Source: Nostoc linckia NIES-25 (GTDB lineage Bacteria > Cyanobacteriota > Cyanobacteriia > Cyanobacteriales > Nostocaceae). From it: DNA of 32,000 nt. Shown piece after piece: positions 1 through 32,000 of the stretch. The DNA lies in assembly GCA_002368035.1 (NCBI GenBank), contig AP018222.1, forward strand, positions 2,879,079 to 2,911,078. Reading direction: 5' to 3'. Under the pieces are notes generated by a model. It was given only the letters and a program-made list of their open reading frames with translations. It was not told the DNA's origin and searched no databases. The position numbers and the translations under genes are program-made. Numbering within the stretch: position 1 is the first letter of the stretch; the number at the start of each line of letters is the position of its first letter.

Positions 1-787
1 CAAAACAATTCTGGTGACACGTTCAGTCGGACAATCAAACCAATTTAGCAATCGTCTCATGGCTTTAGGCGCAACCGTCATCGAAATGCCTACCTTAGAA
101 ATTTGCCCGCCTTCGAGTTGGGAAAGTTTAGATAATGCGATCGCTAATTTATCTAACTTCGACTGGTTAATTCTCACTTCTACCAATGGCGTAGACTACT
201 TTTTTGCCAGATTAATTGCCCAAGGTAAAGATAGCCGTGCTTTGGCTGGCGTCAAAATTGCCGTTGTTGGCGAAAAAACAGCCCAAAGTCTCAAGCAATA
301 TTCTCTGCAACCAGATTTTATTCCTTCCAGCTTCGTCGCTGATTCTTTAGTAGAAAATTTTCCAGAACAATTATCTGGTAAAAAGGTTTTATTTCCCAGA
401 GTTGAAAGCGGCGGCAGAGAAATTTTGGTTAAAGAATTAACTGCTAAAGGTGCAGAAGTAATAGAAGTTGCAGCATATCAATCTTGTTGTCCCAGCAGTA
501 TCCCACCTGCGGCACAATTAGCTTTGCAAAACCACAAGGTAGATGTAATTACCTTTGCTAGTTCTAAAACTGTACAATTTTTCTGCCAACTTACTAACAA
601 CATATTTCCGAATAACTCTCATACTAGTCAATTGTTAGATGGTGTTTGTATTGCCTCCATCGGCCCTCAAACTTCCCAAACCTGCCATTCCTTATTCGGA
701 CGTGTAGATGTCGAAGCCCAAGAATACACTTTAGATGGTTTAACCGAAGCGTTGATCGGGTGGGGAATGGGGAGTAGGGACTGGTGA
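1..787 (+). CDS. hemD: uroporphyrinogen-III synthase (HemD); the 5' end lies upstream of the window
   Basis: The frame is open from nt 2 (KTILVTRSVGQ...), so the GTG at 14 in the ORF track is internal. The product has a HemD-like pattern (LILTSTNGV, KIAVVGEKT, VITFASSKTV, IASIGPQT). The last codons (GWGMGSRDW) and the TGA at 785-787 are encoded by the heptamer array at 762-817. Confidence 0.85.
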   Translation, partial: KTILVTRSVGQSNQFSNRLMALGATVIEMPTLEICPPSSWESLDNAIANLSNFDWLILTSTNGVDYFFARLIAQGKDSRALAGVKIAVVGEKTAQSLKQYSLQPDFIPSSFVADSLVENFPEQLSGKKVLFPRVESGGREILVKELTAKGAEVIEVAAYQSCCPSSIPPAAQLALQNHKVDVITFASSKTVQFFCQLTNNIFPNNSHTSQLLDGVCIASIGPQTSQTCHSLFGRVDVEAQEYTLDGLTEALIGWGMGSRDW

Positions 788-817
788 CTGGGGACTGGGG
801 ACTGGGGAGTAGGGACT
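762..817. repeat. STRR-type heptamer array, 8 units of GGGGACT and variants (GGGGAAT, GGGGAGT, AGGGACT, GGTGACT)
   Basis: Strict 7-nt periodicity read directly from the sequence. The unit is the complement of CCCCAGT, the classic STRR1 heptamer of heterocystous cyanobacteria. Confidence 0.9.
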
Positions 818-892
818 GGGGGAAAAGGGCAAAGGGCAAGGGGCAAAGGTAAGATCCCCCCTTTTTCCCTTTAACCTTTTCCCTTTTCCCTA
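818..892. repeat. G-run/C-run hairpin element (GGAAAAGGGCAAAGGG ... CCCTTTAACCTTTTCCCTTTTCC)
   Basis: This is an imperfect inverted repeat around AAGATCCCCCC. Related copies occur at about 23770-23830, about 23950-23980, and as the triplicated unit at 30530-30775. Confidence 0.7.
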
Positions 893-905
893 CTTGAAGG
901 GTTTT

Positions 906-940
906 GACAAATGACAAATGACAAATGACTAATGACAAAA
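906..940. repeat. heptamer array GACAAAT x3, GACTAAT, GACAAAA running into the coaE start codon
   Basis: 7-nt periodicity. The units place ATG triplets at 911, 918, 925 and 932, and the last of these is the coaE start. Confidence 0.9.
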
Positions 941-1522
941 CGCATAATCGGCTTAACTGGAGGTATTGCCACAGGCAAAACCACTGTCACCAATTATTTA
1001 GCTAGCAGTTATAATCTGCCGATTTTGGATGCAGATATTTATGCTAGGGAAGCTGTGTCAGTGGGTTCGCCTATTCTTAGTGCGATCGCCGAACGGTACG
1101 GCCAACAAATTTTACTAGGCGATGACAACCTCAACCGCCAAAAGCTAGGCGAAATTATTTTTAATCGGCAAGACGAACGCAACTGGATAGAGAGTTTGAT
1201 TCATCCTTATGTGCGCGATCGCTTTCTTGAAGCTATTACCCAATCTTCTTCGCAAATACTGGTGTTAGTAGTGCCTCTGTTATTTGAAGCTGGGATGACT
1301 GATTTGGTTACAGAAATTTGGGTAGTACATTGTCCTGAAGAACAACAACTACAGAGATTGATGCAACGAAACCATTTGAATCGAGAACAAGCACAAGCAC
1401 GGATTAATAGTCAACTATCTATTGCAGAAAAACTCGCCCGTGCAAATGTCGTTTTAGATAACTCTTTTAGCCTAGAAGTATTATTAAAACAGGTAGATAT
1501 AGCACTCAAACTCAAAGTGTAA
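932..1522 (+). CDS. coaE: dephospho-CoA kinase
   Basis: The N-terminal P-loop IIGLTGGIATGKTTV and the 196-aa length are typical of CoaE. Confidence 0.9.
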   Translation: MTKRIIGLTGGIATGKTTVTNYLASSYNLPILDADIYAREAVSVGSPILSAIAERYGQQILLGDDNLNRQKLGEIIFNRQDERNWIESLIHPYVRDRFLEAITQSSSQILVLVVPLLFEAGMTDLVTEIWVVHCPEEQQLQRLMQRNHLNREQAQARINSQLSIAEKLARANVVLDNSFSLEVLLKQVDIALKLKV

Positions 1523-1953
1523 ACTAAAAATATATTTATCTTAAAAAAGACATATATACTAAATTTCGCAGACATAAAATTTTAGTGAATAAATCTTAAC
1601 AAATTCAGTGAAAAATCTGCAAATTTAGCCAATCTTAATGAATAATTCGGTGATTTTACAGTTGAGGCTGTGGTTAATAGTAATGTAGATTTAAATTGTT
1701 AGTCAACAGTTAGCCGCTATGATCCCTGATGTTGTACTAGATGCTCAAGCTCGAACAAAATAAAGTAATAAATCAATACGATATTCAAAAAATCTTCTTT
1801 GCTAAATATATCCTCATTAGTAGTGACAGAGAATGACTTTTAAACATAAGATAGAGTTTGTGAAAAGTTAAAGATTGAATAAGGCTTAGCCATTAATTAT
1901 TAAATTATTTTTAAATCAAGATTTTTAATTGATTTTTTTTTAATACGAAGTAT

Positions 1954-2253
1954 ATGAATTTAAGTTTTAGTTTTTTCAATAAGTTAGCCCTCCTAACCTC
2001 TCCAGTAAAAGAATTAAAATACCACAATAAAACACATGATTATAGCCAACAACTCTGTGGCAGTGACTACATATTTGAGCGAGTCAATGAAGGAACAATA
2101 GGCTACATGACTGGAGTAGGCAACGGTGTTAAAGCTAGCGATCGCATCATCTTACAACAAGGCAGCGAATCTTATCAATATCAAATCGAGGAAATTGATT
2201 ACTACTCCTATCCGTCTGATATGTGGATAGCTTTACTCAAGCAAGTTGTTTGA
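1954..2253 (+). CDS. hypothetical protein (99 aa), no family recognised
   Basis: This is the only long ORF in an AT-rich stretch, preceded by 430 bp of very AT-rich non-coding DNA. The start codon is uncertain. Confidence 0.4.
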   Translation: MNLSFSFFNKLALLTSPVKELKYHNKTHDYSQQLCGSDYIFERVNEGTIGYMTGVGNGVKASDRIILQQGSESYQYQIEEIDYYSYPSDMWIALLKQVV

Positions 2254-2430
2254 TTAATAAGTTAAAGGTGCGTTAGCCTACGACATAACACACCTTACAG
2301 GTTTGATAGTCTGGAAATCCTGAAAAGCTAAGGATGCGGTTTTTCAAGAAACTTTGTTTGTGACTTAAAAATAGACAAGACTGTTAGGGCATCAACAGAT
2401 GATAAAACTTAGATAAAAAAAGACTTTTCA

Positions 2431-2454
2431 CCCAGTCCCCAGTCCCCAGTCCCT
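2431..2454. repeat. STRR heptamer array CCCAGTC x3 (complement of the 762-817 array)
   Basis: 7-nt periodicity, lying immediately 3' of the tldD stop codon on the minus strand. Confidence 0.8.
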
Positions 2455-2456
2455 TG

Positions 2457-3851
2457 CTATATTTCTCCACCAACGACTACATCCCTAATTCGTAGACTTG
2501 GGCCGCCACAACCTACTGATAAGCCGTTTTGCCCTCCCTTTCCACAACCACCAGATTCATCCCAATAAAAGTCATCACCAATTGCTTCAATATCGGCTAA
2601 AGTTTGGAATACATTTCCCGAAAGTGTCACATCGCGCACAGGTTCAGCAATTTTGCCGTTTCTAATCATCCACGCTTCTCCGGCGCTGAAAGTGAACATT
2701 TCGCCGTTTGTCATTCCACCCAACCAATTGCGGGCATAAACTCCTTCTTTAATATCAGTAAATAAGTCTTTGACTGGTGTTTTACCCCGTTCAATCCACG
2801 TGTTTGTCATCCGCACAATGGGGGTAAAGTGATAGTTGAGACAGCGGGCATTACCCGTAGGCGTTTCGTCTAATTTGCCTGCGGTTTCACGAGAATGCAA
2901 GCGTCCGACCAAAACCCCATCTTTAATTAGTTGAGTAGTGGTGGCGGGAGTGCCTTCATCGTCGTAAAAATAGCTACCGCGATGCCCTTCTGGGGCAGCA
3001 CCATCAAAAATTTGCAGTTCTTCGGGGCCAAACCGTCGTCCAATGGTCATGACTTCCAATAAATCTGGGTTTTCATAAGCCATATCTGCTTCAGAAAGGT
3101 GTCCGAAGGCTTCGTGGACAAACAAACCAGTCAGAATTGGGTCAATGACTACGGTGTAGGTATTGCCTTTTACTGATGGCAGAGATAAAGCTGCGATCGC
3201 TCTTTCGGCTGCGCTTTGGACTTGTTCGTCCAAATTCGTTAAATCTTCGTAGGCTTTGCGAGAACCAGTGGTTTCTCTGCCAGTTTGGACAGTTTCGCCA
3301 TTCTTGGCGGTGGCGGCAAAGCGCATTTCCATATCCACCCAAGATTGCTCGATGAAAGTGCCCTCAGAGGTGGCGATAATTACTCGTTGGGCGCTATCTC
3401 CATACCGCACCGAGGTTGTGGTAATTCGCCGATCGACATTTTTGAGCAATTCCGTGTAGCGATCGCATAATTCTTTTTTCTGTGAAAGTAAAATTTTTCG
3501 CGGATCGGTGCCGACGAGAGGCAGATTGCATACTACTTGCACCGGGTCAATGGGTGCGAGGATAGTTTCTTCATCGCCAACCATCCGCGCCGCAGCGATC
3601 GCTTCTTCGATACGATCCTGAATTGTGGAAAGTTGGTTAAAGCAGCTCAACCCCCACCCACCTTTATAACAAGCGCGAATGTGTCCGCCAATTGAGATGC
3701 CTTCACTCAGGGTTTCTACCTTGTCGCCACGCAACAAGATATCAGTCCCTTCTGCTTCTTCAAGGCGAATCATCAGATAATCAACACGCTCTGAGTAACG
3801 GGCAATGAGGTCAGAAAGCAAATTTTGTGCGTCAGCAAGTGTAGTCGGCAT
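2457..3851 (-). CDS. tldD: TldD/PmbA-family metallopeptidase (TldD-like)
   Basis: 464 aa with the HExxxH motif HEAFGH and a Gly-rich C-terminus (GGCGKGGQNGLSVGCGGPSLRI) typical of TldD proteins. Confidence 0.88.
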   Translation of the reverse strand: MPTTLADAQNLLSDLIARYSERVDYLMIRLEEAEGTDILLRGDKVETLSEGISIGGHIRACYKGGWGLSCFNQLSTIQDRIEEAIAAARMVGDEETILAPIDPVQVVCNLPLVGTDPRKILLSQKKELCDRYTELLKNVDRRITTTSVRYGDSAQRVIIATSEGTFIEQSWVDMEMRFAATAKNGETVQTGRETTGSRKAYEDLTNLDEQVQSAAERAIAALSLPSVKGNTYTVVIDPILTGLFVHEAFGHLSEADMAYENPDLLEVMTIGRRFGPEELQIFDGAAPEGHRGSYFYDDEGTPATTTQLIKDGVLVGRLHSRETAGKLDETPTGNARCLNYHFTPIVRMTNTWIERGKTPVKDLFTDIKEGVYARNWLGGMTNGEMFTFSAGEAWMIRNGKIAEPVRDVTLSGNVFQTLADIEAIGDDFYWDESGGCGKGGQNGLSVGCGGPSLRIRDVVVGGEI

Positions 3852-4106
3852 TTCCAGGTAATAATAATGACGAACTGCCTTTATTCTGCAATTATTTGGG
3901 AACTTCTGCTACTCGACTTCATCCTCTGCGACTTCACAATCAGCAAGCAATTCATCCATACTCTCTGGAAATGTTCCTCGTTCAATCATTTACATATTAG
4001 CAATGGGTTAGCAAAAGCATTGAATTGACCAAAGACAAAGAATGCTGAAGGGCGGATCGCACCTGAATTCAAATAGCATAGAACAAGACAACCACAAAGC
4101 CACACT

Positions 4107-4400
4107 ATGACTCCACAATTTGAAGCTGCGATCGCTGCCATTCAACTACTCTCATCTACAGAGCGCCAAGAACTGCTGCAAATCCTCACCCAAAGCAATT
4201 TATCCTCAAATTCTCAATCCGATCTTCAAAATCTTAGTATTCAGTTTTCCCAAGGTATTACACTAAAGCAGCTACTTGCCACCCATTCTCCCACAACTGT
4301 TGATAACCTCAAAAACCTTGCTGCTGACTTTTGGCCTGAAGAAGACTCTATTGATGATTTTCTCACCTTCCTGCGGCAACAGCGCCAAGAGGCGATCTAA
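4107..4400 (+). CDS. putative antitoxin partner of the downstream PIN-domain (VapC) gene
   Basis: 97 aa, ending 10 nt before the vapC ATG. The acidic C-terminal tail ADFWPEEDSIDDFLTFLRQQRQE resembles cyanobacterial VapC-associated antitoxins. The assignment rests on position and that motif only. Confidence 0.6.
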   Translation: MTPQFEAAIAAIQLLSSTERQELLQILTQSNLSSNSQSDLQNLSIQFSQGITLKQLLATHSPTTVDNLKNLAADFWPEEDSIDDFLTFLRQQRQEAI

Positions 4401-4410
4401 CTAAACTCCT

Positions 4411-4812
4411 ATGAGTCTTATTCTTATTGATACTGACATTGCTTGCTTCATTCTCAAAGGTAGTGATTATGCTGACCCTTATCTGCCCCTTTTGAGTGGT
4501 CAGGAATTGGCATTGTTATTCATGACCATCGCTGAGCTGTTTCAGTGGGCAATCTTGCGTCAGTGGGGCGAGCGTCGTCTCACCTAGTTAGGACAATATC
4601 TATCGAATTACCTTATTATTCCAGTGGATCGACCTCTTTGTCGAGAATGGGCACAGGTTTGTGCCTATCGACAAAACGTGGGACGACCAATTTCGCCCCA
4701 AGATGCCTGGATTGCTGCAACGGCTCTGCGCTACAACTTACCGCTAGTCACTCACAACATCAAAGACTTCCTAGAAATTCCCAATTTACAGCTGATTACA
4801 CCTTCATCCTAG
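4411..4812 (+). pseudogene. vapC: PIN-domain VapC toxin interrupted by one in-frame TAG (4585-4587)
   Basis: The ATG at 4411 gives MSLILIDTDIACFILKG...ERRLT, then TAG. The same frame continues LGQYLSNYLIIPVDRPLCREWAQV...QDAWIAATALRYNLPLVTHNIKDF. Together that is 133 sense codons carrying the PIN acidic residues (IDTD, AE, QDAWIAATA, THN..DF). Confidence 0.75.
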
Positions 4813-4861
4813 ATGATGCATTTGTCTTTTTTCGTTGGGATGAATCTGGAGATATTCGCAT

Positions 4862-5026
4862 GACATGAAAAAATTCTCCTAGTGCTTTTGCTTGCTCTTT
4901 ACTAATTGCTCTTTTTTCGTTAACAACTTCTGAAACAACTCCTTTAAAACCAATAATTCCTACTAAATCAGATTGTTTAATTTGCCTAATAGAAGGATTT
5001 TCCTCTGTTATCGGCGGTGGCTCGTA
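4862..5026 (-). pseudogene. remnant of an XRE/HigA-like HTH antitoxin gene (no start codon)
   Basis: The minus-strand frame reads YEPPPITEENPSIRQIKQSDLVGIIGFKGVVSEVVNEKRAISKEQAKALGEFFHV. It resembles the helix-turn-helix core of HigA-type antitoxins (G.KG.VSE.LN.KR.IS). A stop codon lies immediately upstream and there is no Met. Confidence 0.3.
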
Positions 5027-5123
5027 TCATAACTTACCAAACAATTGTCAAGTTGATTTTTTGGTCTTCATCACATCTTCTATAATTAATAAAATCTGCA
5101 CACCTAATTTTAGGCATGAGACT

Positions 5124-8006
5124 GTGACCGAATCAGGAAACTACAAAGATACTGTAAACCTACCCAAGACTAACTTTGAGATGCGGGCAAACGCCATCAA
5201 GCGCGAACCGGAAATCCAAAAATTTTGGGAAGATAATAAGATTTACGATCGCCTCTCGCAAAACAACCCAGGCGAATTATTTATACTGCACGATGGGCCG
5301 CCCTACGCTAACGGCTCACTTCATACTGGTCATGCCTTAAATAAAATTCTTAAAGATATTATTAATCGCTACCAACTCCTACAAGGGCGTAAAGTTCGCT
5401 ACGTTCCTGGTTGGGATTGTCACGGATTGCCCATTGAGTTGAAAGTTCTGCAAAACATGAAGTCAGCGGAACGGCAAAATTTAACGTCTTTGCAACTGAG
5501 ACAAAAAGCCAAAGAATATGCCCTAGCTACGGTAAATGACCAACGCCAAAGTTTTAAAAGTTACGGTGTTTGGGGTGATTGGGAACATCCTTATTTGACG
5601 CTGAAGCCGGAATATGAAGCGGCGCAAATTAGCGTGTTTGGTCAAATGTTCTTAAAAGGCTACATCTATCGCGGTTTGAAGCCGGTTCACTGGAGTCCTA
5701 GCTCGAAAACTGCTTTGGCGGAGGCTGAGTTGGAATATCCGGAAGGTCACGTTTCTCGCAGTATTTATGCGGCGTTTCCGGTTACTAGTCTTGGAGAAGG
5801 CGTAAAATCGCTGCTGGGGGAATATTTGCCGGATTTGGGTGTGGCTGTGTGGACGACTACGCCTTGGACGATTCCGGGGAATTTGGCGGTGGCGGTGAAT
5901 GGGGAGTTGGATTATGTGGTGGTGGAGGTATCACGCAGAGACGCAGAGGCGCAGAGAGGTTTCAAGTACTTGATTGTGGCGGCGGAGTTGGTGGAGAGGT
6001 TGGCTGCAACGTTGGGTGTCGAGTTGACTGTGAAAGCTACGGTTAAGGGGAGGGATTTAGAACATAGTAGTTATCGTCATCCTTTGTTTGACCGGGAAAG
6101 TCCGGTGGTTGTTGGTGGGGATTATATTACTACTGAGTCGGGTACTGGGTTGGTACATACTGCTCCCGGCCACGGTCAAGAAGATTACATTGTTGGTCAG
6201 CGATATGGTTTGCCGATTCTTGCACCTGTGGATGATAACGGGAATTTTACTTCAGAGGCGGGAGAGTTTGCTGGGTTGAATGTGCTGGGTGATGGAAATC
6301 AAGCGGTGATTGATGCGTTGGCGCGTAAAGGTTCTTTGTTGAAAGAAGAACCTTATCAGCACAAGTATCCTTATGATTGGCGGACGAAAAAGCCGACGAT
6401 TTTCCGGGCTACGGAGCAATGGTTTGCTTCGGTGGAAGGATTTAGAGAAGAAGCACTTAAGGCGATCGCCGCTGTAAAATGGATTCCAGCCCAAGGCGAA
6501 AATCGCATCACGCCAATGGTGGCGGAACGTTCTGATTGGTGTATCTCCCGTCAGCGTGTTTGGGGTGTACCGATTCCGGTTTTCTACGATGAAGCTACGG
6601 GGGAACCGCTGCTGAACGAGGAAACTATCAGCCATGTCCAAGGAATTATTGCCGAAAAAGGTTCCGATGCTTGGTGGGAACTTTCAATTGAAGAGTTATT
6701 GCCTGAATCCTATCGCCAAAATGGCAAGTCTTACCGCAGAGGTACAGACACAATGGATGTCTGGTTTGATTCTGGTTCATCTTGGGCAGCTGTAGCCAAA
6801 CAACGTCCAGAGTTATGCTACCCCGCGGATATATACTTGGAAGGTTCCGACCAACACCGCGGTTGGTTCCAATCAAGTTTGCTTACTAGTGTGGCGGTTA
6901 ATGACTGTGCGCCTTACAAAACTGTGTTGACTCACGGCTTTGCTTTGGACGAACAAGGACGGAAAATGAGTAAGTCTGAAGGTAATGTCGTTGACCCAAA
7001 TACAATCATTCAAGGCGGGAAAAATCAAAAAGTAGAACCGCCTTATGGTGCAGATGTATTGAGATTGTGGGTATCATCGGTAGACTACTCCGGCGATGTC
7101 CGCATTGGGAAAAACATCATTAAGCAACTCAATGATGTTAGAGGTAAGATTCGCAATACAGCGCGGTTTTTGTTGGGTAGCCTTGATGACTTCAACCCCG
7201 AAACAGACGCAGTACCTTTTGAGGAATTGCCAGAACTTGACCGCTATATGCTGCACCGCATCCTGGAAGTGTTCGAGGAAGTGACAGCAGCTTTTGAAAG
7301 TTTCCAATTCTTCCGCTTCTTCCAAACAGTGCAGAATTTCTGCGTGGTGGATTTATCCAACTTTTATTTAGACGTTGCCAAAGATAGACTCTATATCAGT
7401 GCGCCAAATGCTTTTCGCCGTCGCAGTTGTCAAACAGTGCTGAAGATAGCTTTAGAGAATTTAGCACGAGCGATCGCTCCAGTATTATGCCACACCGCCG
7501 AGGATATCTGGCAATATCTCCCGTACAAAACGCCTTACAAATCAGTGTTTGAAGCTGGTTGGGTGCAAGTGGACGAAAAGTGGCGCAATGCAGAATTAGC
7601 TAAATCTTGGGAAGTATTGCGAAAACTCCGCACTGATGTCAACAAGGTGTTGGAACAAGCCAGAATCGAAAAACTCATTGGTTCTTCCCTAGAAGCGAAA
7701 GCTTTAATTCACATCCCTAACAAACAGTTAGGCGATGCAATTCAAGCCTTTAACCCGGTTAGCGGTAACGGTATTGACGAACTGCGGTATTTATTGCTGA
7801 CTTCCCAAGTGGAATTATTAGATTCTGCTGAAGCACTGCAACAAGTAAAATATACAGCCCAGACCGAAGACTGGGTAATTGGTGTAGTGAATGCTGACGG
7901 CGAAAAATGCGATCGCTGTTGGAACTACTCCATCCACGTGGGAGAATCAAAGGAACATCCGCTAATTTGCGAACGTTGCGTTGCGGCTTTAGCTGGAGAG
8001 TTTTAA
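5124..8006 (+). CDS. ileS: isoleucine--tRNA ligase
   Basis: Carries the HIGH-type motif (PPYANGSLHTGHALNK), the KMSKS motif and a C-terminal CxxC...CxxC zinc knuckle (CDRCWNY...CERC). The ORF is open from the TTG at 5061. The GTG at 5124 (TESGNYKDTVNLPKTNF) is the more plausible start. Confidence 0.95.
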   Translation: MTESGNYKDTVNLPKTNFEMRANAIKREPEIQKFWEDNKIYDRLSQNNPGELFILHDGPPYANGSLHTGHALNKILKDIINRYQLLQGRKVRYVPGWDCHGLPIELKVLQNMKSAERQNLTSLQLRQKAKEYALATVNDQRQSFKSYGVWGDWEHPYLTLKPEYEAAQISVFGQMFLKGYIYRGLKPVHWSPSSKTALAEAELEYPEGHVSRSIYAAFPVTSLGEGVKSLLGEYLPDLGVAVWTTTPWTIPGNLAVAVNGELDYVVVEVSRRDAEAQRGFKYLIVAAELVERLAATLGVELTVKATVKGRDLEHSSYRHPLFDRESPVVVGGDYITTESGTGLVHTAPGHGQEDYIVGQRYGLPILAPVDDNGNFTSEAGEFAGLNVLGDGNQAVIDALARKGSLLKEEPYQHKYPYDWRTKKPTIFRATEQWFASVEGFREEALKAIAAVKWIPAQGENRITPMVAERSDWCISRQRVWGVPIPVFYDEATGEPLLNEETISHVQGIIAEKGSDAWWELSIEELLPESYRQNGKSYRRGTDTMDVWFDSGSSWAAVAKQRPELCYPADIYLEGSDQHRGWFQSSLLTSVAVNDCAPYKTVLTHGFALDEQGRKMSKSEGNVVDPNTIIQGGKNQKVEPPYGADVLRLWVSSVDYSGDVRIGKNIIKQLNDVRGKIRNTARFLLGSLDDFNPETDAVPFEELPELDRYMLHRILEVFEEVTAAFESFQFFRFFQTVQNFCVVDLSNFYLDVAKDRLYISAPNAFRRRSCQTVLKIALENLARAIAPVLCHTAEDIWQYLPYKTPYKSVFEAGWVQVDEKWRNAELAKSWEVLRKLRTDVNKVLEQARIEKLIGSSLEAKALIHIPNKQLGDAIQAFNPVSGNGIDELRYLLLTSQVELLDSAEALQQVKYTAQTEDWVIGVVNADGEKCDRCWNYSIHVGESKEHPLICERCVAALAGEF

Positions 8007-8031
8007 CAAGTTAACTGTCAAACGTTTTCGC

Positions 8032-8262
8032 GTAGGGGCAGGGCAATGCCCATACGTGTCAACTTAACGTGAAACGCTGGTGAAAACGCGATCGGCGAGT
8101 TCTACTCATTTACCATCAAGATCCGCGTTACCCCACCCCGGTTTAGCTGGCGCAAAACCTCCCCTCCCCTTGGCAAGGGGAGGGGCTGGGGGTGGGGTAA
8201 AATGCCTGTGGGATAAGCGTTTGAGCTTAAGTTGACACCAATGGGCAATGCCGTGCCCCTAC
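8032..8262. mobile_element. MITE-like element, about 231 bp, with 36-bp imperfect terminal inverted repeats
   Basis: The left end is GTAGGGGCAGGGCAATGCCCATACGTGTCAACTTAA (8032-8067). The reverse complement of the right end (8227-8262) is GTAGGGGCACGGCATTGCCCATTGGTGTCAACTTAA. An internal nested palindrome reads CCCCTCCCCTTGGCAAGGGGAGGGG. Confidence 0.75.
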
Positions 8263-8297
8263 CAACGTATTTGTATCATAATTAAAGTGAAGCACTA

Positions 8298-8693
8298 TTA
8301 ATCAGTGGTTTTTGCGTTCTGACTTGATTTTTGATCGGAATTTTTCAAACGTGTCGCCTGACTTTTGCGGATGCGATCGCTTTTGCGAACAGCACCCGCC
8401 ATTTCATATTCACGGCTGTCTTTGCCGTATTTGAAAGCAACACCAATCAGCATTTTTTCAATGAGATCGTTTAAGTTTTTGTCTAATTCATCCATTTCAG
8501 TTCTAGAAGAATTAATTACCGCTAAAGCAGTATTATAAGCATCTATCTTGCTACGGTACTGCTCAATTAGTTGTGTCACATTTTGCAAGTTGCGAATATC
8601 CCCAAAATCCATACTAGGATCGATCGCTTTAAATCCCGCCACTCTTAATTCAGCTTTTTCTAAAACGCGGTATGTACGTTTTTGACTAGCCAT
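8298..8693 (-). CDS. hypothetical protein (131 aa), predicted helical with a basic Ser/Lys-rich tail
   Basis: A clean ORF with no competing frame. No family recognised. Confidence 0.6.
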   Translation of the reverse strand: MASQKRTYRVLEKAELRVAGFKAIDPSMDFGDIRNLQNVTQLIEQYRSKIDAYNTALAVINSSRTEMDELDKNLNDLIEKMLIGVAFKYGKDSREYEMAGAVRKSDRIRKSQATRLKNSDQKSSQNAKTTD

Positions 8694-8819
8694 AATGTAT
8701 CCTTTTTATTTTGCTTTAGAGCTAGTTTGGCTTACTAAAGCTGTATTTTAGTTCAGTGTATTACTCATAAAAAGTATTTATTAATACTAAAAATTAAGTA
8801 TTTAACGCGAAGATTATGA

Positions 8820-8966
8820 GTTTGTTGATGAAAAGCATGTGTTTGTTGACGAAAAGCATGTGTTTGTTGATGAAAGGCATGTGTTTGTTGATGAAACGCA
8901 TGTGTTTGTTGATGAAAAACATGTGTTTGTTGATGAAAAGCATGTGTTTGTTGATGAAACGCATAA
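8820..8966. repeat. tandem array, 7 x 21 bp (GTTTGTTGATGAAAAGCATGT)
   Basis: Exact 21-nt period with units starting at 8820, 8841, 8862, 8883, 8904, 8925 and 8946. Apart from the decayed 3' end of unit 7, differences are confined to two adjacent positions (AG, AG, GG, CG, AA, AG, CG) plus one T>C in unit 2. Confidence 0.95.
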
Positions 8967-8989
8967 TTTTATAGTTAAAGCTAGTAGTA

Positions 8990-9112
8990 GCGTGACCGGG
9001 CTAAAATATTGCATTAGTAAACTCTTGTGGGGTGGGCATCCTGCCCGCCCGTCTGTGGCGGGTAAGATACCCGCCCCACAAGAAAATTTATTGCAACATT
9101 TTAGTCTTGTCA
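8990..9112. mobile_element. palindromic dispersed element, copy 1 (core CTTGTGGGGTGGGCATCCTGCCCGCCC ... GGCGGGTAAGATACCCGCCCCACAAG)
   Basis: A long imperfect hairpin flanked by GCTAAAAT...ATTTTAG ends. It matches the reverse complement of 15424-15550. Confidence 0.75.
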
Positions 9113-9148
9113 GTTCACTACATTTATCCTTAACCCAAGCGTATTGCT

Positions 9149-10138
9149 CTACATAGCACCAAAAGTAACGCCCTGTTGTTTGAGCCACTTCCGGTATGCA
9201 ATAGAATAGCGATCGCTCGTTAAATGTACTTCTGCTTGCAAATCCAAAGGTAAGCGTCGGGGTTGCTGGGACTCGACAATGGCAATATCTTGACTTGCAA
9301 CTTGATTTTGAATATCTAGGTACAGTTCCACTGGAAGTTCCCGGCCGCCCTTTACCATTAACCAGTATTGCGCCACGCACTCATCTTCATCGATTGGCGT
9401 AATTGTATAGAAAATATTTAAACGATGTTCTCCAGGCCCGAGTTTAAAGTATGCCACTAGCGGACGGAAGATGCGGTAATCGTAAGTGTTGAAAATCAGC
9501 GGTGCTTCTTTAGGGTTGCGCGAATTAAAATCTAGTTCCCACAAACCACATTTGAAACTAATTCCATCGGGAAGAGACTCTAATTCATAGTGCGTCAACT
9601 CAGGACGACTGGCGTGGGCAAATAATCCTGAATGCAGAATTGGGAAGTGTGCCGGATCGATGAAATTTTCCAGCGCCCGCAGAGGGCTAGAGTGATAGTG
9701 GTAGGGGCCGCAGAAAATCCTGCGATACACCGGATTATCCCATTCAGAAAACGGAGGGATATCTTGTTTTGGCGTTCCTAAGCAAACCCACAGCAGATCG
9801 TAACGCTCTCGAACGTGGTAAGTTTTAACACAAGCTTGTGCGGGAGGCGATTGCTCTGGATTCGCCGGAACTAGTACGCATTTGCCCTCGCTGTTAAAAG
9901 CTAAACCGTGGTAGGGACAAACAAGGGTATCTTTATTGACATATCCTAGAGAAAGACGAGCGCCACGATGAGGGCAAAGGTCTTGCCAAGCTAAGACTTT
10001 TTCGCCATTATGCCAGAGTACTAGATCTGAGCCTAATAAGCGTTTGTGCAGAACTGTTCCAGGTTGGAGGTCTTGCGATCGCCCTATTACATGCCAATCA
10101 TTGAGCAAAATCTGGTCTTGCACCATGAGTATCGCCAC
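9149..10138 (-). CDS. Rieske [2Fe-2S] non-heme iron oxygenase, PaO/Tic55-like family
   Basis: Carries the Rieske motif CPHRGARLS...CPYHG and the mononuclear iron motif ENFIDPAHFPILH (E-x3-D-x2-H-x4-H). An alternative ATG start lies at 10126 (MVQDQ...). Confidence 0.85.
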   Translation of the reverse strand: MAILMVQDQILLNDWHVIGRSQDLQPGTVLHKRLLGSDLVLWHNGEKVLAWQDLCPHRGARLSLGYVNKDTLVCPYHGLAFNSEGKCVLVPANPEQSPPAQACVKTYHVRERYDLLWVCLGTPKQDIPPFSEWDNPVYRRIFCGPYHYHSSPLRALENFIDPAHFPILHSGLFAHASRPELTHYELESLPDGISFKCGLWELDFNSRNPKEAPLIFNTYDYRIFRPLVAYFKLGPGEHRLNIFYTITPIDEDECVAQYWLMVKGGRELPVELYLDIQNQVASQDIAIVESQQPRRLPLDLQAEVHLTSDRYSIAYRKWLKQQGVTFGAM

Positions 10139-10448
10139 CCATCAGTCAAATACCTATATCTTAATCATCCTCTGGAAAAGCCATCAAAGGATTTATTAAC
10201 AGATGTTAAGGCGATCGCAAGTTAAGCATTTAACTCGTTTGTTGTTGGCTCAATGCTGTTTTCGTCAGCCACAGTTAATTAATAGTTAGGCTAAAGCCGT
10301 AAGACACCGCGAAACACTCAAAAAAAGAATAAATGAAACGCAGCGTCATACTAAAATCTTGAAATATCTAAATTTTGAACTTAATGGCGGAATTTAGAAC
10401 AAAGGCGGTGTGTTAATTTAGATAGCAAACACATAGTCAAAGTAGGAA

Positions 10449-10883
10449 ATGGAACCTTTAACTACTGCGGCAATCGCTGTTGGCACTATAATTGCCACTA
10501 AAGCCTTAGAAAAAACAACCGAAAAGGTCACAGAAAATTTATTAGATAAGACTGGTAACTTTCTCGTCACCTTGAAAAAACAGTCTCCCCAGACTGTAGT
10601 GGCGATAGAGAAAGCACCAGACCAACCACTTGATTATGGCAAAGCTGTATTAGAAGTGGAATCAGCGGCTAAAGCTAACCTTGAAGTGGCACAAGCTATA
10701 GAAGAATTGGCACAAGCAGCGAAAGCGGAACCGCTACCCAATTTGGCTGAAGTTCTTCAAAATATAGCAGAAGCACTTAAATCACAATCTCCAACGAATC
10801 AAATTAGAATTGAGACAATCGAAAAAATTGTTAATTTTGCTCAGAGAGATATTAATGTAGAAACGCAAAATATCAATATTTGA
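10449..10883 (+). CDS. 144-aa helical protein with a hydrophobic N-terminal helix; candidate N-terminal (executioner/adaptor) module of the downstream STAND NTPase
   Basis: Starts MEPLTTAAIAVGTIIATKALEK, followed by an Ala/Glu/Lys-rich helical body and the tail NQIRIETIEKIVNFAQRDINVETQNINI. It ends at the TGA 10881-10883, in the same frame as the 10986 ORF, with no further stop between them. Confidence 0.6.
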   Translation: MEPLTTAAIAVGTIIATKALEKTTEKVTENLLDKTGNFLVTLKKQSPQTVVAIEKAPDQPLDYGKAVLEVESAAKANLEVAQAIEELAQAAKAEPLPNLAEVLQNIAEALKSQSPTNQIRIETIEKIVNFAQRDINVETQNINI

Positions 10884-10985
10884 CTGAAGTCGTCCGAACG
10901 GGAACGGACAAAGTTAACTCCCACAAAATATATTCGTTATCGCGGTTCCGTCAACTTCGTCGGGCGAGAAACAGAACTGACAATA

Positions 10986-13760
10986 ATGCATGAAGACTTA
11001 CAGCGCGAAAATTATGTAGCAATAGCGGGAATGGGCGGCGTGGGCAAAACTGAATTAGCTACCCAATACGCCAAAAAATATGAACAATATTATGGGGGAA
11101 TTGCTTGGTTTAACGACAGAGAAACCAATCTCGCCGCCGAAGTTTTAGAGTTTTTCTCATTGCAGTTCGGTTTGGAGATTCCCCAAGAATTAGGAGACAA
11201 ACGTTTAAACCTTCAAGAACAAGTCGCCTGGTGTTGGTCTAAATATCCTAACTCTAACTTGCCGATTTTAATCGTCTTCGATGACGTAACTGATTTAGAC
11301 AACCTCCGCCAAGTTGTTCCTAACGATAACCGTTTCCGAATCTTAATTACAACTCGACTGCGGCATTTAGACCCAAATTTTATTCAAGAAATTTCCTTAG
11401 ATGTTCTCTCGCCGCAAAAAGAACCAGGCAAAGCTTTAGAACTGTTAAAACGACTGTTGGGGGAAAAAGATAAGCGAGTTGAAAATCAACCACAAGCCGC
11501 AACACAAATATGTGAATGTCTAGAATATTTGCCCTTGGGCATAGAATTAGTGGGAGGCTATTTGCTAGGCGACCCGCAAATATCTTTAGATATAATGTTT
11601 GGGCGATTGCAAGAACGTAAATTAGCAGAAGCAGCTTTACAAGACCGGGAAACCATCAATTCAACTCAACTAGGAGTCAAAGCCGCCTTTGCTTTAACTT
11701 GGGAAGAACTCGACCCCCTGGCGCAACAACTAGGAAGATTTTTGAGTTTATTTGCTCCCCAACAGATTCTTTGGGATTTGGTGATTTGGGTAGCGATAGG
11801 TGGAGAAGAAGGAGAAAATCAGGAAGAAAGACAGCTAACTTGGTCACAAAATGAATTAAACGAAGCTAAAAAGCAACTCTACGGGCGCAACTTGCTGCAA
11901 CTCTTAGAAGAGAGAGAAGGATGTTATAAAATTCATGCTTTAGTGCGGTGGTTTTTGCAAGAGCAGTTAGCGACCTCTGGCGAGATGAAATCAGTTTTGG
12001 AAACAACTTTCGCCACCGCGATGATAAGTTTTGCCCAAATACTTCCTAATTCTCCCACTTCTGAGCAGATTGAAAACCTCAGAGATATTGTTCCCCATCT
12101 CGAAGACTTGGGAAACCGTTTAATTGCAGAGATAAAAAAAGTAAAAGAGGTACAGATAATTTCTCCAGCATCAGTTCCCAACAATCAAGTAATTTGGATA
12201 TTTGAGGGAATAGGAAGATTTTACGTAGGACAGGGATTATATAAATTAACAGAACCTTGGCGTGAGCAATGCCTAAATGTTTGCCAAGCTCTATTTACTG
12301 GCGACCATCCCGATGTGGCTAGTAGCTTGAAAAATTTAGCAGTACTCTACGATAGCCTTGGGCGGTACAGCGATGCCGAACGTCTGTACTTTGATGCCCT
12401 AGCTATGAGAAAGCGCCTGTTCCCTGGCGACCATCCCGATGTGGCTGGTAGCTTGGAAAATTTAGCTTTACTCTACAAAAGCCAAAGGCGGTACAGCGAT
12501 GCCGAACCTCTCTTAATTGAAGCCCTGGCAATGACAAAGCGCCTGTTTACGGCAATGACAAAGCACCTGTTTACTGGTGACCATCCCGATGTGGCTACTA
12601 GCTTGGACAATTTAGCAGGACTCTACCTGCACCAAGGGCAGTACAGCGATGCCGAACCTCTCTACATTGATGCCCTAGCAATGAGAAAGCGCCTGTTTCC
12701 TGGCGACCATCCCAATGTAGCTACTAGCTTGAACAATTTAGCTTTACTTTACAATATCCAAGGGCGGTACAGCGATGCCGAACCTCTCTACATTGATGCC
12801 CTGGCAATGACAAAGCGCCTGTTTACTGGCGACCATCCCGATGTGGCTACTAGCTTGAACCATTTAGCTTTACTCTACCTGTGCCAAGGGCGGTACAACG
12901 ATGCCGAACCTCTCTACATTGATGCCCTGGCAATGACAAAGCGCCTGTTTCCTGGCGGCCATCCCAATGTCGCTAGTAGCTTGAACAATTTAGCTGAACT
13001 CTACCGAAACCAAGGGCGGTACAGCGATACCGAACCTCTCTACATTGATGCCCTGGCAATGACAAAGCGCCTGTATCCTGGCGATCATCCCAATGTGGCT
13101 AATAGCTTGAACAATTTAGCTTTTCTCTACCTGTCCCAAGGGCGGTACAGCGATGCCGAACCTCTTTTAATTGAAGCCCTAGCAATGACAAAGCGCCTGT
13201 TTACTGGCGACCATCCCGATGTGGTATTAAGCTTGAACAATTTAGCTTTACTCTACCTGTCCCAAGGGCGGTACAGTGATGCCGAAACTATTTTAATTGA
13301 AGCCCTAGCAATGACAAAGCGCCCGTTTATTGGCGACCATCCCGATGTGGCATTAAGCTTGAACGATTTAGCTTTGCTCTACAATAGCCTTGGGCGTTAC
13401 AGCGATGCCGAACCTCTGTACATTGATGCCCTGGCAATGAGAAAGCGCCTGTATCCTGGCGGCCATCCCGATGTGGCTAGTAGCTTGAACAATTTAGCAG
13501 CACTCTACGATAGCCTTGGGCGGTACAACGATGCCGAACCTCTCTACATTGATGCCCTGGTAATGTGTCAACGGGTATTAGGCGTTAATCATCCTTCTAC
13601 GGTGACAGTTCAAAAAAATCTAGCAATTCTGCAACAGCAGTTAACTCCCCGTGCAGTCTGGATGCGTCGCTTAGGTTATCTTCTGCAAATCTTGTTAGCG
13701 ATATTAATTCTACCGTTTTACCTACTATGGCGATTAGCTAAAAAATTAATTCGTAATTAA
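10986..13760 (+). CDS. NLR-like STAND NTPase: NB-ARC domain, about 11 TPR (TPR_10/12, kinesin-light-chain type) repeats and a C-terminal hydrophobic anchor
   Basis: Carries the Walker A motif GMGGVGKT, a Walker B region ILIVFDDV, then ILITTR. Repeats follow the pattern GDHPDVA.SLNNLALLY..QGRYSDAEPLYIDALAM.KRLF. In-frame sequence upstream of the ATG (YRGSVNFVGRETELTI, back to 10884) is still NB-ARC-like, so the native N-terminus lies upstream of 10986. Confidence 0.85.
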   Translation: MHEDLQRENYVAIAGMGGVGKTELATQYAKKYEQYYGGIAWFNDRETNLAAEVLEFFSLQFGLEIPQELGDKRLNLQEQVAWCWSKYPNSNLPILIVFDDVTDLDNLRQVVPNDNRFRILITTRLRHLDPNFIQEISLDVLSPQKEPGKALELLKRLLGEKDKRVENQPQAATQICECLEYLPLGIELVGGYLLGDPQISLDIMFGRLQERKLAEAALQDRETINSTQLGVKAAFALTWEELDPLAQQLGRFLSLFAPQQILWDLVIWVAIGGEEGENQEERQLTWSQNELNEAKKQLYGRNLLQLLEEREGCYKIHALVRWFLQEQLATSGEMKSVLETTFATAMISFAQILPNSPTSEQIENLRDIVPHLEDLGNRLIAEIKKVKEVQIISPASVPNNQVIWIFEGIGRFYVGQGLYKLTEPWREQCLNVCQALFTGDHPDVASSLKNLAVLYDSLGRYSDAERLYFDALAMRKRLFPGDHPDVAGSLENLALLYKSQRRYSDAEPLLIEALAMTKRLFTAMTKHLFTGDHPDVATSLDNLAGLYLHQGQYSDAEPLYIDALAMRKRLFPGDHPNVATSLNNLALLYNIQGRYSDAEPLYIDALAMTKRLFTGDHPDVATSLNHLALLYLCQGRYNDAEPLYIDALAMTKRLFPGGHPNVASSLNNLAELYRNQGRYSDTEPLYIDALAMTKRLYPGDHPNVANSLNNLAFLYLSQGRYSDAEPLLIEALAMTKRLFTGDHPDVVLSLNNLALLYLSQGRYSDAETILIEALAMTKRPFIGDHPDVALSLNDLALLYNSLGRYSDAEPLYIDALAMRKRLYPGGHPDVASSLNNLAALYDSLGRYNDAEPLYIDALVMCQRVLGVNHPSTVTVQKNLAILQQQLTPRAVWMRRLGYLLQILLAILILPFYLLWRLAKKLIRN
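12291..13574 (+). repeat. ten near-identical 126-bp (42-codon) TPR-coding units in tandem, with one 24-bp internal duplication
   Basis: Exact register: 12291 + 24 + 9 x 126 = 13449 is the start of unit 10. The nucleotide strings GGCGACCATCCCGATGTGGCT and GGGCGGTACAGCGATGCCGAACCTCT recur almost unchanged. Confidence 0.9.
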
Positions 13761-14007
13761 AAAACTGGGTTCAGGCGATAGAGTTTGCAATCTAATAATT
13801 TTAAGCGAACAATCTTCAATCAAGACTATGATAGTAAAAAAATACTGCAATATTATCATAAATCAATGAATATATTGAGCGCAATCATGTTCATGATGAA
13901 TTAGTCCATCCAGCGATTAAAGCCAGACTCAATCAAAAATGACGATTTTTGCTCAATGACTCTATGATAAAACTAGTGAACCCTTCTTAACACGAATTGG
14001 TAAGGTT

Positions 14008-14262
14008 ATGAGTAGCATTAATATTTTCTTACCTGACTCAATGAAAAGTTTTGTTGAAGAACAAGTGGCTCAAGGTGGCTACGGTTCAGTTAGCGAATAT
14101 CTACAAGAATTAATTACTCAAGATCAAAAACGCAAGATGCAAGAACATGTAGAAGAACTTTTAATTGCAGGACTTGAAAGTGGAGAGCCAATAGAAGTTA
14201 ATGATGAATGGTGGCAGCAAAAACGCACAAACTTGATAAATCAATTGCATCAAGAAAAATAA
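14008..14262 (+). CDS. parD: ParD-family (ribbon-helix-helix) type II antitoxin
   Basis: 84 aa. The N-terminus MSSINIFLPDSMKSFVEEQVAQGGYGSVSEYLQELI is typical of ParD/COG3609 antitoxins. Its stop overlaps the toxin start (TAATG at 14260-14264). Confidence 0.8.
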   Translation: MSSINIFLPDSMKSFVEEQVAQGGYGSVSEYLQELITQDQKRKMQEHVEELLIAGLESGEPIEVNDEWWQQKRTNLINQLHQEK

Positions 14263-14579
14263 TGACAAAGCGAATAGTCATTACACCCAAAGCCAGTTTA
14301 GATATTGATGAGTATTTTGTTTACATTGGCCAAGAAAACCCGGACACAGCTCTTTTGTTCTTTGACTCTGTAAGAGAAACATTTGCACAGTTAGCAAGAA
14401 TGCCTGGAATGGGTAGCCGTTATCCTTTGAATAATCTTCGTTTACAAGGTTTACGTAAATGGGCTGTTAAGGGATTTAAAAAGTATCTAATCTTTTACTT
14501 TGAGCGAGATGAAAGCATTGAAGTTGTGCGGATTCTCTATGCTGGGCAAGATATAGAAAGGATTTTAGAACAGGAATGA
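14262..14579 (+). CDS. parE: ParE/RelE-family type II toxin
   Basis: Starting at the ATG at 14262 gives 105 aa (MTKRIVITPKASLDIDEYFVYIG...GFKKYLIFYFERDESIEVVRILYAGQD), a ParE-like pattern. The ORF-track start at 14208 lies inside parD. Confidence 0.8.
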   Translation: MTKRIVITPKASLDIDEYFVYIGQENPDTALLFFDSVRETFAQLARMPGMGSRYPLNNLRLQGLRKWAVKGFKKYLIFYFERDESIEVVRILYAGQDIERILEQE

Positions 14580-14619
14580 TATTGATTAGCGATCGCAATA
14601 TCCAACCCAACCTTATGCT

Positions 14620-14653
14620 GTTGAGTGTTGACTGTGAACTGTCAACACTCAAC
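14620..14653. terminator. perfect 13-bp stem hairpin between convergent genes (possible bidirectional terminator)
   Basis: GTTGAGTGTTGAC (14620-14632), an 8-nt loop, then GTCAACACTCAAC (14641-14653). A T-run follows about 25 nt downstream on the plus strand. There is no immediately adjacent U-tract. Confidence 0.4.
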
Positions 14654-14701
14654 AACCAACTACTGAAGTTATTGTTTATTTTTTGGAGTTCCCTTAGCGA
14701 T

Positions 14702-15262
14702 TTAGGGATTAATTGCAGAATTAGCCATTTTAACTAAAGAAGCGCGATCGCCTGCTTTCAATCCCACAGTATATTGCACGCTCTGTTGTCGCCAAGTCAA
14801 GGTAGCATCTGAACAATTAGCACCACAACTAAAATCCACAAAATAGCCAGTGATACCTTTAGCTAAAGACACGCGTTTACCGATGAGACGAGGGGTTTTG
14901 TGGGTTACCGCTTCAGCAGAAAGCACACCCAAACGGCAAGCAGTTCCACCATTACAGTCAGGACTAAAACCAAGTAAGATATCGTACTTTTTTTGACTAG
15001 CAGTTTCTATAATCGCGTAAATCGGGTTTTCCCCATCCGATTCAGGAATAAACTTCGGTAATAGAATGTTGATTTTAGTTTTTTGCTTTAGTTTAGGCAA
15101 AATCGACTTAAAAACTGGATGTGATTGGATTTTAGCTTGTCCTTGCGCTATCAGTTGAGTTTGATTGTTAACAGTGGCTACTGCTGACTGAGGAAAGCTA
15201 CTAGGGCTAACTAATAAAAACACAGCACACACAGCACTAATTTTTCTAAAGCCTAAAATCAT
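14702..15262 (-). CDS. hypothetical secreted protein
   Basis: The likely start is at 15262 (MILGFRKISAVCAVFLLVSPSSFPQSAVA, signal-peptide-like). The mature part has paired Cys motifs (SPDCNGGTACRLG, FSCGANCSD). The ORF track extends it to 15349. Confidence 0.6.
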   Translation of the reverse strand: MILGFRKISAVCAVFLLVSPSSFPQSAVATVNNQTQLIAQGQAKIQSHPVFKSILPKLKQKTKINILLPKFIPESDGENPIYAIIETASQKKYDILLGFSPDCNGGTACRLGVLSAEAVTHKTPRLIGKRVSLAKGITGYFVDFSCGANCSDATLTWRQQSVQYTVGLKAGDRASLVKMANSAINP

Positions 15263-15423
15263 AATTACAAACCTATGTAATCTCAAACACTTATTTGTAA
15301 TACCCATTTTTAGTATTAAATTACGCATTTTATAGATAGAAAAGTACAAAAGCTGGGAATAATAAAATACAAAATAGATTCGGTCAAACAGGCCAACTTA
15401 ATTTAAGATTAAACAATAATAGT

Positions 15424-15550
15424 AGCGTCGCAAGGCTAAAATGTTACAAGAAATTTTATTGTGGGATGGGTGTCCTCACCCGTCCGGGCGGGCAGGATGC
15501 CTACCCCACAAGATCTAAATTTTATGCACTATTTTAAGCTTGTCACGCTA
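15424..15550. mobile_element. palindromic dispersed element, copy 2 (inverted relative to 8990-9112)
   Basis: Its reverse complement aligns along the full length of copy 1. The core CTTGTGGGGTAGGCATCCTGCCCGCCC differs from copy 1 at one base. Confidence 0.75.
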
Positions 15551-15786
15551 ATAGAGTGAGTTGTGGCACAGCCCAACTCACTATTTTCATATCGTCTAAC
15601 TTGAAATTGCTCAATGGTGAGCAAAAATACTTGTCTCAAGTCCCTAGTCCACTGTTCTTACAGGTTTGGACTTAAAAATCTGGTAAATTTTTGATTGTAG
15701 AGATAAAAATAGATAAAAGGTCACTTGACCTCTAACTATTAATCGGATAGCCTTAGCGTTCAGAAACATTATTTCTTGGGAAACCG

Positions 15787-16164
15787 ATGAACAGAAAACT
15801 AATACTTAATTTGCTTTCCAATTCCACAATTTTTGCTTCGCTGATGTCCACCTTGGGAGTATTTCATCCCGCCCATGCTAGTATTACTCAGCGATTAATG
15901 CACACACAAGACGGTCGTACCTGTATCACTAACCCACATGGTGGAAAAGATTTTATATGCATTCGAGATTCTGAGAGAAAGCTCCCTTATACCTCTCAAC
16001 AACGTTCCGCAACCATTGTCACATCAATGTCAGATCAAAATATTGCTATGTTGAACTTTACCGATGAGGAAAGCGATGCAGCAATTAAATTATTTGGTTG
16101 CGACTGTCCGTATTGCATAAATTCTTTACGTCAGTTGCAGGGTACTGGAAACTTGGTGTATTAG
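15787..16164 (+). CDS. hypothetical small secreted protein with a C-terminal CxCxxC motif
   Basis: Has a signal-like N-terminus (MNRKLILNLLSNSTIFASLMSTLGVFHPAHA) and the C-terminal sequence FTDEESDAAIKLFGCDCPYCINSLRQLQG. Confidence 0.55.
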   Translation: MNRKLILNLLSNSTIFASLMSTLGVFHPAHASITQRLMHTQDGRTCITNPHGGKDFICIRDSERKLPYTSQQRSATIVTSMSDQNIAMLNFTDEESDAAIKLFGCDCPYCINSLRQLQGTGNLVY

Positions 16165-16481
16165 ACTTGAAAACTTTTGATGACGATCGCAATAACTTCT
16201 ATTAAACTGTTAACAACATCCCAATAGTTTGCACAAGTGTACCAATTTTGGATTTGAGATTTTGGACTTCGGCTTACCTCGACTTCTCTACGAGACGCTA
16301 CGCCCAGCCTTGCTTCCCCGAAGGGGTAGGCTCGGCACAAGTCGCTCAGTCGAAAGATTTGGGATTAAAAGTCTTAATCACAAAGCTATTCCAAGAATTC
16401 CAAACAATACTACTTATCCTAAATTTGGTAAAAAGTATACAAACCAAAAAAAGCATTTTTAATTACAACCAGAGGAAAGAA

Positions 16482-16563
16482 GACGCGGGGACGGAGATAT
16501 ATAAAGACGAAGAGATTAATTTTTCGGCGTTACTATGTCCCTGCATCCTCTTGTCCCCGCGTC
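16482..16563. repeat. 11-bp inverted repeat GACGCGGGGAC / GTCCCCGCGTC with a 60-nt spacer, just 3' of the helicase stop
   Basis: The arms lie at 16482-16492 and 16553-16563. This may be a dispersed REP-like element and/or a transcript-end structure. Confidence 0.5.
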
Positions 16564-16567
16564 CACT

Positions 16568-19240
16568 TCACTCAATCACTTCATTCACAGGGAATCTATC
16601 AATCAATTGCATTGCTCGATAAGCATTACGCTGGAAAGAGTTTGGTAAATTGGGAACGTGGGGTATCTGCGATAATAAATCTAACGTCCGCCGTAAAATT
16701 CTCACCACGTCACCTTCATCCAAACTGGTGTTGTTACACAGTTCTGTCCACTCCATACCTAGCGCCCATTGCTCCACAAGGGCAATTAATTCAAACTCCA
16801 ACCATATAGGTAATGCTACGTTATAACGTCGTTGCAGTTGAAACATTTGACGACGAATTCCCCGCAATTTTGCTAAGGCTTCTGTGACTTCATTACTGAG
16901 GTCAAAGTTAACCTTACTATCTGGACGTGGAGTTTCTGTCACCAAAGCCGCCGCCGCCGCTGCTAAATGGTGCGGATCTAAGTTGTCCAGTTCGCCGCTA
17001 GCGAATACTAAACCCAGCCACAATTCATTTTCCCCACGAATGGCAGCAGCAATTTGCCCTAGTTGTGTGGGTACTAGGTTATCCAATGCGCCAAAGTGTT
17101 GGAGAATTGCAATTAAATTGAGAAACTCTTCCCAATGACGTTGCGACTGTTGCTCTACTACACCTTGCAACTCTTCGAGTTCGGCTTCTAGTTCGACATA
17201 GCGGGCCCGGCGTTTGAAAATCGTTCCGGCATTGCCTGATTGATGTACGGGATGAGCTTCTATTTGCTCTTGGATGGCGGTAACGCGACTGAGTTGTTCG
17301 GCTACCTCTGGTGCCATATACAAAGACTCTACCGGATTGGGGATTTGGGTGGCGATCGCAAATGTTTCTTGACCGCTAAGAACTGGCTGTCCCGGCCTCA
17401 ACGGCATTTCTGTTGGTGGTAGCACTTCTGCTGGCACTTCAACTCGCGGCAGTTCGGCATACAAATCGACTACATCTGCTGTAGTTGCCACGTACCAACG
17501 GTTATCGTGTCCCAAGCATACCAAGTAAGGAGCGTCACCAGAACCAGGCGTTTTTCCCACTAACACTGCGGTTACAGGTGTAGACACTGGGATATTTTTA
17601 CCTTTGAGACTCAACAGAGTTCCTGACACTGCAAAGCCCAACATCATCGCCAATTGTTCTTGTCTATCTAAAAGCGCTTGTTCTTGCAGGGTTTTCAATA
17701 TCTGGCGTTCTACTTTTAACCGTTGCCGCAATTTCTCATAAACAGCCAGTTCATTTTCATCAACAGCGGCGATTTGTTCCTGCAATTGGGCTAATTGCCC
17801 TTGCAATTCCGCAATTTCATCATATTCAGGCCTTAAATGCAAAGTCGCCATGTACTGCCCAAAACTGCGTTCTATCAGTTCCCTGGCTTGCTCTAAGGTA
17901 TGGGTTTGCAGCAAGTTGAGTACCATACCATAACTCGGCGTAAACTGGCTGACTAGCGGATCTGGCTTGGATGTGGCCAAATACGCAGCTTCTTTGGCTC
18001 CTTCAAAGGGAGTTTGTACGCTCACCACATGCCCTTGTTTATCCATTCCCCGGCGGCCTGCCCGTCCCGCCATTTGCAGAAATTCGGAAGCGTTTAACAG
18101 GCGGTGTCCAGTATCAGTACGCTTGGAAAGGGTGGAAATTACCGTTGTTCGGGCGGGCATATTAATTCCCGCTGCCAGTGTCTCGGTGGCGAATACCACC
18201 TTAATCAGCCCCTGCTGAAATAGTTCTTCTACCAGTGCTTTCCATGCAGGTAGAATTCCGGCGTGGTGGGCGGCAATTCCTCGGTACAGGGGAGCAATTT
18301 GTCCAGAACGTCCTGCCTCAGGATTGCGGTTTAAAAACTCATCAATTTGTTCCCGTAAAATTTGGGACTCTTCATTATTTACCAGCCATAAATCGCCCAC
18401 TTCTGCCACTGCTTTATCACATCCCCGACGGCTGAAGATAAAGTAAATGGCTGGTAGCATATCTCGTTGCTGCAAGTGGTTCAACGTATAAATTATACCA
18501 GGAGCCTCTGGTCTACCAGCTTTTGTGCGATCGCCTTGTCTTCTTTTGCCTCGATTAGCCAGACGGGGGTTAATTTTGGTTTTGCTGTCATTCAACAGCG
18601 GAAACAAGCCTTTGGCATTACAAAAGTGGAATTCCAAAGGTACTGGGCGAAAATCCGAGTAAATCAGGTCTGTTGGCCCGTGGACGCGATTGAGCCAATC
18701 GGTGAGTTGATCGCTATTGGCTACCGTTGCGGAAAGGGCTGCCAGTTGAACTTCACGGGGACAGTAGATGATTGATTCTTCCCAAACTGTACCGCGTTGG
18801 CGATCGTTCATGTAGTGGCACTCATCTAGCACCACTGCGTCAACGTCCACTAACGAAATTCCAACTTGCCCAATGGGCGTACCATAAAGCATATTTCGGA
18901 AAATTTCTGTGGTCATCACTAAAATGGGTGCATCCCTGTTAATGGAAGCATCTCCAGTTAACAGTCCCACCATATCTAACCCGAATTTTTCTCGAAAATC
19001 ACGTAATTTTTGATTCGACAGCGCCTTCAGGGGAGTAGTGTAAAACACACGTTTTCCTCGCGACAAGGCGCGATAAATAGCGTATTCCCCTACTAATGTT
19101 TTGCCCGAACCTGTAGGCGCACATACAACTACGGAACGTCCAGCGTTAAGGGATGCGATCGCATCTTTCTGGAACCGATCCAGTTCAAAGGGAAATATCG
19201 ACCTCAGGTCAAGTTCAGGAGATGGCGCGGGATAATTCAC
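16568..19240 (-). CDS. Ski2/HelY-like DExH-box RNA helicase with a C-terminal DSHCT-type domain
   Basis: 890 aa carrying motif I APTGSGKT, motif II DECH (VVLDECHYM), SAT, and QMAGRAGRRG. It has a long helical C-terminal extension. Confidence 0.9.
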   Translation of the reverse strand: MNYPAPSPELDLRSIFPFELDRFQKDAIASLNAGRSVVVCAPTGSGKTLVGEYAIYRALSRGKRVFYTTPLKALSNQKLRDFREKFGLDMVGLLTGDASINRDAPILVMTTEIFRNMLYGTPIGQVGISLVDVDAVVLDECHYMNDRQRGTVWEESIIYCPREVQLAALSATVANSDQLTDWLNRVHGPTDLIYSDFRPVPLEFHFCNAKGLFPLLNDSKTKINPRLANRGKRRQGDRTKAGRPEAPGIIYTLNHLQQRDMLPAIYFIFSRRGCDKAVAEVGDLWLVNNEESQILREQIDEFLNRNPEAGRSGQIAPLYRGIAAHHAGILPAWKALVEELFQQGLIKVVFATETLAAGINMPARTTVISTLSKRTDTGHRLLNASEFLQMAGRAGRRGMDKQGHVVSVQTPFEGAKEAAYLATSKPDPLVSQFTPSYGMVLNLLQTHTLEQARELIERSFGQYMATLHLRPEYDEIAELQGQLAQLQEQIAAVDENELAVYEKLRQRLKVERQILKTLQEQALLDRQEQLAMMLGFAVSGTLLSLKGKNIPVSTPVTAVLVGKTPGSGDAPYLVCLGHDNRWYVATTADVVDLYAELPRVEVPAEVLPPTEMPLRPGQPVLSGQETFAIATQIPNPVESLYMAPEVAEQLSRVTAIQEQIEAHPVHQSGNAGTIFKRRARYVELEAELEELQGVVEQQSQRHWEEFLNLIAILQHFGALDNLVPTQLGQIAAAIRGENELWLGLVFASGELDNLDPHHLAAAAAALVTETPRPDSKVNFDLSNEVTEALAKLRGIRRQMFQLQRRYNVALPIWLEFELIALVEQWALGMEWTELCNNTSLDEGDVVRILRRTLDLLSQIPHVPNLPNSFQRNAYRAMQLIDRFPVNEVIE

Positions 19241-19303
19241 TCAATCACATTTGCAACCAGACTGTTTACTATACTAACGGGTCTTTTGTCAACTTCGTTA
19301 GGA

Positions 19304-19345
19304 ATTGGGCATTGGGCATTGGGCATTGGGCATTGGTCATTGGCA
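19304..19345. repeat. heptamer array ATTGGGC x4, ATTGGTC, ATTGGCA
   Basis: 7-nt periodicity. Confidence 0.9.
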
Positions 19346-19403
19346 GTGGGGAGGTTGGGAAGCTTTTTGATAATCTCCTCTCACTACCCCTTCTCGGTCA
19401 TCC

Positions 19404-19434
19404 TATGCGCCATGCCCCATGCCCTATGCCCCAT
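19404..19434. repeat. heptamer array (C/T)ATGCCC x3-4
   Basis: 7-nt periodicity, directly 3' of the proC stop on the minus strand. Confidence 0.8.
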
Positions 19435-19437
19435 TTT

Positions 19438-20256
19438 TCATTTTCCCAGTTCTTGCGATCGCTGTGTGGCAGCTTTTACTGCTTCAATTAAAGCTGAGCG
19501 AAATCCTGCCTTTTCTAGTTGGGCAATCCCGGCGATTGTTGTACCACCTGGACTGGTAACGCGATCTTTGAGTTCTGCTGGGTGCATTTTGGTTTCTTGT
19601 AATAGTTTTGCTGTTCCCAGTACAGTTTGCAAGGCTAACTGATTGGCAATGACTCTGGGTAAACCTGCGGCTACTCCGCCATCAGCCAGCGCTTCTACCA
19701 ACAGCGCTACGTAAGCCGGGCCGCTACCAGATAGCCCTGTAACTGCGTCCATCAAAACTTCTGAAACTTCTACGACTTCACCCACAGCAGAAAAAACTTT
19801 ATGTGCTATTTGGTAATGCTTCTGGTTGGTATATGCACCCGAACAAATCGCGGTAACTCCTGCTCCCACCGTTGCTGGAGTGTTAGGCATTGCTCTGATT
19901 ACTGGCAATTGCACAAATGCACCTTCTAACTGACTTAAAGTAACACCCGCTAAGATAGAAATAATCAATGGTGGGTGTTCTATATTCAGAATATCAATAT
20001 CAGCTAATTCTTGAGCGATAGTACTAAATACCTGGGGTTTCACTGCCAAAAACACTACTTCTTTTGCTTGGGTGAAAACCTGGCTGCTATCAGTTGTGAC
20101 AGCGACATTGTAGTGCTGTTTTAAAAATTCCTGGCGTGAGGGTAGCGGTTCGCTAACTATGACTTCTGAGGATTGATAAATTCCAAGGGCGATAAGGCGG
20201 GATAACAGCGATTCTCCCATTACCCCACCACCAATTAAGCCAAATTTAATAGTCAT
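19438..20256 (-). CDS. proC: pyrroline-5-carboxylate reductase
   Basis: 272 aa with the N-terminal Rossmann motif FGLIGGGVMGESL and the C-terminal sequence VTSPGGTTIAGI, typical of ProC. Confidence 0.92.
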   Translation of the reverse strand: MTIKFGLIGGGVMGESLLSRLIALGIYQSSEVIVSEPLPSRQEFLKQHYNVAVTTDSSQVFTQAKEVVFLAVKPQVFSTIAQELADIDILNIEHPPLIISILAGVTLSQLEGAFVQLPVIRAMPNTPATVGAGVTAICSGAYTNQKHYQIAHKVFSAVGEVVEVSEVLMDAVTGLSGSGPAYVALLVEALADGGVAAGLPRVIANQLALQTVLGTAKLLQETKMHPAELKDRVTSPGGTTIAGIAQLEKAGFRSALIEAVKAATQRSQELGK

Positions 20257-20322
20257 TAGTCATTAGTCATTAATCATTAGTCATTTGTCATCGGTCATTT
20301 GTCATTCGTCATTAGTTCATTG
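20253..20322. repeat. heptamer array, about 10 units of TCATTAG/TCATTTG (minus-strand reading AATGACT/AATGACA) running into the proC start codon
   Basis: 7-nt periodicity. The proC ATG (20256-20254) is the ATG of the last unit. Confidence 0.9.
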
Positions 20323-20476
20323 TTAACTAACAAAGGACAAAGCGCAAAGTCTCTTGCGTTCGCGTAGCGTCTCGAAAAGAGGTTTGCGACTATCAAAGGC
20401 CACTTGCTTTCAGTTGGGAAACCCGTCCAGGGCAGTGGCTTAACTTTGTAGGAGAGGACAAAAGACTAATTTAACT

Positions 20477-21085
20477 TTATTGTGCCATCCGGTTAGGTTC
20501 GCTGCCCCAACTTTGATTTGTAGATGAAGAACCTGCGGGGCGAGAAGGACGGGCTGGCGGTTGTGGTACTTCATGAAGAACTCCACCTTGGGTACTAACT
20601 TGTACGCAGCTTGGCGTAAACAAAAAGATGCTCTCACCGATGCGCTCTTGATGTCCATCTAAAGCGTAAGTGCCACCTGCTACAAAATCTACTGCTCGTT
20701 GAGCTTGATCTGGGTCCATAATTGTCAGGTTTAATACCACTGACTTGCGTTCTCGCAGCGCTTGAATTGCCTGAGGCATTTCTTCAAAGGTGCGTGGTTC
20801 GAGTACTAAAACTTCCGAAATTCCGTTAATTGCTCCTGGCATACCAATCACATTCCCCATTGGCTTTGAACCTGCTGCTGCTATCTCTTCTCCCATTGTA
20901 GGCACTGGTTCCCGCCAACGTCGATTTTGAGTTGCTGGGGCTTCTTGTGGCACTGGTTGGGGATTTTCTTGCTGATACAGATTTTGGTAATTATTGTCTG
21001 TATCTGCTTCTTCTTCGTAATACTCGTATTCCACTTGCTCATTTAGACCTACGAAGTCCCTGAGTTTGGAAAATATGTTGTTCAT
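20477..21085 (-). CDS. sepF: cell division protein SepF
   Basis: Has the conserved C-terminal SepF domain ([67 protein letters not shown]). Confidence 0.9.
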
Positions 21086-21470
21086 TTTGTACTCTCCTGG
21101 TGCGAATAGTCGGTATTGACTTGGCTTAAAGGATTAATTTAGCCATCTGCTTAGGCGCAGCCCGCCGTAGGCATCGCTACATAGGTGGATACTTCAGCAA
21201 ATGTATTGCTATTTGTAGCCTATACTACGGGCTTTGGCGATGAACGGACACTTTTAGCAAGGCCTGTACATCGCCTAAACATAATAATGAGTCAAGATTA
21301 TATCCTAAGGTTTGTCCAAAGGAAAGTTCTTTTTACCCGAATTTTACTTGGCGATTGCTCTTGTCAATACTATATCCTTTGTTTCCAATTGCACCAGTCT
21401 GTTACAAAATTGTTGTCATCAAATCCCGATCTTTTAATTAATACTCAAGAACCAGCTTGACACTAGTATG

Positions 21471-22139
21471 CTATAAGCGATCGCCAAATAAGATAGTTCC
21501 CAATCGCACCATCGTTGCGCCTGCTTGCACTGCCAGTTCGTAGTCGCCTGACATACCCATAGACAACTGCTGCATTTTTATGTGCGGCCAGTTTTGCTCT
21601 TGGATTTCTTTTGCCAGTTCGCGACATCGATTAAACACGCTCAGAATTTCGGCATCGTCCAATCCTGAAGGCGGAATTGTCATCAAACCTTGAATTTGTA
21701 AAGTTTTGCATTGATTGAGAGCGGGTAAATCTGATAAAAGTTCTGGTACAGTCCAACCCGACTTGTTAGGATCGGGAAGAATTTTCACTTGCAAGCAAAC
21801 TTGGGGACTCACTCCTAGCTGTTGCGCCAATTGTTCTAAGCGCACTGCCAGCTTTAAATTATCTACGGAGTGAATCCAGTGGAATTGTTCAATGGCTTTT
21901 TTAGCTTTATTGCTTTGCAAATGTCCAATAAAGTGCCAAGTAACATCCGGTAAGTCTTGCAACTGGGCTTGTTTAATGGCGGCTTCTTGGATACGGCTCT
22001 CCCCAAAATCACGAATTCCTGCGGCATAGGCACAGCGAATAGCCTCAACAGGAACTTGCTTGCTAACAGCAATCAATCTGACTGAAGTTGGCAGCGAGGA
22101 GCGAATGGAAACAATACCTTCGTAAATCGAACTGCTCAT
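21471..22139 (-). CDS. pipY: YggS/COG0325-family PLP-binding protein (PipY)
   Basis: 222 aa with the motifs LIAVSK and HFIGHLQSNK. It overlaps pipX by 4 nt (ATGA). Confidence 0.9.
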   Translation of the reverse strand: MSSSIYEGIVSIRSSLPTSVRLIAVSKQVPVEAIRCAYAAGIRDFGESRIQEAAIKQAQLQDLPDVTWHFIGHLQSNKAKKAIEQFHWIHSVDNLKLAVRLEQLAQQLGVSPQVCLQVKILPDPNKSGWTVPELLSDLPALNQCKTLQIQGLMTIPPSGLDDAEILSVFNRCRELAKEIQEQNWPHIKMQQLSMGMSGDYELAVQAGATMVRLGTILFGDRL

Positions 22140-22414
22140 TGGAAGGTGCGTTGGAAAACACTCTGAAGCTGATCGTACTCCTGAGATTGCCCAGTGCGAC
22201 GCAGAGTACGTAAGCGATTTTCCAACATCATTCTAGCTTCAGTTCGTCCGATAGGCTGGAACTTAACACCTTTAATGTCATTTGCCACCAAAAAAAATAA
22301 ACGCTGGGCATAAAGTGTAGTGAATAGATCCTGGTTTTCATCAACCATACAGATCTTGTAAAGCAAACCCCAAGTTGGATGATTTATGTAAGTTTCTGCG
22401 TTTTCTGGATTCAT
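22136..22414 (-). CDS. pipX: PII-interacting protein PipX
   Basis: 92 aa containing NHPTWGLLYKIC...LFTTLYAQRLFFLV...FQPIGRTEARMMLENRLRTLRR, which closely resembles known PipX sequences. Confidence 0.9.
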   Translation of the reverse strand: MNPENAETYINHPTWGLLYKICMVDENQDLFTTLYAQRLFFLVANDIKGVKFQPIGRTEARMMLENRLRTLRRTGQSQEYDQLQSVFQRTFQ

Positions 22415-22711
22415 TGAATAGTCAAGGTGGGAGATATGTATGTGCTTTCGCAGTTCATTCCAAACATTCAGACGATAATACCAACATTCGTCAGAATCTT
22501 TTCTTAAAATGCGAAACTATGGTTTTGAAGACCTCGATCTAGTTTTTAATCGGCTTTTGAAGCTAGCGGTAGTGAGGCGGAAGTTGTTAAAAGCTTGGAC
22601 TGGCAGGGAAAACACCCGATAAACTTCCCAACGGCTACCAGGCCAACTTTCTAACTTCTTTCCATACTGCCACAACTGTCGCCTAATGGAGCAAAATAAC
22701 TTAACGTGAAT

Positions 22712-22795
22712 GGGGACTGGGGACTGGGGACTGGTGACTGGTGACTGGTGAATGGGGACTGGGGGCTGGGGAATGGGGACTGGGGACTGGGAAAT
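22712..22795. repeat. STRR heptamer array, 12 units of GGGGACT and variants
   Basis: 7-nt periodicity. ORFs 22651..22845 and 22701..22889 are translations of this array. Confidence 0.9.
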
Positions 22796-22889
22796 GCCTG
22801 ATGCCCACTTGCCCTGAGCGAAGGCGTACCCCTACTCTTAAGCAAGCTACGCGTAGCGTCTCGCTCCAGAAGGGATGCCCGATGCCCAT

Positions 22890-23775
22890 TTATTGATTAT
22901 TCAGCATTTTCAATGCTGTCAATTGTGCTTGAGCTTTGTGCAGAGATTCATACCATTCTCTCTCAGGATCGCTATCTGCAACAATTCCCGCGCCAATCTA
23001 AATAACGTGAGTTCGATGAACCTCTCCCCAACCCCTCTCCGAGGCGGAGAGGGGCAGAAATATTTTTAGTTTGCAACGAAAAAATTAGGGTTTCAAAGCC
23101 TCTCTCGCTGTGGGGGAGAGGTTTGGAGAGGGTTTTTACAGCCGTCGAACTCACGTTAAATAGCCACAGAAACCGTAGAATAAGCTGCGCCGCAGGGGTT
23201 CTAGTTCTTTGATAATTTCCATCTATGCAGCGGATTTTGGGACAACCTGTAATTGTGCCCCCAGCTAACCTAAGAATTTGTTCGGCGCGATCTAAAACGG
23301 CAAAACAATCTCGTTCGTACCAAAAAGCTACGGTAAATAGCAGGGGATCAATTTTTGTAGAGGGTAGCTTTTCAATTTCCCATGCAACATAGTAGCCTAG
23401 CTAATACCAATTCTGTATGAAGATGCGCCAAAGTATATAAGGAGCGTAGACGCGGAGCGGCTTGCCGCAGGCTACCGCAAAGGGCGCAAAGGACACAAAG
23501 AAAGAAAGAAAGAAGGAAGCAAGCCAAGAGAATTTGGCGCAGCCTCACAAAGAAATGGTATAACCCAACCAACCACCGTTAAAAGGTATGTGAAGTGGGG
23601 CATTGGGCATTGGTTATTCTCCCCATCTCCTTCATAACCCAATATCTGGCGTCCACATTTGTGGGATGCCATCGACTAGACGAGGAGCGCTTGCACAGAT
23701 AGAATATCGACTCAGTTGGGGATGTTCGATTGGCGTTGGGTAGGGACTTTCCAGTAAGGTAGCAATTCCCGTTAC
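22890..23775 (-). pseudogene. decayed chorismate-binding enzyme gene (anthranilate / aminodeoxychorismate synthase component I family)
   Basis: Minus-strand fragments read in order as follows. First: VTGIATLLESPYPTPIEHPQLSRYSICASAPRLV. Second: IFIQNWY-TAG-LGYYVAWEIEKLPSTKIDPLLFTVAFWYERDCFAVLDRAEQILRLAGGTITGCPKIRC. A frameshift then leads into MEIIKELEPLRRSLFYGFCGYL, followed by the MITE, then IGAGIVADSDPEREWYESLHKAQAQLTALKMLNNQ-stop. LLES, RYS, GGTITG.PK and GAGIVADSDPE.EW are TrpE/PabB hallmarks. Confidence 0.65.
23004..23156. mobile_element. 153-bp MITE inserted in the pseudogene, flanked by a 6-bp direct duplication TAAATA
   Basis: The terminal inverted repeats are ACGTGAGTTCGA (23004-23015) and TCGAACTCACGT (23145-23156). 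TAAATA lies at 22998-23003 and 23157-23162. Subterminal arms read CCTCTCCCCAACCCCTCTCC / GGAGAGGTTTGGAGAGGG. Confidence 0.8.
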
Positions 23776-24103
23776 CGAGAAGGGGGAAAGGGGAAAGGGT
23801 AAGGGGAAAAGGGTAAGAATTAAAAACTTTTCCCCCACACGGTATAGAGCAAGTATTTTTAAATATGGAGAATATTAAAAGAAGGTTTTTGAGACATGCA
23901 GTGCGATAAAAATTGCCGACTCCATATTTTGAAACCCCTATCTTAATTGTGGGGTTCCCTTTCCCCTTCCCCTTCTTCATGGTGGTGGGGCAAAACAAGG
24001 CAGCAAAAACTTCGGAACCTGTGCGCCTTTTTAAAGGTAGCGATCGCCAATACCAAGCCTTGGCATACTATATTAGAAGCTTTCTATTTTCAAGGGTGGC
24101 AAA

Positions 24104-25024
24104 TTAGACTTTAGTTCCTACAGCTAGCCGTATTCCCCAGAATAAGACTAAAGTTGCAATAGCAAGCCAGTCAAGGCGTTTTAATCGTAAGTCGTGCCAC
24201 TGGACTCGATGTTCGTTGGGACTGGTAAAACCCCGCACCATCATTGCATTTGCCATTTGTTCGGCTCGCAAGAGGAGATTATCTAACAATCTCTCTGCTA
24301 CTGTCATCCAAACCTTAAATGCTCCTTTTAATCCCAGCTTTTTCCAATTGATTGCCCTTGTCATTACAGAACGGAATAAGTTTTGTACTTCTTCTAAAAC
24401 TAAGGGAATAAAGCGCAAAGATAAAGTTAAAGTTAAAGCAATTTCTGTAACAGGCAACTTGAAACGCCGTAGGGGCTGCATTAAGCTTTCTATGCCAGAT
24501 GTAATTTCTTCTGGTGCGGTTGTCAGTAGATACAGATTGGTGCTGTAAATCACGGTAAATATAATCGAACTCAGACTAACTCCTAATTCCAAAGAACGGC
24601 GAGTTACTCTGACTGGGCCTTTATGAAATAGCACGTAGCTGTATTTTTGCCCTTCGCTTGTCTCTTCTTGAGCTACATTATTGGAGTTTGCTGGCTGGGT
24701 TAATATCTGTTCGTTTGCTGGTAGGCGTGGCTGATAATCTACACCCATTGCATCGGGGCTAACGGCAGCGATCGCTAAGACGAAAAATGATAGCATTAAC
24801 AGCCAACCCATTTGTTGCCGCCATACTCGTCGGGGAATTTTTGCAAGTAAGGTAGCAATAATCAATATTACCACCAACAGCACCCGCCATAAGTTGTTTG
24901 CTAATACATAGCTGGTTAAAAAGCTCATCAACCAGGCAAACTTGACTCGCGGATCGATTTTATGCAACCAAGTTTGGGGTTGTTCTAAATAAAGTCCAAG
25001 TGGTAGCGATCGCAGTAAATCCAT
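24104..25024 (-). CDS. ecfT: energy-coupling factor (ECF) transporter transmembrane T component (CbiQ family)
   Basis: A 306-aa polytopic membrane protein with a CbiQ/EcfT-like C-terminal region (LRAEQMANAMMVRGF). It carries a hydrophilic insertion (about PRLPANEQ...EGQKYSY). Confidence 0.75.
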   Translation of the reverse strand: MDLLRSLPLGLYLEQPQTWLHKIDPRVKFAWLMSFLTSYVLANNLWRVLLVVILIIATLLAKIPRRVWRQQMGWLLMLSFFVLAIAAVSPDAMGVDYQPRLPANEQILTQPANSNNVAQEETSEGQKYSYVLFHKGPVRVTRRSLELGVSLSSIIFTVIYSTNLYLLTTAPEEITSGIESLMQPLRRFKLPVTEIALTLTLSLRFIPLVLEEVQNLFRSVMTRAINWKKLGLKGAFKVWMTVAERLLDNLLLRAEQMANAMMVRGFTSPNEHRVQWHDLRLKRLDWLAIATLVLFWGIRLAVGTKV

Positions 25025-25030
25025 TTTATA

Positions 25031-25072
25031 GTTAAGAGTTAAGAATTAGGAGTGAGGAGTTACGAGTTTTGA
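25031..25072. repeat. heptamer array GTTAAGA/ATTAGGA/GTGAGGA/GTTACGA
   Basis: 7-nt periodicity. It is partly complementary to the array at 25149-25183. Confidence 0.8.
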
Positions 25073-25148
25073 CTTTAACTCATAAATCTCGCCTTCTGCC
25101 GCTATCAAACTCAAGTCGATAGGGTTGTATAGTTAGCAATTTTGGCTT

Positions 25149-25183
25149 TAACTCATAACTCCTAACTCATAACTCCTAACTTG
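25149..25183. repeat. heptamer array TAACTCA/TAACTCC x5
   Basis: 7-nt periodicity, ending 1 nt before the der stop codon (25185-25187). Confidence 0.85.
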
Positions 25184-25184
25184 A

Positions 25185-26546
25185 TTACACGCGTGTTGCT
25201 CGATTAACACTACTACTTTCAACATCACGAACTTTTTTACTCCGCCAAAGCAAACGAATGGGGCTACCTTTAAATCCTAGCTGTTCCCGGAATTGGCGCT
25301 CAATGTAGCGGCGGTAGTTGTCGTTAAAGCGTTTGGCGTCGTTGACAAATAAGGCGATGGTTGGCGGTTGGCTACTCACTTGTGTTCCATAATAAATCTT
25401 GCCCTGACGCCCACTTCGGGATGCTGGCGGTGAATGCCAACTCACAGCGTCTGTTAAAACTTCATTAATAACTGATGTGCTGACTCGGCGTTTGTGAGAT
25501 TCCGCCGCCGTGTTTACTAAATCTAGAATCTTTTCTACCCGTTGTCCTGACAAGGCACTCACAAAAATTGTTTCTGCCCATTCGGTAAAATGTAACCGCG
25601 CTTGGAGACTTTTTTCGTAGTCGTAGATTGTGTAAGAGTCTTTCTCCACAGCATCCCACTTATTAACTACGATGATGCAAGCTCGACCTTCGTCAATAAT
25701 CCGCCCAGCTAATTTTTGGTCTTGCTCTGTGACTCCATCCAAGGCATCTAGTACTAATAAAACCACGTCAGCGCGGCGAATTGCTTTGAAGGCGCGGTTA
25801 ATACTAAAAAATTCTGTGCCGTATTCTATTTGTTTCTTTTTGCGAATGCCGGCGGTGTCAATCAAGCGATAGGTTTGCCCGTCTCGCTCAACAACGGTAT
25901 CAATTGCATCGCGGGTTGTACCGGAAATCGGGCTGACAATTGCTCTTTCTTCGCCAACAAAAGCATTGAGTAAACTAGATTTGCCCACGTTTGGGCGTCC
26001 CACAATTGCAACTTTGATTTCGTTACTTTCTGGGATTTCTCCAACAAGAGGTATGTGATTAATTAACTCATCGAGTAACTCTCCAGTGCCGCTGCCATGA
26101 ATGGCTGAGATGGCATAAGGTTCGCCCAATCCCAATTCCCAAAATTCAGCAGCTTGGATTAAGCCTTGTTCTGGAGATTCACATTTATTGACAGCTAACA
26201 GCACGGGTACGGGTTGCTGGCGCAACCAAGTAGCGATTTCTTGGTCTGCGGATGTGGGGCCTGTTTGACCATCGACTACAAAAATAGCAGCACTCGCTTC
26301 AGAGAGGGCTGTCATTGCCTGTTGGCGAATCAGTGGTAAAAATTCCGTATCATCATTAAAAACTAAACCACCGGTGTCTACCACCAAAAATTCGCGATCG
26401 CGCCAGTAAGCATCCATATAAGTGCGATCGCGCGTCACCCCCGGTTCATCATGGACAATCGCCGTTTGTTCCCCGGCGAGACGATTAACCAGGGTAGATT
26501 TGCCCACATTTGGGCGTCCGATAATAGCAACAATTGGCAGTCCCAT
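25185..26546 (-). CDS. der: ribosome-associated GTPase Der (EngA)
   Basis: Two tandem GTPase domains, each with GRPNVGKS (residues about 10 and about 183), followed by a KH-like C-terminal domain. Confidence 0.95.
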
Positions 26547-27102
26547 AAAACCAGGGTAAGTGAGAGATGTAGTATATCACATACTTACATTTTACTCACT
26601 TTCAACTATAAGTTTTAATTTAGTTTTCTAACTAAAATTTCAAGCGAGTGCCAGCCTTGGCAAAGAAGGAGTATAAAAAACAATTAATTAAAATTTTTTG
26701 TATTGGTCACGACATCTAAAAAATAGTAAGTCTTTTATGCTACTAAGCGAGGTTATAAATCCTCTTTTCAGCAATTAACTTAAGTGTAAATACGGCGATT
26801 TTGGTGTGTCAGCCATCAAGATTTATAGACTTTTCTTGACTAAGACTATACCCAAAATTTTAGTGAGTTATCACTAAGTAAAAGTTAGTTAATAACGAAT
26901 TTTTTAGTATCTGATATTATAACTCGTTTGTAATATCAAATATTAATAAATCCGTTGCATCTAGCTGCCATACTTGTTTTTCATTGTATGGGATACATGT
27001 TTTTAGAGGAGTGTAATACTTTGCACTCCTTAAAATTCTTGCATACATAGGATAAAACCATACCCAGATTGAGTAAATTTTTGTAGGAGTGAAATAAATC
27101 AG

Positions 27103-28341
27103 ATGAATCTGTGCAAACAACGTCAGAGCAAGAATAAGGGATTAATTTTAACTTCGCTAACTATTTTGGCTTTGCCATTAGTATTACCCTTGCAAAAAGC
27201 TGCTGCCTTCTCATTTTCTCCGGTCATAAATTTTAACGGCACTAATGGAGCTGAGCCAAGAGCGGGGGTACTTAAGGGCAGCGATAACAATCTTTATGGA
27301 ACTACTTCTCAAGGAGGCTCTTCTGCCAACAATGGAACTGCATTCAAGTTAAGCGGTCCGACACTGACGACGCTGACGACACTGATCAACTTTAACGGAA
27401 CAGGCGCGCCCAGAGGGACTAATCCAGTGGCGAGGTTATTCCAGACAGCCGATGGCACATTATATGGGGTAACTGCTACAGGTGGCACAAGTAACCTCGG
27501 TACCATATTTAAGCTAGCATCACCTTCTTTTACAACCCTAACAACTCTTGTAGATTTTACTGGTATCCTTGGGTCTAAATTAGGGTCTAATCCAGCGGGG
27601 AGGTTGATTTCAGGTAGCGATGGCAATCTTTGGGGGACAACCTCCACAGGTGGAGTCAATAATTTAGGAACTATATTTAAGGTTACACCTGCTGGTGTAC
27701 TCACAACTGTCGCCACCTTCAATGGTACTAATGGAGCAATTCCATTGGCAAGATTGCAACTAGCAAGTGATGGAAAATACTACGGCACAGGCTCTGAAGG
27801 TGGAGCTACAGATAGGGGAGTTGTGTTCAGGTATGATTCTACGGCTGCGACACTGACTGTCTCTAGCTTTAATGGGGCGAATGGGGAAGCTCCGCAGTCT
27901 GGATTAATTGAAGTAACTGAAGGAGCTAACAAATTCATCTACGGTACTACTAGGCGGGGTGGAAGCAGCAATAAAGGTGTTATTTTTAAAATTCCGCTCG
28001 GTTTTACTTCGACTACAGCCCCGACTTTAGTTAGCAGTTTTGGTGGCACTAATGGGGCTAAACCAACAGCAGCACTCACACCAGGAACAGCTGGGATTTT
28101 CTATGGTACAACTTCTGCTGGTGGGGTAAATGGCACAGGAGTTATCTATAAACTGACGACTACAGTGACTCCTCCAACTATCACCACATTATATAGTTTT
28201 AATGCCCTTGGTGCTGGTGGTACTAATGTGGGTGGAGCAAGGCCAGAGTCTACGCTAATCCCAGTTGGAACTGATTATTACGGTACTGCCTCTGGTGGTG
28301 GTACTTCTGGGCGAGGAACGGTGTTTAAATTTACGCCATAG
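27103..28341 (+). CDS. secreted protein with seven GloVer-type (Gloeo_Verruco) tandem repeats
   Basis: A signal-like N-terminus (LILTSLTILALPLVLPLQKAAA) is followed by seven repeats of about 50-55 aa. Their pattern is FNGTNGA.P...L....DG.LYGTT..GG....G(T/V)(I/V)FK(L/I), the signature of 'choice-of-anchor tandem repeat GloVer' proteins. No C-terminal sorting signal is present. Confidence 0.75.
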   Translation: MNLCKQRQSKNKGLILTSLTILALPLVLPLQKAAAFSFSPVINFNGTNGAEPRAGVLKGSDNNLYGTTSQGGSSANNGTAFKLSGPTLTTLTTLINFNGTGAPRGTNPVARLFQTADGTLYGVTATGGTSNLGTIFKLASPSFTTLTTLVDFTGILGSKLGSNPAGRLISGSDGNLWGTTSTGGVNNLGTIFKVTPAGVLTTVATFNGTNGAIPLARLQLASDGKYYGTGSEGGATDRGVVFRYDSTAATLTVSSFNGANGEAPQSGLIEVTEGANKFIYGTTRRGGSSNKGVIFKIPLGFTSTTAPTLVSSFGGTNGAKPTAALTPGTAGIFYGTTSAGGVNGTGVIYKLTTTVTPPTITTLYSFNALGAGGTNVGGARPESTLIPVGTDYYGTASGGGTSGRGTVFKFTP

Positions 28342-28950
28342 TTTTCAGGACAATTTACTTGCCAAATAAATGGTAGAACGTAGATGAAAAAAATCTAGAT
28401 TTTTCACTTCAGCTTCGCCGACTGCAAGAACTTTATTCATCGATGAGATATTTTTATTTGGCAGTCCCCAGAGATGCGAAATTTCGCGTCTCTACATTTT
28501 TATATCTCTACATTTTTATAGTTATATGCTGAGTAAAAACCCACTTGCCTCAAGGCTTTGGGCAATCAATAGTGTGTTTAATATTATGTCTGGCTAATCA
28601 TATCAGGTTCGTCTAATTAGTCACGATAAAAACTTTGCATACTTCTTTGCGCGGCAGTCGCTCATGGGGGAAACCCCCAAGACCGCGCTGCCTTGCCTTT
28701 GCGCCTTTGCGTGAGATTTAATCATAACTATTTTGCCGAACATGATCTCACTTATGATTACCGCATCTGTGCAAAAATCCCAAAAGCCTCTTTTTCCCTG
28801 CTCCCTGCCCTCTAAATGATAAGTCTAACCGGACACGATATATAGCAAGCAACAAGCTTGGGAAAGTCTTTTTGTATCAGGGTTTGACGAGCGGGTTATG
28901 TCCTAAACTATGCTTCGACTGCTATAACCTATGTGAATACGGCTATATAA

Positions 28951-28977
28951 ATAAAAAAAGGTAGGTCTCCCTACCTC
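28951..28977 (-). terminator. Rho-independent terminator for the site-2 protease gene
   Basis: The minus strand reads GGTAGG-GAGA-CCTACC followed by TTTTTTTAT. The stem lies at 28960-28975 and the U-tract at 28953-28959, about 100 nt after the stop at 29073. Confidence 0.6.
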
Positions 28978-29072
28978 GAACCCAAAAAAAGCATTTTGTA
29001 ACCAAATACCAGATCAAATATCACACAGGTTTTTGACAAATCCATTGCAAAACTATGACGAAGGTGTGACAC

Positions 29073-30269
29073 TTAATTTTCGGTGGATTTCGCAATTGAC
29101 CCAAGTTGTAACCCAGGCGGATAACTACCTTCTTGTTTGGTACGGTTGATTTCAGCATCCGTTATCCGCAAATTTAATTTTTGTGCTAACGCTCGTACAA
29201 TATCTCCCTTGTCAATCACACCAGCTACAGCACCAGCAGGAGAAAGTACGGTAATCCAAGGTAATTGCTGATTTTCTAGTTTGTTAATTACCTCAGCTAG
29301 AGGGGTAGACTCGCTAACATGAGGTATTTCTGCTAGGGGACGGGCAATGTTGCGTACAGTTTGAGTTTCCCATTGACTTCTTTCAATTAAACGCAAATCG
29401 TCGATGGAAACCAAACCCCGGTAACGTCCATCAGAAGCAGCAAAATAAACTTGTAAGGGGGCTGTTTCCAATAGGTATAAATCGGCAAAGGAACGCAATG
29501 TCTGGTCGGCATCAACTACTCGATAATCGCGGGTCATGGCATCGGCCGCCACGACCTTCAACAAGCTTTCTTGCAATGTGGTCACGTTGTCATAGCTGTT
29601 AGCGTTGCGGACAGCAAACCAACCCAACAGGGCAACCCACAAACCAAGTACTAACTCTCTGGTTAAGAAATCTATAACAAATCCTAAGGCGATCGCACTG
29701 TAACCCAAAATCTGCCCGGCTCTTGCAGCCCAGTGTACCGCTTGGAAACGATTACCTGTTACTTGCCATAGTGCTGCTTTTAACACTTGCCCTCCATCTA
29801 GAGGTAAACCGGGAATCATGTTAAATAGCGCCAAAACTAAGTTAATTCTTGCCAAATCTTCCACCATCATACCGATCGTACTAGTATCAGGTAAAACAGT
29901 GGCTACCAAACGTAGCAGGAAAAAGAGTACGATACTCACCACAGGGCCAGCGATCGCTACTTGAAAAGCTTGTGCTGGAGTTTTAGATTCTTCTTCGATA
30001 GCAGCGATACCGCCAAACAAAAACAGAGTAATAGAGTTAACTTTAATCCCTTGCGATCGCGCTACTAAGCTGTGACCCAATTCATGTAACAACACCGAAC
30101 CAAATAGCAGCAGTGCCATAACTATTCCGGCACTCCAAGCTATAACATTCCCCCATTCTTGGTAAGCTACCCCAAAATTCAGAGTTGCCAACCCTAAAAT
30201 CACAAACCACAGCGGGTCTAAAAACAGAGGAATTCCAAACAAAGACCCTATTTTCCAATTTGTTTGCAT
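29073..30269 (-). CDS. site-2 protease family (peptidase M50) with tandem CBS domains
   Basis: Has the HExxH motif HELGH in a TM segment, a second motif region NMIPGLPLDGG, and a C-terminal CBS pair (MTRDYRVVDAD... / VLSPAGAVAGVIDKGDIV). Confidence 0.88.
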   Translation of the reverse strand: MQTNWKIGSLFGIPLFLDPLWFVILGLATLNFGVAYQEWGNVIAWSAGIVMALLLFGSVLLHELGHSLVARSQGIKVNSITLFLFGGIAAIEEESKTPAQAFQVAIAGPVVSIVLFFLLRLVATVLPDTSTIGMMVEDLARINLVLALFNMIPGLPLDGGQVLKAALWQVTGNRFQAVHWAARAGQILGYSAIALGFVIDFLTRELVLGLWVALLGWFAVRNANSYDNVTTLQESLLKVVAADAMTRDYRVVDADQTLRSFADLYLLETAPLQVYFAASDGRYRGLVSIDDLRLIERSQWETQTVRNIARPLAEIPHVSESTPLAEVINKLENQQLPWITVLSPAGAVAGVIDKGDIVRALAQKLNLRITDAEINRTKQEGSYPPGLQLGSIAKSTEN

Positions 30270-30481
30270 TACATTGTCCTAAAACTAAATATTTCCAATA
30301 GCTCCTACACCGTAATTTTTCGTAAATTTTGGTAAATATAACAGGCAACAGGCAATAGGTTTGAAAGGCTTTTTAGCTATATATCTTCTAAGCATCATTG
30401 AATTGATGCTCAGTTATCAAATGCTCCAATTTCTAGAATAGACAATTAATGCCTGCGAGCAAAAGTGGGGAGGGGGTGAAT

Positions 30482-30523
30482 GGGGCATGGGGCATGGGGC
30501 ATGGGGCATTGGGCATTGGGCAA
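30482..30523. repeat. heptamer array GGGGCAT x4, TGGGCAT, TGGGCAA
   Basis: 7-nt periodicity. Confidence 0.9.
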
Positions 30524-30529
30524 GGGGAA

Positions 30530-30775
30530 AAGGGGAAGGGGGAAGGGGGAAAGGAAAGATCTCTGTTTTCCCTTTAACCTTTACCCTTTTCCCTTAGCGA
30601 AGCCATTAGGCAAGCGGTAAAGGGGAAGGGGGAAAGGAAAGATCTCTGTTTTCCCTTTAACCTTTACCCTTTTCCCTTAGCGAAGCCATTAGGCAAGCGG
30701 TAAAGGGGAAGGGGGAAAGGAAAGATCTCTGTTTTCCCTTTAACCTTTACCCTTTTCCTTTCGCGAAGCCATTTC
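30530..30775. repeat. tandem triplication of an 83-bp unit containing a G-run/C-run hairpin
   Basis: GATCTCTG recurs at 30558, 30641 and 30724. (A/C)GCGAAGCCATT recurs at 30596, 30679 and 30762. The period is exactly 83 nt and units 2 and 3 differ at only one or two bases. Confidence 0.95.
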
Positions 30776-30849
30776 CCCATCTTCCCACTCTCCACTCCCC
30801 TTATCTTCACCAATCAGATGGAAAAATCAAATTTAAATAATGCCGATAT

Positions 30850-31170
30850 TTAGTCAATGCCAAAATCGTGCCAATATCGATCGAGTGGCTTTCGCTCATC
30901 GCTGGCTACCAGGAATGTAGAGACACTGGAATTATTCAACAGCGATGGGAAAGGCAAAGGCATCTTAGACCCCACACAAGGATAGCGAATTGTCTGAGAA
31001 TCATCAAAATACACAGTAGACAAGCGCCAACCATCATCAGCACTATATTCCAGTACCATTGTGTGGAAGTTCTGGGTACAGTAACTTGGACTGCTAAGTA
31101 GGTAGACATAATTAAATGTAAGATGCTGAACTCCAGAAACTAGATAAGATAACTCTTTTCCCTTCTGCAC
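30850..31170 (-). CDS. hypothetical protein (106 aa)
   Basis: The ORF is co-directional with psaK and the site-2 protease gene. No family recognised. It competes with the plus-strand ORF 30868..31101, which looks less protein-like. Confidence 0.35.
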
Positions 31171-31488
31171 TTCGGCTAAGCTCAGCGTAAACCATCTGCC
31201 TTCTTCCTTCTGCCTTGTACTTAATAGTATTAATAAGATTGTGGTTCTTTCTCGTGCATGAATTAACTCATTGAGTCAGAGATCGGGGAATAATCCCGTC
31301 CCTCAAGCTACGTAAATCCTCGGCTGGTAAAGTAGTTGAATCCTCTCTAAGGAAAGATTAGTACTTCCCTCTTGAGTTAAAGCAACTACACCAAGGCTGA
31401 CTAGCTGATGCTCGCTCGTTCTTCTTGCCGGAGAAAGAACCAGAATTGTTAATGCAACGTTAGAAGCAAGGCTTCTGTAATGTCAAAC

Positions 31489-31743
31489 TTACAGACGGCC
31501 GATGTTAGTTAGCCCTAAAACAATGCCAACGCCGATAATATGACCAAAAGCCATCGCTGCGATGAATGTTGGAATACTGACTGGCAGAATAGGGAGTTTG
31601 GGGCCAACTAAGGGTTTTTCAATCCTAGTACTTAGCAAAAGAACTACCAGGCTACTAACGCTGATAATGATTCCTACTGCGGGAGTCCAACCGGGTGTTG
31701 GAGGAACAGATGCCGCCACTGCTAATAAAGTAGATGAAATCAA
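31489..31743 (-). CDS. psaK: photosystem I reaction centre subunit PsaK
   Basis: 84 aa with two TM helices and the C-terminal motif AFGHIIGVGIVLGLTNIGRL, characteristic of PsaK. Confidence 0.85.
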   Translation of the reverse strand: MISSTLLAVAASVPPTPGWTPAVGIIISVSSLVVLLLSTRIEKPLVGPKLPILPVSIPTFIAAMAFGHIIGVGIVLGLTNIGRL

Positions 31744-31863
31744 GCTTTTGTCTCCTAAATAGAAGCTTAATGTAGACCTACAAGATTATAAAGTTAGCAG
31801 GCGCAAAAGTTTTTGAGATAGTTTAGACTTTTCTGATGATTGTTTTAAAATTGTGAAATTTTG

Positions 31864-32000
31864 ATGCGCGTTAAGATTTGCGGTATTACTCAACCAGAGC
31901 AATCTATAGCGATCGCCTCTCTTGGCGCAACGGCACTAGGATTTATTTGCGTGCCTACTTCACCTCGGTATGTGACTACATCCCAAATTCAAGCAGCGAT
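31864..32000 (+). CDS. trpF: phosphoribosylanthranilate isomerase, N-terminal part (continues beyond the window)
   Basis: The ATG at 31864 gives [37 protein letters not shown], open to the window end. KICGIT and GFI....SPR are TrpF hallmarks. Confidence 0.8.

Follow-up and report, generated by a model that had tools for sequence, protein, structure and literature searches.

The window analysed here, a 32,000-nt stretch of DNA from Nostoc linckia NIES-25, raises the question of how an NLR-like sensor could be made from a reading frame that lacks a start codon of its own. At this locus, the ORF at 10449-10883 and an NB-ARC/TPR ORF share one frame and a single TGA lies between them (Table 1). 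The 34 codons from 10884 to 10985 are all sense codons (translation LKSSERERTKLTPTKYIRYRGSVNFVGRETELTI) and include no in-frame ATG, GTG or TTG, the first canonical start past the stop being the ATG at 10986 (codon 35), from where the open frame runs on to 13760. The explanation that we consider probable is programmed UGA readthrough, which would yield a Bell-like effector in abundance and, rarely, a fusion of effector and NLR; on this reading the locus is one recoded gene, neither two genes nor a broken one.

The two parts of the reading frame

The downstream part contains all of the elements of a STAND NB-ARC/TPR (NLR-like) protein, namely the hhGRExE motif, a Walker A sequence of the form GxxGxGKT (here GMGGVGKT), a match to the NB-ARC profile and a C-terminal repeat sensor (Pfam TPR_12, E=1.9e-125), and the 144-aa ORF is collinear with and adjacent to it, as in Bell/BASS-NLR pairs. 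The 144-aa protein has no Pfam match, the best Foldseek hit against the PDB has an E value of 2.3, and a profile search against PDB sequences gave only a spurious tag-like match. In the AF2 model it has seven helices (pLDDT 76), the first spanning residues 3-22, with low predicted confidence in the C-terminal tail region. The protein starts with MEPLTTAAIAVG, in which M1, E2, P3 and G12 are invariant or nearly so in alignments of 20 and 60 sequences, and it thus carries the MEPIS-like first helix with a central glycine that is a hallmark of Bell/BASS effectors. Such an N-terminal helix signature, 'MEPIS', has been described for Bell, Hell and Bab domains, which according to the same authors show very low similarity beyond helix 1 (10.1101/2024.11.07.622273). 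The initial annotation could not recognize this domain and thought that it might be undescribed; the Pfam and Foldseek searches likewise fail to recognize it, but it is probably Bell-like rather than undescribed, because the MEPLT...G12 start fits the signature and paralogues form pairs of matching effector tails and NLR N-termini. The effector tails fall into discrete classes located 3' of a conserved domain.

Table 1. Features of the putatively recoded locus (positions in the window)
Feature	Position	Strand	Basis
Short product ORF, 144-aa all-helical Bell-like effector, ATG start to TGA end	10449..10883	+	translation, homologues, AF2 model
N-terminal hydrophobic helix MEPLTTAAIAVGTIIATKAL, MEPIS-like motif, central Gly12	10449..10508	+	alignments
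Variable C-terminal tail motif, class A IETIEKIVNFAQRDINVETQNINI, candidate amyloid-signalling (BASS-like) motif	10809..10880	+	tail classes, low pLDDT
UGA stop, proposed readthrough site, next base C	10881..10883	+	TGA in 85/85 element instances
Putative readthrough extension, 958 codons: linker, NB-ARC, TPR array, hydrophobic C-terminal tail	10884..13760	+	frame, Pfam, codon-position pattern
8-nt spacer CUGAAGUC, consensus CUR-nAG-UC	10884..10891	+	alignment; spacing invariant
Conserved hairpin, stem GUCCG/CGGAC, loop AACGGGAA	10892..10909	+	alignment, covariation
Conserved 3' tail AAAGUUAACUCCC	10910..10922	+	pairing analysis
hhGRExE motif FVGRETEL of NB-ARC, 5' of first canonical start ATG 10986	10956..10979	+	translation
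NB-ARC NTPase domain, P-loop 11028-11051	10995..11564	+	Pfam PF00931, E=1.6e-14, residues 38-227 of extension
TPR sensor array, ~10 units, 126-nt period, 85-86% identical	12018..13631	+	Pfam TPR_12/TPR_10/TPR_NPHP3; Tandem Repeats Finder
C-terminal hydrophobic segment AVWMRRLGYLLQILLAILILPFYLLWRLAKKLIRN	13653..13757	+	translation

The initial annotation had considered a recent nonsense inactivation of a fused NLR, or an assembly error, and in favour of such a reading one in-frame stop parts two functionally linked domains and a few copies at other loci are decayed. Both possibilities are refuted, and we regard a broken gene or a faulty sequence as scarcely credible. The junction is identical in three assemblies, among them two from independent read sets (Logan DRR315857 and DRR315858), and it is kept in the 94% identical orthologue of Nostoc sp. 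ChiSLP01 despite synonymous and non-synonymous changes. The short product belongs to a conserved family with 483 stand-alone homologues, all of about 131-147 aa and ending at the same place, and the homologue search found no close relative that is fused or has a sense codon at the stop position. Different genera and orders share the stop, which is TGA in every locus bearing the element described below (85/85), and coding selection persists 3' of it. The other statements of the initial annotation about the sequence itself (the shared frame, the lone TGA, the 34 sense codons, the missing start, FVGRE and the hairpin) all held on recheck.

A conserved RNA element behind the stop codon

The same arrangement is found in about 80 cyanobacterial loci with 78 distinct junctions, which is far beyond chance; one of the carrier strains is Gloeothece/Cyanothece PCC 7424 (CP001291.1, near 4.3013 Mb). 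Its core is a conserved element of ~42 nt, present in cyanobacterial genomes and metagenomes, and in 85 of 85 instances a TGA is located exactly 8 nt 5' of a 5-bp hairpin; 36 of these instances came from metagenomes by means of a pattern that demanded neither the TGA nor the N-domain. A covariance model built without the stop codon gave 49 hits in 627 kb, all directly behind a TGA and none elsewhere, while the background use of TGA in these loci is 26%. The base following the stop is C in 69 of the 78 distinct junctions, and the first codon past it is CUA (32/78) or CUG (29/78), with CCA, ATC, GTA, GAA and more at other junctions.

In the element alignment, 98.6% of the cells of the 5-bp stem are paired, with compensatory changes at three of the five pairs (UA:24/CG:17; GC:38/CG:3; CG/UG/UA) and a covariation score that was reached by none of 500 shuffles. 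The hairpin noted in the initial annotation is, from this alignment, part of a conserved, covarying RNA element, for which we found neither a matching Rfam family nor a published description. Two further pairings are possible, an outer stem between AGUUA of the 3' tail and UGACU at the stop (91.6% paired, no covariation possible) and a pseudoknot between UCCC of the 3' tail and GGGA of the loop (86% paired, register ambiguous), and a search for compensatory changes supporting either one found none. A Leu codon in the 3' tail is fixed as UUA in cassette loci, whereas the two-gene paralogues use either CUA or UUA. Compared with shuffles, the local fold has no extra stability (z=-0.44).

A UGA with a conserved hairpin, its loop rich in G, within the next ~10 nt resembles a bacterial SECIS, which would make the fusion a selenoprotein. 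This is very improbable in that the element has no Rfam SECIS match even at E<=10, the homologues show neither Cys nor another sense codon there, the UGA falls in a linker rather than a redox site, and the window contains no tRNA gene. In the surveyed cyanobacteria, moreover, selD/ybbB are reported in the literature without the Sec-decoding trait.

The element is constrained as nucleotides, and behind it the constraint is that of a protein. Within the element, codon entropies at positions 1/2/3 are 0.52/0.36/0.46, the third position being as constrained as the others, and in one locus (L056) a 1-nt insertion alters the peptide while the RNA sequence and the open frame are kept. From codon 25 onward the values are 0.87/0.60/1.34, a typical coding pattern, and at the F-V-G codons of hhGRExE in 46 junctions the entropy is 0 at positions 1 and 2 and 1.0-1.8 at position 3. 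In 45 of 47 distinct genome junctions the TGA frame remains open for at least 100 codons (100-1230 codons across loci), and the other two frames close within 78 codons or fewer. What lies in this frame varies and includes NB-ARC/TPR, NACHT and CHASE2 sensors as well as transmembrane proteins with PsbP-like or FGE-sulfatase domains. At least 30 combinations of tail and sensor occur, every one with TGA, and across the family the arrangement forms a modular cassette that is combined with sensors of many kinds, which the initial annotation did not foresee.

Conservation at the nucleotide level, and the occurrence of the same tails with different sensors and vice versa, which suggests exchange at the junction, could also be explained by another role of the element in RNA or DNA, such as an RNase site, an attenuator, a protein-binding site or a recombination site for sensor swapping, the in-frame continuity then being a by-product of fixed spacing. 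We consider this unlikely. It explains neither the translation of hhGRExE sensors that have no start codons nor the constant UGA-C and 8-nt spacing, and there is no terminator-like T-run at the element, while cassette recombination is compatible with readthrough and probably its consequence.

Start codons and two-gene paralogues

Bell/NLR pairs are usually operons of two tightly coupled or overlapping genes (Dyrka et al.), and the cassette loci might likewise encode two proteins, with termination at the UGA and the NLR made by reinitiation or from an independent non-canonical start in or just past the element. The hairpin would then serve translational coupling, and the outer stem UGACU/AGUUA would be opened by the terminating ribosome. 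Although an in-frame GTG, TTG or ATG precedes hhGRExE at 12 of 52 NB-ARC junctions, the positions of these codons are not conserved (GTG/TTG codons are scattered over codons 1, 16, 18, 19, 20 and 23), and in the other 40 no canonical start precedes the motif. Among NB-ARC type 1 junctions an AUU codon (the I of an IPY motif) is common, but the other sensor types lack it. No start-like codon is conserved, and the first codon past the stop (CUA, CCA, GAA or others) is not a start. An NLR made in this way would also be without the N-terminal motif present in all two-gene paralogues, and the exclusive use of UGA would be left unexplained. Two separate proteins are hence also improbable, though a little less so than another role of the element.

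In the paralogous loci with TAA or TAG as the stop the element is missing, and the NLR there starts at an ATG of its own and repeats the effector C-terminal motif. The score of the effector tail against the NLR N-terminus has a median of 41.5 in these two-gene paralogues, with 33 or more in 22 of 24 TAA/TAG loci, versus a median of 17 in cassette loci. At the window's locus and at 44 further cassette loci, no repeat of the tail was detected in the first 80 downstream residues, where the scores (median 17, maximum 24) are those of the background. The cassette and the two-gene arrangement are thus mutually exclusive, and a cassette NLR would gain the tail motif only via readthrough.

The family otherwise resembles the Bell/BASS-NLR (10.1101/2020.01.06.895854) and Bab/Agp (10.1101/2024.11.07.622273) systems in that the effector is small and helical and its helix 1 is hydrophobic and of the MEPxx type. 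With these systems it further shares a C-terminal motif that is short and variable, an NB-ARC/NACHT sensor encoded next to the effector and collinear with it, and an occurrence in cyanobacteria of filamentous and colonial growth, whose genomes each hold many paralogues; its TAA/TAG paralogues show the canonical paired motif. It differs from them in that the cassette NLR, which has neither a start codon nor its own motif, lies in frame behind UGA and a conserved RNA element. Stop codons and readthrough are not mentioned by Dyrka et al. (2020; 10.1101/2020.01.06.895854), whose pairing screen would miss the cassette loci.

A proposed recoding cassette

The comparative data and the conserved, covarying hairpin element favour the second possibility raised in the initial annotation, two products by TGA readthrough. 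In this proposal most ribosomes would stop at the UGA and free the 144-aa Bell-like membrane-targeting effector with its C-terminal signalling motif, while a minority would pass the stop and generate an effector-motif-NB-ARC-TPR fusion of ~1,100 aa. Readthrough would be promoted by the weak UGA-C context, the CUR triplet and the hairpin (possibly a pseudoknot), whose start 8 nt past the stop would place it at the mRNA entry channel. The rare fusion would be the sensor, in which the TPR array may detect a trigger and NB-ARC oligomerise, and the clustered N-terminal motifs and Bell domains may nucleate the abundant free effector, leading to membrane damage and cell death (abortive infection). 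One DNA copy of the motif would serve both products and therefore the effector and sensor motifs could not drift apart, and the conserved cassette would permit swaps of effectors and sensors by recombination. We infer the occurrence and rate of readthrough, the inserted amino acid, the amyloid templating and the death function from sequence. The templating rationale cannot be universal because in one locus (L106) the cassette is behind an alpha/beta-hydrolase without an amyloid-like tail.

For eukaryotic ribosomes, readthrough stimulated by RNA in this manner is documented, and we know of no established cellular example in bacteria. The 'type II' signals of alphaviruses and coltiviruses consist of UGA-CUA or UGA-CGG and a stem-loop ~8 nt 3', and the readthrough signal of MuLV gag-pol is a pseudoknot (PMC3542737). 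The cassette has the corresponding leaky context (UGA followed by C, with a CUA/CUG triplet where CUA or CGG is typical), a conserved RNA structure behind an 8-nt spacer and an in-frame downstream ORF that is under coding selection and not expressible alone, and its predicted products would likewise be a short abundant protein and a rare C-terminally extended one. Unlike the viral signals, however, it is located in chromosomal cellular genes of bacteria and would thus act on the 70S ribosome and RF2, its stem is much shorter (5 bp), and the products would be an immune effector and sensor rather than capsid and polymerase.

The bacterial ribosome is known to pass a UGA at a low rate in the coat gene of phage Q-beta, where the A1 protein is a minor extended form of an abundant product. 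To our knowledge this reflects the natural leakiness of UGA with no dedicated conserved 3' structure, and it concerns a phage gene, not a modular family of host genes. 'All-in-one' NLRs with N-terminal Bell/CC-HeLo-like domains include Avs2, several bNACHTs, plant CC-NLRs and fungal HeLo-NLRs. The predicted readthrough product has the same architecture, but these are single continuous ORFs with one product, whereas the stop in the cassette would also release free effector.

Confirmation of readthrough would make this one of the rare instances in which cellular genes of bacteria use programmed stop-codon readthrough, with an RNA signal that is defined and covaries and with dozens of natural variants in which the mechanism could be dissected on the 70S ribosome. 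It would add a third wiring of NLR-type sensors to death effectors, beside two-gene amyloid pairs and all-in-one fusions, in which the ratio of sensor to effector is fixed and the signalling motifs are guaranteed to be identical. It would also explain many cyanobacterial NLR genes that appear 5'-truncated or are called pseudogenes, and many Bell-like proteins that seem to have no partner motif. A broader proposal, to which we give even weight for and against, is that UGA-C, the 8-nt spacer and the hairpin/pseudoknot form a portable recoding cassette, the first conserved cis-acting stimulator of readthrough in cellular bacterial genes, which would turn effector-sensor pairs of immunity or cell death into single genes with two products in a set ratio. 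That ratio might respond to the translation state (phage interference, stress) because UGA is read only by RF2, in which case the stop codon would be part of the sensing circuit. The cassette could also be a compact tool to set protein ratios in cyanobacteria.

Among distant relatives of the N-domain, some are truly fused to dynamin-like GTPases or HEAT proteins (P0168, P0214, P0216, P0151). Clearly decayed copies are present at six other loci (L049, L083, L086b, L088, L097 and L111).

Composition of the module and identity of its N-terminal domain

The ORFs, the in-frame TGA, the 34 start-less sense codons and the hairpin described in the initial annotation are all present in the window sequence (see the table). 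The frame of the helical 144-residue protein, the putative effector, runs on past 10985 to 13760, and this extension, the sensor, carries an NB-ARC domain (PF00931, E=1.6e-14) and ~10 TPR_12/TPR_10 units according to Pfam. The earliest possible canonical start of the sensor is ATG 10986, codon 35 past the stop, and the hhGRExE-type motif that precedes the NB-ARC P-loop lies upstream of it. High identity among internal repeats, as seen in the TPR array, is typical of fast-diversifying NLR sensors. The hydrophobic C-terminal segment of the NB-ARC/TPR protein looks like a membrane anchor, an unusual feature for a cytosolic NLR.

Features of the effector-sensor module and adjoining sequence in the window
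Feature	Position	Strand	Remarks
Effector ORF	10449-10880	+	ATG start, 144 aa
Stop codon TGA	10881-10883	+
Shifted 35-codon ORF	10879-10989	+	1-nt shift relative to main ORF; TTG overlaps the TGA (TTGA), closing TGA overlaps ATG 10986
Sense codons after stop, same frame	10884-10985	+	34 codons, no ATG, GTG or TTG
Hairpin	10892-10909	+	GTCCG-AACGGGAA-CGGAC
Stem	10892-10896 with 10905-10909	+	98.6% of cells paired
FVGRETEL	10956-10979	+	hhGRExE-type motif
P-loop GMGGVGKT	11028-11051	+
TPR array	12298-13565		~10 tandem 126-nt units, 85-86% identical
Duplication in TPR array	12527-12574		24 nt, TAMTKRLF/TAMTKHLF
C-terminus of NB-ARC/TPR protein	13653-13757	+	Strongly hydrophobic, LGYLLQILLAILILPFYLLWRL
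ParD antitoxin and ParE toxin	14008-14579	+	84 aa and 123 aa; immediately 3' of the NLR module

The module is located in a chromosomal region of housekeeping genes, with HemD, CoaE, TldD, IleRS and a Rieske oxygenase upstream and a DEAD/DSHCT helicase, ProC, SepF, YggS, CbiQ, Der and an M50 protease downstream; no tRNA gene was detected in the window. ParDE also adjoins the module at the orthologous locus of Nostoc ChiSLP01, on the opposite strand. The short shifted ORF that spans the junction is probably meaningless, and its frame closes after 3-55 codons in related loci.

The N-domain had been described as unrecognizable, and this held for database searches, as neither Pfam nor PADLOC assigned the 144-residue protein to a family and the best match of its AF2 model (all-helical, seven helices, pLDDT 76) to the PDB by Foldseek was no better than E=2.3, which neither supports nor contradicts a Bell/HeLo fold. 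The lone sub-0.001 match in a PDB sequence profile search, to residues 27-48 in both the query and the chain of 6r60 (Nostoc WD40 constructs), was rejected as homology since it looks like similarity to an expression-tag/TEV-site segment. The N-terminus itself begins MEPLT...G12, with M1, E2, P3 and G12 invariant or nearly so. This matches the 'MEPIS' helix that the Saupe laboratory described as conserved at the N-terminus of Bell, Hell and Bab domains and of several antiphage NLRs; the central glycine of this helix is functionally essential, and the remaining fold is widely variable. The domain is hence termed Bell-like on the basis of this motif and of its genomic behavior, a name that makes no claim of proven homology. 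A profile search of 1.84 billion representatives gave 347 relatives, nearly all of 60-170 aa; among the distant relatives, a few are genuine fusions with dynamin-like GTPases or HEAT-repeat proteins, showing that the domain is tolerated at the N-terminus of large NTPases.

Conservation of the TGA and of the RNA element that follows it

Two of the possibilities raised in the initial annotation, an assembly error and a recent nonsense inactivation, can be set aside. The identical 144-residue protein and a base-identical junction were found in two independent read-set assemblies (Logan DRR315857 and DRR315858), which rules out the former. In Nostoc sp. ChiSLP01, where the protein is 94% identical, both the TGA and the frame are retained, starts are likewise absent, and the 34 codons differ from those of the window at both synonymous and non-synonymous positions. 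Moreover, when the effector, linker and P-loop were joined with X at the stop and searched against 5.8 billion proteins, the best 120 of the 483 homologues returned were all stand-alone proteins of 125-158 aa covering ≤68% of the joined query, with no continuation into an NTPase among them. The protein family thus has a conserved stop position, and this, together with the retention of TGA and frame in ChiSLP01, rules out a recent mutation. Frameshifting and transcriptional slippage were dismissed, since the downstream ORF lies in frame 0 and a slippery run is lacking.

The stop is followed by a conserved RNA element, with which it forms a cassette of the consensus TGA CTR nAG TCG YCY GAM SGG GAA CGG RYA AAG TTA AnY CCC, for which Rfam holds no matching family. 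Comparison of the codon across related loci gave TGA exactly 8 nt ahead of the stem in 85/85 instances (78 distinct). Of these, 36 were retrieved from metagenomes with a search pattern that left both the stop and the upstream protein open. A covariance model from which the stop codon had been omitted gave 49 matches in 627 kb, with a single match at each cassette locus and no others; all 49 are preceded by TGA, against a background in which TGA ends only 26% of long ORFs in the same loci. The base after the TGA is C in 69 of the 78 distinct instances, and UGA-C is said to be the weakest termination context reported in E. coli, by Poole, Brown and Tate in 1995. The codon after the TGA is CTA in 32, CTG in 29 and CCA in 6 of the distinct instances, with a few others; this position is neither conserved nor a start codon.

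Compensatory changes occur at three of the five stem pairs (U-A 24 vs C-G 17; G-C 38 vs C-G 3; C-G/U-G/U-A), the observed stem score was reached by none of 500 shuffles, and pairing falls to ≤56% in slid controls. The local fold is not unusually stable relative to shuffles (z=-0.44), so the structural argument rests on covariation rather than on energy. A candidate outer stem, UGACU/AGUUA, is 91.6% paired and includes the stop codon, which it may possibly sequester, its invariant 5' strand placing it beyond the reach of covariation analysis. A pseudoknot between the loop GGGA and the downstream UCCC is also a possibility, with 86% pairing in one register and 66% in another, almost no compensatory change and an ambiguous register.

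Across the 13 element codons the third position is constrained like the first and second (mean entropy 0.52/0.36/0.46), while from codon 25 onward the values are typical of coding sequence (0.87/0.60/1.34), and in the F-V-G codons only position 3 varies freely, positions 1 and 2 being invariant. At the Nostoc flagelliforme FACHB-838 locus (L056, 4437-4482), a 1-nt insertion in the hairpin loop alters the peptide, the nucleotides being retained, and the downstream NB-ARC is still in frame within an open frame of 728 codons. From the codon-position entropies and this insertion it follows that selection acts on the element at the RNA level and on the sequence beyond it at the protein level, in the upstream ORF's frame. 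The Leu codon of the element is TTA and never CTA in cassette loci, and the homologous linker DNA of two-gene paralogues, in which effector and NLR are separate genes, uses CTA or TTA freely.

Proposed translation through the stop and alternative explanations

These two-gene paralogues serve as a natural control. Members of the effector family ending in TAA or TAG have no element (0 covariance-model matches) and no in-frame continuation; their NLR lies 25-500 nt downstream with its own ATG and repeats at its N-terminus the effector tail, a variable C-terminal motif that is a candidate for amyloid signaling. In one such pair the tail ...KLADKIGQVVMPGGTGNIQNQSF is matched by the NLR N-terminus MPEDSGKFADKIGAFAAPGAQVNIGTQII..., which is followed by ...QLTPTKSIPYRGSVHFVGRETEL, the same linker as in the window. 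The score between tail and downstream N-terminus has a median of 41.5 in two-gene loci, with 22 of 24 at ≥33, and a median of 17 and a maximum of 24 in cassette loci. The layout of the two-gene paralogues is the same as that of the Bell/BASS-NLR pairs (Dyrka et al.). The NLR-borne motif is present exactly where the UGA cassette is absent, and a cassette sensor would therefore gain the motif only via translation through the stop.

The best-supported reading of this evidence, which is comparative throughout, is the two-product alternative of the initial annotation, in which programmed UGA readthrough would yield an abundant 144-residue effector and a rare effector-NB-ARC-TPR fusion of ~1,100 aa. 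The UGA-C context, the CUA/CUG triplet, the 8-nt spacer and the structured RNA match the 'type II' readthrough signals of viruses, and the spacing matches that of the MuLV pseudoknot (review PMC3542737). Once activated and oligomerized, the fusion might nucleate the free effector in a manner analogous to HET-S/NWD2 and Bab/Agp and thereby cause membrane damage.

It is possible instead that the sensor is made by reinitiation at a non-canonical codon. In 40 of the 52 NB-ARC-type junctions the 24 codons ahead of hhGRExE include neither ATG nor GTG nor TTG, and the other 12 have candidate start codons at differing positions, so that a conserved candidate is absent, and reinitiation would leave the sensor without the motif needed by its paralogues. 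A promoter/terminator scan gave no terminator between the ORFs and promoter-like matches at chance level. Selenocysteine insertion at the UGA is unlikely, as SECIS matches and Cys homologues are both lacking, the UGA falls in a linker, and the cyanobacteria covered by published surveys are reported to have selD and ybbB but not Sec decoding. An element acting purely at the DNA or RNA level, such as in recombination or processing, would leave the expression of start-less sensors unexplained, but such a role may operate alongside readthrough, given the shuffling of tails and sensors across the junction.

Neither a Bell/BASS-NLR system nor programmed readthrough is a new kind of component; the apparent novelty lies in combining the two and in a conserved RNA signal of the readthrough type within cellular genes of bacteria. 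Full-text searches yielded no report tying readthrough to these systems or to cyanobacterial NLRs, and both 'stop codon' and 'readthrough' are absent from the text of the founding BASS paper.

Modular partners and distribution

Scanning one genome per species yielded 80 loci, in which 47 distinct junctions end in TGA; in 45 of these the frame of the upstream ORF is open for a further ≥100 codons (maximum 1230), and the other two reading frames close in ≤78 codons. Carriers include Nostoc, Brasilonema, Nodularia, Calothrix, Scytonema, Stigonema, Rhizonema, Tolypothrix, Aulosira, Iningainema and Aetokthonos, and also the non-heterocystous Merismopediaceae, Microcystaceae, Xenococcaceae and Gloeothece/Cyanothece PCC 7424; the element is absent from viral contigs. 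The downstream modules comprise several NB-ARC/TPR types, NACHT-HEAT-NCC-H, NACHT, TPR only, CHASE2, a transmembrane protein with a PsbP-like domain and another with an FGE-sulfatase domain. With at least 30 different tail-by-sensor combinations, every one with TGA, tails and sensors have clearly been shuffled across the junction. On a metagenome contig (JAAUYH010089630.1, ~690-1960), the helical domain is replaced upstream by an alpha/beta-hydrolase of ~300 aa with an HSMGG serine motif and no amyloid-like tail, and the cassette opens in frame into a different P-loop protein. The cassette is therefore a general effector-sensor connector that is independent of amyloid tails.

Several genomes have multiple cassettes with differing sensors, such as Calothrix PCC 7103, Scytonema tolypothrichoides and Brasilonema bromeliae, and two contigs (L086 at 4014 and 9658; L117 at 5196 and 8123) each hold two complete effector-UGA-sensor cassettes ~3-5.6 kb apart. 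One cassette (L083, 4421-4429, and L107; Brasilonema angustatum) has a second stop two codons on (TGA CTG TAG) with an otherwise intact NB-ARC frame past it, and represents either a decaying copy or a double stop. The cassette also occurs in the complete genome of a laboratory strain, Gloeothece citriformis/Cyanothece PCC 7424 (positions 4433-4477 of locus L120; CP001291.1 near 4,301,340-4,303,900), where the annotated start of the NLR is a GTG within the FVGRD motif, resulting in a truncated gene call.
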